Source: Calcarisporiella thermophila CBS 279.70 (Eukaryota; Fungi; Calcarisporiellomycota). From it: 64,000 nt of DNA. Location: the NCBI RefSeq assembly GCF_041956535.1, contig NW_027192192.1, forward strand, positions 1 through 64,000, in the 5' to 3' direction. Below, piece by piece: positions 1-64,000 of this stretch. Positions within the stretch are counted from its first letter, which is position 1. Every line of letters begins with the position of its first letter. The position numbers and the translations under genes are program-made. Below the pieces are notes generated by a model. That model made no database searches, had not been told where the DNA came from, and was given only the letters and a program-made list of their open reading frames with translations.

Positions 1-369
1 ATCTTTCTCTTAGTCGCCGATTTACCTCAATCGATAATAAGGATCCTCTGTTTCTTTTTAGTTAATTGATTCCTCTCTAACATAAATTCCTCATCTATTA
101 ATAACTGATGGTTATATAAATGGCAATCTTTTCTTTCAACTGTCCAAACTGGTCTTGATCCTTCTCCCTCACCTCTTTTTCGTGTTGCAATACGTCTCTC
201 GCGAGATATTTTCCGGCGCAATTGCGGTGGATATATCTCTGGAGACGATACAATCTCTCGAAGTCCTTCTTTCCCTCGACGCACACTTTACAAGCGTTCT
301 TGAGTTATTTGGAATCATAGAATACCAACTTAATGGAATAATACCAAGTCACCTTGCCATACTCACTGG

Positions 370-1796
370 TGGTTGAAATGTCAAATTTAGGATTTGTTCT
401 ATCCATGGTTATGTCGTTCAGTTGGGGGTTATCACCGCTATCTCTTCCAGTTTTCTAACGAAATCTTTCTAAGAATTTTGGGGAGTAGGATTCACGGTGG
501 GTTGGCATAGGCTCCTTTGCTTGGCCATATTTGTGAGAATGCGTTGATTGCTTCTGCGACGGGATCTGGTATGATGCTGAAGAATCGTGGGCGTCTCATA
601 TTGTTGCGTGATGCTAAGAAAGATATTGTCCTCTCTCCCCAGTTATTGTTGATGTGCCTCCATGCTTCTTCCGGTAGTAACCGTTCCTGTTTAGATGACT
701 TCCGACGGCTCTCCGTGTCTGCCTCTTCGTTTTGTTTGCCTGGAAGGTATTCTGCTGTTATCTGAATATTATATCTTAAGTAGATCTCCCATATCTCCGT
801 GTCTATGTCTAGTAGAGATAAGCTCACCGTGCCTCCTTGGTTTTGGATATAAACCACAGCTGTCTTGTGCGTCTTGATTCTTATGTGTTTATTCTCCCAG
901 TGTTTGACGTGTAACTTTAGAGCGAAGAGAATAGCTCGAAGTTCTTTATGGTTCGATGGTGTTTTCCTCTCTGGGTCTGTCAATTGACAATGTGTTGTTA
1001 GGTGTGTGCTCACTATCCCCCAACCTGTTCTTGATGCTTCTGTCGTTGTGGTCACTGTTTCGTTCGGCGGTGGAATTCTTACATGCAAGCCGTTGTGAAC
1101 GTCTAGGAGGATTTCCCACTTCTTCAAGTCTTCTATTGTTTCTTTTGAGAGTGGTACCACCTTCTTCCATCCTTGGTTGGCTCTATGAAAGTGTTTTCGA
1201 GGTCTCTTTGTAAATGTCCATGAAAAATGAATGCTAGTCTCGGTGTCGATGCTAGGAGATCTGCTAGTGATGCTACTGGTCTCGTTGTCCTCGGCTTTGT
1301 CTTTGCAAACATATGCCTTGTCTAATTCGTGCGACTTTTCTTTTGGGAGTTTGATATCCAAACTTTTTGTATTGATATCGAGTTCCAGGAATACCTGTTG
1401 TTCCTCGGCGCCAATTCTGATTTTTTTTTCGTTGACGATGAAGCCGAGAGCGTGAAGGTATTCTATCAGTAGTCTTGCTTGATACTTTGATTGGGTTTCT
1501 GATTGGCTCATTAAGCAGATGTCGTCGAGATAATATGTTAGGCGAATCTTTGTTTTCTTAATGGCTCTAACACGGTTTTCATTAGTTTTGAGAAAATTCG
1601 TGGGGCACAAGCTAAACCGAATGGCATTGCTTTGGATGAGTATGTCTCCCCTCGATTTTTGAACGAGAGGTATGGCCTGTTCTTCGGGTAGATCGGTATT
1701 GTTAGGTAAAGCTTTGTTGGATATATCAAAGGTTAGAAAGAAAGCGTCGGAAAACCAACTTTTTTTGTCATTTTTTAGAAGCCCAGGGCTACACAA
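370..1796 (-). mobile_element. Degenerate DIRS-type retrotransposon pol (RT, RNase H, methylase-like domain), frameshifted
   Basis: RT motifs AMPFGLACAPRIFSKLMK (1538-1729 frame) and YLDD; RNase H TEASRTGWG, KELRAILFAL and YLPGKQNEEAD; then SRNN..RFFS and AFSQIW..YANPP*ILLPKILRK, typical of DIRS. Pieces lie in different frames with stops. Confidence 0.85.
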
Positions 1797-2769
1797 AAAT
1801 ATCGAACCCTCTAAGTGATCTCTTATGCGTGAGTAATTCCCTTAACTTTTTTTAAGCACTTAATACGGGCAAGAAAATAGTTGGAATATGGCTCAGACTC
1901 TGTATTGTTGTTAGAATTTGATCAAGTTAATATGGGCTTTATCGCATATTTTTTTGATCCAGATAGCCTCATTGTCAATACGATAACACAGTTGCGTTAA
2001 TAGGTAGTCAAGGTTTTGGTACGAGAAAATGTTAAGGGAAAAATAAATAAAATATATACAAAGGCATAAAGATCGAAAATTCAAATAGAGAGATAAGTGA
2101 CAGTTGAGGAAAGATTGGTCAGTTATTGAGAAGCTTCGAAACACATTGAATTTCTGGAACGATGTTATTATAATTAAGGAGTTCGATTCTCTCCTCTAGT
2201 AATTATTGTATCGTTGAAGAAATATTGACAAGTTGCACGGGCACTATATTTCCATACTTTATTCTTCGTTCTGGATATCACCAAATTGGAATCGAGAAAG
2301 CGTCCCCAAAACCACATTTCGTATATGTTACTGCAATTACAAGTCACTTACCTCTCTACATGAAATTAAATCGCGACCCTTACAGTATTTTCGGATGAAT
2401 TGGACTGAAACTCTTGTCGCTTGACTTGGCTGCGTTATGCTTAAAATATTAAGAGAATATACATGGAGCATAGATAGTGCAAGCTATATTTGTCAAGATT
2501 TATTGGTATTGTGTAGAAAAAGGGGATACGCCATTGTTACTGTACCTAGATTAAATGCATACAATTGGCATAAAGGTATATCTTACGACCTTGTGGCGAG
2601 CAAATGCGGAAAAATGTATAAAGTATATACAGTCTTCCAGGTAGCGAATTGTACCCCTTTCCATAAGTATCGTTGTAGTAGATCCAGAATACTCAGGTTG
2701 CTTTGGCTGACTTCTAGGATGCGCGAATGAGAAAAAAAAAATCGTGAAATAGAGGTGTATCTGTCATTC

Positions 2770-3720
2770 TTAACCTTTATGCCCTTTTCGCACATGTTCA
2801 TTGTCATAATGCCTAATGAAGTCAAATCGATCAGAAAAAGTTTCAGTACATTCGGGACAGTTGATCTCAAGACGTCCGTGAGACGATGAACGAGATTCGG
2901 ACAAGTTCTACACCATACTACTGAGTAATATCGGACTTATATAGCGAAGAAAAGAAAAAGGACAAACCTGAGATATAATATCTTCAACAAATTGAATTTC
3001 CAACTTGAATCTTGGCAACACGCTACCTCCGCTCACATCTTTCCACTCATGAGAGTAGCGGCGCACACTTCCGTTTCGAATTTTCTTGAATATGTAGATT
3101 TTCTTGTTTTTAGAATCGATCAACCAACCCAACTCAACACCAGCAGGAAAATAGGTCCTTTTGAATTTTTCAGTAAGTTCGGCTAGCTTAGAGGGTCTTG
3201 AAACGTCTTCCACTTCAACCACGAAAATAGGATGAAAAGGCTGGCCTTGAAAAGTATCAAGCTGTCGCTCATCTAAAGCACAGTATGTTCCTTCTGGAGT
3301 AAAAGCGACATCTGGGGCCCTAATCTCTTTCCCCCCCAAGACAGCAAAATTGAAACCTCCTTGAGAACACGTGGGCCTACCATTTTGCTGAGAATAGATA
3401 TTCCAGCGCCTCAATTGACCAAAAATCTCTCCAACAACTAATTCTTTTCTTATTGGTGATTGAGGCATCGGTATAAGCCTACCCTTTGAATCATATTCAA
3501 AGTGGCTAATTGGAAGTTTATCAATCACCAGAGCGTGTGTTTTAAGCCAATCGTTGATTTTCTCAAACTGCTCGATTGTGTAAACGCGATCTGGCCGGTA
3601 GTTGTCAATCAAGTCCGATATCTCACCATTTATTGCGGGCATCGCATCATTTTGTGCTTCTGTCGCCGATGCAGTTGGTAATTGGATGATTTTGTACCGC
3701 GAACGAGCTGGACAAGACAT
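2770..3720 (-). CDS. Uma2/DUF820-family PD-(D/E)XK nuclease with C-terminal C2H2 zinc finger (exons 3720-2968 and 2907-2770)
   Basis: IRAPDVAF..PIFVVEV..YFPAGVELGWLID motifs; a 60-nt phase-0 GT-AG intron (2967-2908) joins an exon reading NLSESRSSSHGRLEINCPECTETFSDRFDFIRHYDNEHVRKGHKG*. Confidence 0.8.
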
Positions 3721-3899
3721 CTCTGAAAATTTTATAGTCTGTTCAATATATGCGTCTTAATATTTTGGCCATTAAATCTGATAGCGCATACAGTCCGGAC
3801 GCAAGTCACGAGCTGAAATTATTTCAGTTTAATCTTTCAAAAATGTGGTGAGATAGGGTTTAGGGCTGAATGTTGATAAAGAAAACTACTATTTCTATA

Positions 3900-4445
3900 T
3901 TATTTTCAGGAATATATGATACCCTGATTATCCTGACTGCTTGCAGGCTGATCCCACTTAAGTATACTACGGCCATTAGGGTGGGAAATATGAAGAAAGA
4001 GGATGTTCACATAGGCAAAAAATGCATTCAATTGATCGAGAGAGTGCTTGGTTCCATAATTCTTACGAGATTGTCGCACAGTTTGAGGTTATACCGCTTG
4101 CAATAGAGCTTGCTCGTGCCTATATTGAAAACACCGTCTGCTCTTTCCAGAGCTATTTTGATCAACTAAATAGGAAAAAAAAAGCTTTCATACAGACATG
4201 AAGAATTAATACGTGAAAATGTGCACATAGTAGCAACGGTTCGGAACACAACTTTCAATCATGTGCGAGAAATTCTGGGAAGAATGACGATACTAGAAGC
4301 TTGCGCTTTTCGTCACCCGGACGATATTTCAACGCGTCAGGTTTGAGTGTCAATATGATGCTTTTTATCTTTGCTCAAAATCACAAGCTTCATTAGCCAA
4401 ACCACTGGAATCCGAATATGTTCAAGAGGCAATAGCAGTGCTAAA
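3900..4445 (+). pseudogene. NB-ARC NLR relic
   Basis: Nucleotide similarity to 46020-46500 (IVAQFE.IPLAIELARAYIENT; tcacaagcttcattagccaaaccactgga); many frameshifts. Confidence 0.8.
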
Positions 4446-4825
4446 AATTCTACGTGGTCTGTGTGTCTATGAGGATGTCGGAACATATATGAATTAAATT
4501 AGTTACTTTACTATTACATATTTATGTTCACGTGAAAATTTTCTATCATTTCGTCCAGGTGCGCAAGCAGTAATATAAAGGCACCCACCGCATCATTGTT
4601 TGATTTCCCTTTCATACGCAATGTCATGAGGAAATTTTCAGACGAAATGAAGAGTCCTGCGAATTCACTAGCAAAAGGGACAGATACAAGAAATACTGTG
4701 TTTATTAAGTCATTCAGCAATCCAAAATGGGTCCTAAGAACCGTAGTCTCAATATATAATTATGTCAATTCCAATTCAATAGATTTTGTAATAAAATTTC
4801 TGGTGTGACCTAGAGTTATATGGTG

Positions 4826-5161
4826 CTACTTAGATAAGGTCTCAAGAGCATTGGGACCACATCTGCATGTATCACTTCCAGCATTGCAAGGAAAAGTGCC
4901 ACTGCCTTTCACTTGGATACAACGTTGTTGATCGTAGGGTTGACACCCCATATAAGTACTTATAAGACCATTGGGGGTACAAGTGCACCCGTTGCAAAGA
5001 TCATCACATGTAAATCCCTCTGTTCCAAATGCAGCAATGCATTTCTGATAAGAATATGGACGATCATTAGGATATGGCCTATCGGCGCACCCCATAACTG
5101 TACTCTGGAAAAGCGCAGTGAAAAGTACAAAAATATATACAGCGATGTTGAGTTTTTCCAT
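4826..5161 (-). CDS. Small secreted Cys-rich protein, pacifastin-like (copy 1, STYMGC)
   Basis: Signal peptide; CNGCTC..G..STYMGC motif; two internal Y..xCI...G..F.C repeats; two paralogs in the window. Confidence 0.85.
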   Translation of the reverse strand: MEKLNIAVYIFVLFTALFQSTVMGCADRPYPNDRPYSYQKCIAAFGTEGFTCDDLCNGCTCTPNGLISTYMGCQPYDQQRCIQVKGSGTFPCNAGSDTCRCGPNALETLSK

Positions 5162-5688
5162 AGGCAGATCTAGTTTTGAAATGTGAGAGTGAGCACTTTG
5201 ATTTCGTTGAGGGCCGAAGGAAAGGATATATACTCAGCTTACTCTGTTAAAGCTCAACCAAAAATCGATTTTGTTTTTCGATATACCCAAAACCTATTAT
5301 CATTTACAACTAATTTATAAATTAGTATTGCATTTCCACTATCAAGTAATTAAAGTGTGTCGTGGAATCTGTGAAATTTTCAGATATTACGGAAAGCAGA
5401 AACCTGGCGTAGACTAGATTTTTCAATGATTTATTGTAAACTATTTACAATGAGAGGTCTAGAATAAGAATGAGAATAAAAAATATAAGAAATAAAATAA
5501 TTGAGAGCCGGATGCCAATTCCTACTTGCAGGGGTCGGGATCTGAAGCCGCATCTTTGTCTCGGAATGGGGTTGTTAACCTATTATATAATACAAAACCA
5601 ATTCTTTACAAGGAAAGGATCCAAGTAATAGCCAGGACTAAACTGGATATGTAAATTACCTGATTGGAAAGCAGAGCGATCGTAGGTA

Positions 5689-7018
5689 CAGTTAATCGAA
5701 AGACATAATTTGGTAATTTTACTTCATAATTTAATATCACAGTAAACCCTTGTAAATTATGGATAATAACAATATTATTGAAAATATATACAACACTGAG
5801 GCTAATTTTATTAATATGTGAAACCCGTGTTTAAAAATGATAAAAATTATAATGTTGAGGGGATAAGTTGAAAAAAGTGCTGAAATATCCGTTACGAATA
5901 GGCCAGTGACATATACAGATTTTACAAACCGTCTATTGTTCACTTATTTACTAATGCTTTGTGTGTCTTCCATTTGCATTAAATAATGCACGCATCCGCC
6001 CTGGCATGCTCGCATATGGCTTATAGACATATTCCACATTTATGCTTTCACATTTTTTTCTCAATGCGTTCCCATAGAACATCCTTATTCTTCGGTGGTC
6101 ATTGATAATTGCTTCTGTAATATGCGCACCGAAAGCGGAGGATGGATTTTGCGAAGGAATACAAAGACTGGACAGAAGATGATTGGAAAAGAGCAATATT
6201 CTCTGATGAGACGCAGATTACATTCGCAAATGCAAATGGAAGAGAATACAACTAAAAGCACAAAGGAGAGCCGCTCCGTAGTTGCCATATCAAGCCAACG
6301 CTCAAACAAGGGGATGAGCCTTAAATGGCATGGGGTTGCATCACTTCTCATGGCGTCGGTAACATGTGCCGTATCGGCGGAGGGCTCGACTCCGTATTAT
6401 ACACCACCATCCTCAACGATGATTATCTCGGATCGTTGGAATAATATTTCACAGGTCATATTCCAACGTGACAACGATCCAAAACACATATCAAAGATAA
6501 CCAGAAGATGATTACGACGCAACAGGATAGATGTACTAAAATGGTCTTCGCAGTCTCCAGATCTATATATCATGATGCACATCTGGAGTGAATTGAGGCC
6601 TAGTGTAAGCTAATATTAGAAACCGCTGAAGAATAAGGACGAACTATGGGAACGAATTGAGAAAGAATGGGAAAGCATAGATATAGAATATGTTAGCAAG
6701 CTTTTATGCATGCATGCCAGAGTGGATGCGTTCTGTATATAATGCTAAGGGAGGACATACAAAGTATTAGTAAATAAGTGAACAATATACGATTTGTAAA
6801 AACTGTGTATGTAAATGGCATATTCATATATGCCATTTATTTAAGTATATCTCAATACTTTTTCAACTTAAATCTCCGGCGTTTTGGATTTTCTATTTTA
6901 AACATGGGTGTCATATATTAATAAAACTAGCGTTAATGCCATATAATTTTTAAAGATAATTCCCATCCATAGTATCCAGGGGTTTGCTGAGATATTCAAA
7001 ATGAAAGTTATCAAATTA
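5689..7018. mobile_element. Degenerate Tc1/mariner DNA transposon with fold-back (inverted) arms
   Basis: TA|CAGT left end at 5687-5692; + strand DDE motifs WKRAIFSDE, FQRDNDPKH, KWSSQSPDL and GGHTKY*; 5689-6100 is an inverted copy of 6620-7018. Confidence 0.85.
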
Positions 7019-7224
7019 GCCCTAGTCCTAGTGGAGGCTGCAAAATCGCATCATCAAATGGATTAGATGAGATGGGAAAGCCCCAACTGATATTAAAATT
7101 TGTCATGTCAATTCTAAAGTGTATTATTTTGCGTTCTGCCAAAAGTCGATAGGTGAATAATGGTTGCTGATCCTTCTGCAGCCTTGCAATACATCCAGAC
7201 CTGATATAGGAGGAAAGGCACGAG

Positions 7225-8070
7225 GATATGGTCATCAAATGGACTCAAGATCGGCTGGAAACTCAAAGTGGACACTTCTATTGGACAATTTAGTCGATAG
7301 GATTATCAAGCAGAGATTTCAAAAATTGCCTCGGGAGGATGGGTATACCCTATATCACCCTGACTACTCGTGAGCCGATCTCACTTAGTACGCTACATCG
7401 ATGTGAGAAATGTGAAGAAGGAGGAAGCTCTCAATTACTTTGTCATGATACACATCCAATTGATCGAGAGAAGACAGTTTCGTAACACTTATGAAACGAT
7501 TACGCACATTGAGTTGATGCTGTTTGTAATCAAGCTGGCGTGCTTACGTTGAAAATGCCGCCTCATCTTTCCCCAGTTATTCTGATCAGCTGAAAAAGAA
7601 GAAAGAGATCCCGCTTGCATATAGGTATAAGAAATCAATAGATGATTAAGAGCACATAATAGTAGCGGTTTGGAATATATCTTTCGATCGCGTGCAAGAA
7701 ATTCCACTTTTTTCTACTCGAATAAAACTCCACTTTTTGAGCATCAGTTTTTTGCGCTCGATCTATGCTCAAAGACACGTCCTTAAACAAAGCGCTGGAA
7801 GATATGAAGACGCTCAAGAGGCAATAGCGGTGTTAATTAATTTCTCCATTTTATCAACTACAGTTAACGAAACAGGCATCCACTAAAAGGTATTAAATTT
7901 ATTAAGGATGTATCTTCTCGCGTGTGAAAAAACTTATACTACAATTGAAGGGGAGCAAAAATAAATTGGGCGAGAAAGCTCTCCAAAATTCTCAATCGCG
8001 AGACACGAGGTATTAAGGTATATGATAACTGCGAGAGATTGTTTATGTGGGTACACCTACACATACCCTC
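7225..8070 (+). pseudogene. NB-ARC NLR relic
   Basis: KWTLLLDNLVDRIIKQRFQKLPREDGY matches KCLLLLDNLDDRIAKQMFRMLPREGGY of the 46 kb NLR; EDAQEAIAVLINFS matches the 36 kb NLR; frameshifted. Confidence 0.8.
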
Positions 8071-8578
8071 GAATGCATAGATAAGTCAAATAGACGAAGA
8101 AATTGAATGAACAAATAAAGAAAACGAATACTACATCAACTGAATCTTGAATATAGCTTAAATTATCCTTTTTCTAGTTCGCCTGTTCCTTTATTTTTCT
8201 GTAGGTATACGTGATCTCTGTGTTTATGAGGACATCGGAAATATACAAATTATTAACTTCTATACCATTACATACCTACAAGTATTCAAAAGTTTCCTAT
8301 CATATCAGCCAGTTGCGCAAACCTATTTATAAAGACATCCACCGCTACATTGTTTAAATTCCCTTACACAATGTTATGAGTGAAATTTCAGACGAAATGA
8401 AAAGTCTTGCGAATTCACTAGCAAAAGGGACAGATACAAGAAATACTGTGTTTATTAAGTCATTCAGCAATCCAAAGTGGACCCTAAGATCCGTATAGCC
8501 TCAAATTATAAATTACGTCAATTTCAATTCAATAGATTTTGTAACAAATTTTAAGATGTGACCTAGAGTTATATGGTG

Positions 8579-8920
8579 CTACTTAGGTTTCAAGGTTTCA
8601 AGAGCATTGGGGCCACATCTGCATGTATCACTTCCAGCATTGCAAGGAAAAGTGCCACTTCCTTTCACTTGGATACAACGTTGTTGATCGTAGGGCGGAA
8701 AACACGCCATTAGAGTACTTATAAGACCAGAGGGGGTACAACTGCACTGGTTGCAAAGATCATCACATGTAAATCCCTCTGTTCCAAATGCAGCAATGCA
8801 TTTCTGATAAGAATATGGACGATCATTAGAATATGGCCTATCGGCGCACCCCATAACTGTGCTCTGGGAAAGCACAGTGAAAAGTACGAAAATATATACA
8901 GCGATGTTGAGTTTTTCCAT
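8579..8920 (-). CDS. Small secreted Cys-rich protein, pacifastin-like (copy 2, STLMAC)
   Basis: Near-identical to copy 1 apart from the CNQCSC..STLMAC loop. Confidence 0.85.
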   Translation of the reverse strand: MEKLNIAVYIFVLFTVLSQSTVMGCADRPYSNDRPYSYQKCIAAFGTEGFTCDDLCNQCSCTPSGLISTLMACFPPYDQQRCIQVKGSGTFPCNAGSDTCRCGPNALETLKPK

Positions 8921-9829
8921 AGGCAGATCTAGTTTTAAAATGTGAGAGTGAGTACTTTGATTTCGTTGAGGGCCGAAGGAAAGGATATATAATCAGCTTA
9001 CTCTATTAAAGTTCAGCCAAAAATCGATTTTGTTTTTTTTATAGCCAAAAACCTACTTTTACAACAAATATATAAGTTAGTAATACATTTCCACTATAAA
9101 GTAAATAAAGTGTGCCGTGGAATCTTTACGAAATTTTCAGATATTACGGAAAGCAAAAACCTGGCGTAGGCTAGATTTTTCAATAATTTATTATAAACTC
9201 TTTATACTGAGAAGCACAGAAAAAAGAAAGAAAAAAAATAAATGATGAACATCATGAAAAATAATTGAAAGCCGGAATATGTCGATCCTTGCAAGGGTCG
9301 AGAACTTACCAATTCTTTACAGGGAGTGGTTCTAGGTAATAAATTTATGTAAATTACCCTAATTGGAAAACGAGCGATCATTAGATATATAAAAGGAATA
9401 TGAGGTTTGGATATAGCGATGTTTTGCATTATGGATAAGCTACAGCATTACAGTATAAGAGGTAAGTACAGTTTTAAATAAACTAGCAACTAACTACATT
9501 CATCAGCAATAATGACCAATTTTGCTGCGAGACAAATCACTCGAGCCGTTCGATGGTAACCCAGGCTATTGAAATCTAAAACAGATCGAGGTTTAAAAGA
9601 ACTGAATAAGATATATCATTTGCTAACTTTTCTTTCGTCTCGTCCCAAAGTTCTTGCGCTTCAGTTGTGTTTTTGCATACCCCCTGTTGTCTTACTTCGG
9701 TACAATCCGTTTACATCGCGGTAAAATAGCTTTCGCGGGTGCTTTTTTTGACAGATTGTTTGGACTATTCTCTTTATCCTGGCCTATTATCGACACAGTC
9801 GTTCTGCTGTCCTAATAAAAATCTTAAGG

Positions 9830-10152
9830 AATTCGCATAAAAATCTTAGCCAAAATTTAAGGTTCCAAATAGAGACCAAAACAATTTCCCCAACTGGAGA
9901 GCTTCTGGCAACATCGTACCTCAAAGCCTACACAAATGCTCGATGTATACCTGGCAGAGACCCAAAAACACATCATTGGACTTGCAAGTCCCTCCTATTA
10001 CTCCTCAAAAATCACAGATCGGAACAGGGAGAATTACTCAAAATGAACTCGATGTCACCCTCGAGAATACCATACACCTCATCCACACGGCGGCAAAGAT
10101 CAAAGAATTACAAAGGAGGTTAAACTTCCCCAGGGAATGGTACGAGATGTAA
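9830..10152 (+). mobile_element. Possible non-LTR retrotransposon 3' relic
   Basis: One frame reads PTGELLATSYLKAYTNARCIPG..KTHHWTC, resembling a LINE C-terminal Zn-knuckle region; it begins where unit 2 similarity to unit 3 breaks. Confidence 0.35.
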
Positions 10153-10410
10153 AAGCCGTATAATAAAAGTGTTCACTTCATCATTCATTCAATTTTCCTT
10201 TATATGCAATATTTTGAGAAAATTTTCAGACGGATTGGAGTCTTGCGATATAACGATTAGAAGGCGCAAGTACGGGAAAAAATGTTTTTATTAATTCTGT
10301 CAAAGTGGATCGCTGCTATCTCAAACTATAATATTATATTTATACATTCCAAAAACTCATTGAATAGATTGCGCAACAAAATTAAGAGTATGGTCCAGAT
10401 TTAAATTGAA

Positions 10411-10725
10411 CTACTCTATGCATTCAATTGCTTCGGGACCACATCGGCAACTAGCATTTCCAGCATTGCAAGGCCATGTGCCATGGCCTTTCACTTGGAT
10501 ACAACGTTGATAATTGTAGCTTGGGCACCCCTTCTTAGTACTGATAACGCCATGGAGGCTACAACTGCACGAGTTGCAAAGATCTTCACATGTAAATCCT
10601 TTTGTTCCAAATGCTTTAATGCATATATCGTAATTATATGGACGATTGCTGCACTCAATAGCTGTGCACTGAAATGGTGCAGTGAAGAGCATGAAAATAG
10701 ATAAAATGATGACGAGTTTTCCCAT
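10411..10725 (-). CDS. Small secreted Cys-rich protein, pacifastin-like (copy 3, STKKGC)
   Basis: Signal peptide and the same Cys spacing; more diverged paralog. Confidence 0.85.
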   Translation of the reverse strand: MGKLVIILSIFMLFTAPFQCTAIECSNRPYNYDICIKAFGTKGFTCEDLCNSCSCSLHGVISTKKGCPSYNYQRCIQVKGHGTWPCNAGNASCRCGPEAIECIE

Positions 10726-11429
10726 AAGCAGACCTGACTTTTAAACGTGAGAGTAAGCACTATGAAGGCCGAAGGCTGGGATTGCCTATTATCATCTACA
10801 TCAATGATATAAATTAGGGGTTGCGATCTCACAATAGAGTAATTTGTGAAGAGTAACCATTACGAGATTTTTAGAAATCACAGAAAGCAGAGGCCTGGCG
10901 TAGACAAACTTTTTCAATGACTTAATGTGAATTGGCTACGATAAGAAGCGTAGCAAGAAAAAAAGAGAAAAAAACGGAAAAAAAATAAAAGAACGAAAAA
11001 TAATTGAATGGCGAGTGAGGTATTGTCAATCCCTACTTGCAAGGGTCGGGATTTGAAGCCGCAATTTTCTTCTGGAATGGAGTTGTAACCCCACTTAAAA
11101 ACGCACAAACCATTTCTTAAAGGGTAATACAGGTAATAGCCAGGGCTAAATTAGAGAATGTAAATCACTTGATTGGAAAAGTGAGCGATCATTAGGTATA
11201 TAAAAGGAATATGAGGATATGGATATATTCATATTTTTGCAATAAGTTACAGCATTACTGCATAGAGAGTAATAGTAGGTTAAATAAACTAATGTCTAAC
11301 CACATTCATCAGTAATAATTATCAATCTTGATGCGGGACCAATTACTCGAGCCATTCGATGGTAACCTAAGCAGATTATTAACAGCTAAAACAGATTGGG
11401 AATTATAAGAACTGAACAAGGTTAAATCT

Positions 11430-11815
11430 TAGTCTTGTAACCTTTTCATTGACGGTGTTTTTTGAAGAAGCCTTTCTTTCCGGACTTTTACAATAAAATC
11501 ATTGCCGTGGAGTGTCCAACGAATGATTCTCACAGAAATACCCTGCTCTTTCGCCTCGTTCCTAGGTTCTTGCGTTTTGACTGTATTTTTGTATACTCCT
11601 GTTGCACTACTTCGGCACAATCTGTTTGAATCATGGTAAAAATAACTTTCGGGGGCGCATTTTTTTTTGACGAGACAATTGCATTATACTCTTTATCCTG
11701 TCGTATTATCGACACAGTAGTTCTGCTGATGTCCTCACGAGCGGCAATATCACGTGTGGAATACCCATCGAGGAGGACAGATATACGAGCACGTTGAATA
11801 GGTGTGATGCGACAT
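11430..11815 (-). mobile_element. Tc1-type transposase N-terminal (HTH) relic; shorter homologous relic at ~9625-9810
   Basis: Reads TPIQRARISVLLDGYSTRDIAAREDISRTTVS and GISVRIIRWTLHGNDFIVKVRK, the Tc1 bipartite HTH pattern; frameshifted. Confidence 0.65.
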
Positions 11816-13057
11816 ATTATGCTTATATTGTAAGATAAGATAGAGAGAGGCTCTCAGGAACCATTAGATAACCTATGGGCCATATATGCTTTTTGTTGTC
11901 TAGTTACCAGGGAATGAGTCTACCCTGTTTTAAAAGCAAAAAAAGCAAAAATACTCCTCAAAAACGTTTTCTATGAAATGCCCTGAATTTTGAATGCTAC
12001 TAACATAATACTCTCTTATGTACATGGTATGGAAAGTGGTATTGTAGAATTTTATAAAATATTTAATATTTTTTGTAATGATATTCCTACAGAGATACGG
12101 TCACGAAACGTTTGGAAAGCACTTTATAGAGTGCCCAAGAAGAAACTCTGTGTACTGGGAGGTTTTTAACAGGCTGCAGAACCATCTGAAAGAATGAATC
12201 CTCAATTCTATATTCAGTATATCTGATCAGATTGGAATCACCCATTTACGAAAAAAAAAATGAGAGGCAGCTTAAGCTCAATAAGCATTGAATTTGAGCA
12301 AAAGCACTCCACTCAGGGCATATTACGAACTCATCTTCTGTTTAATTCCCTCTTTCATGCTCTTTCGACATGTGAAGTTGCCTCGTTGGGAGGTGACCAC
12401 GATGCTTGTGGACACAATACGACCTCGGTCGGAAGTTGCTGACTCTTGCGGACGAATTGCTACGAGGGGCTCTCTAAGCTGACTTTCATCCAACCCTCCG
12501 TGGCGACCACTCTGCCACACTCTGTTGTCATGGAAGCAAATAAAAAAATATAGTTGCACCCGAATTTTGATTAGAACTAGCCAGGAAAAAAAGGCTCAGA
12601 ATCAAATGGGATGCAAAGATTGCGTGGGCTCTTCATGGCTCGTGATGAAATCGGATAAGACTACGAAAGCTCCAAGAGCCAAGAAAGAGCCTTCTTCCTT
12701 CCTGATCCGCTCGATTAGCTATTCAATTTCATTATTTGGGGAGGAACGGATGGCCACGGTGAGCTATCCCATAGGGAAGAAGCGCACCAATAGAAGACTG
12801 GTTGGGAGTGTCAACTTCTAAGTCGGGGAGAAAAGGAGCGCCCCGAGCTGGGCATTTCGACTAAAGCGCCCTTCTTTGCTGCTCTCGAAAATTCCAAATG
12901 TCGGCCTTTCCTATTCACCAATGACGTCTCCATTTTCATATGTCAGCCGAGAAAAAAAAAATTAAATATAAAAATACGCCGAACGCGTCTTCTATTTCTC
13001 ACTATAGCTTTCTTCTACAAGAGAAAAAAAAGTACCACCACACTAAACACATCCACC

Positions 13058-13903
13058 ATGACCAGCTGGAAAACCCAACTCCCTGATAAGCCAACCCCCA
13101 ACATCGTCGTGGTGACCAACATTTCGCCGTCTGCCTCGGAAAAGACGGTGAAGGATTTCTTCCTGTTCTGTGGGAAGATTAAGGAATTTGAGTTGCAAAA
13201 GTAAGTTGAGAATAGAATGTCGGAGCCATGGTGATCATGGATTGACCATTTTCTTTCATTTTACAGAGACGAATCCGGCAAACAGACTGCTCTCGTCTGG
13301 TTTGAGCGCGAAGCCGCCGCCAAAACCGCTTGCATGCTGAACAATGCCATGATCGTGGACACGAATTGCACCGTCAAGCCCTTCTTTGAGGGTGCGGCGC
13401 CTTCCTCCCCTGACGCCTCCTCCAGCTCCGGGGCCGAAGGCAACGATCAAGAGTCCAAGGCCAAGACCCACGTGATGGTCGACATTCTTGCCGCGGGCTA
13501 CCAGCTCCAGGAGCAGATCGTGGCACGCGCCGTCGAGGTCGACCAGAAATACAGTGTCAGCACCCGGGTAGGCGCCTACTTCAAGAAGCTGCAGGAGATC
13601 GCCAAGAATCTCGACGACAAATACAAGGTCAGCGAGACGGTGCAACAACGCGCCACCCAGCTCGACGAGAAATACAAAGTGCAAGACAAAGTGAAGCAGG
13701 GGCAGGAGCGCGTCCACCAGGTCCTGCAGACGCCCGCCGGCCAGACGGCCTCCTCCTTTGCCCAGTCCCTCTATACACAGTCCAGTGCTCTAGTGCAGGC
13801 GGTGTATCTAGAGGCCAAGAAGGTGGCGGAAGAGAAGAAGGCGCGACAGGCCCCCCCGCAGGAGGATTCCCAGGCCTCTTCCGCATCGGCCCCTCAGCAG
13901 TGA
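13058..13903 (+). CDS. vip1: Vip1-like RRM protein (intron 13201-13266)
   Basis: VVVTNISPSASEKTVKDFFLFCGKIKEFEL / ALVWFEREAAAKTA and ILAAGY..AVEVDQKY; GT-AG intron in frame. Confidence 0.8.
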
Positions 13904-15770
13904 ACCCTGCCCAGCCCTTCTTCCCCTTCTTCCCTTGTGTAAAAAGCAGTTTATTTCTTCCTTTATTTTATTCTCTTTACCTACATTAGTCCTCTTTTTC
14001 TCTATGCATCATATCTTTCATTGGTTCATTGTGACAATAAAGGCAAGATCCTAATTATCCTGAAGCATGCTTCGATATCCTCTTTTTTTCTCTGCTGTGG
14101 GCGACCGACTTTACCTGGTATGAATATCCATTACATAACTCTGTCCTTCCTCCATGCAATAGCCTACGTGAGAATCCAGTCATTCTCTTAGCGGATAAGT
14201 CCCCGTGAAATCCGGCTGGGAATCCTCATTTCCAAGCCACGCACTTCAGGATCTCTTTGAGGATGTGTATCTGTCTAAAGATAGAGTTGAAGCCTCCATC
14301 CGCTGGCTCGGGCTAGGCCAAGGTAGAGCCGTCACGTTTTCTTGTCCAACCCTTTCCATAGGTGGAAGGGGCGGGAACAGGCCTTAAAACGAGTAGTCCA
14401 TCTCTTAGGCTGGGCCGAACAGAGCTGTCTAACTCACTCTGCCCGCGGAATGAAATCGTTCTGGATGGCTTCATGAGGCTTATCCAACATGATATCGATC
14501 AAAAGGCAAGCTTGAGCATCCAGTATGAGCCCCATTTCTTTGAGCCACGAACAGCCATGGCGAAGAGTCAGAGGGGCGAAGAGTCAGAGGGGCGAAGTGG
14601 AACGCGATAATCTTTTCCCAATGGGAGATCTAGTTTGTGGGCTGACGCAAAAAGGAAATTTTCTTCCTAAGTTATCAGCCATACTTAGATGATATCCGGT
14701 GCAACGTGGTCGTCAGCCTGCTTCCGCAAGCTCGCAAGATGAGCGCGAAGTCTTGCGAGGAGAAACATGGTCACAAATGAAATGTTTGTAGGAGGGACCC
14801 CTTGGTTGAGTTTGGAATGGGGGCTAGGCTAAGCAGTCTCCCGCCAGAGAGCCTAGGCCAAGATGGTGTCAACGCAGATTGGGGATTGGGTGCGAATTCT
14901 CCCGAAAGTGTCATTGTGGTGCATTTTTGCAAAGAGCCCATCGGATGCAAGGAGCGGCTATGAATAGCACAGGTGGGTACCCTCGCGGTGCCATTGGGTG
15001 GCTGCGCTCGAATCCAGCATCGTACGAAGAGATGAATCTAATCTCGCCCCTAGCCCGTAAATAGGGTGATAATCGTTTCCTATCAGATCCCCTGGAAAAA
15101 CGAATCTGCTAAGATCATCCCTTGCAGTTATCTCGTGCTCTCTGCATTGGTGACGAGGGGGGGATTCACTCTGAGTGATGGGAACTGGGCGTGGACGGGA
15201 GCCGAGTTGCAGGGGAGGCCGGGGGGCGGCTACCGGCGTCACGACCAGAGGGGAAGAGAGGGGGTGCTCCATTACAGACAATGAATAAGAATGAATCTGT
15301 ATGATGGAAAGCAGGGGGAAAGGACCCTTCTCCGCAAGGGGAGAGCACCGATTTCAACAGCTGATGAGGGAATGGTATGATTTTGAGTTGCGGCCTTTGA
15401 CTTGTGAGAGAGGCCGGGAGGAGCCTTAATACTAATGGCACAACGGCCCTTTTCTCAGCAACGCGAGCAAATCGCGTTGAGACAATTTCTGCGTGATTCA
15501 GAGTGCATTCTCGCAACATTCGAGCCAAAAATTAGACTCGCTCTGTGGCGAGCGGTTGGGGCCCATGCACCTTGCCCCCACATTTTCCGACGCCTATATA
15601 AGCCTTTGGCCGGCTTCTTTTTCCTGTTCTCCTTGAACTCTCTTGTCATCTTCTCCTTTGATACAAAGTGAGAAGACCATAGCCTTCGCAACTCCCCCGC
15701 AATCTTCATCCCTGCATTGGGCCGAGCCATTCTTAACGCCTTCCCCCTCTATACGCTATTCCCCTCTACT

Positions 15771-16249
15771 ATGGATACAAACTGGTGCCTCTGCGGTCGA
15801 CAGATTCCCTATTCTACTGACACGGTACGCATTCCATTTATTACACAGTAGTAGCTTCCAATGGCCACTCATCCTGGTTGCTTTTTTTTTGCATTTCTAA
15901 TGAACAGCTCTACTGCAGTCAAGAATGCGCACAGTATGATGCCCTGAGCGCAACTCTACCCGATGCCTCGCTAGCCTTTAATCGGTCTCCGTCGCCATTG
16001 TCACCCACTCTCTCCTCCCATTCCACTCATACCTCCACCTACATCACGCCCATACTGAATTCGCCGCCAACTTCTCCCTCCCTCACCCTTCCTCTCTTGA
16101 CTCTTCGCTCCCCGCACCGTCTCTCTCCGCCTCCCCTCTCGCTTGGCCAGGCCCACCAGCCGTCGCCTCCCAAAGCGGGAGCCGCCAACTACAGTATGAC
16201 CACCATGAATAGGTCTAGCCTCCCCGGAAAGCGCCTTTTCTCCTTCTAA
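15771..16249 (+). CDS. ecl1: Ecl1-family lifespan regulator (intron 15825-15907)
   Basis: MDTNWCLCGRQI...LYCSQECAQYD Zn motif followed by a Ser/Pro-rich tail. Confidence 0.8.
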
Positions 16250-18037
16250 AATCGATTCCCATGCCGCCGCCTTCTCTCCCCGACACCCTTGTCCTTTGTT
16301 TCCTAGTTTGTACATTGCTCCTGTTCTTTGTTTTTATTGTTTTACACAGAACGGAATTAGCTTTATTTTATGGCTTATCGTTTTCCTATCTCTATTTATA
16401 TGTTTATTGTATATATTATTCATCGCTAAACCCGATCAAAACCGGTGACGGTAGTAGTTGTTGTCCGCTTCTCGTCTTGGGAAGCTCTTCTTTTCATCTT
16501 GACTCTTCTTCTCTCCTCTTCCTCAATGCTTTTTTTGATTTGTAAATAAAAAAACATCTCTTTTGAATCTTTTCCCGTTCTGAGGTGAGAGGTTCACACA
16601 CAAAAAAACACATTGCCAATCCTTGACGTTTTTGCATTTGCATTTGTTTTCGAGCGAAAAAACCTTATGTTTAAGGTTCAATCTAATCACACGTAAGAGC
16701 TCCGCAGTTCGGGCAGTCACGGAGCCATGCAGCCCAACCGCCCGCGCTGGGAGCCCTAACGTGCTTCCCGCTCCCGCGGAATGGGATCTTGTCCTCTCTC
16801 TCGCCCTCCCTCTAAGCTGAAATGGGCGTAGGCGCCGGCGGTCGATCAAATGATCAGCGATAGCCGCCTAGGTTCGGCCAACGAGAGGCCGCCCTATAGC
16901 TGAAACGCGCCTGCAACGTTCTACGGCCGCTTGGCCATATTAGGAGCTGGAGGAGCGTCTCTCGGAAAGATGTAGAGTTGAGATCTGTGGAAGGTGGCCA
17001 TCCTCCCTAACATGGAGAGCTCAGCCTTCCAAGAATTTGGCCCTATGGGGGGCTTAAGGGGTGCTTAAGGCAAACTCTGCTCTAGGAGGGTTCTTCACAA
17101 CGTGCGAACCGCTCCTACTTCGTTACCTTAAATACGATTAAGGCTCAAAGTAGGTTAAGTGGGCCATGTGCCTCTCGTTAAAAAAGAAAATTGCTTATTT
17201 TCTCTTGGAATGGCCTCATCCTACAAATTTCCTTCGTGACTACAGTATGTGGCCAAGCCTACAATTTATTTTATTTTAAGCAATTATTTTAATAATTCAA
17301 CATCAATACACTGTTAACACAATCTTAAGGTCAAAGAAGACTGCAAATAAAATAAACATACATGCATCTATGAATCTATGGTTCAGATCTGCTCTCCAAA
17401 ACGCATTACCAATAGAATAGAAAAAGGTCGTGAAACACCCAAATGGAATCTATTACTCAAAGAAAACTGTACACAGTGCCTTCTTCGGAGCTAGATTCCC
17501 CGAGCTGATTCTTAAACTAATACTGTATCCAGGAATTAAATCTTCCATTTACGAATAGAGATACCGCGAACACAGAATTGCATCATAATAGTAACCATGG
17601 AATTTCAATAGAACATTGACTATATGATACAGCGTTTATCTCTTCCATCATGTGGATTAAACTTTATACTCCATGGACTCTTAGAGCAGTACATTTCATC
17701 GGTATGTCAGATTAATACAGACTCAGATGATTAACTCAGGAATTAGGAAACCAATCGAGAGGGCCTGAAGGGACACTTAAGGTCATATTGATAGATTATT
17801 TTTTAATAATATGCCTTGAACCATATTTCAGCAATCTCTAGATGGTGCGAACCTAGGTTGTAGCAGGAAGAAATTTCCATCTTCCACATTAATCCACCTA
17901 TCATTGTGTATTTATACGAAGTATACCTATCACCAATAGGTTATTTATAATCGTTGGATTAAAAGAAAGATGGAAACTCAACGCTATAAAAGCACGCTTG
18001 CTCCTACAGAATAAACATACCGCATTTCAAAGACAAG

Positions 18038-19372
18038 ATGCGTTACGGCTCAATCATTAAGCACATCATCATCTTCATCGTTGCCTTATCATTTTTAAAC
18101 GACGGCGTGAAGGCGGCCAACCCTTATAAGAAATGGGTAATGGACAAGATCAAATCAAAGGCTAAAGACCAGATAAAACCTCGCCCAAAAGATAAAGAGG
18201 CAAATGAATTCTTCACGGCTGCTAGAGATATTGTTTCGGCCTTTAGAACACCGAAGCCTGGCATAGGTCAGCTTTATTCTAAGAAATTCGCAGACGTACT
18301 TATAGGGTTAGACGAGCTCTGTCGGCAGAAACGCACTGATTTCTTTTGTAAAGCTCTTGCAACGGCACAGATGATTCCCGATAGAGGTTATCAGTGGCAT
18401 ACAGGTGTATCGTCGCAAGATATTGAGGAACGTCGCGTCATATCAGTTGAAAGTGATGTTTATCAAGAACAGCTTAGGGATTGTATAGTCAATCTGGAAG
18501 GAAGGACAGATAGGATGTGCCATGAAGCAATCTTAAGTAGAATATTCCTCCCTCGACTCTGTGTGGCCGACCGCTCGTACGTAAATAGCAAAGCTGTAGA
18601 CGAATTTATCGATGACACGATTAACGAGTTAGCGGAATCGCCTTACTGCAATAATGGCCTTGGAATTTTCTCGCCTGATAAAAAGTCCTGTTTAAAGCTT
18701 CAAAAGTCAAAGGAGATCCTTATAGAAGTGTTCAACGCGATGGGTTTTTCTAGATTCGACTTATATTTAAACGCCACAGAGACTTCATCAAGTATGATCG
18801 GTTATTATAACGAGTGCACGGATAAAGATTTGGACTGTTATTACGGCTACAGAAAATCCCGAGAGCATTATCCATATATGAACTCAATAGGCGAATACAG
18901 ATGGAAGTACGCCGCCGACGCTGTAAATGGGTTGGAGAGATGCTGGGGATTCCTCGACAACGACGGTAGACCGGTGAACGAGGAAACACTAGGAAACCTG
19001 TCAGAAAATGTCAAGCCTGAAGTATGTGGAGACAAATTCACCCATTATAGGAAAAATCAGTGCAGTACGAATTGGCCCTGTATTCCTCCTAAGTCGATGT
19101 GCAGCCATTGTAAAAAGGGGAAGAACTGTAGCCCTTTTAATCATAATGCAAAAGCCTGTCCGCGTAAATTCACCAATTTCACACCCAATCAATGTAAAAC
19201 TGCTTTCCCTTGTTCTTTAGGTAGAAAGCCATATTGCACAGCTTGCACCGATGATTGGGAACATTGCGATCCGTCACCAAATAGATCTGACTACTCTGTA
19301 AACGATGATGTGGCAAATGATGATAATGTTGAAATATTTGACACCTCTAACAGTACATCGGTCGGCAATTAA
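18038..19372 (+). CDS. Orphan secreted Cys-rich protein, 444 aa
   Basis: Long intronless ORF with signal peptide, TATAAAA at ~17985 and two C-terminal Cys repeats. Confidence 0.8.
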   Translation: MRYGSIIKHIIIFIVALSFLNDGVKAANPYKKWVMDKIKSKAKDQIKPRPKDKEANEFFTAARDIVSAFRTPKPGIGQLYSKKFADVLIGLDELCRQKRTDFFCKALATAQMIPDRGYQWHTGVSSQDIEERRVISVESDVYQEQLRDCIVNLEGRTDRMCHEAILSRIFLPRLCVADRSYVNSKAVDEFIDDTINELAESPYCNNGLGIFSPDKKSCLKLQKSKEILIEVFNAMGFSRFDLYLNATETSSSMIGYYNECTDKDLDCYYGYRKSREHYPYMNSIGEYRWKYAADAVNGLERCWGFLDNDGRPVNEETLGNLSENVKPEVCGDKFTHYRKNQCSTNWPCIPPKSMCSHCKKGKNCSPFNHNAKACPRKFTNFTPNQCKTAFPCSLGRKPYCTACTDDWEHCDPSPNRSDYSVNDDVANDDNVEIFDTSNSTSVGN

Positions 19373-20183
19373 TATATCAATATCATAGTCTACTAATTAG
19401 AGATATTGAATTTCGATTATGTCGATTAGATTAGTAATAATTTTTTCGAGCCTATCTGACGCTATTGCCACCGTGACTATAAGCCATGTAGTTTTTTTGA
19501 GAAAAAGTCAAAGCTATTAAATGAAGATAAATAAATATTGAGACGATATAACCAACATAGACTTATACGTTTCTAATTTTCTTCATCTTTAATTATATGC
19601 ATAATTATCGCTTAGTCTACAAAAAGCTGCTAATTAAGCACCCTATATATACGCCTACAGCAACCCATCCAATCTCAACCATATCGGCAGCAATACCCAC
19701 CCACTCCTTCTTCCTCATAAATTTCCACCTCTTCACAACATCTAACTCATTACTGTACATGGGTATATAACACATTATTTGGTTTTAGTTAGGCACGGTC
19801 CCTTGTTACAGTCAGCTCCTTCTAGGAAAGTGTTTTACAAATAAATATCTTACCGGAAATCTTTAGCAATAGTTAAGTAATATGAAACTGCAAATCGCGA
19901 AACAATATTGACGCTGCTCTTTTTCTGGACTAACTATAAAGTGTTACAAAGATAACTCGAATAAAATTCTTTGCCAAGTCATTTCAAAGCATTTTGCAAC
20001 TCGGAGTAGGATAAAATAGCTCGATTATTATACTACGCTTACTATGTTTACTGTTTACTATGATTTCTATTATAAAACCGTTTCACCCATAATTATTTAT
20101 TTTTAAAAGTTTTTAACCTTTTACTTTGTTAACAAATGAGCGTAAATTATATAAATAAATCTAATTAACTAACTTAAGTCTAT

Positions 20184-21560
20184 CTAGTGATCTATGGGAG
20201 TATACTTTCCTCCAAACCAGCCATCTCCTGCTTGGGCTTTGATTAAATCATATTCCCCTCTCCATTTTTTGGTTATTATACGGCGTACTTCATTGGATAT
20301 GTTGGCATCTTTATGTGCTTGGAAATAGGACTGGGATTTGTCGATGAGATTATCCACGCCCAACCCGCCAATACCAAGAAGTTGCGCTGGAGTTTTGTCG
20401 TCAAGCAGTTGCATATTAAGAATCGTTTTTAGTGCACCACCGATATCACCCTTGAGAGCCGATGTAAATAGATCCAACCCACTCGCTAAAGCATTCACTA
20501 TGAACTTATCCCACGCGATTGTGTTAGGGGGTTTATAGTTGGGGCAACTCTTATCTTCCCAGCTATAAAACTTGTAGAAATTGGATAGTTGCGCATCTTG
20601 GCGGAATTCTCCAGGGGGGAAGAAATCCTCCAGAGACCTTGGTGGTTTAATTTGCGGAAAGTTATTTCTGTCGTAGTTACATCCTGGAAAATCAAAGCAG
20701 TATGTTTTTCCCTTGCACGTGTCCGTCCGCGGCAACTTGTTCAGCTTGACTACGTTTTCTCTATAACACTTGACGTCGCTATCCGGACAAGCCAATATGG
20801 CTGCCAGATTTACGGCCCACCCGTGCAGTCTCACAAATGCATTCGGATTGTTAAATTCAGACATATTCGATGGAAGCAACCCGTCGGCCATCAAGATACG
20901 CTTATATACTGCCTTTTGTTCTGCGGTCTTATAGTGCGTCAATATATCGAAGCCTGTCCCAGAATCCGGAAGCCAAAACTTTAACCACGGGGAATCGGAT
21001 TTAGGCAAGTTCAAGCTCAGCACCATCTTGCCGACAGGGTCTTCCGTATACGGGATATCCTGGTAATTAACAAGGCCCCATTTACCATCCCAGACTACGA
21101 TTCCTTTGCTACACGTGGCTTGAGGACAAAATGGAGAACCTTCCCTGCAGGATGCACTTGGCCTGTTGGAAGCAGTGATTTCGATCAAAATGTTCATCTC
21201 TTCTTTGGCTTTTGACTTGCTGTCCCAACCTCTTTCCGCACAAGAGTACCCCAATTCTTGCTCGTAATTAAAGGTCATTGGTACCGCTGGATAATAAAAC
21301 TGGGGAGCATCGACATTTTCGACGGTATTATTATTCCTAGGGATTGCTTGGGTAGCCGTGGTAGAGGGAGCTTTCTTACTACGGTCGATGGGAATGGAGG
21401 GTGTACTAGTCACTGTGCTCATAGAATTGCTGCCACGCGTATTGATGCTTGCCGTGGGGCTGCTAGTTGTGGCAGACCTTCCCCGTGTGTTGACGGTGGT
21501 GGGAGGAGCAGCAATAACAGAAGTGGTAAAGAGTGCAAGTAGTATTAGAGTTTTCATCAT
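20184..21560 (-). CDS. Orphan secreted protein, 458 aa, with Thr/Ser-rich N-terminus
   Basis: Long intronless ORF; signal peptide MMKTLILLALFTTSVIA; upstream TATA-like sequence at ~21600. Confidence 0.8.
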   Translation of the reverse strand: MMKTLILLALFTTSVIAAPPTTVNTRGRSATTSSPTASINTRGSNSMSTVTSTPSIPIDRSKKAPSTTATQAIPRNNNTVENVDAPQFYYPAVPMTFNYEQELGYSCAERGWDSKSKAKEEMNILIEITASNRPSASCREGSPFCPQATCSKGIVVWDGKWGLVNYQDIPYTEDPVGKMVLSLNLPKSDSPWLKFWLPDSGTGFDILTHYKTAEQKAVYKRILMADGLLPSNMSEFNNPNAFVRLHGWAVNLAAILACPDSDVKCYRENVVKLNKLPRTDTCKGKTYCFDFPGCNYDRNNFPQIKPPRSLEDFFPPGEFRQDAQLSNFYKFYSWEDKSCPNYKPPNTIAWDKFIVNALASGLDLFTSALKGDIGGALKTILNMQLLDDKTPAQLLGIGGLGVDNLIDKSQSYFQAHKDANISNEVRRIITKKWRGEYDLIKAQAGDGWFGGKYTPIDH

Positions 21561-23130
21561 TTTTGATGTGCAAACTCACGAATAACTGTAGAGGCCTTAT
21601 ATACTTTTTACTCATCAGATAAGAAAAGCTAGCAATGCCATTCAGTGGAATATGCAAGTACATCTTTGGTTATTGGTATAAGTAGCATAAACCAATGCAA
21701 ACAGGAGATCTTGCCACGTGTTGGCGGAGATGAGAAGAGTAGTAAGTACAGTGCTGGTAAAGAACTAGACTTCTAGCCATTTATGATGTCCAACTTCTGC
21801 AAACACCCTTTCTTTAAATTCTCTTTCTTCATCTAATAATAAAGATTAGCAATGTCAAACAGTGGAATATAAATGTATGTCATTTTGCTATTAGTTTGAG
21901 TAGCGTAAACCATTTCAAAAAGAAAATAGTATCCTTTAAGTGTATTTAAAAGGGATTTACGTAGTAGAGATGGAATGCCAAGAAACTCTTTAATATATGA
22001 CTATTGAGATTTGCCCCTGAATACCCTAAAATGGGTTTAAACTCCGAAGAGACCAATCATTTGGCTACTATTGTGTACTTTGGCCTGTGTCAAAGAAACT
22101 TCCCGGAATTCTTTAAATCCCACCATTAGAGCTTTATAAAAGATTTTGTGTTATTTTTTCCCCCCCAATGGTCTTTATATCCACATTGTAGGTGATATAC
22201 ACTACCCTTAACCTTACCATAACTAAAGTAGTTGTACAGCCTTGTCTTTTGAAAGACCGGTTATAAACCCAACATCGATAGCTAACATCGTTAGTTAACA
22301 TCGATAACTGTGTAGTTGGCTATCGTGATTGGTTTAGTCGAAGGAAAAGAACACAAATGGGTAAAAAGAGACCAATATGGTTGAAAAATGACAGCTATTA
22401 AATGTTTGTTATTCTGTATTACTCGTAGCCCGCAAAACAGGGTTGCTAATTTCAATATCATCAATTCCTAAAATTTATCTAAACTGCTTGTAAAAGTGAA
22501 TTACCCACCAGTCTTCGACAATTTTCTCTTCTTATTACTTTTATAAAATGAAGTTGACCTCAATCAGTATCTTGGCAGTTCGCTGCTAGCCTTTGACGAT
22601 TCTAGTAGCGACATTAAACCCTGCATCATTTCAACTCAGTCATCCATAAGCGGATATTTGAACAAAATGAGAATCTGTCTAGAATTTAAGTGAACCGTCC
22701 ATCTCAGGCGAGCCTTTTAATCCCGGAAATGCTATTTTAGTTAAAAGAGACGATGAAGCTTGTAAAGCCGCAAAGAAAGAACAAAAAATTCGTTGAATAA
22801 TATAGTAAGAGTATATAGGATGAATTTAGATCAAGCTGTCTTTGATACTTCCATCGACAACGAGGTGAAGAATTTTCGTGACAAATACAGGGCCTTGCGA
22901 GTTCCTCAACCTACCTCGTTTTAATATATTATTATTACAAAATAGCCACAGGCCAATGGAGAAACACAATTAAAAAAAAAGAAGCAGAAATAAAAGAAAA
23001 AAAAGACCTAAAGAGAAGTTATCTAAGATGAAGCACTCTCCCCCCTCACCCCAGAATGACAAAGATGGCCAAGTGATATCTCATGGGATTCAAATAAGAG
23101 TAAACGAGAACATCCTGAAGAGAAAGAAAA

Positions 23131-24034
23131 TTAGAGCTTCGCCTGTGCGCTCTTGAGCACATCGTTTAACTTTGTGGCCAACATGATCTGGCCCTTGATC
23201 TTCAGCTTGCCAGCCATGAAAGCCTTTTGGCCGTTCAATTTCCCGGTGGCCATGTCCACAAAGTCTGAGTCGCTCACCGAAATCACAATATCAGGCTTCT
23301 TGCCGGCGATGGTGCCCTTGACAAGCGAGCCATCGTTCTTGAGGTCCAGCGTCCAGGTCTGGGACTTCTGTCCGCTCTTGATGTCGAACTGGAAGATGCC
23401 CTTCGCCTTGCTCATCTGGGCTTTCTTTTCGGCCGCGGGTGCACTCTTAAGGCCATCGGCAATTTGCTGGAACACATCTGAGGACGCGAAGCCTTCCTCG
23501 CGGATGTTGTCGGTTTGGGCCGAAGCGGCCTGAGCAGCAACGCCCTTGTTGGCGAGGGGGTTGATATCTCGGGTTTGCTTGAGAACGGTATCTATTCAAT
23601 GAAAGATGAAAAAAATTATGTTAAATTAGTCCATCCGTCGGGGAGATGTCGTGGAAAAAAATAAAAGATGTGGGATCGTTACCAAGTTTGGTGGCCATCA
23701 TGATTTGACCCTTCACCTTCAACTTCCCGGACATGAAGGCCTTTTGGCCGTTGAGGCGGCCGCTTCCGATCTCAACAAAGGTCTTGTCGTCGGTTTGGAT
23801 CGTGATGTCCGGCTTCACTCCATCGAGTTTGCCACGCACCACGGTGCCAGCCTTTTTCATATCGGCGGTCCAGGTCTCGGTCTTGCCCTCGTTATTCTTC
23901 ACGTCGAACTGGAACACGCCGTTCACCTGCTTGAGCAGCTGCTTTTTTTTATCCTCGGGGAGTGAGTCAAAGGTGCTCTTGATGGTGGAGAACACGGTGG
24001 AAGAGGCAAAGCCGGGGACGGTGATGTCAGACAT
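23131..24034 (-). CDS. Tandem SCP2 sterol/fatty-acid-binding protein, peroxisomal (C-terminal AKL)
   Basis: Two copies of FQFD.K..TWT.D.K..PDI.I..D..FV...G.LNGQKAFM.GKLK.KGQIM.ATKL; one intron at ~23593-23682. Confidence 0.9.
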
Positions 24035-24504
24035 GGTTTCTTTGAGTATTGGAAAGAAATGTAGTGGGGAAGATAAAAGCCAAAGAGAAGAGAGTAAAAG
24101 TGTGGGGGAGAAGAAGGTGTGGTTAGGTAAGAAAATCAAACGAAAGAAGAAAAGAGAAAAATAGGAGTGTCGCCGTTCGGTTTATAAAGCAAGGGCGGGG
24201 GGTGGAAATTGACACAACCATGTGAACCTGAAAGCGGAAATTTTACACGTGAAGAAGGCCGCGGACTGGCGCAGCAATATCCATACTCTGCGAAATCCAC
24301 TGTGGGGGTGGTACGCGGGGGAAATGCAGTCGGCGCTCATTTGAAGATGGGGACCTCAACGTGAAAAAAAGAGGCCCCGTTCTCAATTTATACAAAACAA
24401 CAAAAAAGAAGAGCACGTCCTTCTTCTATTTTATTTCTAACATGTGGAGTGGTATGTTATATTTGAAAATGGCTGGCAAAAATAAAACTATCAAGAATGT
24501 GGAA

Positions 24505-25739
24505 TTAGAAGAACAACTCGCGCAGGATTCTTGCGGTATCGGTGGGGGAGGTGACTGAGTGTCCGATCACCTTAGGATGAGTGAAAATCTCGTAATCGTT
24601 ACCTCCCTAATATCGCAGGTAGGAAAAAAAAAGGCAAAACAATGGATTAATACTCTTCCATTCATGCCTACGCAAGGAGAGTGCCTACTTACAGGGTAAG
24701 TCTTATCGCCGAAGAAATGTACTTCATCAAAGTTATCCGCCTCGATATGGCGCAAGCAGTAGGTCTTGTCCCATCCATTGGGAAATACATCGAACGAAAT
24801 CTGACCGCCTATCAAGAGAATATCAAATGCATCATTAGGCTCAGAGATCAAAAGTAAAATTAAGAAAGAGAGATAATACCAATGGAATAGGTGAGCCCGA
24901 ATTCGGGGAACTCGCTCTTGAGCGCCTCGACAAACTTCTTTCGGATTTCAAACTGCTTGTCATACTTTTCATATTCATCTCTTTCCGGTTGCCTACATAA
25001 ACCATTATCATCAGTGTCCAGCTTTTCAATTATCGCATCAATATGGGGGTAGTGTACGAGCAGTTGCGACCAATGGGCGACACGTTAATCATGCCCTTGC
25101 GGAACTCGATGAATGTGCCTCGCTTCTTGGGAATGTCAAGATCAGCGATGTATTTAAGGATAAAGTTGACCAATTTCTTGTATTTATCTTCGCCAATAAA
25201 GTCGATGAAGCTCTGTTACCAGGTTGGAAGATCGATAACCAATGGAATTAGTGGGTTGTAAAGGCGCGTTGTGTAAATCTTCAACTTACCATGGACGGAA
25301 GCTGTTTGCCAAGTCGGTAGGCAGTCAATCCATTCTCTGCAAACGCAAAGTCAAACAGGTTCACCACTATTATTCAGAACAACGAATTATGTTAGAATAA
25401 ACTGAATGGTCTGACACAAATGCTACAGTATAAGGTAGAGAAACATCTCACCATCGTTTCCAATCTGCTCCTGTTGCTTCACAAGATCGGACCCTCCTAC
25501 AAATCCAATGACCACCTTTTTCCGTAATTGGGAGAGGAGGAGCTGCATCTCCGCGGTAATGACCTACAACAAAGATAAAAATTAAATACTGAACAAAAGG
25601 AGAGGAAGGAGGGAGACAGAGCGGTCCTGCATTGGCATTAGAACGGGGAGACCATACTTACTCGACGGGCTGGAGTGAGAGTTCCATCCACATCAAAAAG
25701 AACAAGAACATTAGGGCGTTCGCGATCAGAAAATGACAT
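24505..25739 (-). CDS. SEC53: Phosphomannomutase (multi-exon)
   Basis: [46 protein letters not shown] and HFFGDK motifs. Confidence 0.95.
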
Positions 25740-26017
25740 TGTCGGTTGATTTATGCGATGATGGGAAAGAAGATCACTCGGCTTGAAAGGATGACGCTGA
25801 GATGAAAAAAAAAGAGCTGTTCAAACCAAAAATAACACTTCGACGTGTCGGTAATAAAAACGCGGTCTTTGAATGTCACGAAAATCCAAGCAGAGGGGAT
25901 GTCGAGGGCAGTCAAGGTTGGGGAAAATTGTTTAAGACACAGGACCACCCGTGTTTATGCTTATATTAATAAAGTGCGAAGCCCAACGCCTACTGATCCC
26001 CTTTACTTTGCTGCACC

Positions 26018-27098
26018 ATGATGGCTCTGTGCCGTCTACTTCCAGCATCCCAGGTGCGATTTCTGCGCCCCGCCCTCGGTGCACGTCTCGCTCTCTCGGC
26101 ACGGTGGCACTCCTCGCTCCCGTCAAACAAAATGCAGGAAGGCGAGGACGAATGGGCCGTCAATGAATCGTTCCGGGCGCCCACGGGGACCCCTCCTCCT
26201 GATTCCGCCTCGACCGCGGAGAAAAAACTTGATCAGCGAACAGGCGCAGGTAGTGGCGATCGAAAGCGGTTGGATGTGAGCGAGAATTTGTTAATCCAGC
26301 AAATGTTGTTTGAAACCAAGCCGGAGTCGAAAGGTAGGGTGTGAGTCTGCACTTACCAAGCTGCCCGCTTTATTTTTACTGATATAATGGGCGCCTTTGT
26401 TTGTTTAAGATATAGGTCATGAGCACTCGAAGGAGGAAAATATCATTAAACCTTCAGAGGAGGAGAAACCTAGTGAGGAGGAAATTTTATCCCGTGTGGA
26501 TATCAGAGTGGGGAAAATGATCCAAGTAGAAAAGCATCCGGAAGCCGACCTGCTATATGTAGAGCAAGGTGACATTGACATTCTATTCTGATTCCCCACA
26601 GGCCTACTGACTTTTTTTTTGGAAATTCCGCAGTGGATGTTGGCGAGGCGACTCCTAGAACCATCGTCAGTGGCCTGGCGAAATATATCCCATTAGACGA
26701 CCTCAAGGTGGGCGACCCAAAATCTTGGTTTGCTGGTGCTTTTATTTGACCTCGCTTGACTATAGGATCGACATGTCATTCTTGTGCGAAACATGAAGCC
26801 TTCCAAGTTCCGTGGCATACTTTCCCAAGGAATGCTGCTTTGTGCGTCCAAGGATGGGCGGGTGGAGCTACTAGAGCCGGCGGAGGGCAGCGTTGCGGGC
26901 GACAAGGTGTATGTGGAGGGCTTGCCTGTCGGAGGAGAGCCAGATGCGCAGCTGAATCCAAAAAAGAAGATTTTCGAACGCGTGGCGGAACACTTGCAAA
27001 CAAACAGCGAGGGGGTGGCCCAATACAAAGGGCGAGCGCTAAGGACGGAGAGTGGGCTGGTGAAATGCCGTAGTATCCTGGGCGGGCGAATCTCCTAA
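26018..27098 (+). CDS. EMAPII/Arc1-type tRNA-binding OB-fold protein with mitochondrial presequence-like N-terminus
   Basis: VDIRVG..VEKHPEADLLYVEQ, PRTIVSGL, NMKPSKFRGILSQGMLLCAS and LNPKKKIFE across exons. Confidence 0.85.
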
Positions 27099-28170
27099 TA
27101 TTCCTTTTACTTCATCTTCGTACTTGTACCTTTTATTTTAGCTTCATGTTTCTTTTTTATATTTATAGCTATTCTTTATTGTCCTCCTAATTCTCTTCCT
27201 AATTTGACAATCATGTTGAATACGATATATTTATCTCTGCTTTTGGTTGCGACTTGTTGCGTCGTTATGAAATCATGGTTTAGCTTATTGCCGAAGAGCA
27301 GGAGAGGCGAAGGGAAAGCTCTTAAATCGAGCCATTTTCAGCTGGTATGGAGCTTGGCTGGATTTTGCTTTGGCTTGCTTCTCTGCATGCCTCCGGGCCA
27401 AGACTGGGTGGAAATGATGCACAGGGAATCGAATCAGAATCCGTGGAAAATTCCTGTGGCAAGCCTGCCAACGCCAAATCGGCTCCTCGCAGAGCTTAAG
27501 GGGAAGGAAAGGTAATCTATTAAATTCTGCATAAGATCGCGTTGGGACAGTCTACCAAGGCGTCGACCACGGGGGTGCCGTAATTGGCTAGGAGGGCTTC
27601 GAAAAGCCGGTCGCAATCCTCGGCAAGCACGCGCGCGCACGCAAACAATCCATAACCCTTGTTAGAGACACGGTGGATTTTTGGGGGAAGATGCTAACCG
27701 TGGGAACTGGAAGGGGGCGAAAATCGTGACTATTCTCGGCCGGAATCAAGGCCCTTGGGACCGCGCATTCCAATCGGCCTCTGCCTGCCCACGACCGCGC
27801 CCGCCCGTGGCCCACCGGAGGCTTCGGTTCGAGATAGAGCTCAGAGAACGCCCGCCAAGGTACTTTAGCTCATGGCTGCACAAGGTGGGACACGCGCCCA
27901 CGATCAAATTGGAAACAAACGATCTGGTTAGGTAATGGAAAAAAGGAAATGAAAGATATGTGCGGAGTTGGAAATGGCGAGAAAAAGAGTTAGTGGTTTC
28001 TTAATTTTTTTCTTCGAGGGCGTTTCTCAAATTTTCTCGGTCAGGGTGTGCGAGCTCGGTTGGAAACCCATATAAAAAGAACGCGCAAGGCTTGCTTCCT
28101 GGTTGCAGTGTTCCAACTTCTTTTTTTTTTTCTCTTTATTCTCGCGTCGTAAAACTAAAACACAAGAGCT

Positions 28171-28811
28171 ATGTCTGGATTTCCCCAAGGTTACTTCTTT
28201 ATCAAGTCCATCAAGACCGGCAAAGTGCTGGACGTGGAGGGCGCCTCGAATAAGCCCGGCGAGGACGTCGTGCTTTATCACATTCACAAACTGAGGTCCG
28301 TCGACAATCAGCTGTGGTTCTATGAGAACGGCTACATCATCAACAAGAAGAGCAACCTCTGCCTGGACGTGAAGGGTATGTATCGTGATAAGGCCCTCTT
28401 TCTATCACCCTTTTCTTATATGACCATTGTGCGAATAGGTGGCCACTTGAAGGAAGTCGCTAAGATCATCCAGTACCAGCGCAAGCTCGGCCAGGAGGCC
28501 AGCAACCAAATCTGGGAGTTCCAGAACGGGTTCATCTTCCCTCGCGCCAATCCGGATCTTGTGCTTGATATCCGCGGCGACAAAGACAAAGATGCAAGTG
28601 TCTTTTTGGTCATATTCGCTACTGGATCTCGCGCTGACAATTTTTCTCCTATTTTAGGATGCTGAAATCATTCTTTACAAACGTAAGCAGACAGACAATC
28701 ACAACCAGCTTTGGGAACTGGGTAAGTTGGCTGTTTATTTCCGCATATTCATGCAGAAGATGCTTACTCACTCCCCTCTTCTCCGTGACCCTTGTAGTCC
28801 CCCACAACTAA
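28171..28811 (+). CDS. Ricin-B (beta-trefoil) lectin
   Basis: FPQGYFFIKS..GKVLDV, three NQ(L/I)W repeats, CLDV/VLDI; short introns. Confidence 0.9.
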
Positions 28812-29373
28812 ACCCCTCGTCCTGTAATCATTCATGTGCTTTCCGACTCTCTGTTGATATACTTTATGCTCTAAGCTTTCCAACCAATAAAAACATGTTT
28901 ATTAGTATGTAATATTGGATCATAAAGCGAAAAATCGATCAATCAAGCGTGATCTATAAGCACTGTAGCATATTTTGTTAAAACCATGCCTATTTCTTTC
29001 CGATCCTGTAGAGAGGAGCCAATTTGGGCTACCGTAGGAGTCAACAAGAGTGGATGGCTATAGGTTGAATTGGAATGGGGGAAAAAGATGGCAAAGAATC
29101 TTGGGAGTTTGCGCCATCCTGCTCTCTGTCCTACGCACCCGACTCCAAAGCGAGAAACAAACCCCAATGCAATAAAAAAAAGGCTCCATTTTGTTCATGG
29201 CACCGGATGTGTGCCTATAGAAGAGGAGGGCCGTCTTGGTTCAATTCAAATAGGATTGCATTTTTTTATCGAACATAAAGGATCCAAATTAAGTATGAAT
29301 ACAAATGGGTCAAATAAAAATAGATAAAAAGGAAGAGAAAAACAAAAAAACAATATTATTACAGAAACAGAAA

Positions 29374-31754
29374 TCATATTTCAATGGCTCCCGTTTGACC
29401 TCTCAGCCGTCTCCATAACCTCCGCCATGGTGCCGCAAATCGCGTCGCTATCCACGACAACGCCCTCTTCGAAGTCTGACCAAGCCTTGCACACACCCTA
29501 CGCATCCCAGAACAACATCCAGGAGGCGCCGCCACCTGCACATTCCTTCGGAAATAGACTTTAGCTAGCTCTTCGACAAATCGCCGGTCATGCTTAGGGT
29601 CGAGCCCAAGATGAAGTAATTGTTCAGGCCGGATAATCACGCACGCCGACTCCTCGTCATAGCCGCCCTCGGCTAAGTAGTTGGCCGCCTCGGAAGTCTC
29701 GATAAGTACCTGCAGCTTGTGTAGAAGTTGCCCGGTCAAATGCCTAAAGTAGCGTACCAACTCAATCTCGAGCTCTCCATGCTCAGCTGGCTCCTCCTCA
29801 AGTTCGTGCTCAAACACACCCCCTCTTGTGCTCCCGCTTGGGCCAGCAATGCCAGAGCCGCTCACCAGACTCAGTAGTCCTCTCTGCTCCTCTTCTCCCT
29901 CCTCCACTCCCTTGTTGCTGGTAGTTTCACCGCTTGAATTTCGTCGGCTTTCGCCATCTTCTCGCCGATACCACCACCACCACCACCCGCCCACCACCAT
30001 GTTTCTTGTGGTGTCGCCAAAGCTCTCTTCGCCCTCATCCTGGGGTCCCGCCATCCCTGTGCTCTCTCCGTCCCCCCACTTACTCATCATGCTACGGAGC
30101 ATCCGGTACCGTCGAATGTCAATCCTACCTATATGGGTGGTATTCAACTCTTTCGCGGTCGGACTCAACACAAATTCCGGTTTGCGCACGCCACCCACGA
30201 CGGGTGGGGGTGGCAGCGAAACATAGAGGTCATAAAGATGGGGCTTTGTGCTGTAGATTTTGTCCGTGGTGCCTAAATATCGCATGGAAGAGAGTCAGAG
30301 CACCTGTGGCAGACGCGAAAGAGCAAATTCTCTATAACTTACAAGCAACAAGTCCGTGCGGAATCGACGCTAGCATCTCGGCATCATTGATGCTTATGGA
30401 AAAGAGCGGTTGGAGTTTCTCCTTGGGAGAAGGAAGGGAATAGCTGCTCGATGGCTGGGCTACTAAAAGACAAGAACCATATACTGGAATTCAAAATAAA
30501 AAATCAGTTTGTATGCTAAAGTCAGAATAGATGAAACTACAGATGCGTACCATAATAACATGCTTCCTCGACCGGTGGAGGCGCATAAAACAGCGTCTTT
30601 TTCCGTAGCAATGCCATCTTCCAAATGGTGAAGATGAAGGGTCCCATCGCACGCACGAACTTTCCAAAGTGGTGTGCAGGGTGATGAGGCTATTTGGCAG
30701 CATTTTTGTCAATCTAAAATATAATCATATATCCACTAAAGTTCCGCCTCTCGTTACCATAACAGAAAGTCGTTCTGAGATAGACATGAGACTTTGAGCT
30801 CCAGATGAACTTTGCGACAGGCTTCGGTGACGATGGTCAAGATGGGTGCGAACAGACGTGATCGAAACCCCACGTCGCGCCTTGGTGTTCATGGGAGGGG
30901 AAGCAGGTGTAGTGCGGCGGAATTGATGAGCCTCAAGGTAGGCTTTGAGCCGATCGGTGTTTAACTGTTCCATTTCAATCATCTCACTACCAAACCAAAC
31001 CAATATCGTCAAGCTATCACTCGGGAAATACCTTACAAAGAGGCAACGTGAGCTGCATACCTAGCTTCGTATTTGAGAAAGTCGAGATGTCTCCAGACTT
31101 GGCCACATTTGCCACTCTCTAGGGTCGGCACTACCAATAGGCCAACGGAACGCATACGCGCTCCGCGTTCCTCGGCAAAAGGGCGGTTTTCAAAAACACA
31201 CAGGCCAATATAGGGCGGGTGGGAAAAGTAACTATACCAGAGGAAATCCCTTAAAAATCTTGACAACAAGCAAAAGATGGTCATGGCCAAGGTGACACTT
31301 ACATGACATCTTTGCTGACGTTATGGATAGCGCTGGGTATTGCTTTAAATTCGACGCCCTCCAAATCAATATCTTTCAAGTTCGCAGAGTTAGCAGGAAT
31401 AGTCATATGGGCAAGATCAAAAAGGCCCTACGAACCAGCTGGATATTGCCACTCTATGGTGTTTCCTTTGGTAATGTCGAATTTGGCGACAAAAACACCC
31501 ACGACATTGGACTCGTATTGTTCCTCACAATCCTCCTGATCATCTTGTTCCACCTCCGATCTTGCGTCCCGAGCCACTACCCCATTGCCTTTGTCTTCAT
31601 GGTCATTCGAGGGTATATTCTTGGAGACAATTTCAGCATAAGTTAGTGGCATATTAGAAGCAGTGCCATTGGTGATTGCCGTGGTTGCTTCTCCTGCAGA
31701 CGACCCATCCCAGGCGACATGGTGGTTGCCGCCGGGTGTATGCTCGTCGTTCAT
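29374..31754 (-). CDS. DENND11/LCHN (Anr2-like) DENN-related protein (multi-exon)
   Basis: VFVAKFDITKGNTIEW, LEGVEFKAIPSAIH, ERGARMRSVG and TTDKI...HLYDLYV motifs. Confidence 0.75.
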
Positions 31755-31923
31755 TGGGGGAAAATGTTTAAGAAAGGTTGGGAGTGAGAGGCGGTCTATA
31801 CCGAATTTTTCTTCTCCAAGTGAGAGAATCGATATCGCCGACGTCATAAACGCGAAATAAGATGCATTATCGTCGAAAAAGAAAAAGTGACTTTATCCTA
31901 TCAAATAAGTTTATGCGACAATC

Positions 31924-32494
31924 ATGTCAACCATTCGTTTAACACCCTCAAGAGAGAAGCCTTCCACCGCGACTCTTCATCTTCTTCCTTGCTGCATTGA
32001 GCACACTGGGCCTTCCAAAGTGGACTCTTTCTTTATAGTCTCTCAAGACGAATCATGTAAACCCTTATTATTGTATGGTATCCCCTATCGAATTGGTTTA
32101 TTAACAGCTCGTTGCACCGATAGCTCCTCATCTTCAGTCCTGTTTCCGAGGCCGTCGGCTTGTCGGAGAATCCATAAGCATTCCAAGTGGTTACCAGGGC
32201 GTGGTATTTCAAGAGAACAAAAATGAGAATGGATACAAAAAATGGGCATCGAATGGGGTGGAGGAGGAGGAGGAGCGGATAAGAGAATGGGGGCCCAAGG
32301 CTACATTTGAGAAAATGGTTGTATGGGATCACGATAAAGTGCCGGCAAACAAGTGGAAGCGAGTGGAGGAATGGGTTAGAATGGCAAACATTGTAAGTTG
32401 TTATATCATATTAATTGTTCTACCTCGATTCGAACGTCAGGCACAGATATTAATTTGTTTTTCTTTGCGCTCTCGCTAGTTGCACGGTAAATAA
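31924..32494 (+). CDS. RNH203: Ribonuclease H2 subunit C
   Basis: LHLLPCCIEHTGP, FRGRRLVG..IPSGYQG, FEKMVVWDHD and EEWVRMANI|LH. Confidence 0.9.
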
Positions 32495-32882
32495 TAGAGA
32501 GGCGGCAGAGTTTGTCTTTCCTTGCGTGGATGGAGGGTGAGCACAAGCCCTCGATATGGCGAGGATAGGTCATGGAATATCTCCCAAAATCATATTCAGA
32601 TAATGCGCATAGATAAAATCACCCCAAAAGATAAAATATGAAAAGAAATTGCGTGAAAGTTTGGCTAGCCCTGCTCCTTATTGCTTTTGTATTGCTTCCT
32701 ATCCGTTCTCTCTCGTTTGGGTTCTGCCGAAGCTCTCCGACCCATTGAGAGCAACAAGCCCTGATTTTAAACTCTGACTCCGTAAATTGGTTCATACATT
32801 TTTTAACGCTATTGTTTTTCTACTTTTTTTCATCCCTAAATTGATCCATACTCCATGCTCATCACTTAACCCTTTCCCTTGA

Positions 32883-33375
32883 ATGACCATTCCGCACGCA
32901 ATGCAAACTCAAACTAATGGCCATTATTCAAATCACTTTCCGATCCATAACACAAAACCGAACAAGAGACGCTTGACAGAACGGCCCAAGCAGAGAGAAG
33001 GCCGAAAGCACCTGAGGCCGCCAGGGTTTTCAACTCAAATGGAATGCACTCATTGCGGTCATGTGGTCAGAACAGATATCAAGTACAAGGCGGGCGCATT
33101 TGCATGGCTGTCCGCCTTTGGGTTGTGAGTAAGCTAACACAGGCCAATATGAAATAAGTGTCTCTTTAATGCTAATCAACTTTCTTAGTCTGCTGTTTAC
33201 GGTGGTGGGTGTTTGCATCCCTTTCTGCGTGGATGCCTTCAAAGGTAGTTTCGCGTTCCTCCTCTATGGCTATCACCGTAGAATAATTTAATTTGTTTTT
33301 GGTATTATTTTGTTAGATGTAATACATGTATGCCCGAGGTGTAAGGGTGAAATCGGCCGTGTCTACAGAGTCTAA
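32883..33375 (+). CDS. LITAF-like zinc-ribbon membrane protein
   Basis: CTHC..T, hydrophobic segment, IPFCVDAFK|DVIHVCPRC; two introns. Confidence 0.9.
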
Positions 33376-34223
33376 TGAAAAACAAACACACCCGGTGGAA
33401 ATATTCTCTGAAGAACACTCTGGTCTACTTACAGTTTCCAAGGACGATTGGTACACGCCCCATTGACCTATTCTCAATATACTTTTGTTTTATTACTCTT
33501 TCCTTTTCATTTCATCCAGTTGTAACAACAGAATATCCTATTTGTTTGTTTCTCTACTCTATACCCCTTTGCCTTTGTTATTGTTTTAAGAACAGTTAAT
33601 AAACACTAGGACCTATTCGGGCACCTTTTTTCCATTCCAAGGTGGTCCAGTCGGGCAAAGCGCTCTCCTGAATGCCCCGAGATGAGCACATTTGAAACAG
33701 GAAGATTTTGGGGCGGGTGAAGCACGAAGACGCACTCGAGCAGCCAAACGATGCGGCGCGAGGGATGAGGCGAGTTGCAGGGAGAGTCGGGAAGAAAGCC
33801 TTGGAAGTTTGTCTCCAGCGTGCATTACTAAATATAGATTGATGAGTTATGATCCATGTGAAATTAATATACACATTTTGATTGGCTCATGAAAACAATT
33901 CCGATTGTGTTTCGATCGTGGTATAGTATAAAAAACAAGGAAGAGAAGAGCCTGCAATAGTACGGAAATAGGTGAAGTTTTATTTGGCAAATATATATAC
34001 AAATATAATACAAAATGGATCATCATTAAAGAGAAGATGTAGTGAGTTCATGAGATACTAAGTAAAATCTAAGGAAATGCAATTAGATATATAATAAATA
34101 ATAGAGATAGGGTCTATGAGGGTGTGGGGACAAATATAGCTACTGCACTAAAAAATCGAGTTGCAGATTAAAAATTTACAAATCGAGGACCCATTCATGT
34201 TTTCCGGCTGACCTCTCTCTAAA

Positions 34224-35205
34224 TTATAGCTTACGGAATTCTTGTAATACTGGGAAGATTCGTTGGAATGCGGTATATATATCCTCCCGCAGCTTCGCCC
34301 CCGTTAAAACCACCTTGCCACTCACGAATATGAGTAGCACTACCTTGGGATTCATCATTCGGTAGACAAGTCCAGGAAAAAGCTCAGGCTCGTAGGAGCA
34401 GTACTGTCCGTGAGTAAGAGCAAATTCCTCGAGGCGAATCTGAAACTGGGCATCTTCATAGAAGTACGTAAGGTAAGATAAGCATAGCTGAGGCAAATTC
34501 CTTAGGGCTTAAGGCTACTTACCAGTAGTGGCGACTATATTTTGAATCTTGAAATCCATGAACTTGGCATCAAACCCAAGCTTTTGTATAATCCTCACAA
34601 ATTTTCTTGCCGCAAGTCGCGAATCTTCCTCTGATTTGGCACCCGTGACAACCATTTTACCACTGGTAAATATGAGCGCCGTTGTTTTTGGATCTCGAAT
34701 TCGCATAATCACAGCAGCAAATCTCTAAAATCGAAACAAAATGAGAGCAGGATGTAAGCATTTAAGTGAGAAAAAAAAAATTGATCAAAAGCTGTACCTT
34801 TGGATTATATTCTGCATTGCGCGCATATAACGCAATGGCCTTGAGATCTAGAGAAGTTTGAAGATTCAGAGTAGCGACTAGATTTTGCAACGTAGGCATT
34901 GTTCTAGTGATGAGATTGGGCTGTTGGCCACCATTTCCGAATCCTCTATAAAATGCAATAAAATTCAATGTATGTTCCAAGGTTAAGTGTAGGTAATTAT
35001 TAGATTATTATGATCCTATTTAAACAAAGTGAAAAATCAGATAATCAAGTGAAGATCCATACTCAAAAGAGTGTAGAGAGCTTGTGGTCTGATGATTCAA
35101 ATGTGGAGTATTTATATTAGTCTGCTTCGCAGGAAGCACGAGATTGGCACTTGCTATTCCCGCAGGACAAGGAAGAGATGAAAGATCATTGTAGATCGAA
35201 GGCAT
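34224..35205 (-). CDS. TBP: TATA-binding protein, divergent copy (multi-exon; start uncertain)
   Basis: [18 protein letters not shown]|[27 protein letters not shown] and YEPELFPGL motifs. Confidence 0.92.
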
Positions 35206-35721
35206 ATTTGAGGAGCAGCAGATCGTTTGCGAATTGATTAAATTTTATTTAAAATGGATTGTAATTAAAAAGAGGGAGAAGATTGAAAGTTTCGAAGCTA
35301 CTTAAATACTCGTTGATAATTGTCCTAAGCCACCATAGCCAATTAAAATAAGCTATTTTCCCGTAATTGGTGAATTGTTCAAATGAAAGAGTTGACTGCA
35401 CGTTTAGATTCATTTGACCAGTGCAGGTCTACTTTTCATCCACGATGCTTAATTCCAGCCTATAACATACAAGGTGAAAAGTGAATCCACAACAAAGATA
35501 GCCGGATAAAGAATGTGTCTTATAATAACGAGAAAAGAAAAAGGAGCAATTAACATGATATAATTTACGATTCCAGTGCTAAAGATTTTGATTAAGGTCG
35601 TTCGCTTGTACACAATATCCACCCTCTCCAGTCAATCCGATCAAAAACTCAGTCCCATCTTATACAATGAAAATGATTCAGTTTGTGCTATCTTTAATGT
35701 AGCTCTTGTATATTGAGATAG

Positions 35722-37583
35722 TGCTTGGCTTGAAACGCGCTCAAAATGGCTACTTCTCTTGGACAACTTGGACAACAGAATCGCCAAACAGCTATTTCAA
35801 ATATTGCCTCACAAAGGTGGACATATCATTTTGACTACACGTGTTCCGATCCCATCTAGGTGTGCAACGATCATTAGTGTGGTAAATATGAAGGAAGAAG
35901 AGGCGCCCTTGGCACTGCTTGGTGAAGAGATGTATTCAATTGATAGGGGGGTACTCGGTTCCATAACGCGTACCAAATAGTTGCGCAGTTTGAGTTTATG
36001 CCACTTGCAATAGAAATTGCGCGCGCCTACATCGAAAACACCGCTTCTCTTTCCAGAGCTATCTTGATCAGTTGAAAAGGAATCGAGAAAAATTGCTTTC
36101 GTATAAGGATGAAGAGTCGCTAGGAAATTATCAGCACACAATAGCAACAGTTTGGAACATTTCTTTTGATCGTGTGCGAGAATTCCCGGCAACTGTGCCG
36201 ATACTTGAAATTTGCACTTTTCTTCATCCAGATGAAATTCCAACACGTCTCTTTGAGCGTCAATTTGTTGCACTCGATCTTCACTCAAAGTCACAAACAT
36301 TTTTAGACAAACTACTAGCATTTGAAGATGTCCGAACAGCAATAGCGGTATTGAACAAATCCTCGCTTGTCACAATTACAACTAATGAGGGCGACAGCAA
36401 TAATAAGGAGATAGTATGAAATACATTAAAGATGCATCGACTCGTGCGTGAAGTGATCTATGCTAGAATTGAGGATGATAGAAAGATAAATTGGGCACGG
36501 AAACTAACTAAAGTGCTCAATCTCGAGACAGAAGATCTAAATGGTTATAATACCAAAGACAGGCCAATTATGCAAATGTACCTTTCGCACATACGATATT
36601 TCGTGGAATTGCTCGAGAATCTCAGCGAAAGAGCTATGCATTGCAAAGACCTGGTTAAATTGTTGAATAGCACAGTATTATACCTGCGCGCAAATGGAAT
36701 ATACGATAGCATACGAAAGCTAGCTGAGCTTTCGGTAATCATCAGTGGAAATATTTATGGCCCTGAGCACCCCGACACAGCCTTATCGGTTCACAGTCTG
36801 GCCAGCCTCTACTGGAGTCAGGGCAAGTACGAACAGGCGGAGCCGCTGTACCAGCGAGTTCTCGCAATCCAGGAGAAGACGTTGGGACCTGAGCACCCCA
36901 ACATGGCCTTGCCGGTTAACAGTCTGGCCAGCCTCTACTCAGAACAGGGCAAGTATGAACAAGCGGAGCTTCTCTACCAGCGAGCTCTCGTCATCCAGGA
37001 GAAGACGTTGGGACCTGAGCACCCCAGCACGGCCTTGTCGGTTCACGGTCTGGCCATCCTCTACTCAGAACAGGGCAAGTACGAACTAGCAGAGTCGCTC
37101 TGCCAGCGAGCCCTCGCCATCCGGGAGAAGACGTTGGGATCTGAGCACCCCAACACGGCATCATCGGTTAATGGTCTGGCTAGCCTCTACTCAAAACAGG
37201 GCAAGTACGGACAGGCGGAGCCGCTGTACCAGCGAGCTCTCGCCATCCGGGAAAAGACGTTGGGACCTGAGCACCCCGACACGGCCTCATCGGTTCACAA
37301 TCTGGCCAGCCTCTACTCAGAACAGGGCCAGTACGAACAAGCGGAGCCGCTGTACCAGCGAGCCCTCGCCATCCGGGAGAAGACGCTGGGACCTGAGCAC
37401 CCCGACACGGCCTTGTCGGTTAACGGTCTGGCCAACCTCTACACAAATCAAGACAAATGTAAAGAGGCTAAATCATTGTTTCAACGATCTTTGGAGATCC
37501 GGAAGAAAGCCCTTGGACCTGAGCATTCAGATACAATTGAATCTAGAAGCGCTCATACCCATTCGTTTTGTAATATATCCTAA
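35722..37583 (+). pseudogene. NB-ARC-TPR NLR: 5' part and P-loop missing, NB-ARC disrupted, TPR ORF 36432-37583 open
   Basis: LLLLDNLD, ILTTR, MPLAI and MHRLV motifs; frameshifts and an in-frame TGA at 36417; six LGPEHP-type 42-aa TPRs. Confidence 0.88.
36757..37520 (+). repeat. 126-bp TPR-coding tandem repeat (~6 units, high internal identity)
   Basis: Recurrent ggacctgagcacccc...cagggcaagtacgaacaggcggagccgctgtaccagcgag at 126-nt spacing. Confidence 0.92.
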
Positions 37584-39048
37584 TTCAGACCTACATTACT
37601 CTCACTATTCTTTCTCTTCCTTTCAAGGATTTCTTAATTCATCATCCACCAGAATATTTTCTCCCCCTTGAACTCTTTTATAAACCGAATGCAATTTATT
37701 TTTAATTATAGTATTCATAAAAATAAACCATTCGGCTGTAATTGCTTTAAATTTTATATACTCTTAACTGAATACTGCACACAGCATTTTTTCTGAAACA
37801 TGCTATTAAGGCCAACTCGTCGAAAATAACCATGATTTTCTGGTCACAGTTCAATTTCAGTCATAGCAAGACCATGATATCCTTCTAATACCTCTATAAA
37901 CTGGATGTAGTGAGCCACAGCGATCGCATAGTCGCACTGAGGACATTAGAATAATGCCCTCCCTCTCCTCTCCTACCAATATTATTCACAAAGCGCAAGG
38001 GGTAAACCGCTTTGAAAGGAGCTTCATATCAGCACTATCTTCCTCTATCTCTTCGCCATATAATACTGGATCTCGCCTTTAACATTGTTATTGTCGACAG
38101 AAATTCTTATTAAAAGTATTCTCTCTTAGTATAATTTTCTAGCAATTTGTTAATAATTTTGCATTCAAATGGGGTTCAAGAGAATTTTCTATAACTGCAA
38201 TACATTACAGAAATTCATTACAAGAGATTCTTAGTATATCGGAACAGGAGGTATAAAGATGGCATAGCCCTCTATGTACAGTATGGATTACTAGATGGTT
38301 TTTCTCCCTCGTTTACTTCTCGCTACTTCATCTAGTTCTACAGGATTTTCGCGTCGTCTCCAGTTCAGTAAAGAAATCGCATGTATGCAGCCAACATCAC
38401 CCATACTACCTCAGTAATATCAAGCAAACTTGAGAGTTGCTCTTTAGCAACCCTATCATATTATTCAGACACGTGTAAATTGGATTTTTACTCGCGTTCT
38501 GACTTCATTTTCCTCTGGATTTTTGGGAGCAAGCCAAGTCCGTGAGCCTTTGTTTTAAATTACTGTAGAATGCGAATCCGAGACTTTGAATAGTTAAAAC
38601 TACAATCTATGAAGTAGCCATTTTGTTCCTTAGAAGTCCCCTTTCTTCGCAATATCCGAGTCTCTAGGCTATTCTTGTGAAATGGGAGTGCGATCCGGTG
38701 TAGCTGGGGTCTTCCCAACTTTAACGCATTTGCGGTCGAGCAACCGCATTTAACGGATCAGCGTTGGCGGCATTGCCGACCAATAATATGACTTGGCGTG
38801 TATATTGTCGGGAACCGTGTGAGAAGATTCAAATCAAATCTAAAATTCCTGTTTCGAACTCCGGGGGAAACCGTTTACGGCTCAATTTCGATCTATTAAA
38901 ACTTAGCAGTATCGAATTGTATTCTCTTTTCTCAAAGTCCAATTCAAGTGATTTTATTTGCATCCTTTGTGAATTCGACCTCCTAAACCCCTCCATTCTA
39001 TTCGTCTCCCCGCAATCGCGAAATTTCTCATCCAGAAATCGGCTCTCC

Positions 39049-39210
39049 ATGCTTCCCATCGAACTGGTGCTTCCAAAGCAGTGCATCCAGCCTGATCAGA
39101 GTACGCACCTAGCGGAAGTCAGCGAGGAGATTATCTGCCCTGTTTGCGGAAAGCGCTTCAACAAGCATGTAGAGTTAGCAGCACACATGCGCACTCACCC
39201 CGGCCACTAA
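39049..39210 (+). CDS. Small single C2H2 zinc-finger protein (~53 aa)
   Basis: CPVCGKRFNKHVELAAHMRTH is a canonical C2H2 finger; ATG at 39049 follows a pyrimidine-rich leader. Confidence 0.65.
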   Translation: MLPIELVLPKQCIQPDQSTHLAEVSEEIICPVCGKRFNKHVELAAHMRTHPGH

Positions 39211-39650
39211 TCTCTCCCGTTTCTGTCCGGTAATGGGGATGATTAGCGCGTGGCCACCCTGGAATGTAAAAATTGTAAATTAGGCTTAGTCTAATATTTC
39301 ACGTTGTGTTTCTACTCTTCTTTTTTTTTTTTCTTTTCTTCCTCTACTCCACCGTATGCTTTGGTACCACAGGCTTCCCCTCACCCTTATTGCTTACTCT
39401 TCTTAATGACCTCTGGCTACAATACTGTTGTAAAAAATATTATTCTTTAAACTAATCTAATTTTGAGGGAAAAATTGACTTTATTTTTAACATTCAAACC
39501 ATAATCTTGAAAAATTAGAGATAGCACGATAAACTGATAAAGAAGTAGCCCTTTCCAAGAAGTAAATCCCAATATCCCCAGCATAGTCAAAAAAAACATA
39601 GGCAACCAATAAACCGATATCAGATCCAAATTGAGTTAGTCACTCTTCAT

Positions 39651-40902
39651 TCAAAATGCAGGTCCAAAACCGCGAGGCACCTCCCCTTGAGCGTCGCCCT
39701 CTGGTGTCTGTTAAATGCATCAGAGTTGAGATTTATTCCACTCGAGTAGTCAATGCAACTCTACTTACAACATAGGCTGCACAAAGCCCTCCGTCCACCT
39801 TGAAGTCCACTCCGGTGATATAGGAGGATTCGTTGGACGCCAAAAAGAGCGCCGCCCGAGCCTGCTCGATCGCTTCTCCAAACCGTCCCATAGGAACGTG
39901 GACAAGGCGTCTGTTCTTCTTCTCTGGAGTATCGAGGAAGTTCATGAGGAGTGGAGTGCGCAACGGGCCAGGGCAGAGGGCATTGAGACGAATGTTTTCA
40001 CGAGCGTGCACGATGGCGAGCTCACGGCTTTGAGAAAAAAAATTAGGACGTTAAAAAGTAGGCTACGGAACACCTTAAATGCAGCACACTCACGTCATGG
40101 CAAGCACAGCACCCTTCGAAGCAGTGTCTTTGAAAGTACCGTTATCGAGTTAGCGAGTGAGCTAGAAAAAGAAGGGGGCAGAGACTTACATGCAAGCTGA
40201 GGGGTGGCCGCGCCCATTATTGCGACAAAGCTAGCCGTATTGATAATGCTTCCACCTTTCTCACCCTCGGGATTGGCGCGCATGGCCTGAATTGCATGTT
40301 TGCATCCATACCATACACCCTTCACGTTGATATTCATGGTCAAATCCCTATATAAAAGAAGGAATCAATTCATTGCGTTATTATCAGTGACAGCAACACG
40401 ATATAGGATGTACCAGATTCTCTCAGAGGTGGTGATAGCATTATCATCTTCAGGATGCATAATTCCAGCATTATTGAACATGACATTCAGTTTTCCTAGA
40501 TTCATGAAGCAACCAGTATAAATTAGTCGAGATGTGAAGAACTGGTAGAGGAATGGATCATTACCGAACTCCTTCACGGCAAATTCAACCAAAGCCTTAA
40601 CCTCCTCCTCTTTGCTCACATCTGCCTTGAAGACACGAGTGCGTTGCTTGGCCACATCAGAGCCAATAGCATTAGCAATGAGAGAAACGGTGTTCTGGGC
40701 AGCTTCCACATTGATGTCTGCAAGCACTACACTGGCTCCTTCCTGTGCAAAGAGGCACGAGGACTCGAGACCAATGCCACTGGGTGTGAGAAAACAAGGT
40801 AGGATGATGAGCGAAGTAGGAACTCACCAAACACAAAGGCCAAATAGTTTACCTTCCGGCACCAGTGATAACGGCAACTTTTCCTTCAAGACGGCCAGGC
40901 AT
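39651..40902 (-). CDS. Short-chain dehydrogenase/reductase (multi-exon)
   Basis: RLEGKVAVITGAG.GIG, FNNAG, IINTAS, NALCPG and ITG..FKVDGG motifs. Confidence 0.92.
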
Positions 40903-41164
40903 GATTTCCGAGTGTCGCGATATATTAACAAGACAATGAAATGAATAAAAGGGGAGGAAAATGAACAAAATTATATTGAAAAAAAGCTTTGAACTTTTTA
41001 AAGGATGACACGTCGCCACCGAGGACACCCTGATTGCCCCCTCCCATTGGGTCATCTCAAATTTTGCTTTGACCGTGCCTTCAGATGATCTTGTACAAAA
41101 AGATAAAAGTGCGAAGAAGAGCAGAGGAAAACAGCCGAGCGTAGAGTACAAGACGTCGCCTGGC

Positions 41165-42378
41165 CTAGGAAAACGCGCCCCTTTTTCCGTGCCCAAACCG
41201 ACTCGACAAATCCGTCACGCTCTTCTGCACCATTGCTCGCCGCGTCCTGGAATCCACCACCTTCCGTGGAACATTGATATCCCGCTCGCGGTCCCACCCA
41301 CGTGATGCTGGCTCTTCCTCCTTCTGCGACTTGGCCCGTTGATCACGGTGCATATCCATTAGACTGCGGGAGCGGTTTTGTAGCTACACATGGTGGCAGT
41401 TAGAAGGTGCGAGGATGGGAGAGTGGGAACTGTATCTGGCACTTACATTGTACTCTTCTATTTGGCGGGCGTACTCCAAGTCGCGCCGACTAAGCTGAGG
41501 TTCTGGCTCAGGTTCCTTGCGCTTAGAGCCACTTTGTGGATTCTCCTAAGATCAGATTGGAATACATAGATCCCATTTAACATCTCTCCTTTGTACAAAA
41601 TTCCCATTAAGCATGCTCACTCTTAGTCGCTGCTCTCGTTCCTTTGGTGTCTCAAACCATTCTTGCGAAAGTTCAGCCTCTGTTGATGTTTTGGCAAACT
41701 GCCGCGCCCGCATGGGCTGGCCGGCTACAGGAATTCCGCTAACTTTCTTCTCGGGGGCCATAGTCATCCATTCACCACGCTTTGGCTTAGAATCTTCCTC
41801 CGAAAATTTATCTGGCTGAGATAATCGATGTTAGTGGGGGGAAGTAGAAAGCAAACGTCAAGAGAGAAGTTTACTCTTTCGAGCTTCTGCTTCATACGAG
41901 CTGCACGCTCTTCGAACTCAGCAATACGCGTTTCCATATCCTAAATTGAGGAAGTAAGGTCAAAAGTCAAGTCTATTCTTCCAAATATTAATGGAATTAC
42001 ATCTTTCTCTAGATTGGCTTCACTCGGAGGTGGCTTTGGACCTATAATGTCATCGTCGTCCTCCGCCGCATTCGCAATATAAGCTCTATCCTCGTTGAGA
42101 GGAGGGGGCACAGCAGGGCCATACACCTTCCGGTCAGTCTTACTTTTTCGTTCTTCAATTAGATCTGGTGGTAGTTCAGGGCAGAATGCAGCCTCATCGC
42201 TCTGCTCTTCGTCCTGCGTTCCAAATGGTTTGCTTTCATTTTCTGAAGAAGGCTTCAGGAAACCGGGAGGAAGCGCTGGACCGATGCCTACGTCTTCTTC
42301 CTCTTGAGCTGCTTCTTCGGGACTGTCTTCGCTCTTTCGGAGTAAATGTTCTGGGATCTGGGGTCCAATATTGGCCAT
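41165..42378 (-). CDS. GPALPP1: GPALPP-motif protein (DUF3752)
   Basis: Repeated IGPQIP/IGPALPP/YGPAVPP motifs; RGEWMT, WFETP, WDRERDI and LSSRFG. Confidence 0.85.
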
Positions 42379-42989
42379 GATTAGCGACGTTATCCTCCGG
42401 AAATAGTAGAAATGCGTTAATACAAATTAGTTTAGGCATACTTGTGTGGCTGCGCCACGGAAGAATGATTTGGACCTGTTTTGACCTTTTTGTGGTGCTT
42501 CAAAAATTATTTTTTTTTCCTCTTATTTACGAAATTATTTTATTTTGCCGATTAGTTTTATAAATTAAAAGATTCAAGAAAGAATCTTCGTTTTCCTTCT
42601 CCATAACCTTCTCACTTTTCTGAAATCTTCTCGTTTCCAAATTCATTGGCCCATCTCTCTCTAAAGGCTGTATACTTCCACCATCAAATCCTACACGCAA
42701 GAGAAAGGGAAACAGAAGTTTGATCAAAAGAGGATATTGCTTGATTAACTTGCACATTCAGAAAAGGATAAAAAGTCAAGCAGGCAAGTGGGGTGACTCT
42801 CAAAGTGAAGCTTTAAAATCGACCTCGTAGGTATCCCTTCCCCCCCCCCCAACATCAAAGGGTTCAGAGCAAAAGAAAGGAATTCAAAAAGAATTGAAAG
42901 CGCGGGATACTCTGAATTTTTTTGGCCCAAAACGTCATTTGAAATTTTCCGATCCATTTTCAAAAAGAGAAATTCATACTGTCTCCGAG

Positions 42990-45719
42990 ATGGAACGCAG
43001 AGATCAGAAGCCTCTACGGCATCATCCATATTCTAACTACGACCCTGAACGCAGACGTGGCGGTGGATACCGCGGAAACGCAGGAGACCGCTACATGCGG
43101 GATGATGGGTATGGTGGAGGAATGTATGGTGGTCGTGGAATGAAGCGTGGAGGTGGCCGGGGCCGTGGAGTTCGCGGCGGCCGTGGAAGAGGAAGAGGTG
43201 GGCATCGCCCCTATAATGAAGAAGAGCCGATGGAGGAGTGGAATGGTGCTGGCGGTGCAGAAGAGGAGTACTATCCAGAGGGTGCAGGATACGAGCATGG
43301 CTGGGAGCAGGGGCAAGAACATCTTCCCCAACAAGGAGCACCGGAAGATGGTGCATATAGAATTTTGTTTTTAAAAATGCTCTACCAACACTCATCCCAT
43401 CCTGTTTATATCTATCAAAATAGAATACGCACCTGGTGATGAAGATCCTGAAAAGAAACAGTTACCAGCCCATATTCAGTTCCGTATTCAACGTGAGCGT
43501 CCTTGCCGGACGCTATTTGTACGAAATCTTCATGTAAATGATGCTTCTACTCTTGGGAAACTTTATAGGGTGACACAAGTCTGATCTTTGCGTTTTTTAT
43601 TCTACAGCTATGGCAAGATGAAGAGGAAGTAGTTAATCTCTTCTCGCGATACGGTGAACTTAAAGACAAATTCAACCACATCAAGAAACGGGGAATGATG
43701 TTCCTAGTCTATGTAAGTAATCCTGTGAAAATTAAATTTTTAAAGTCGTACACTTTCAAAAACTTGATTTGCACGAACCTCTTCTCGGGTGTGGACCCCT
43801 CCTTCAAAAATTGGCTCGCCTGATCATTTTTGAAGCTGAAAACTCACCTTTCACTGCATCTTGAGAAACAATTCCTAACACAAATATCTCTCTCTTTTTC
43901 TCTTTTGCCTTGATTTTTTTTCACTCTGTTAAAAATTGGGGTTCATCCACATTACAGTATGACTTGCGGCATGCTGAGAAAGCGAAAGAAGAGTTACAGT
44001 CCTACGAATTGAACGGTCGAAAGGTAAAAAGCATAACTGAACAAAGCCTGAATGGGAAACACAAATACGAAATGATCTTTTTTCGCTAATATGCAAACCC
44101 ATCTCAAATGACTAGTTGGATGTCCACTTTTCACTCCCGAAACAAAATGAACTTGAGAGCGTCAGGTGTGGACGGGACAAGAATCAGGGCACCCTCTTTC
44201 TCACATTACAGGACTCAAAGGAGCCTCTTGACAATGATGAACTGCACGAATTCTTCTCACAATTTGGAGACGTGAAGGTAGTACGAGAGTACAAAGACAG
44301 CCCCTAGTGAGTGTTGAAAAATGATTTTCTCTCTCGATGCTCCCCTCCCGTTGGGAACGTTGCCAAACCAAAGCAATCCAAACAATCTCATTCCTGTTTA
44401 AATTTATAGCCAACGATTCATTGAGTTCTATGATAGTCGAGGTTGCAATGCGGCATATGACGCAGTGCTAGGAAGAGAGTGGCATGGAGGAAAATTGGAT
44501 GCCAAAATTACCTGGGATATATCCGCCAAGGACCGCGCTGAGCTGGCGGCAGCTCGACAGCGTGTCGAGGGCAAGTACCGGGAGCAGCGAGAAGGTGCGC
44601 GAGAGTGGGAGCGCTCTGATCGCGATCGATATGATGACCGAGAATGGGAACAGGGCGGTGGGCGTGGTTACGAGCGGGGGCGAGATTGGGAACGCGGTCC
44701 TGGGTACGAACGTGACGCACGGAGAGACTACTATGGGCGTGAAGAAGGCTACGACCGATATGGAGGCTATGACCGACGGGAAGGTGAGGCACAGGCGGGC
44801 ACTAATTATGGTTGCAATCTAGTTAATTAATCTTGTATTATTGTTTTACAGATTTTGACCGACGTTATCCTCAAGGTGACCGGTATGGAGATCGTTATGG
44901 CTATGATGGTGTGTATTCCTTTTGACTTTTTATCCTAGTCCTTTACCAACCATTCGATCTTTTTTTATCATCCTTAGGCTCACAACGTTTCCCACCTCCA
45001 ATGCAGCCTCCCAATCCGATGATGCCTCCTTACGCGCAGCCGCAACCACAGCAGCGGCCACCCGCCATCCCGGCAGCTGGTGCTGCAGCATTAAATATGA
45101 CGGAGCAACAACGCCTTGAGCAGGCGCAAAAAGTCCAGCAGGTAAGAGTTCATTTTTCTCCCCCTCTCTCTCGAGAACCACCTCATACTATTTCGATTTG
45201 TAGTTGCTTGCGGTGCTTGGTGGACAGGCCCAAAATCCTGCTCCCCCCAATACCCTTGCTACTCCTGGCCTCCCTGGATTCCCTGTCCCAGCGGCGCAAC
45301 CGTACCCTGGGACAGCTCCTCTTCCAATGAATGCACAGCCACCCGTGAATCAGATAGCAGCTCAGACGCAGCAGCTGCTTCAGATGTTGGCATCGGCACA
45401 GCAGCAACAACAACAGCAGCAGCCCCAGCAGCCGACACCTCCTCAGCCTTCGGCCGCTCAACAGCTCCAACAGATGACCCCAGCACAACTACAGAGCTTA
45501 GCACAGACACCCATGCAAGCCCTTTCACAGCATCCGCCCTCCTCAGCACAACCTCCACAGCAGTCCCTCACATCACAACCACAAGCACCAGGCGCCACCG
45601 CCGCTGGAGCTCAAGTCGCGCAATTATTGCAATTAATACAACAGCAACAACAGCAGCAACAACGAACACAGCCGCCTCCAGGAGGCCAGAAACCACCCGT
45701 ACTGGGGCCCCAAAAGTAA
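42990..45719 (+). CDS. Two-RRM RNA-binding protein (Mei2-like RRM1/2) with RGG, RD/RE-rich and Q/P-rich regions
   Basis: RERPCRTLFVRNL, YDLRHAEKA, DVHFSLPK, NQGTLF and FIEFYDSR; multiple GT-AG introns. Confidence 0.82.
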
Positions 45720-46014
45720 CCAGATCATGTTGTTATCTCTCCACTTTATACACCCTTCACCTTTTGTATCATGCAATTTACTCCATGGAATTTATTTTTC
45801 TTTTTGTTTTCTTTGGTTGGGTATGGTGCCTTTCTTTTTTATCAAGGAGGTTTGGTCTTTTTTATAATTCTTTTCTTTTATTGAATTTCCTAATATATAT
45901 ACTTTATCAATGTTACTTTCTAGTAATAAACTCTTTTCAATTATGTACTCTTTTTTTTTGGCTCGTAGCAAAAAGATAAAAACTGTTTAAGTATATAAAT
46001 GCATACAGTTTACT

Positions 46015-47182
46015 AGTCTCCAGTGGTTTGGCTAATGAAGCTTGTGATTTTGAACAAAGCTCGAGCGCAACGAATTGACGCTCAAAGAGACGCGCTGGAA
46101 TATCGTCCGGGTGAAGAAAAGTGCAAACTTCGAGTATCGGCAATGCTTCCGGAATTTCTCGCACACGATCGAAAGATATATTCCAAACGGTTGCTATTGT
46201 GTGATCATAGTCACCTAGTGATTCCTCACTCCTATACGAAAGCAGTTTCTCTTGATTTCTTTTAGCTGATCAAGATAGTTCTGGAAAGAGGAAGCTGTGT
46301 TTTCGATATACGCGCGCGCAAGCTCTATCGCAAGAGGCATAAACTCGAATTGCGCCACTATCTGGTAAGCGTGATGGAACCGAGCACTCTCTCGATCAAT
46401 TGTATGCATTTCTTGGCCAAGTAGTGCCAAGAGAGCTTCTTCTTCCTTCATAATTCCCACACTAATAACCGTAGCATACCTAAATGGGATCGGTCCGCGA
46501 GTAGTAAGGATGATATACCCACCTTCACGAGGTAACATTCTAAACATCTGTTTGGCAATTCTGTCGTCCAAGTTGTCCAAGAGAAGAAGGCACTTCGAGT
46601 GTGTTTCAAGCCAATCTCGAACCCATTTGATAATTGTATCCTCCGATTTTTCTTCTAATACCATTTCTGGTATACCAAGGTGTATTGCAAGACCGCGGAA
46701 AGAGTCGGCTGCCATGGTCCAACTGTCGACTTTGAGCCAGAATACGAAATCAAACTCTTTACGATGAGCATAGCAAAAATGCAACATAAGTTGGGTCTTT
46801 CCCATCCCACCTAACCCACTGAGCGCTGCGATTTTGCAGCCTCCACTAGAACCTGTGAAAAGGGCATCTTCGATCTTTTTGGAAATATCAGGACGCTCAA
46901 CGAAGGCCTTATTTTCATGTGGAACGCCATAAACGGCGGTTTTGGCTTCTTTGTCCTGGTTCGTCATTTTTGCAAAGTTCCATGCCTCTGATTAATGCAA
47001 AAAAAAAAAAAATTAGTTTATTGACCTCTCCTTTTTAAATTACTATATACCTAAAAAAAGTTATAGTTATTGTTTCCAACGTTAATATATGCTCCGGTTT
47101 CGCCGTGTACATTTCCCCTGATATTGGATGTTTGAGAGGAGATTTGGCCAAGTTTGGTCGGAATAATGGATTATAATAGCAT
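46015..47182 (-). pseudogene. NB-ARC NLR, truncated before the repeats, with a RHIM-like first exon (47182-47051)
   Basis: P-loop GLGGMGKT, LLLLDNLD and MPLAI; frameshift near 46255; intron 47050-46988 with branch site. Confidence 0.85.
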
Positions 47183-47639
47183 TGGTTTTTGATATTTTGT
47201 TGTTTGCTGATAATTAACATTATGAAAAAGTGCTCCAATTGCTCAGGTTATTGCAGTTTTTAGTTGGAAATAAGATTTCTGCATTATAAGCCTCTTCGGT
47301 GCCACTAAACTGCAGCTTTCTATATGATTGTCTTTGAATATTGATGTTATAAAAAGGTTTTTCTAAAGCACCAAAAACTAGCTGCCAATTATGTTTCAAT
47401 CCTTGTTCCACTTTAAGATTGGCCTAGTCAGTTTACTGGACAAGAGGAGGATGGCCAGATACTAGTATGCTTTATTGTTCATTGGGAAAGGGTGATAAAA
47501 AAAACTATACAGGTACAATGAAAATAAAAAGAAGCATCTTCATGTTCTGCGTACAAAGTGAAATAGAAGAAGGGAAAAGGAGGAAACAAGGAGGTAGGGA
47601 ATAGATTAATAAGTAGAAAAAAAAAAGGTGAGCAGGAGA

Positions 47640-49241
47640 TCAAAAATACACTCGCATGGCTTGATTGGGAGTCGATTCAGAGGGACAGTAGGGGCACTTG
47701 AATCGCACGCTGTTCCCTCGGCTTAACCGCCCAAGACTTTCGCGACAGATAACATGACCGCACGTCAACATCATCGGCGGGTTTTCCTCTGTCCCTTGCT
47801 CTTTGCTGACAGGGCAGGCGAAGATGGAATGGAATCGAAGATCCTCCGCGAGGGGGATCTCCACCGGAAGCTCGTCGGCCTGACTCCACTCGTTCTTTGT
47901 CTCGCGCATGATAGTGAACATCTTGATGATGGTAGGCAGGGCGGTGGTTCCCACGGTGACGGTGATGTAGAGAGGGGATTCGGCGGGGAGCCCCAGCAGG
48001 CGACAGAAATCGGTGGTGAAGGCGTGCTGAATATCCGACCAGTAGGAGGGCGAGAGAAGGTCGGCATAGGGCGAGCGGTCCAGACGGGAAAGGAAAAGCA
48101 ACGAACACATGAGCCGTTGTATCTCTATTGAGCCCGGCAGAAAAAAAAAAGTCAGTTTAGAAGACCGTTATGAAAGCTATTGTTACAAAACTCGGCCAGC
48201 AGATAGGCAAATAGGACGCATACCGTGCATATGTGTCTCTGCAAACTGGCCGAAGCTGATCTTGGAGTAGGCCAGAGCCTCTTCACATCCTACCGTAGTC
48301 ACCAGCTGGATAAAGCGCAGTTTGTGCAGGTCAAACTCTAATGTGCTTCCGAGAGCTTGGAGCTGCTCGTGTTTTGATTTAGCCCAGCTATGAAACGGAG
48401 AGAAAATCTGGGTTCAACTAAAGTCTTGGAGGTTGTAACAGAAGGAGAGGGCATACGTACTTTAGAGCGGGTTCGAGGTTCTTGGCTTTGAGGGCGGCGA
48501 GGATATGATACATTTCCATGAACTGCTCTTGAAGTTCATTTGGTATATCTAGATGAGCCTCCTAAATACAACATTATATGCCACAGCATTAATAACGCAG
48601 AAAATATTTATAAAAAAAATGCTCATTTCTCAAAAAAGGAAATGGCGTCGGAATCACATACTTGAATGAAAGAATTGGCAAGTTCAAACTGGCCCTGCCG
48701 TATCAGGTGCATGGCCACAGTGCGATTCAAAATGTCTTCCTTGCCCCTAAATGCTTCGGGATTGTTACCCACTGCCAGCTCTTGCTTAAATTTCTACAAG
48801 ATCCGGTTCGCCAGCATAAAGATTAGTTTATAAATAGAGTTATGGTGGAGAAGCGAGAGAAAAAACGAAGAGCATCTATGCACCTTATCTATTGCCTTTC
48901 CATATTTGCTCAGTGCACTATGGAATTCTTTTTGATCATCTGTGATCTGTGCGGAGGTTTCCTTGATCGTCTTGGAGAGGTTAGCGAGCGACACAGCAGT
49001 CGATCCTGAGAGAATGAAATAGTGGTTGCGACGTTAGTATTCAATATCTGACTCGCAGACGGAGGAAATGTAATGAAGGCGATTGTTTCGTTTCCTAAAA
49101 ATCATTACCTTCACCAGATAAAATTCTCTCCTTGGTACTTTCCAGAGCGGCAATCAACCCATCTAAACGGTCTTGATACAGTTTAGATACGGATGTCTGT
49201 TTCTTTTGTACACGCTCAAATTCTTTTGTAAGAGCTTCCAT
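47640..49241 (-). CDS. RMD5: GID/CTLH complex RING subunit Rmd5/Gid2
   Basis: LisH/CTLH region (AMHLIRQG, LEFDLHKL) and FHSIFACPVSKEQ..NPPMMLTCGHV..KCPYCP. Confidence 0.93.
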
Positions 49242-49656
49242 GGCACTGTCTATAATGGGAACTAAAAGTCGTTCTATCCGACTTGCGGCAAAAATCCTTG
49301 CAAAAGGACTCTCTTCCTGTGACTGCGCCGCGTGAATTCCGCGTGGTCTATTTTTTCATGTCACGACTGGGTGGCTCCTTCCTTTCCTTGTAGGATGGAT
49401 TCTCATAAAAAGGCACCAAATACATATATACTTGTATTTTGTAGAGGGAAACAAGACATCAGAGTATATGTACACGATGGTGATAAACTGTACATCAAGC
49501 AAAATAGGAAAAAAAGAAAAACATCACCACCACAAATAAAAACTGAAGCTCAAGAAATAATAAAAAGCAAGGGGTGCTCAAAATAGGTTCAGGGGAAAAG
49601 AAAATGCCAATGAAGAGGAAGATGAGATGACCACTGCAAGTGTTAAAAATAAGCAT

Positions 49657-50830
49657 CTAAACCAGGATAAGCTCGCTGTCTACTCCCTTTGAGGATTTAG
49701 GGATATCGCCTTTTTGCCCCTCTATGACTGCCCAGGATGAATAGCTGAGGGTTTCGGCCGCTCTGGTCGAAGGATAGGAATCAAAAGAGGAGGACGATGG
49801 AGATTCGCTCAAACAAGTATCGTCTGCAAAAGAGGGGGCATTGCAAGAGGATATTGGAGAAATCTCATAGGATATGGGAGAGCGGGTGAGCTTGGGGCAT
49901 TCTCGAAAAGCCTTTCGCAGTTCATCAATCTGGATGCGCTTTTGTGGGTCAAGAGTGAAAATTCGCAGCAATAAATTAACGACATGGCTGCTCAACAAGA
50001 GCCGGGAGGAAAGGAATTGTGCCGGAGCGGCAAGGAAGGCGCAGAAGGCCGGATCCTTTGCGCTGGCGACTCTCCAGGGATTGCGACCACAAATAAGGTT
50101 AATCAGGATCACCCCAAGAGACCAGATATCATTTGGAGCGGTGGCATAAGGTTTGCAGGTGGAAGTGTCGAAACCGCCAAGGCACTCTAAAAGTGGCAAG
50201 TTTTAAGAAGCGTTAGATGTCGTATCGTCTACAGGGACATGAAGCATGGGAGAAGAAGAGCAGGGACGGACACTCACCAGGGGAATAGTAGAACTGGCTT
50301 CCACAACCGAATTCCATGGACCATTCCTCGTCGGTGGCCAATCCAAAATCACCCAACTTGATGACATCGTCCTCGAACACCATAATATTTTCAGTCTTCA
50401 AATCTCGGTGGTAAATACCCCGTGAATGGCAGTATGCAACAGCATTAATCAGCTGCTCGAACACTCTTCTGACCGCTTTTTCGTCGCCAATGAATCTCCC
50501 TCTTTCAGCAATGGCGGTAAACAAGTCCCCCTCAGGGGCGTACTCAAGCACAAGAAAGAGGCCAAGAGAAGTTTGAATGACCTTTTGAAGCGGAAGAATG
50601 TTGGGGTGATTTAAGCATCCATGGATCCGGACTTCGCGAGTGTGCAGATAATTCTGTCGTGGAGTGCCGACCATGGGCAGGTGTTTGATAGCAACATACT
50701 CTTGGGTGAGGAGATTTCGCGCAAGATAGACGCATCCGTACGCACCCTCGCCCAAAATATCCATGAGCTCGAGAGTACCTGCGCCTAGCCGAACGCCGAC
50801 TAGACTGCTCCTTGAAAGAGTTGGTGCCAT
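49657..50830 (-). CDS. Ran1/Pat1 (Sks1/Vhs1)-family Ser/Thr kinase (one intron)
   Basis: GEGAYG, HRDLKTEN, DFGLAT...FGCGSQFYYSPE|C and NDIWSLGVILINLICGRNPW. Confidence 0.9.
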
Positions 50831-50940
50831 AGGTCCAGGATAATTCTGGGAATTACAGAGGGGGAAGGAGAAGGGGTTGGAGTTCCGCTAGTCAGTGTAA
50901 GCAGAGGAGAGAGGCCATAAGCCAGAAGTTAATGTTGGAT

Positions 50941-50985
50941 GGAGAAGAGGGAGAAGAGGGAGAAGAGGGAGAAGAGGAGGAGAAA
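50941..50985. repeat. (GGAGAAGAG)n purine tandem repeat in the kinase 5' region
   Basis: About four direct 9-bp copies. Confidence 0.8.
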
Positions 50986-53900
50986 AAAACAGGGGCGAGG
51001 AATGGGTTTTAACTAGCACTCTTCCTCGGGCGTGTATTTGTTTATAGATTAGATTTGGGCAACAACTCCCAATACAATGGGAGCATGAGGGGGGGAAAAA
51101 CCCTTATTTATTTATCATTATTTCATTAAGTGCATTGGATTTAATACTACCAAATCCGGGGTTGCATAGACCTAACAGGTTTCGTTATTTTCCAGGAGGC
51201 CACGACAGGAGAGGTTTGTGTGAAATGCGTTTTTCTCCAATGGCTCCAATGTGGCGGTCCGGGCTGATCCTTAACAAATTGTGCTATCTCTCAGTTGGAA
51301 GAAACCCGGATGACACTGAGATCAATGCCAATCTCTTCTCTTCCGCAATTTTCCCGCCTCTTCCATCTGTTTCCATGGGCCTAATAGTACTGCGGTAGTA
51401 CTGGATTTCTGATCGCGTAAGAAACCGGAACGGATCAAGGGTGCCCAACTCTCTTGATTATTGCCATCGAAACAACCGCTTAGCTGAGGTGGTCTTCTTA
51501 GGATGCTTGACACCACTGCAGAACCGGTCTTTCATTTCCTCCTACCCTCCGTTTCATTGTTAGTTTGTAAAACAAAAAATAGAAGAGTTTGCCCGGTCGC
51601 TTTTGACGTAATTCTCTACGGTCCCTTGCTTGCAATGCATCCACGGTAGGGCGATAATTGTTCTCGAAAAATTGCACTTGAGCGCCCAACTTATCGAAAA
51701 ATGAAAGTAGGATAAATCCCGGGGAGCATGGCATCATCCCAACTGCGCATTTGTATAAAAATGGAAGTTATTAAATTTGGCCGTCCTGCAGTGGTCGTCG
51801 TCTGAATTTTTCCCAGATTCATCTCCAATTCAAAAAACCCTTCCTCAGCTCTCCATAAGAGCCATGAATTTAACTACTTCACCTTCCCTCTTCAAGACTA
51901 GTCCAGAACTGGTCGTTTTCATTACCTAGGATGTCATGCCGGCCATTACGACACGGTGCATGTGGAGGTGGAGGGGGCGAGATTTTAGGGGAAGAGCCGC
52001 ACCACGAAAAATCAAGTGCAGTGCAAGTGTTTCGGGCTGAACCATTCTTGTCCCATGGCTTTCCATGCTATTCCATGCTCTTCTTTTTCCTTCCATAGAC
52101 CAGTGACGTGAGAATGACAAGATCCAGCATCTAGGAATCTCCATACTGAAAGTTGGGCTTGGAAGGAGTGTGTGTATGTGTTCCAACCGAGCCTCCTACA
52201 CCGGGTGGAGGAACTGGGCAAATCGCGGCGGCCCGTCTTTTTTCACCCTCCCAATATTGCTCAGCGGCCTAGCCTCCTCCCACAGATGAGGCCGGGAGAA
52301 GGTTTGGGAGCGGGAAAAGCGACAATATCGCTCAGTCAGCTTAGTGCTCGGCGGTGTCAGACCTCGCGTCCATCTCGTTCCGTTATGAATTAAGAAACGC
52401 TCCTCAAAAATAGATCACCTCAACCTTGAACAAATGGATGAGTGTAAATTTAGACTCATTTCTCATATCTCTGACCTCTTGTATCCGTCGGGCTATTAGT
52501 CATAGAAGGGGAAAGAAAAACACCAGAGATAGCACATATATAGCCATATAGAAGATTAAAACTGTAGAAGGGGCTAGTAGGTTGGAAGGGGGAGGCTGCG
52601 TTTCTTCTTAGAAATTCCAAGGTTTTGGAGTGCACGTCATGTTTATTGGGCCATAGATCGCTTTCCCGTTGTCTTCTGGCGGGGAGAGAATCTTCAGTGC
52701 CGCCAAGAGATGAAGGAAGTGGACGGTTATGCTGCGCCACCGCTTGTTCTTTTGGAGGAATAGCGAGTGTCGGCAGTACTCGAATATAACTTGATTCGTG
52801 TACTACCCCTGTGTTCTCTAGATCACCCCGTTCCTCTGCCTTCCCTTCCTCCTCCGGTTCTTCTTCACTTGGGCCCTTCTACGGTCTCCCCTCGCCACCC
52901 CTCCTCCCCCCCTTTCTTCTCTCTCTCCCCTGCCTTCGTCCCCCTCCATTGCCCTTAATGAATAACCGCGGAAAAAAATAAGGCCTCCACCCATCCGTGC
53001 ATCCGCTTTGAAGGCTCACGCGTTCCCTTGTGGTTCCCATCCAAGCTGCGGCTCATACGGGCGGAACAGAGTTTTATTATAAACTTTAAGAACTTCCTGT
53101 TTTCTTTGTGCCCAACTCTAATGGGCTGAATTTGACCCGCGTTAAATTGGCATCCCGAAGTCGACCAAAGTTACTTGCCGCTTGAGTTCGGGCGTGTACG
53201 CCCAGCTCGTCGCGACGTGCGACTCACCCATGGGCTACATCCATGGTAAATTCATTTAGGGTTGGAGCTTGAGATAATCCGTGGCCGGGTGTGCTCGAGG
53301 AGCATCGTGGCCCGCTTTGGCAGGCCTCGCGGGACACAAGCCTACTGGCCGGCCAGAATCACGCCGCCCGCCAGAACGCTTTGCCTGGGTCTGAGTGCGA
53401 AGCGACGGCGAGAGAGCCGGATGCGAGGCCTCGCCGGCTCGTTCTTGGCTGGCCGGAGGCCATTCTTGTTGTAGGCTGGTTTCCCGAAAGACACCTTCGT
53501 GTAATGAGATAGACCTGCTTATCGGCAGCTGACCTTGAACCTTAGGGGCCCATTGTTTGCTAACTTTTTCCTCAGATAACAAGGAGCTAACGCCAGCTTT
53601 ACCTCTGTTGAACCTCCTCGCGTTCAGCCAGCTTGCCTAGGCTTCTGAGCCAGCCGAGATGGTGGGCCGCGGGGATGAGGGCGAACCTAAGGCCATCCTA
53701 AGTCTTATGAAGGAGGCGAAACCCACCCGCATCCGACTCCAGACGCATCTGTAATTACGGGGAGCTTGCTGATGGCCCACCCACATTGGCCCGATCTGGT
53801 GGCCTAGAGCCGGTGGCCTTGGTTCAACCAGCCTGTCCGCGAATAAATGAGGCTATGGCGTAAAAGTCTAAAGGGGAGTTTAAGGTTTGCCCAAGTAGCT

Positions 53901-54212
53901 ATGAAATTTTGCTTTTTTTGAATTTTCTTTGAGTCACGCAGCACCTCGGTGTGTTTGCAAGAAAGTTACTTATATCCGGTGTAATATATGAAGGCTGCAG
54001 CCGCCCTCTCCTCCTCGGTGCTGGCCTGGTTTCCGGATTCCTCATCCTGCGAATCGTCTCTTGGCGTTATCGCATCCCTCTTGCGCAAAACAACTGAGAA
54101 TATCCCTTCTCTCGGAGCCTATTGTGTCTTGCCTTATCTCGCGTGCTGCTCCTTGTTTGTTTAGAGATTGCGAGCCCCGTCTTTCCATCTTGGAGAGAAA
54201 GAAAGAAAGAGA

Positions 54213-55148
54213 ATGGCCGATGCAATTCAACTTTCATCGCGGGTGAATCATAGCTGGCCGCGACACAGCGCCAATTTCATCAAGGAACCTACCCATCCGG
54301 GCGGGTATAGTGAGCAATATACAAGTACTCTTTCTTCGGTGGCCAGGGTAAGCGATTGAACATCTATTTGCATGCGGTGTTATATTGGCTCTAAATATGC
54401 TATTTTGAATGGATAGCCTCTACATCGCAGTGAAGATATCCGTCTGGCTCCCTTGAATCCTTTGAATGCATACCAGAGCATTGATTCCTCTAGTCAGACC
54501 CAGTGGGGTTCTGCTCGGCCGCCAACATCCATATCTGAGGTTCAGAGTGGATTGATTGCACCTTCTGGGTTCCAAACCCAAGCTTGTCCACATCCCAATG
54601 CTTCTCTCTCCACACCTCCGCAGCTACAGCAGCCGACTCCTTCCCACCCCAATCCTAAGCACGCGACCTTATTTTACCATCTCTTCCGCTCGAGTCCGAT
54701 TCCCCCGTCGCCAGAACCCAGACAGAACAAAATGTCTATCTTCTCTCTTCTGAACCATCCCCCACGGCCGTCGCGCGACCGTCGTGCTTCCAAAGTCAGT
54801 TCTGCCTCGGCATCCGATTCCAATTCCTCAGCCGCTGCCTCCACTTCCTCCTCTGAACCTGCTCTCACCACCTGTCGCTCTTGTAAACTCTCGCTATTCC
54901 AAGCTCCTGCCAGGCGGAGAGGAGTCAGCGGACTCAAGGATGAGCTTTGTAACCGATGCGGACTAAGGCTCATCAAGTCGCGGCGCTTTTGTCCCGAATT
55001 GGAACGGTGTTACTTTATTCCGAGCAAGAGCGAGTACATTGAATTGATGAGGATTGCGGCATCCAAGGGGGTCGACGGCGTGATGTGCCCGGCTTGCAAT
55101 GCAAAAGAGCTGGCAGTGTATTATCCTTCCGTGCACTTGGCACTGTGA
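54213..55148 (+). CDS. Ash1-like GATA-type zinc-finger transcription factor (intron ~54348-54416)
   Basis: CRSC-x21-CNRCGLR followed by C..C.FIPSKSE..M..G.MCPAC, the Ash1-type second Cys cluster; MSIFSLLN motif. Confidence 0.75.
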
Positions 55149-55657
55149 ACCTAGTAATTTTATTTCTTGTGTATGATATTTGTTTTCTTTTTCTTTATCC
55201 AAATTGGTTTTCCTGGTCCTTTTTTTTTTTCTATTGCTCACGCATTCATATTCCTCCCTCTCTGTGGAGTCTTTACGACATAAGATACCAAAATCCCATC
55301 TGTGTATCCGTAATGCGATCTTGCCGCATATCAAAGTAGAATAGAATCCTGTATTACCCCCCCACCTGGTCTCAATTACCTCTCAATCTGTATGAAACTC
55401 AAACTATATATTCAAAGGCACGCTCTCTGTACACGCGATCATGGCTACTCGGTGGCTCCGAGCTGAGTGATTTGAGTCTGATTAATTTATGTAGTTTCGT
55501 GGGGTATTTGAATGCAATATTTTATAAACTATTTATTTTTTTTTTAAAAAAAAATCAAAACAAAGAAAATAAAACACATCACATCGTTTACGCCTATGTA
55601 AAATGAGAGGTTAACCAGGCGTCAGTTAAATGCTAGTGTAGGGTTATCAAGAGGGGT

Positions 55658-56418
55658 CTAAATTACCTTAATAGCATACTTGCGAAGTGGGAAGTGCTGT
55701 TCCCGCTTCTGCTGGCGCACGGTCTTGAGCGATGACTCGTGCTTTGTGAGGCGGCGGCGGATAGCGCGGGTCTTCTTGGGGCGGAGATCGAGAGGAAGAT
55801 ACTTCTTGCCCTTGTAGAAGAGACGGGTCTGTTCGCGCTGAGTCTGGCTGATGACGGTAAGCACACGAGCAATTGACTTGCGGACAGTGTTACTAGCGAG
55901 GAAAAACAGACCCATGCAAAAGGAAAATGAGCCACTCTATTGCATAGAAACCCAACGATGGAGCGGCGAATGCATTACTTACATCCGGGTGAGCTTGCTA
56001 GCAGCACCGCCAGCCACCTTCTGAACACGCAGGTTCAAGAGCTCCTGCTTCAGCTCCTCGAGTTGCTTCTCGAGCTCAGCCTTATTCTTGGTGCGAAGTT
56101 CGTAGGCCTTAACGGGTGCCTAATGTAATAGGGGAAGGTTAGCGATCAGACAGATCTAATCCATTTGTAGTAGGACAAATTGAATGGAATTGAAAAGAAT
56201 GGGTGATGCGTTCAGAAAGAGAGAAAAAGAGGAGGTCGTGTTGATAAAATGTCACCATTTACAATTCAACGAGGATTGCGATTTGGAATCGACTTCAAAT
56301 TGCAATCTTCATTGTCACGTATATATGATAACTTCTCTCTCGCTAAATCACTTCAAGTAATGCTATGGACTGCATCCTTAGAAAGGCTGCATATGGATGG
56401 AGTTTGGATACATACCAT
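55658..56418 (-). CDS. RPL35: 60S ribosomal protein L35 (uL29); first exon is the ATG only
   Basis: [28 protein letters not shown] and [19 protein letters not shown]. Confidence 0.97.
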
Positions 56419-57005
56419 TTGCTAGACCAAAGACGATGGATGGATGTTTCTCAAAGGGATGGATTGAGAAGAGAGGGGGAATCTTAATCTTACAGAGTGT
56501 CTAGGTTAAAAGTTCACAAAGTTAGATTGACTGCGCCACACTCGAGAGGACAAATTCCGAGTTTGGAGTTAATTTTAAGGGAATGCAATTTTCGCTCAAT
56601 AATTTTCTTAATGATAGAATAGTACCTTTTCTGTGGCAATCCAACTAAGTGAGATATAAAAGCGAATTGGCATAGAAAACTGGGTCTAGCCTTAGATGGT
56701 TCTACTGCTGATTACTTTTGCACATGTTGGGGAAGGTATTAGCAAAATTCTTGGCTAGAAAAATGTTTTGGTTCAGAACAATGGGAATTTATGAAAGAAA
56801 ACCAATGTAACTTCCGAAAAATCCCAAACACTAATTTCGCTCCTTTCCTCACAGTAGAGGCTGAATAAAAAGGAGGTTTTGATGGTCCACAGCTACAAGC
56901 TTAAAATAGGGTTTTAAAGCCATTTACGCACTATGAGAAAATTTCCTCTTGAATCAATTAATTTGTTATCATTCGAAGGACCAACAACGAGAAGATATCT
57001 CCGTA

Positions 57006-60000
57006 ATGCAGTCTTCTAGTATCAATACGATTCGTGCCGATAAACAAGGGGTAGTTCTCGCGGGAATTACAAACGGAAACGTTAGTGTTACTGTTAATGG
57101 CAAGTAAAAATTAAAATCGTCAGGAACAAATGGCAACATTACTGCAGTTGAATAATTTTTGGATTCTTGGAATATTTAGCAAATAGCTCAAGTAACCCTA
57201 CTCTTAGCTCTAGAGTCTTCAAAGTGCCTCCACGAAATACGCGATATGTTAACCGGTTTCAACTAATGAAGCATTTGGAAGATGTAATTGAGATGATGAA
57301 AAAGAATCAAAACTATGAACCTATTGCGTTATGTGGACTTGGAGGAGTAGGAAAATCGCAAGTAGTGCTGGAGTATTGTTACCGTAAAAAAAGTGAGTTT
57401 CGGTATATCTTTTGGTTGGAAGCCGACAAAGAATCGACCTTGCAGAGTGCATTTGTTGACGCTGCGCGGAGGCTCAATTTAGTACCTATTGGTTCGCATA
57501 TCGTTAATCCTGGGGACGTTTTGTCTTATGTGATCGAATGGCTGCAAAATAATGACGGATGGTTAATTGTTTATGATAATGCGGATGATTTTTCTCTTGG
57601 AAACACTTCGAATCCTTACTTTTTGCAGACAAACTATTTCCCACAAAATGGGAATGGAGTCATTTTGATGACGACTCGCCTCCGTAACATCGTGCACCGA
57701 GCAGTGCCCATTGATATGGAAGATTATCCAATGGAGGACGAAGCTGCATTGAAACTGCTTGGAAAAGATGCAAGTGTACCATACGCTCTGGAGCTTATTA
57801 ATGAGCTTGAATATCTGCCTCTCGCTATCGATTTAGCTGGTGCTTCTATGAAAATTGATAACCATCTGTCGCCTGAAAAATATCTCATTAGCTATAGGAG
57901 TTCTGCAGTCAGATGTCTCAGACATTTGGATCTTCAGGAGATAGCAGAGCTAACCGGTTCCGCCTACGGAAAAACTGTACTGACTGTGTGGGTGGACACA
58001 TTTCGCCGGATAAAACAAAGGAGTGCTTTAGCGGCGAGTCTCCTCCGGACAATTGCTTTGCTTTATCCTGACAATATCCCAGAAGATTTATTATATAAAC
58101 TCTCTCTGCTGGATCTTGGCTCCACTATTGAAGATGCTCGTAGAGATATTAACAAGGCCTTAAAACTATTAAAATCATTCGCGCTGTTACGGGAGACTCT
58201 AAGCGAAACTAACAATACGATGTTACATTCCAATCGATTTATGTCTATCCATCGGGTAGTTCAGAAGGTTACAATTTTGAAAATAGGAGAGGGGGAAAAA
58301 AGAGAACGGTACAAATGGGTTATTTTAGCACTGCGTCAAGTCATACCTGAGAGCTATGATGACTCTGACGAGCATTCGAGAAAAGCGTTGGAGATATATG
58401 CATCCCAGATCCGATATATTTGCCAGCAGTATGCACTATGTAAAGAGGAGCAGGAGAAACTCGAGGATTGCTCGAGCATACAGGAGGCGTTCGTATCTAT
58501 ACTCATTCCCACTGTTATATTCTTCGTAGGCAGGACTCTGTTTGAAGATGCCGAGTATCTTGCAAGGTTAGCAACCTCTGCCTCAGGAACATTAAAGGAT
58601 TCAAATTATCTTGCTAGAGCCGAGAGCAGTCTATGCTACCTTTATTGGATGAAAGGAGATTTTGTGTTAGCGGAAAAACATTGCGAAAATTCGTTTGAAA
58701 TTCGAGAAAAATTGTTAGGAATTGGTCATGAGCTTACAAGATCATCTCTGCACTACATGGGTTTCGTTAAGAGAAAACTGAATAAATATGGGACTGGGTT
58801 AAATAAATTATACCTAGCTGCCAGTGCACATTCGAATTTTCAAAAAGTGAAGTACGAATTTGGAAGAATCGATTTTACCCCTCTTCATCGCGCTGTCCGG
58901 TATTATGATACCGAAAATATACGAAATATTGCCAATAAATATAGACATTATGTAGATACAAGCGATGCACAAGGAGCCACTCCTCTACATCAGGCTACAA
59001 AACGGGGTAAAGAAGAAGTTGTGAGGATGTTGATTTCAGAGTTTGGAGCAGATGCAAATACTATAGACAGCAGTGGAAGAAGTCTATTGCATTGGGCTGC
59101 AAAAGGAGGAAACGTTGAAGTTGTTAGGATGTTAGTGAAAGAGTTTGGTGCTGATCCGAAGAGAAGAGACGATCGGGAGTCAACTCCCCTGCACTTGGCT
59201 GCAGAACGAGGAAGAATAGCGGTCGTAAGGGAGCTAGTGGTTGAGTTTGGGGCAGATGTGAATAGTAAAGATATCCATGGTTATACCCCATTGCACAAGG
59301 CTGTTGAAAGAGGAAATGTAGAAGTTGTGACGGCGCTGGTTACCGAATTCGGGGCAAATGTGAATAGTAGAGCGAGTGAGGGAGAAACTCCGTTGCATCG
59401 GGCCGTACAAAGTGAAAAAAACGAAATTGTGATGATGTTGGTGTCCGAGTTCAGAGCAGATATAAGAATTAAAGACAACGAGGGATGGACCCCATTGCAT
59501 TGGGCCGCATTTCGATGCAACAGCAAAGCAGTGAAAGTGTTGGTAGCTGAGTTTGGGGCAGATGTGAATACAATAAATAGTAAGGGGAAAACTCCATTGC
59601 ACTTGGCGGCAGGGTCCGGCAGTAATGAATTAGTTTTGATGCTGCTTACTGAACTTAAAGCGAGTGTGAATATTAAAGATAATGATGGAAATACTTCATT
59701 ACACTTGGCTATAGAGAATGATGCTAAAGATGCTAACAACATAGTGAAGATATTGGTGACTGTGGGTAGAGCTGATTTGAATATTAAAAACAAGGCGGGA
59801 ACAACTCCATTTCATTTGATAGTATCTAGTTGTTATGAAGACTTGAAAGTGTTAGTTACAGAGTTCGGAGCAGATGTGAATGTTATAGACTGCAATGGTA
59901 GAACTCTTTTGCATTGGGCTGCAATGCAGTTTTATAGTGGAGCTGTAGAAATGTTAGTTAAGGAGTTTGGTGCAGATGTGAATATTAGAGATAATAATGG

Positions 60001-61270
60001 AATCACTCCATTGCATTGGGCTGCACGCTACTCAAATATGGAAGTTGTGAGAATGTTGGTGGATAAGCATGGGGCAGATGTGAATATTATAGATAACAAT
60101 GGGAGCATTCCGCTATATTATGCTGCAGATAGTGGTAGAAATGAAGTTGTGAAAATGTTGGTGACTGAATTTGGGGCAAATGTAAAAATCAAGGACAATA
60201 ACGGGTGGACCCCGTTGCATAGGGCTGCAATTCGATGTAGCGGAGAAGTAGTGGGTATGTTGATAGCAGAGTCCGAGACAGGTGTGAATATAATTGATAG
60301 CAAGGGATATTCACCATTGCATTGGGCTACAGTTTACGGAAATGATGAGGTTGTGAGGAGATTGGTGATAGAGTTCAAAGCAGACGTAAATATTCAAGAC
60401 AACAATGGAGCAACCCCATTGCATTGGGCAGCACTTAGGTGTAGTGGCGAAGTCGTGAGGATATTAGTGACTAAGGGCAAAGGAGATGTAAATTGTAAAG
60501 ATATGAAAGGACGAACTCCATTGCATTGGGCTGCAACTTGTGATAAGACTGAGACTATGAGGGTATTAATTAAGGAGTTTGATGTAGACGAGAATAGTGA
60601 GGATAAGAAGGGAAAAACTCCATTGCACTGGGCCGCAAAATATGATAGAATTGAAGCTGTGAGAGTTTTGGTCAAGGAATTTGGTGCAAAAGTGAATATT
60701 AAAGATAAGATTGGGAGAAATCCATTTTATCTGGCTACAAGATGGGGGAAAGAAGATGTTGCGGGGGTGTTGGTGACAGAGTTCGGAGCAGAAGTAAATA
60801 TTAAAGATATCAAAGGCAGGACCCCATTGCATTGGGCAGCGTTGAAATGTGGTGACGATTTCTTAAAAATGTTGGTGATTGAGGGAAGGGTAGATGTTAA
60901 TAGTAAAGACGATGAAGGAGCAACTCCGTTTTTGTGGGCAGTTTTTGGAAATAGAAGCGATGTTATAAGGATGCTTGTGAGAGAGTTTGGAGTAGATGTG
61001 GATAGTAGAGATAGGATGAGAAGAACTCCATTGCACTGGGCTGCAGCATGGGACAAGGCTGAAATTGCGAGGGTGTTGGTAAAGGAGTTTGGCGCAGGCG
61101 TGAATATTGAAGACAATGAAGGGAGAACTCCATTGTTCATTGCCGTAGAGAGGGGAAATAAAAAAGTAGTGGAGGTGTTCGTGACAGAGTTCGGGACAAA
61201 TGTGAATGTGATAACCAACCATGGAGAAATATCGCTTTACGGAGTGCGGAATGAGGATGAAGCTAATTAA
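57006..61270 (+). CDS. NLR: short N-terminal amyloid-like motif, NB-ARC, TPR-like helices, ~23 ankyrin repeats (exon 1 57006-57099; GC-AG intron)
   Basis: GLGGVGKS, WLIVYDNAD, LMTTR, LPLAI and IHRVVQ motifs; TPLHWAA repeats; exon 1 is conserved in the paralog. Confidence 0.92.
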
Positions 61271-61581
61271 ACTTTGGAAGAAAGCACATAGTGATATTGA
61301 GGGCATACTTTATCCTTATTCTAATTAATATCAGAGATTATATTTTGCTTTGAACAAGTTTATAAAAGTTTCAGTGCGACATCAAAAGATTGTAAACATT
61401 TTAATATATTTAATATCTTGGTCTCATTTTTATCAAAGGATGAACAAAGGATTATGATAATGGATTAATATAACCCTAAAATAAAGTTTGTAAGCCATCT
61501 ACTCACCAAAAGGCGAGAGAATTTCTATTTAACTGGCTTTGTTATTCCATGAGATACGTGAAGCGTAAAATTACCACTATA

Positions 61582-64000: not shown

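Follow-up and report, generated by a model that had tools for sequence, protein, structure and literature searches.

A tandem triplet of divergent pacifastin-like secreted proteins with a probably altered disulfide pattern in Calcarisporiella thermophila

Pacifastins have long been regarded as an arthropod family with a fixed three-disulfide pattern. Three neighbouring genes of the fungus Calcarisporiella thermophila CBS 279.70, here called W1, W2 and W3 (copies 1 to 3), raise the question of whether small secreted proteins in which one of the six cysteines has been replaced may still belong to this family and act as protease inhibitors. All three lie in the window (the whole stretch of 64,000 nucleotides analysed), and they are the only W-type genes found in a search of the 28 Mb genome. 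That the DNA is fungal, as an earlier note made from the letters alone had supposed, is borne out by an RPB2 exon that is 100% identical to C. thermophila. Copy 2 shares 91% and copy 3 shares 61% amino-acid identity with copy 1; the coding sequences of copies 1 and 2 are 94% identical, as opposed to 74-84% for their flanks. The surrounding region is AT-rich (37% GC), transposon relics separate the copies, and in a tree of the family W1-W3 form a single clade. Taken as a whole, the explanation that we favour, with somewhat better than even confidence, is a lineage-specific tandem triplication within a small fungal branch of the pacifastin superfamily, whose products would be a panel of canonical inhibitors of S1 proteases with a moved disulfide and a loop that diversified after duplication.

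The layout of the genes and their products is given in Table 1. All three N-termini are hydrophobic (mean Kyte-Doolittle value 2.3-2.5 over residues 4-18), and the mature proteins contain an odd number of cysteines in W1 and W2 (11 each) and 12 in W3. The earlier picture of these proteins can be amended in that the second half of each is a shortened repeat of the first.

Table 1. Genes, protein parts and duplication units of the W locus (positions in the window)
Feature	Position	Strand	Remarks
Gene W1 (copy 1)	4826..5161	-	111 aa; intronless; complete ORF
W1 predicted signal peptide	5090..5161	-	residues 1-24, ending VMG; cleavage site inferred from -3/-1 rule only
W1 domain 1	4934..5050	-	Cys5-to-Ser pacifastin-like; six Cys: Cys1, extra Cys, Cys2, Cys3, Cys4, Cys6
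W1 predicted reactive-site loop	4943..4960	-	STYMGC, P3 to P3'; predicted P1-P1' Tyr70-Met71
W1 domain 2	4829..4936	-	shortened repeat of domain 1 with four Cys; CN core and reactive loop absent
Gene W2 (copy 2)	8579..8920	-	113 aa; intronless; complete ORF; architecture as W1
W2 predicted signal peptide	8849..8920	-	residues 1-24
W2 domain 1	8690..8809	-	Cys5-to-Ser pacifastin-like, as W1
W2 predicted reactive-site loop	8702..8719	-	STLMAC; predicted P1-P1' Leu70-Met71
W2 domain 2	8582..8692	-	truncated repeat of domain 1, as W1
Gene W3 (copy 3)	10411..10725	-	104 aa; intronless; complete ORF; W1 architecture plus extra C-terminal Cys
W3 predicted signal peptide region	10654..10725	-	residues 1-24; includes Cys20; exact cleavage site uncertain
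W3 domain 1	10516..10632	-	Cys5-to-Ser pacifastin-like, as W1
W3 predicted reactive-site loop	10525..10542	-	STKKGC; predicted P1-P1' Lys64-Lys65
W3 domain 2	10414..10518	-	truncated repeat; extra Cys at residue 102
Tandem duplication unit 1	4565..5486	.	W1 gene with conserved 3' and 5' flanks; repeat families D1-D4, D6-D8
Tandem duplication unit 2	8365..9566	.	W2 gene with conserved flanks
Tandem duplication unit 3	10153..11372	.	W3 gene with conserved flanks

Homology to pacifastin, on the evidence of sequence and profile comparisons, is real but distant. The Pfam family Pacifastin_I (PF05375; MEROPS I19) is the top match for W1, W2 and W3 (16.2, 18.9 and 14.7 bits; E 1e-3 to 2.5e-2), with all three scores under its gathering cut-off of 27.9 bits, which the relatives P0001, P0005 and P0007 exceed (48.9, 32.6 and 58.8 bits). 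A profile of W1-W3 run against 1.84 billion representatives gave 29 matches at E <= 1e-3, among them small secreted fungal proteins sharing the ST variant of the loop, and it also reached canonical multi-domain pacifastin/VWC proteins of molluscs (E 1.7e-7 to 3.7e-4). When a fungal-only profile of 39 positions was compared with PDB sequences, all 14 matches at E <= 1 were pacifastin-family inhibitors (best 2xtt, E 1.7e-4), with the P2 Thr and P1 in register. The pacifastin-like character proposed earlier is thus significant by profile search, and an hhalign comparison with canonical domains agrees (probability 98.3%, E 1.2e-14). Protein-language-model features likewise placed clusters of pacifastins at the top, though the score was low (0.82), and canonical CT and variant ST domains occur together in one protein in Smittium (P0007) and in a metagenomic sequence (P0019). 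As for other families, W1-W3 had no VWC (PF00093)/VWC2L match even at E <= 10, the overlap of VWC with pacifastin matches being confined to the mollusc proteins, and GASA/snakin (PF02704) scored 10.4-13.4 bits against a cut-off of 27 (E 0.09-0.78), always weaker than Pacifastin_I.

Comparisons of predicted structure gave no significant match. The AlphaFold2 model of W3 (pLDDT 93.2) has a beta hairpin at CxC...G..S, while its N-terminal part is helical and not the usual strand or hairpin. Most entries in the Foldseek list are locust inhibitors complexed with trypsin or chymotrypsin, with target-normalised TM 0.48-0.58 and an rmsd of 1.8-2.8 A across some 31 residues, but these lie at E > 1, and the Foldseek matches as a whole at E > 0.4; VIA-align of the predicted structure stayed at Z < 2 in both runs, and the Atlas comparison at TM < 0.5.

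The locust inhibitors SGPI-1/SGTI, PMP-C/LCMI-II and PMP-D2/LCMI-I (PDB 2xtt, 1kj0/2f91, 1gl1, 1gl0, 2vu8), which are the best PDB sequence-profile matches to the family, share with W1-W3 the CNxCxC core, the hinge Gly, the T-P1-P1'-x-C loop and the Pro that follows it. The loops themselves are nearly identical: STLMAC and STYMGCQP compare with locust CTLMGCQP, and STKKGCPS with CTRKGCPP. The Tyr, Leu and Lys that had been taken as P1 residues do fall in register with the P1 of the solved inhibitors (for example, STKKGC on CTRKGC of SGTI), and the motifs reported before were all recovered, namely CNxCxC..G..ST-(YM/LM/KK)-xC at the loops and FTCDDLC in copies 1 and 2, the counterpart in copy 3 being FTCEDLC. 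Unlike the locust inhibitors, W1-W3 are fungal, have Ser at Cys5 (P3), an extra Cys four residues before Cys2 and a predicted helical N-terminal part, and carry one inhibitor-type domain per gene, followed by a truncated second domain, instead of a multi-domain precursor; inhibition is here a prediction.

How such a domain would be held together is suggested by its cysteines. W1-W3 depart from the canonical six-cysteine scaffold (Cys1-Cys4, Cys2-Cys6, Cys3-Cys5) through the replacement of Cys5 by Ser, a change found in 27 of 31 aligned fungal domains; the remaining four carry Glu, Thr, Gln or Pro at this position, and none has Cys. The extra upstream Cys keeps domain 1 of the W proteins at six cysteines, and two relatives, P0012 and P0164, have lost both it and Cys3. 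This joint loss points to a bridge from the extra Cys to Cys3, which probably substitutes for the Cys3-Cys5 bridge that, according to PMC13388995, braces the reactive loop of canonical pacifastins, and it lends support to the rewired disulfides that the earlier note had read from the Ser and the additional Cys. A loop untethered at P3 could, on the other hand, inhibit poorly or simply serve as a substrate.

Around the missing brace, the rest of the reactive site has been preserved. Thr-P1-P1'-x-Cys6 is retained in W1-W3, as are the Asn of the Cys2-Asn-x-Cys3-x-Cys4 core (31 of 31 fungal domains) and the Gly of the Cys4-Cys5 loop (27 of 31). P2 Thr and P3' Cys are invariant throughout the alignment, P2' is small, P1' is mainly Met, Lys or Arg, and P1 is most often Leu (10 domains), Lys (7), Glu (4), Arg (4) or Tyr (2), although P1 does not stand out as the most variable position of the family.

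Between copies 1 and 2, the substitutions do cluster in the loop region, as had been claimed: 7 of the 12 differing columns fall within one segment of 18 columns (permutation P = 0.012), and nonsynonymous divergence in the patch from CN to Cys6 (0.198-0.209) exceeds that in the rest of the mature protein about ninefold (0.022; Fisher P = 1.7e-4), while synonymous divergence is alike in the two (0.13 and 0.11). Outside the patch, pN of 0.022 against pS of 0.106 (pN/pS about 0.2) indicates genes under purifying selection. Positive selection is not formally established, since omega in the patch, about 1.5, does not significantly exceed 1 (patch pN versus gene-wide pS, Fisher P = 0.19), and the pattern may therefore reflect relaxed constraint. 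When W1 or W2 is compared with W3, pN is close to pS across the whole mature protein.

A parallel case is found in Lobosporangium transversale, whose ORZ27863.1 / XP_021885566.1 (P0002) is the closest full-length relative (49% identity, E 4.7e-24) and bears the automatic UniProt name 'Pacifastin domain-containing protein'. Together with two tandem neighbours it makes up a triplet with Glu, Asp and Lys at P1. This triplet shares with W1-W3 the two-domain architecture, the Ser variant, FxCDDLCN, intronless genes and a P1 that differs between copies, but lacks the N-terminal extra Cys; the two sets of duplications appear independent. The Ser-variant domain with the extra Cys also occurs in multi-domain or three-module proteins of Hirsutella minnesotensis (KJZ68120.1/KJZ69397.1), Claviceps, Smittium simulii (PVU89611.1), Ophiocordyceps, Linnemannia, Actinomortierella and Ramicandelaber, in which P1 can vary from one domain to the next within a protein, as with Leu and Arg in Hirsutella. 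Unlike W1-W3, these proteins have two to four full tandem domains, or an added N-terminal module of four or five cysteines with an invariant Thr-Arg.

Fungal pacifastin-like domains as such are not new. Rodriguez-Aguilar et al. (Sci Rep 2026; PMC13388995) described 'ancestral-type' domains of Fungi, Bacteria and molluscs, including 45 fungal proteins recognised by structure only, and found P1 outside Metazoa to be rich in Lys and Glu. Their survey widened the family to fungi and bacteria with the three-disulfide pattern kept as entry criterion, and it dropped structure-only candidates without canonical Cys1-Cys6 spacing and a Cys3-Cys5 bridge, which places the W-type variant outside its definition. 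Its supplements, as far as available, list neither Calcarisporiella nor Lobosporangium, and the helical N-terminus of the W model contrasts with the beta-hairpin extension of the 'ancestral-type' domains (PMC13388995).

If the favoured reading holds, W1-W3 would act as canonical inhibitors that bind S1 (chymotrypsin-fold) serine proteases tightly and in the manner of a substrate. Their full domain, in spite of the change from Cys5 to Ser, still has the hinge Gly, the P2 Thr and Cys6 at P3' along with the Cys2-Asn-x-Cys3-x-Cys4 core, and the S-T-P1-P1'-x-C loop would dock in the protease active site. P1 would then set the preference, with Tyr (W1) and Leu (W2) directing the inhibitor to chymotrypsin- or elastase-like enzymes and Lys (W3) to trypsin-like ones, and the faster change of the loop region after duplication would have produced a small specificity panel. 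A possible but clearly more tentative alternative is that the scaffold descends from pacifastin and is no longer inhibitory, the protein having another extracellular role (binding module, toxin or channel blocker, antimicrobial or signalling peptide) with the loop as a recognition surface for a non-protease partner. Some locust pacifastin peptides have indeed been reported as calcium channel blockers, and such a role would accord with the predicted N-terminal helix and with the near parity of pN and pS between W3 and the other copies. It would also fit the loss of the Cys3-Cys5 bridge, whose bracing role is described in PMC13388995, and the frequent embedding of non-arthropod pacifastin-like domains in matrix-type VWC proteins (PMC13388995). 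Against this, it is difficult to see why the whole reactive-site frame would be conserved in 31 of 31 fungal domains if there were no protease partner, and the prevailing P1 residues, Leu, Lys, Arg, Glu and Tyr, are classic specificity residues.

Two further explanations concern the nature of the genes themselves. The low Pfam scores, the non-significant Foldseek and VIA-align results and the tendency of short Cys-rich motifs to inflate profile scores would all suit an unrelated small Cys-rich fungal family that shares CNxCxC...T...C by chance, but we find this improbable given that pacifastin comes first in three independent kinds of search, that the PDB matches of the fungal-only profile are all pacifastins, with the hhalign result alongside, and that relatives pass the Pfam cut-off and canonical and variant domains adjoin in P0007 and P0019. 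Decay of non-functional duplicates in a repeat-rich, AT-rich region could likewise be read into the low GC content, the transposon relics and the exact-sequence look-up of the copy 2 product, which returned no called gene from a collection that may omit records of its own genome. This we regard as very improbable, as the three reading frames are undamaged, each having a start, a signal peptide and a stop, none of the ten core cysteines has been lost, selection outside the patch and the contrast between coding sequence and flanks speak for function, and full-length homologues exist in Lobosporangium.

New here is a branch, comprising W1-W3 and about 30 related fungal domains, that has dropped the Cys3-Cys5 brace while keeping all other loop features, with a new Cys that probably compensates. 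Should the W proteins inhibit, they would reveal how much of the scaffold canonical inhibition can do without, supply inhibitor engineering with scaffolds of some 40 residues from a thermophile, and put the P1 rule to a simple natural test, with Tyr, Leu and Lys in one set of three paralogues and Glu, Asp and Lys in a parallel one. Should they not, they would be a case of an inhibitor fold reused for another purpose.

On a broader scale, we put forward with reserve, as a speculative extension, that a mostly fungal clade (with at least one bacterial-type metagenomic protein) moved the brace to the extra Cys and Cys3 and remained canonical inhibitors, and that the Calcarisporiella and Lobosporangium arrays independently re-tuned P1 under diversifying selection, arming saprobic early-diverging fungi against microbes or grazers. 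The proposal of the earlier note that host or predator proteases, such as the prophenoloxidase cascade, are the targets finds no support in the known ecology of C. thermophila, a heat-loving soil mould with no known host, described as a saprobe (PMC10079182). Its genome holds about ten S1 protease loci, two of which encode secreted chymotrypsin/elastase-like enzymes, so that an endogenous or microbial target is no less likely than one in hosts or predators; we give roughly equal odds to foreign proteases (of bacteria, other fungi or grazing invertebrates) and to secreted S1 enzymes of the fungus itself.

Three intronless, complete open reading frames occupy the minus strand between positions 4826 and 10725 of the window (see the table), in line with the earlier note's description of triplicated secreted peptides, and the motif strings that it quoted are exact matches. 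The predicted products of gene copies 1, 2 and 3 (W1, W2 and W3) have hydrophobic, signal-like N-termini and a cysteine-rich remainder (11, 11 and 12 cysteines after residue 24, respectively), share the string FTC(D/E)DLC, and at the amino-acid level W2 and W3 are 91% and 61% identical to W1. Each gene is part of a tandem repeat unit, and the flanks of these three units are repeated as well; an inverted-repeat transposon relic separates units 1 and 2, and its nested repeats (arms of 61-124 nt, 74-83% complementary) account for the wider spacing between them. The array is AT-rich (37% GC vs 43.5% across the whole window) and holds the sole copies in the 28 Mb Calcarisporiella thermophila genome. 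An exact-sequence look-up of the W2 product found no called gene, in a collection that may omit C. thermophila's own records. The fungal origin of the DNA is confirmed by an 859-aa RPB2 exon of the same genome, 100% identical to NCBI's Calcarisporiella thermophila RPB2.

Coordinates of the inhibitor genes, their loops and divergent codons, neighbouring features, related loci and candidate target proteases
Feature	Sequence	Coordinates	Strand	Details
W1	window	4826-5161	minus	111 aa
W2	window	8579-8920	minus	113 aa
W3	window	10411-10725	minus	104 aa
W1 reactive-loop string	window	4943-4960	minus	STYMGC
W2 reactive-loop string	window	8702-8719	minus	STLMAC
W3 reactive-loop string	window	10525-10542	minus	STKKGC
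Asn/Ser64 codon	window	W1 4968-4970; W2 8727-8729		AAT; TCT; neither is the W3 version
P1 Tyr/Leu70 codon	window	W1 4952-4954; W2 8711-8713		TAT; CTA; neither is the W3 version
Nested inverted repeats	window	5771-6961		between W1 and W2
Reverse-transcriptase/RNase H relic ORF	window	492-1796
Uma2-domain ORF	window	2908-3720
Convergent ORF pair	window	18038-19372; 20184-21560		444 aa; 458 aa
TPR array	window	36432-37583		NLR-type gene or relic
NB-ARC with ~18 ankyrin repeats	window	57167-61270		NLR-type gene or relic
DUF7779 with ankyrin	window	61800-63680		NLR-type gene or relic
Lobosporangium transversale triplet	L013 (from MCFF01000003.1)	6001-6294; 6988-7281; 7602-7895		two-domain genes; predicted P1 Glu, Asp, Lys
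P0019	L014 (from JGI metagenome 3300027987)	6001-7719		572 aa
Secreted S1 protease	L007 (on C. thermophila contig 7)	1477-2463 in L007; 855417-856073 in contig 7
Secreted S1 protease	L008 (on C. thermophila contig 16)	1387-2379 in L008; 704371-705018 in contig 16

Taken singly, W1-W3 give sequence signals that are sub-threshold and all in one direction. The top Pfam match of each is Pacifastin_I (14.7-18.9 bits, below the 27.9 cut-off), a profile of the three has locust inhibitors as its leading PDB matches (E 0.015-0.37), and language-model features rank pacifastin clusters first with a weak score of 0.82. A word-index search with W1 as the query gave no match; with the family alignment it added a single new member, P0164. 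The question was settled when the profile was searched exhaustively against 1.84 billion representatives: 29 matches reached E <= 1e-3, and they fall into two groups. One comprises small secreted fungal proteins sharing the variant CNxCxC..G..ST...C, from Lobosporangium, Linnemannia, Actinomortierella, Ramicandelaber and Smittium as well as from Claviceps, Hirsutella, Ophiocordyceps, Cordyceps and Mariannaea; the other comprises Mytilus, Octopus and chiton proteins with canonical multi-domain pacifastin/VWC architecture. Three clade members exceed the Pfam cut-off (P0001, 48.9 bits; P0005, 32.6; P0007, 58.8), three proteins of the clade already carry the automatic UniProt name "Pacifastin domain-containing protein", and the canonical CT and the variant ST type of domain occur together in one chain in P0007 of Smittium and in the metagenomic P0019. 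When only the 31 fungal variant domains were used to build a profile, its PDB matches at E <= 1 numbered 14 and all were pacifastin-family inhibitors; the top match was 2xtt (E 1.7e-4), and Thr and the predicted specificity residue P1 are in register. In addition, hhalign aligned the fungal domains to 28 canonical ones with 98.3% probability. The pacifastin resemblance proposed earlier thus held, and on these comparisons we regard homology as very probably established.

Canonical pacifastins have the bridges Cys1-Cys4, Cys2-Cys6 and Cys3-Cys5, of which the third braces the reactive loop at P3 (PMC13388995). The replacement of Cys5 by Ser and the extra upstream cysteine that had been pointed out in W1-W3 are both present there and common across the fungal clade: Ser stands at the Cys5 position in 27 of 31 domains and none of the other four has Cys, and an extra Cys four residues upstream of Cys2 occurs in 29 of 31. 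In the remaining two, P0012 and P0164, Cys3 is gone too (CNSISC, CNLISC), a joint loss that counts as one evolutionary event. We infer a bridge between the extra Cys and Cys3, a prediction that this joint loss fits. The two proteins are mutually related, lack both cysteines (GLSGDGCNSISC; residues 55-93 in each) and keep the rest of the domain with Lys at P1, making this a predicted natural two-disulfide version. The C-terminal half of the protein aligns to domain 1 with 97.1% probability and is without Cys2-Asn and the entire reactive loop; each protein therefore consists of one inhibitor-type domain and a truncated repeat. Ten core cysteines are conserved, the extras being an N-terminal one in W1-W3 and a C-terminal one in W3 and the Lobosporangium member Lt1. 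The odd cysteine count of W1 and W2 arises because their N-terminal extra has no C-terminal counterpart such as W3 possesses, and this unpaired cysteine of the mature protein suggests that the thiol stays free, that two chains form a covalent dimer or that cleavage occurs after the cysteine.

With the three paralogues alone AlphaFold2 produced an unusable model (pLDDT 44.5), and with the 31-row alignment mature W3 was predicted at pLDDT 93.2, each half comprising a short helix bearing the first Cys and then a beta hairpin at CxC...G..S. Locust inhibitors in trypsin/chymotrypsin complexes dominate the Foldseek list against the PDB, with a target-normalised TM of 0.48-0.58 and an rmsd of 1.8-2.8 A across ~31 residues; no row is significant. 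Pacifastin clusters are also among the matches of an ESM Atlas shape search (TM < 0.5), and VIA-align gave no match at Z >= 2 in its second-look and wide runs; for a domain of only ~35 residues, we read these searches as uninformative rather than negative.

In the reactive loop, P2 is always Thr and P3' always Cys across the 31 fungal domains, P1' is chiefly Met, Lys or Arg, P2' chiefly Ala or Gly, and P1 is Leu in ten, Lys in seven, Glu and Arg in four each and Tyr in two, plus singletons; the loop frame and P1 repertoire are those of canonical inhibitors. The substitutions between W1 and W2 do concentrate around this loop, as had been noticed (clustering permutation P = 0.012). Within the patch from Cys2 to two residues past Cys6, pN is 0.198-0.209 and pS ~0.13, against 0.022 and 0.106 in the remaining mature protein, and nonsynonymous change differs between patch and rest (Fisher P = 1.7e-4). 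Two codons, Asn/Ser64 and P1 Tyr/Leu70, differ at all three bases, and outside them the genes are 94% identical. Gene conversion from W3 could introduce such a patch, but the patch codons of neither W1 nor W2 match W3, which rules it out. Patch pN does not significantly exceed gene-wide pS (Fisher P = 0.19), so that positive selection was rejected as unproven and we claim only locally accelerated protein change, against a background of purifying selection.

A comparable array is found in Lobosporangium, where three tandem intronless paralogues carry Glu, Asp and Lys at P1; its third copy is absent from the called genes of the locus. Since W1-W3 form their own clade in the family tree, arrays with differing P1 arose at least twice. 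Metagenomic P0019 has a lipoprotein-like N-terminus and a bacterial-type gene context, with seven loops bearing Ser or Ala for Cys5 ([AS]T...C), most with an extra Cys before DGCN, and a single CT domain of the canonical type; the variant without Cys5 therefore extends beyond fungi. Myxococcota clusters with Pacifastin_I also appear in the Atlas. The N-terminal 30 residues of P0010-P0016, P0024, P0026 and P0029, three-module relatives of Hypocreales, Mortierellomycota and Ramicandelaber, add a four- or five-Cys module, CP..YG.CN.C...A(L/I)TR..C, with nearly invariant Thr-Arg, which hhalign relates to canonical domains with 82% probability and which may be a further-reduced inhibitor module.

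Pacifastin-like domains have already been reported in Fungi and Bacteria by Rodriguez-Aguilar et al. (Sci Rep, May 2026; PMC13388995), where structure-only candidates without canonical Cys spacing and the Cys3-Cys5 bridge were rejected; the accessible portion of its supplements names neither Calcarisporiella nor Lobosporangium. This is the single relevant paper, and we found no open literature tying pacifastin to the fungal genera identified here. Nor did we find described there the putatively rewired, mainly fungal branch lacking Cys5, the two-domain architecture or the lineage-specific tandem arrays switching P1.

Judging from the conserved loop anatomy, W1-W3 would, on balance, act as canonical, substrate-like inhibitors of S1 proteases, with the P1 residue setting specificity. 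The C. thermophila genome holds ~10 S1 protease loci, none linked to the W1-W3 locus. Two are complete and secreted, and the base of their S1 pocket has Gly or Ser instead of Asp, suggesting a chymotrypsin/elastase-like specificity that would suit W1 and W2; these two proteases are candidate endogenous targets of W1 and W2. The prophenoloxidase cascade, suggested earlier as a possible target, is without support, as is an insect host: the fungus is described as thermophilic and saprobic and as the sister lineage of the remaining Mucoromycotina (PMC10079182), and no insect host is known.

The surroundings of the inhibitor array are an accessory region rich in NLRs and transposons. Towards the contig end, immediately upstream of the array, are the reverse-transcriptase/RNase H relic and the ORF encoding Uma2, a putative restriction endonuclease domain; a convergent ORF pair has no Pfam match at E <= 0.001, and three NLR-type genes or relics lie further along the window.

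What the first reader, a model, noticed from the sequence alone, without database searches (positions are those of the whole stretch)
46988..47182. RHIM-like motif exon in front of a second, unrelated NB-ARC subfamily
Seen on the minus strand: ML L*SIIPTKLGQISSQTSNIRGNVHGETGAYINVGNNNYNFF, then a 63-nt GT-AG intron with branch site leading to the NB-ARC exon. GAYINVGNNNYN aligns by eye with the RHIM core (RIPK3 GVQVGDNNYL) and the related fungal PP motif. This copy is broken: TAA at codon 4 and a 7-T run one base off frame. Inference: two NLR subfamilies in the window independently use one-exon amyloid modules with phase-1 introns, suggesting exon-shuffled signalling cassettes and possibly RHIM-type signalling in an early-diverging fungus.
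Basis: partly seen in the sequence, partly recalled or inferred. Interest (0 to 1): 0.85.

Follow-up and report, generated by a model that had tools for sequence, protein, structure and literature searches.

The report
Broken amyloid-motif exon of an NLR
This is the decayed first exon of a dead immune-receptor (NLR) gene in the early-diverging fungus Calcarisporiella thermophila.

Summary
The sequence, the 63-nt GT-AG intron and the broken state are real, with corrections. One T is missing from the 7-T run. The NB-ARC has a further frameshift and stops at residue 337 of 1148, with no TPR sensor. The locus is a relic.

In intact paralogs, including deposited gene models P0156, P0035 and P0039, this exon encodes a ~30-aa N-terminal motif found on about 15 NB-ARC NLRs. 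The same motif sits on three unlinked effectors: a patatin lipase, on an equivalent first exon with a phase-1 intron, and the C-terminal tails of two Peptidase_C14 caspases. That is the signature of NLR amyloid signalling.

The motif is not RHIM. The G-φ-Q-φ-G core occurs in 0 of 18 copies, and there is no Pfam or PDB match. It ends in a HET-s-like φ-x-φ-G-N, so it is best called a new HRAM-like family. Amyloid formation is inferred, not shown.

The papers I could search describe no amyloid signalling in Mucoromycota and no fungal caspase or patatin partner. First-stage notes of this scan had already flagged related motif exons and the caspase tails elsewhere in this genome.

The parts
47171..47182 (-). 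This is 5' leader sequence, not part of the ancestral ORF.
   Evidence: In the alignment with the intact C10 and C32 paralogs, this stretch lies upstream of their start codon and is poorly conserved.
47141..47143 (-). Lost start codon: ATC where both intact paralogs have ATG.
   Evidence: DNA alignment A3. The paralog ORFs start here, and so does deposited model P0156.
47054..47143 (-). Relic of the motif-coding part of exon 1 (30 codons): S-Q-T-S preface, then G-N-V-H-x-E-x-G-A-x-I-N-V-G-N and a short hydrophobic/aromatic end.
   Evidence: It scores 42.7 bits against an HMM built from 9 other paralogs.
47051..47059 (-). 7-T run (47059-47053) lacking one base relative to both paralogs. TAG (47053-47051) is in frame as a result, and the exon end reads TTAG|GT instead of TTGG|GT.
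   Evidence: DNA alignment A3, columns 109-118.
46988..47050 (-). 63-nt phase-1 intron: GT 47050-49, CTAAT 47016-12, poly-T tract, AG 46989-88.
   Evidence: The donor and acceptor are conserved in the paralogs, whose introns are ~64 nt. The same junctions are used in deposited proteins.
46215..46987 (-). Exon 2, the open part: linker plus NB-ARC P-loop region, aligning with residues 1-236 of the intact paralog at 79% identity.
45961..46263 (-). Frame-shifted continuation (paralog residues 236-337, NB-ARC end / DUF7779-like). Homology then stops and the TPR sensor is absent.
   Evidence: tblastn of the 1148-aa C10 paralog against the window; weak Pfam DUF7779 hit.

Best explanation
Window 46988-47182 holds the decayed first exon and intron of a pseudogenised NB-ARC-TPR NLR of Calcarisporiella thermophila. 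In intact paralogs this 76-103-nt exon encodes the whole N-terminal 'effector' end of the receptor. It is a ~30-residue, N/S/G/V/I-rich motif with no domain fold: S-Q-x-S, then G-x-[IV]-H-A-x-x-G-[GA]-x-[IV]-x-x-G-N, then a short beta-strand-like end. The same motif occurs once each on three non-NLR proteins encoded elsewhere. One is the N-terminus of a patatin-like phospholipase, which is the best match to the 47k/C10/C32 subfamily. The other two are the C-terminal tails of clan-CD caspases with an intact His/Cys dyad. Proposed mechanism (inferred): ligand-driven NLR oligomerisation brings the N-terminal motifs together, and they adopt a beta-arch/amyloid-like fold. That fold templates the matching motif on the effector, and polymerisation activates the lipase or caspase by induced proximity, leading to regulated cell death. 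About 15 sensors converge on 3 executioners. By sequence the motif is an HRAM-like family (G-N-terminated), not RHIM. The window copy itself is non-functional.
For: Shown:
- Exon 1 and the phase-1 intron are conserved in paralogs and used in deposited gene models.
- The window copy lacks ATG, is frameshifted twice and is truncated.
- A genome-wide profile search finds only 18-20 loci: NLR first exons plus the patatin exon 1 (E=1.6e-4 with an NLR-only profile) and two caspase C-termini (E=0.08 and 0.10).
- The effector motifs align without gaps over ~30 residues with the NLR motifs.
- NLR-versus-effector local scores exceed composition-matched shuffles: z=9.1 for relic versus patatin, 6.2 for relic versus caspase 383, 9.0 for C18 versus caspase 383.
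- A non-circular HMM from the 47k clade gives patatin 28.8 bits, E~4e-5.
- Pfam assigns Peptidase_C14 to both caspases and Patatin to the lipase.
- His89 and Cys140 are invariant in 22 homologues.
- AF2 gives a confident caspase domain, a disordered linker and a low-confidence tail with four short strands on the motif, and the domain has a clan-CD fold.
- Single effector copies, unlinked genes and a ~5:1 NLR:effector ratio match what is described for HRAM3-like/PNP_UDP and basidiomycete HRAM-like motifs with a terminal G[DN] (PMC9815663).
Against: - No experiment or structure shows amyloid formation.
- The complex prediction gave no verdict.
- Taken singly, the caspase-tail matches are only marginal at genome scale (E 0.08-2).
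- The effector genes are not adjacent to NLR genes; the nearest pair, caspase _383 and NLR _386, are ~9 kb apart and their motifs do not match well.
- The motif sits at the N-terminus of the patatin protein, whereas known effector-side ASMs are C-terminal.
- No Pfam ASM model (HET-s, Ses_B, NACHT_sigma, RHIM) hits any copy.
- The motif was not found on NB-ARC relatives outside this species, although short first exons are easily missed by gene callers.
- No RNA or DNA read data could be obtained.
Confidence: 0.6

Rival explanations
1. RHIM/PP/BASS3-type motif, the first reader's reading: the exon encodes a RHIM homologue that would signal to a HELLP/MLKL-like executioner and could cross-seed with RIPK1/3.
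For: There is a superficial resemblance of I-N-V-G-N-N-N-Y to the V-Q-V-G-x-N-N-Y region of RHIM. Kajava et al. (PMC4262963) argue that RHIM and the HET-s motif share a beta-arcade with a critical Gly, so distant kinship of all such motifs is conceivable.
Against: The family-defining G-phi-Q-phi-G (bioRxiv 10.1101/2020.01.06.895854) is present in 0 of 18 copies, and [IV]-Q-[IV]-G also in 0 of 18. The 'Q' position is N, S, L, I or A and is not conserved. There is no Pfam RHIM hit at E<=10 and no PDB chain at E<=10. The only HeLo protein has no motif tail, and no Helo_like_N hit was found (though the control genomes were silent too).
Confidence: 0.05
2. A non-amyloid homotypic interaction tag: the shared ~30-aa peptide mediates ordinary beta-strand docking or recruitment between NLRs and the patatin and caspase proteins, without prion-like templating.
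For: All the in-silico evidence (shared motif on sensors and effectors) shows only a shared interaction module. Nothing computed here distinguishes an amyloid from another oligomeric beta assembly. The N-terminal placement on patatin is atypical for ASMs.
Against: The composition (N 13%, S 12%, G 11%, V+I 16%, few charges or Pro), the length, the G-N ending, the position at the extreme termini after disordered linkers, and the sensor:effector architecture are those of validated ASMs.
Confidence: 0.22
3. The window locus is still a working gene that starts at the downstream ATG (46967) and makes a motif-less NB-ARC protein.
For: An open frame of 250 codons starts at ATG 46967.
Against: That ATG is internal in the paralogs: the deposited C32 model reads through it from exon 1. 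The frame breaks at ~46260. Only residues 1-337 of 1148 remain, with no sensor repeats. Neighbouring NB-ARC relics show this is a region of NLR decay.
Confidence: 0.05
4. The motif exon spread between gene families by exon shuffling, rather than being ancestral to all motif-bearing NLRs.
For: The NB-ARC tree puts the 47k-type and 57k-type NLRs in two deep clades (98/94), interleaved with motif-less paralogs, foreign and bacterial NB-ARCs. The motif label needs at least 2 changes. A patatin gene carries the same exon design: 109-nt motif exon, phase 1, 66-nt intron. Nearly all NLR motif exons are followed by phase-1 introns of 58-80 nt.
Against: Foreign gene models may simply lack the short first exon. 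N-terminal loss is common in NLR evolution. Similarity between the two clades' motifs is weak (19.5 bits), so convergence or deep divergence cannot be separated. There is no DNA-level similarity between the patatin and NLR exons.
Confidence: 0.4

Closest known systems
HRAM (HET-s-related amyloid motifs): NWD2/HET-S of Podospora, and HRAM-like variants (HRAM3-like NLR12 with PNP_UDP; basidiomycete NLR05/08/22/29/44)
   Same: A short motif replaces the N-terminal domain of an NLR and matches a motif on a separate effector. It has alternating hydrophobic positions, a conserved turn Gly, and ends in phi-x-phi-G-N (a G[DN] bigram). As with the HRAM3-like and basidiomycete variants, there is a single copy on the effector, the genes are unlinked, and there are many more NLR-side than effector-side copies (PMC9815663).
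   Different: No hit to Pfam PF11558. The motif is ~30 aa with a conserved S-Q-x-S preface rather than a 21-aa repeat, and there is no double repeat on the effector. The effectors are a C14 caspase and a patatin rather than HeLo/HELL/PNP_UDP. The patatin copy is N-terminal. The lineage is Mucoromycota.
RHIM / fungal PP / bacterial BASS3
   Same: It is an amyloid-type signalling motif linking sensors to death effectors, with a conserved Gly followed by Asn-rich residues.
   Different: It lacks the defining G-phi-Q-phi-G core in every copy. There is no profile match and no HELL/Bell/kinase partner.
Bacterial BASS motifs on CHAT/TIR effectors paired with NB-ARC/NACHT NLRs
   Same: A caspase-clan protease carries a C-terminal amyloid-type tail, with NB-ARC-TPR receptors carrying the N-terminal motif. 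The closest non-fungal homologues of this caspase are bacterial and also have N/G/T/V-rich tails.
   Different: In bacteria the genes are adjacent and the protease is the CHAT family. Here it is Peptidase_C14 in a eukaryote, the genes are dispersed and the motif is carried on its own exon. The bacterial homologue examined showed no matching neighbour.
Mammalian inflammasome (NLR - ASC - caspase-1)
   Same: The logic is the same: NLR oligomerisation nucleates a templated polymer that recruits and activates a separate caspase by proximity, and many sensors feed few executioners.
   Different: The polymer there is a death-fold (PYD/CARD) filament, not a short beta-arch motif. There is no homology of the adaptor element, and no gasdermin was detected here (uninformative).

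Membership tests
RHIM / PP / BASS3 | Central G-phi-Q-phi-G (I/V-Q-I/V-G) core | tested here: not met
   0 of 18 motif copies (15 NLR, 3 effector) contain it. The Q position is occupied by N/S/L/I/A. Definition taken from bioRxiv 10.1101/2020.01.06.895854.
RHIM / PP / BASS3 | Match to Pfam RHIM (PF12721) or to solved RHIM chains | tested here: not met
   No Pfam family at E<=10 for the window peptide or any of 15 paralog peptides. No PDB chain at E<=10 with the peptide or with either profile.
RHIM / PP / BASS3 | Partner with a HELL/Bell/MLKL-like or RIP-kinase domain carrying the motif | tested here: not met
   Genome profile scans find the motif only on NLRs, one patatin and two caspases. The single HeLo gene has no such tail.
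HRAM (HET-s-related) | Match to Pfam HET-s_218-289 (PF11558) or a generalised HRAM profile | tested here: not met
   No Pfam hit. The curated HRAM profiles of Daskalov 2015 and Wojciechowski 2022 were not available. My attempt to fetch PF11558-bearing proteins returned none.
HRAM (HET-s-related) | [quoted passage not shown] | tested here: not met
   Effector tails hold a single ~30-34-aa copy. From S-Q to the end there are only 33-44 residues, too short for two repeats plus a loop. Single copies are, however, known for the HRAM3-like NLR12.
HRAM (HET-s-related) | Hydrophobic-x-hydrophobic-G-N/D ending with a conserved turn Gly | tested here: met
   phi-x-phi-G-N occurs in 11 of 18 copies, and the Gly is nearly invariant (at least 90%) in A2.
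NLR-associated amyloid signalling motif (generic ASM, operational definition of Daskalov/Dyrka/Saupe) | A short motif at the NLR N-terminus in place of an effector domain | tested here: met
   About 15 NB-ARC loci carry it, and deposited proteins start with it.
NLR-associated amyloid signalling motif (generic ASM, operational definition of Daskalov/Dyrka/Saupe) | The same motif at the terminus of a separate effector-domain protein in the same genome | tested here: met
   Patatin exon 1 scores 28.8 bits, E~4e-5, in the non-circular test. The caspase tails score E 0.08-0.10 with the all-NLR profile and z=5-9 against shuffles. The patatin copy is N-terminal, which is atypical.
NLR-associated amyloid signalling motif (generic ASM, operational definition of Daskalov/Dyrka/Saupe) | Effector and NLR encoded by adjacent genes | tested here: not met
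   The neighbours of the three effectors are unrelated genes. This is not obligatory: unlinked pairs are described for HRAM3-like and basidiomycete motifs.
NLR-associated amyloid signalling motif (generic ASM, operational definition of Daskalov/Dyrka/Saupe) | Forms amyloid or prion and cross-seeds between the sensor and effector copies | not testable with these tools
   This needs ThT/EM/ssNMR and in-vivo prion assays. The complex prediction gave no verdict.
NB-ARC NLR | NB-ARC NTPase domain followed by sensor repeats | tested here: met
   The intact C10 paralog has NB-ARC + DUF7779 + TPR_12/TPR_10. The window copy keeps only part of the NB-ARC.

The most novel reading that the evidence does not exclude
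An early-diverging fungus runs an inflammasome-like pathway in which NLR oligomerisation templates a short amyloid motif that polymerises and activates a separate caspase, and in a second channel a patatin lipase. This would be the first amyloid-controlled caspase in a eukaryote and the first amyloid signalling in Mucoromycota. The motif is carried on a portable phase-1 exon, and the system has bacterial affinities for both the caspase and the NB-ARC-TPR parts.
Probability: 0.4. Interest if true: 0.8.

Novelty: new variant of a known kind. Interest (0 to 1): 0.58.

Why it matters
NLR-linked amyloid signalling is documented in Ascomycota, inferred in Agaricomycetes, and shown in multicellular bacteria and, as RHIM, in animals. 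A Mucoromycota case with caspase and patatin executioners would push the mechanism deeper into the fungal tree. It would add two effector classes and give a eukaryotic counterpart to the bacterial BASS-CHAT systems. It would also give an experimentally simple system for asking whether a caspase can be activated by amyloid templating: about 30-aa peptides, three effectors, and a culturable thermophile. The one-exon packaging of the motif also provides a concrete test of exon-level modularity in immune receptors. The window locus itself matters only as evidence of birth-and-death turnover in this family.

Tried and rejected
- Pfam scans of the window peptide and 15 paralog peptides at E<=10 gave nothing.
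- PDB sequence searches with profiles A1 and A2 and with the peptide at E<=10 gave nothing.
- Complex prediction on patatin motif exon versus C32 NLR motif exon gave no verdict (score 0.02, controls not run). It is neither evidence for nor against binding.
- The look-up of sequencing runs listed no run, so read laying was not used and I made no read-level check of the T-run, the ATC or the splicing.
- The protein-atlas look-alike search of the caspase tail gave no usable hit.
- The adjacency test in relatives was uninformative. The Jimgerdemannia contig has no called neighbours. The Endogone neighbour is not recognisably an NLR. The Blastocatellia caspase is flanked by Pkinase-Ank and TIR-WD40 genes, but its tail matches no neighbour terminus (z<=0.3).
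- The motif HMM does not match the Endogonales caspase tails, apart from a weak hit on P0010, so those tails are different motif families.
- My attempt to obtain genuine HRAM sequences through this genome's HeLo protein returned no PF11558-bearing protein.
- Family searches for Helo_like_N (PF17111) and Gasdermin (PF04598) found nothing, but the control genomes were silent too, so this is uninformative.
- My initial idea that exon 1 is simply ancestral to one monophyletic family was weakened by the tree.
- Spliced products were never joined for any search. Exons were searched by reference one at a time, and the joined forms cited are the deposited proteins returned by the tools.

Full report
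**1. The observation.**
There is an ATG at 47182, TAA at 47173-71, and a 39-codon frame (47170-47054) ending in TAG directly before GT (47050). A CTAAT branch-like site lies at 47016-12, followed by a poly-T tract and AG at 46989-88, giving a 63-nt intron. Exon 2 starts at 46987 and enters the NB-ARC ORF 46215-46967 in phase 1 (Pfam NB-ARC E=1.5e-10).

The exon is not a chance ORF. Its DNA matches two other loci of the same 28.2-Mb genome at 73-74% identity (E=6.5e-25 and 2.6e-24). Both loci sit immediately upstream of NB-ARC genes that are 78-79% identical to the window's.

**2. What is broken.**
I aligned the window DNA with the two intact paralogs, C10 and C32.
- Their start codon aligns with window ATC 47143-41.
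- The window lacks one base in the T-run 47059-53, and its exon end reads TTAG|GT instead of TTGG|GT. This puts TAG in frame.
- The donor and acceptor are conserved.
- Downstream, the window aligns with only residues 1-337 of the 1148-aa C10 paralog (NB-ARC + DUF7779 + TPR_12/TPR_10). There is another frameshift near 46260 and no TPR sensor.

The locus is a relic. Further NB-ARC fragments lie at 3927-4515, 7027-8065 and 35726-37580.

**3. The exon in intact genes.**
I translated upstream of every NB-ARC paralog and searched for ATG...GT...AG models that splice in frame. About 15 loci have a first exon of 76-103 nt followed by a 58-80-nt intron, nearly always in phase 1. Deposited gene models returned by the databases begin with exactly these exons and junctions:
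- P0156 for C32, the relic's closest relative
- P0035 for C6
- P0039 for C8
- P0168 for C1:536k
- P0044 for C1:911k

. These protein names also identify the organism as Calcarisporiella thermophila, Mucoromycota.

**4. The motif.**
The 15 peptides align to a pattern (A1): M-x-S-Q-x-S, then G-x-[IV]-H-A-x-x-G-[GA]-x-[IV]-x-x-G-N, then a short alternating hydrophobic end. Composition is N 13%, S 12%, G 11% and V+I 16%, with few charges or prolines.

A profile of the NLR peptides searched over the whole genome in six frames returned 20 hits. All but three were NLR first exons. The three others were:
- The first exon of a patatin-like phospholipase on C16 (E=1.6e-4).
- The extreme C-termini of two paralogous Peptidase_C14 proteins on C1 (E=0.08 and 0.10; Pfam E=4e-16 and 6e-12).

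Adding the effector copies to the profile found no further loci. The effector copies align without gaps to the NLR copies over ~30 residues, including the S-Q-x-S preface.

Support for the NLR-effector match comes from two tests.
- Local alignment scores between NLR and effector motifs exceed composition-matched shuffles by z=5-9: relic versus patatin 9.1, relic versus caspase _383 6.2, C18 versus caspase _383 9.0.
- A non-circular HMM made only from the 47k-type clade gives patatin 28.8 bits (E~4e-5 at genome scale). It gives the caspase tails 16.2 and 13.7 bits, weak but placed exactly on the tails.

So the patatin link is statistically solid. The caspase link is supported jointly by position, paralog conservation and shuffles, but it is marginal as a single E-value.

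**5. The effectors.**
The patatin gene has the same design as the NLRs. Its motif exon is 109 nt (L049:1492-1600), followed by a GT...AG phase-1 intron of 66 nt. The next exon encodes the D-G-G-G-x-R-G oxyanion motif, and a later one the G-T-S-T-G serine motif.

The caspases are single-exon. His89 and Cys140 are invariant in 22 homologues. The AlphaFold2 model has a confident domain (residues 1-270), a disordered acidic linker, and a low-confidence tail with four short strands on the motif. The fold matches MALT1, metacaspases and legumain.

Homologues occur in Endogonales and then in bacteria. Most end in N/G/T/V-rich tails of other sequence families. A third caspase copy, on C39, has an internal stop and a degenerate tail. 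None of the effectors is adjacent to an NLR.

**6. Which family?**
RHIM, PP and BASS3 are defined by a central G-phi-Q-phi-G. It is absent from all 18 copies, and the Q position is not even conserved. No Pfam ASM model hits, and no PDB chain is retrieved at E<=10; that database includes the RIPK1/3 and HET-s fibrils. No HELLP-like partner exists: the one HeLo protein lacks a tail.

The motif does share with HET-s-type motifs the phi-x-phi-G-N ending (11 of 18 copies) and a nearly invariant turn Gly. Its genomic behaviour also has a precedent. It occurs as a single copy on effectors, in unlinked genes, with about 5 NLR copies per effector copy. This matches the HRAM3-like/PNP_UDP and basidiomycete HRAM-like motifs with a terminal G[DN] described in PMC9815663.

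I therefore call it a new HRAM-like ASM family. I could not run the decisive profile-profile comparison because no genuine HRAM sequences could be fetched.

**7. One origin or shuffling?**
An IQ-TREE phylogeny of the NB-ARC regions changed my initial view. The 47k/C10/C32 group and the 57k/61k/65k group lie in two deep clades (98/94). The second clade also holds motif-less paralogs and bacterial NB-ARCs, while the first holds foreign eukaryotic relatives. The motif label needs at least two gains or losses.

The two clades' motifs are only weakly alike (19.5 bits, E~0.03). It is not demonstrated, because foreign gene models may have missed the short exon.

**8. Mechanism (inferred).**
By analogy with NWD2/HET-S and the BASS systems, NLR oligomerisation would nucleate a beta-arch fold of the N-terminal motifs. 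That fold would template the effector copy and activate the lipase or caspase by induced proximity. About 15 sensors would feed 3 executioners, possibly in two or more specificity channels: the 47k type to patatin, and the C18/C6/C11/61k types to the caspases. No step of this has been shown experimentally. The complex prediction gave no verdict, and no sequencing runs were listed.

**9. Literature.**
The searchable corpus describes fungal ASMs only in Ascomycota and Agaricomycetes, with HeLo/HELL, SesA/B and PNP_UDP effectors. Caspase-clan (CHAT) partners are mentioned only for bacteria. Fungal CHAT domains are described as fused to receptors, in contrast to mammals, where the caspase is separate. 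Nothing links Calcarisporiella, or Mucoromycota in general, to amyloid signalling. Absence from this library is not proof of novelty.

**10. Verdict.**
The RHIM reading is rejected, while the amyloid-module reading is supported at the family level. First-stage notes of this scan had already flagged HET-s/HRAM-like first exons on other NLRs of this genome and amyloid-like tails on the caspases.
- the corrected anatomy of the relic
- the genome-wide inventory of motif copies
- the patatin partner and its shared exon design
- the explicit RHIM and HRAM membership tests
- the tree

Noticed in passing
window 35726-37580 (+), 3927-4515 (+), 7027-8065 (+): There are more NB-ARC-TPR relics of the same subfamily in the window. 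One partial copy covers paralog residues 119-499 plus TPRs at 78-94% identity, and two are heavily decayed fragments. The start of contig C2 is an NLR birth-and-death region.
   Followed up: partly
L049:1492-2461 (G000:C16:~694917-695886): A patatin-like phospholipase has a first exon that is an NLR-type motif exon (phase 1, 66-nt intron). The ASM-like motif sits at the N-terminus of an effector, which is unusual because known effector-side motifs are C-terminal.
   Followed up: yes
L066:478-1644 (-) (G000:C38:7175-7831 region): The genome has a single strong HeLo-domain gene (Pfam HeLo, 180 bits) with a globular-looking C-terminal half and no amyloid tail. Its best database matches are Basidiomycota (Serendipita, 62% identity), and no identical deposited protein was returned. 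This may reflect horizontal acquisition or an unannotated gene.
   Followed up: partly
L060 / L062-L063 (G000:C39:19131-20138): A third caspase paralog has an internal TGA and a degenerate tail. It lies next to a Tc1/mariner-like transposase ORF and long withheld (N) stretches.
   Followed up: no
L069:5296-13156 (Blastocatellia bacterium contig): The nearest bacterial homologue of the caspase sits between a Pkinase-ankyrin gene and a TIR-WD40 gene, in what looks like a defence island. Its N/G-rich tail matches none of the neighbours' termini.
   Followed up: partly
P0003-P0013, P0018, P0023 (Jimgerdemannia, Endogone and metagenomic caspases): Endogonales caspase homologues all carry an acidic linker followed by diverse N/G/T/V-rich C-terminal tails that the Calcarisporiella motif HMM does not match. 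The caspase tails may have diversified into several motif families.
   Followed up: partly
G000:C1:900999-902051 (-) and C1:911381 (+): Caspase VTP21DRAFT_383 and NLR VTP21DRAFT_386 lie ~9 kb apart in divergent orientation with two genes between them. That NLR has the most degenerate motif of the family, so they do not look like a matched pair.
   Followed up: partly
window 47640-48110 (-): The gene immediately upstream of the relic encodes an RMD5/GID-type RING protein. It is an ordinary housekeeping neighbour, not an effector.
   Followed up: no

Follow-up and report, generated by a model that had tools for sequence, protein, structure and literature searches.

The window analysed here, a stretch of 64,000 nucleotides from Calcarisporiella thermophila, carries near its end an NLR gene on the plus strand (copy 1) made of two exons. 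Exon 1 (57006..57099; 31 codons plus one base) encodes an N-terminal motif with the core G-V-V-L-A-G and is followed by an 80-nt phase-1 intron (57100..57179) and by exon 2 (57180..61270), where the reading frame is uninterrupted (ORF of 1367 codons). Pfam places an NB-ARC domain at about 57269-57850 (25.8 bits, cut-off 23.5), DUF7779 at about 58016-58291, TPR at about 58610-58789 and some 21 ankyrin repeats at about 58845-61250 (562 bits for Ank). The sequence has an intact Walker A motif, GLGGVGKS. A P-loop NB-ARC followed by repeat domains is the layout of an NB-ARC STAND NTPase, and copy 1 is assigned to this class.

The initial annotation had proposed a 31-codon exon at 57006, joined in phase 1 to the NB-ARC exon. 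Start codon, acceptor and frame all check out: no in-frame ATG precedes the one at 57006-57008, exon 1 spans 94 nt up to 57099, and exon 2 begins at 57180, directly after the AG (57178-79) of a TTTAG acceptor, and is joined in phase 1. The donor had to be corrected to GCAAGT from GT, though an in-frame GT-AG alternative exists at 57104-57186 (donor GTAAAA at 57104, acceptor AG at 57185-86). The NB-ARC reading frame opens at 57152, directly behind a TGA at 57149-51. Exons 1 and 2 were searched separately, and the frames across introns were checked by script only. In position and phase the putative intron matches those of copies 2 and 3 and of 10 other NLR loci. Exon 1 is thus confirmed as a real exon joined in phase 1 to the NB-ARC/TPR/ankyrin ORF, and its splicing is what we infer from the sequence. 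The protein collection searched returned no public model of intact copy 1.

Exon 1 is kept in three paralogues and is one member of a 19-member family in the genome. One paralogue, copy 2, lies immediately downstream on the plus strand and has, as had been noted at the outset, an exon 1 of the same 94-nt length (61582..61675); the motif that it encodes shows 71% residue identity. Its phase-1 intron (61676..61752; GTAAGA ... TTTAG) leads into exon 2 (61753..64000), which holds NB-ARC, DUF7779, TPR and the first ankyrin repeats; the frame stops at 63680 and the gene continues past the end of the window. The public model of copy 2, P0001, has the identical exon and splice. A start at 61582 had also been assumed, and the motif exon does begin there, but a further in-frame ATG lies 11 codons upstream (61549) and is the start chosen in P0001. 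Copy 3 sits just past the window, at contig position 65506-65614, with the same gene structure as copies 1 and 2.

Across the three copies, 17 of the 31 motif residues are invariant. Nucleotide identity is 74/67/73% in exon 1 and 76/71/70% in the NB-ARC exon, and it drops to 50–58% in the 200 nt upstream. The claim that the exon is conserved while its flanks diverge accordingly holds for the upstream side; the intron is merely moderately more diverged (57–70%). Codon differences in exon 1 are about 1:1 synonymous to non-synonymous, which fits coding constraint. Copies 2 and 3 are decaying, as are several further members of the family. The window also contains traces of a second NB-ARC subfamily on the minus strand. 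There, a decayed motif exon (47048..47140; profile match E 2e-9, ATG lost) belongs to the same motif family and carries a RHIM-like variant, I-N-V-G-N-N-N-Y, and the NB-ARC region at 46104..46943 is interrupted by two in-frame TAG codons; judged by its sequence, this second NLR is likely a pseudogene.

A profile built from the NLR-side exons alone was used to search the whole genome and found 19 sites: 15 directly upstream of NB-ARC ORFs, one in a patatin gene, two in Peptidase_C14 genes and one orphan. All but one (18/19) are at the termini of NLR or effector genes, and a profile that included the effectors added zero further family members in the genome. At least 13 NB-ARC loci, from subfamilies as diverged as 30–65% identity in NB-ARC, share one arrangement, namely an ATG-start exon 1 of 76–103 nt that ends at a phase-1 donor, G|GT, and an intron of 55–80 nt. 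Five public models (P0126, P0130, P0133, P0135 and P0147) are spliced in the manner of the motif family. The motif forms the extreme N-terminus of the NLRs, starting at residue 1 (in P0001, at residue 12) with NB-ARC directly after it. An upstream exon supplying a folded domain, one of the findings that would have spoken against the proposal, is absent from all public family models, which begin at most 11 residues from the motif.

In composition the motif is 14% N, 12% S, 11.5% G and 17% V+I, with 0.4% P and 8% charged residues. Receptor and effector termini can be aligned collinearly across some 25 positions; the Q, G, H-A, G-G and G-N columns are conserved. Copy 1 has the most diverged motif of the family, sharing 8 of 30 residues with either caspase tail against 11–12 for other NLRs, so that its cognate effector is uncertain. 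The 31-residue peptides and 15 family members matched nothing in Pfam, including the RHIM, HET-s and sigma models, even with E values up to 10, in keeping with the earlier view that the motif could be matched to no named family.

Several further candidate sites were set aside. Non-family sites of a degenerate DNA pattern for G-V-[VI]-L-[AT]-G-x-T were attributed to chance, a reversed-pattern control giving equally many; one, on contig 14, is antisense within a coding exon of a gene that looked by eye like a housekeeping gene, and the other, on contig 9, falls within a signal-peptide-like start. A weak match to the first profile on contig 4, antisense to a long ORF, was taken as noise.

The search for proteins ending in the motif, which had been proposed with HeLo-type and other effectors in mind, did return candidate partners, though of other kinds: two Peptidase_C14 proteins with the motif at the extreme C-terminus and a patatin with the motif at the N-terminus. 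The two proteases, C14a (P0102) and C14b (P0103), score 46 and 60 bits with Pfam Peptidase_C14 and retain an intact His/Cys dyad (F-S-G-H-G and N-C-C) that aligns with that of Arabidopsis metacaspase-4. Their predicted fold is of the caspase-hemoglobinase type, with the MALT1 paracaspase and metacaspases as the best structural matches. A caspase protein recovered here is 100% identical to a named protein of C. thermophila, which identifies the genome as that of this species. Each tail carries one copy of the motif. With the NLR-only HMM the two tails reach 16.0 and 15.2 bits, which in a proteome of 10,000 proteins corresponds to E 0.005 and 0.008; the highest score among about 120 other proteins is 2.7 bits. 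Genome-wide, these effector-side matches to the NLR-only profile are modest (E 0.04 and 0.08). Residues 314–365 of C14a are modelled with pLDDT near 30 and without secondary structure. The patatin lipase, P0125 (Pfam, 102 bits), has the G-G-G-x-R-G and G-x-S-x-G motifs, and its N-terminal copy of the motif is on a phase-1 first exon.

The effector genes are unlinked to the receptor, with the caspases on contig 1, the patatin on contig 16 and the copy 1 NLR on contig 2, and neither caspase gene has a motif-bearing NLR within 10 kb. The caspase loci of Jimgerdemannia, which hold nothing beyond retroelement ORFs and the relic of a TPR sequence, are uninformative on linkage. A complex prediction with two copies each of an NLR motif and a caspase tail returned a score of 0.02 and carries no weight for or against binding. 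The operon that encodes the nearest bacterial homologue of the caspases also encodes TPR proteins and an AAA_16 ATPase, and the homologue shares with this ATPase a short terminal motif (14/42 identical, E 6e-7).

Amyloid signalling in Ascomycota and bacteria is defined by a motif common to the NLR N-terminus and an effector terminus. Measured against that generic class, our system has the short N-terminal motif and the effector-side homologue and lacks gene adjacency. Such adjacency is usual and not obligatory, unlinked pairs having been reported (PMC9815663); there is precedent both for non-adjacent NLR/effector pairs and for a surplus of copies on the NLR side (PMC5485727, PMC9815663). A close architectural parallel is NWD2/HET-S of Podospora anserina (HET-s motif, HRAM families), in which an NLR free of an effector domain bears an N-terminal motif and a separate effector bears a C-terminal motif after its folded domain. 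The motif of that system is unstructured until templated, which we count as a likeness. In contrast, HRAM effectors are HeLo-type pore-formers that carry two repeats of the motif and are usually encoded next to the NLR gene, whereas the candidate effectors here are caspases and a patatin, with a single motif copy and unlinked genes. Without a Pfam HET-s match, and with one motif copy on the effector tails, the family does not belong to HET-s/HRAM.

PNT1/HELLP/SBP (PP) and Het-eN/SesA/SesB (sigma) resemble our system in serving several kinds of effector, lipases included, through one motif family, and their motifs are likewise single-copy and of about 20–40 residues. Some members of our family, with I-N-V-G-N-N-N-Y, recall the RHIM/PP core. 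The resemblance is partial: the core (I/V)-Q-(I/V)-G of RHIM/PP/BASS3 is absent, the relatives reading I-N-V-G-N with N replacing Q, and the Q-centred PP signature G-x-Q-x-G is not kept either, the copy 1 motif reading Q-G-V-V-L-A-G. Neither Pfam NACHT_sigma nor Ses_B matches, which separates the family from sigma, and the motif of the patatin effector is N-terminal, unlike that of PP and sigma effectors. PUASM/PNP_UDP (PMC9815663) shares an enzyme effector, unlinked pairs and more copies on the NLR side than on the effector side, but has a different signature (F-x-G-x-G-x-Q-x-x-G-x-G-x-F), involves another enzyme and is confined to Pezizomycotina.

Outside fungi, the bacterial BASS motifs include short shared terminal motifs that link caspase-superfamily proteases with STAND NTPases, and pairing of bacterial motifs with CHAT caspase-like domains has been noted (bioRxiv 10.1101/2020.01.06.895854). 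Those systems are prokaryotic, operon-encoded and use CHAT, whereas the genes described here are eukaryotic, intron-bearing, dispersed over contigs and encode Peptidase_C14. In the animal inflammasome and apoptosome, and in BCL10-MALT1, polymerisation of an NLR or adaptor activates a caspase-fold protease by proximity, as we propose here. The animal systems polymerise via folded death-fold domains (CARD, PYD), whereas here a disordered motif of 30 residues would do so, and we do not suggest that the coupling elements are homologous.

Taken together, the sequence data support the reading that the exon 1 motif stands in for an effector domain, with signalling of the amyloid type. The best explanation, which we consider reasonably probable, is that a lineage-specific N-terminal motif of about 15 NLRs couples them in an amyloid-like manner to two caspases and one patatin. 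Ligand-driven oligomerisation of the NLR would cluster the N-terminal motifs, which could then take a cross-beta (amyloid-like) fold and template the homologous motif on the effectors. Effectors concentrated in this way would become active through proximity, via induced oligomerisation in the case of the caspase-like proteases and on membranes in that of the patatin lipase, with a cell-death or defence response as the expected outcome. Contact between motifs, the amyloid state, effector activation and the effector partner of copy 1 are the parts of this model that we infer from sequence comparison.

The motif might instead be a coupling peptide that is not amyloid, making a homotypic contact of finite extent, for instance through paired beta-strands in the NLR oligomer, and recruiting effectors without self-propagating templating. 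The same sequence evidence would serve this reading equally; Pfam finds no RHIM, HET-s or sigma match, and bacterial relatives of the NLR and the caspase often have folded effector-associated adaptor domains (PF19955, PF19960, PF19964). We nevertheless judge it unlikely, given a motif of about 30 residues that is rich in N, G and S, alternates beta-branched residues and has almost no proline, that is predicted to be disordered in the monomer, and whose terminal placement is that of all experimentally tested NLR-associated motifs of like architecture, which formed amyloids or prions (PMC5485727, PMC9815663).

A second concern is restricted to copy 1. Its exon 1 could be a relic in which a T-to-C change in the donor stops splicing, so that a motif-free protein would start at the first ATG of exon 2 (ORF codon 34, just before the P-loop), the rest of the family being functional. 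The donor is indeed unusual, as 12 of 12 other family members have G|GT against GCAAGT here, and both the lack of a public copy 1 model in the collection searched and the decay of copies 2 and 3 and several other members would fit. Functional GC-AG introns, however, usually have just this strong donor context, GCAAGT, and a GT-AG pair 4 nt further on offers another in-frame solution. The exon itself is intact, ATG-initiated and conserved to the level of the NB-ARC exon, with synonymous changes in excess, and no stop interrupts the 33 codons from the acceptor to the internal ATG, which are conserved from copy to copy. On this evidence, loss of the motif from copy 1 appears quite improbable.

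That the shared peptide has a non-signalling role (localisation, turnover or regulation) and was spread by exon shuffling, or that the effector-tail similarity is a compositional coincidence, would be eased by the phase-1 first exon of the NLR and patatin genes, by the modest effector-side scores and by a global profile that also draws unrelated repetitive proteins through a G-G-[YV]-[IV]-L-A-G core, but is very unlikely when 18 of 19 genome matches are at the termini of NLRs, caspases and a patatin (classic immune and cell-death modules), the alignment is collinear with conserved columns, controls stay at or below 2.7 bits against 15–16 bits for the caspase tails, and the bacterial homologue has an analogous ATPase-caspase motif pair.

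In PMC9815663, PMC5485727 and PMC12258605, amyloid signalling by fungal NLRs is described in Ascomycota and predicted in Agaricomycetes, with pore-forming, lipase and nucleoside-phosphorylase proteins as the effectors; these papers mention neither a caspase-fold effector nor an early-diverging fungal lineage. The coupling proposed here would extend the principle to Calcarisporiellomycota, add a motif family without a Pfam model match and tie it to Peptidase_C14 proteases. It offers a simple model, open to testing, in which templated aggregation activates caspases, and it bears on the evolution of NLR-caspase signalling across bacteria, fungi and animals. We put forward more tentatively, as a serious possibility, that this early-diverging fungus has an inflammasome-like pathway in which NLRs switch on caspase-fold proteases and a patatin via a prion-like motif of 30 residues in place of a death-fold adaptor, the pairing of caspase, motif and STAND ATPase being inherited from bacteria. 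If true, amyloid templating would be an ancient and general switch for caspase-family proteases in immunity.

Short first exons are easily missed in annotation, and, as the collection searched returned no model of intact copy 1, motif counts may be too low. In the global profile search, clear members were found in no named species besides C. thermophila, and the repetitive prokaryotic proteins retrieved via the glycine-rich core mentioned above were rejected as false positives. The same motif exon, followed by a phase-1 intron and an NB-ARC start, is present on a metagenome contig from another organism.

The NB-ARC ORF of copy 1, the first of three paralogous NLR genes on the contig, is open only from 57152, where it is preceded by a TGA at 57149–57151, and its first internal ATG lies 33 codons in, immediately ahead of the P-loop. 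Upstream, an exon on the forward strand (57006–57099) opens with an ATG at 57006 and supplies 31 codons. With GCAAGT as donor and TTTAG as acceptor, the predicted splice from 57099 to 57180 is in frame and in phase 1, as the initial annotation had claimed, although the donor is GC. A script enumerating ATG/donor/acceptor combinations also returned an in-frame GT-AG alternative (donor GTAAAA at 57104, acceptor AG at 57185–57186), which alters the junction residues only. Exon 2 then runs without interruption to 61270 and encodes NB-ARC, DUF7779, TPR and ~21 ankyrin repeats. The ~1 kb of intergenic DNA ahead of exon 1 contains no domain-sized ORF. Further upstream, by eye, an ORF at 54453–55148 (+) ends in a GATA-type zinc-finger-like segment, and one at 55658–55935 (−) resembles ribosomal protein L35. 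For copy 1, the sole intact ankyrin NLR copy, the search gave no public model of similar length, whereas the decaying copies 2 and 3 do have models; the copy 1 gene may be unannotated, perhaps owing to its GC donor.

The same-length paralogous exon proposed at 61582 was found at 61582–61675 (+, 94 nt), with donor GTAAGA and the acceptor context of copy 1. Its public model, P0001, has exactly the predicted exon and splice, with a start ATG 11 codons upstream. Copy 3 lies just past the window (contig position 65506–65614), has a methionine five codons further upstream and a stop inside its NB-ARC region; its public model, P0136, uses a different splice that truncates the motif. Among the three copies, 17 of the 31 motif residues are invariant. 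At the DNA level the two exons are equally well conserved, with identities of 74/67/73% for exon 1 and 76/71/70% for the NB-ARC exon. The suggestion that the motif is kept while flanking DNA diverges is borne out by the upstream 200 nt (50–58%) and only to a moderate degree by the intron, at 57–70% against 67–74% for the exon. About half of the differing codons in exon 1 are synonymous, which fits purifying selection on the motif peptide. On the same contig (contig 2), stretches that read N at ~71.4–75.1 kb and from 79.9 kb border additional array fragments with ankyrin repeats.

Searched with the NB-ARC region, the 28-Mb genome yielded ~22 NLR loci, whose first exons were sought by translating upstream regions and enumerating possible splices. 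At least 13 loci, with only 30–65% NB-ARC identity between them, share a common layout: a 76–103 nt exon starting with ATG, a G|GT phase-1 donor, a 55–80 nt intron and the NB-ARC ORF. Their first-exon peptides align collinearly, with the consensus M-S-x-Q-[ST]-S, then G-N-[VI]-H-A-[ED]-x-G, then [IV]-x-x-G-N. Across the motif family, N, S, G, V and I are abundant, charged residues few and proline almost absent. Five independent public models (P0126, P0130, P0133, P0135 and P0147), themselves predictions of another annotation pipeline, have identical splices. Several family members are in decay. One second-subfamily NB-ARC gene at 46104–47140 (−), with its motif exon at 47048–47140, has lost its ATG, is no longer joined in frame and has an NB-ARC region interrupted by two in-frame TAG codons; this likely pseudogene carries a RHIM-like motif variant.

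To look beyond the receptors, as proposed, for proteins ending in the motif, we built a profile from 13 NLR-side exons only and ran it against the whole genome in six frames. It matched 19 sites: 15 directly 5′ of NB-ARC ORFs, one patatin first exon, two C-termini and one orphan, so that in 18 of the 19 cases the hit is at a terminus of an NLR, caspase or patatin gene. The two C-termini belong to contig 1 ORFs of ~360 residues each, both Pfam Peptidase_C14, and their public models, P0102 and P0103, terminate in the motif. The caspase protein recovered here matches a named protein of Calcarisporiella thermophila at 100% identity. These tails scored 16.0 and 15.2 bits at the very C-terminus (E = 0.005 and 0.008 for a 10,000-protein proteome; 0.04 and 0.08 genome-wide in six frames), against a top score of 2.7 bits among ~120 unrelated proteins. 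In both proteins, F-S-G-H-G and N-C-C align to the catalytic His/Cys of Arabidopsis metacaspase-4. The AlphaFold model of P0102 is confident at residues 25–290, with MALT1 paracaspase and metacaspases as best structural matches; the acidic linker and motif that make up residues 314–365 are predicted to be disordered. The NLR P0152 (contig 1, ~911.6 kb), encoded 10 kb away from the P0103 caspase gene, begins with an exon that agrees with the family in size and phase but in which no motif was recognisable.

The patatin-like phospholipase P0125 (contig 16, ~694.9–696.4 kb; L066:917–2363) carries the motif N-terminally on an NLR-like first exon, followed by a Ser/Lys-rich linker and G-G-G-x-R-G and G-x-S-x-G motifs. 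Its phase 1 and its NLR-type layout suggest exon shuffling as the route by which this exon moved. The motif-bearing candidate effectors are Peptidase_C14 and patatin proteins, not of the HeLo type that the initial annotation listed among its candidates. Elsewhere, a 428-codon open frame on contig 38 gave a strong full-length HeLo domain match (7175–7831, −; 180 bits); neither the NLR-only nor the effector-inclusive motif profile matched that contig. Across the genome the effector-inclusive profile found no additional members, giving a ratio of receptor-side to effector-side copies of ~15:3. Copies 1–3 form the most diverged motif subfamily: their core G-V-V-[LI]-x-G-N is common to P0102 (G-G-V-V-I-S-G-N), with 8–9 of 30 residues shared with its tail overall, and other NLRs have 11–12 residues in common with a caspase tail or the patatin motif.

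We propose that the NLR, which lacks an effector domain, would oligomerise so that its N-terminal motifs nucleate a cross-β fold, which would template the same motif on the separately encoded caspase-like and patatin effectors and activate them by induced proximity. Induced proximity is a known switch for caspase-family proteases. The steps from motif–motif contact onward we infer by analogy, the same anatomy logic being established for NWD2/HET-S, the PP and sigma systems and bacterial BASS motifs (PMC5485727, PMC9815663, bioRxiv 10.1101/2020.01.06.895854). Surplus receptor-side copies and unlinked pairs have also been reported before (PMC9815663).

The Pfam models for HET-s, RHIM and sigma did not match the motif, in agreement with the initial annotation, which could not place it in a named family. 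Some members carry I-N-V-G-N-N-N-Y, reminiscent of PP/RHIM, but the Q-centred core of those motifs is not conserved. Furthermore, the effector tails have one repeat where HET-s/HRAM effectors have two, and the NLR and effector genes are not adjacent. For these reasons we do not assign the motif to any named family, though by analogy it would work like them. The literature examined on fungal amyloid signalling mentions neither a caspase-fold effector nor an early-diverging lineage such as Calcarisporiellomycota, the phylum of C. thermophila; motif pairs with CHAT domains are noted in bacteria only (bioRxiv 10.1101/2020.01.06.895854).

When 1.84 billion representative proteins were searched with the profile, the hits consisted of the C. 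thermophila members, a single metagenome protein of 51 residues and false positives among repetitive prokaryotic proteins (P0123, P0124, P0127, P0131 and P0132). The many D-G-G-Y-[IV]-L-A-G units of the latter match the motif core, and such proteins are a false-positive source for any profile of this family. The metagenome protein is a gene-caller product that reads on into an intron: its 655-bp ENA contig (L072:329–655) holds a motif exon, then a phase-1 intron of ~70 nt with donor G|GTATGT, then the conserved beginning of the NB-ARC module. From this shared anatomy, the predicted exon-plus-NB-ARC architecture extends to at least one further organism. In Endogonales (Jimgerdemannia, Endogone), caspase homologues likewise carry an acidic linker plus a G/N/S-rich tail, which is too diverged for the motif profile to match. 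The closest homologue in bacteria is encoded by an operon on a JGI metagenome contig (L070:5155–11041), with the gene order TPR protein, AAA_16 ATPase, TPR protein, Peptidase_C14. Its ATPase and caspase end in a common motif of ~20 residues, Y-x-[IV]-x-I-x-T-A-x-G-[IL]-A-I-G-x-x-A-Q-V (14/42 identical, E = 6e-7); as read from this one operon's sequence, short shared motifs link the caspase clade to STAND-type ATPases in bacteria as well. Upstream there is a large NACHT-HEAT gene.
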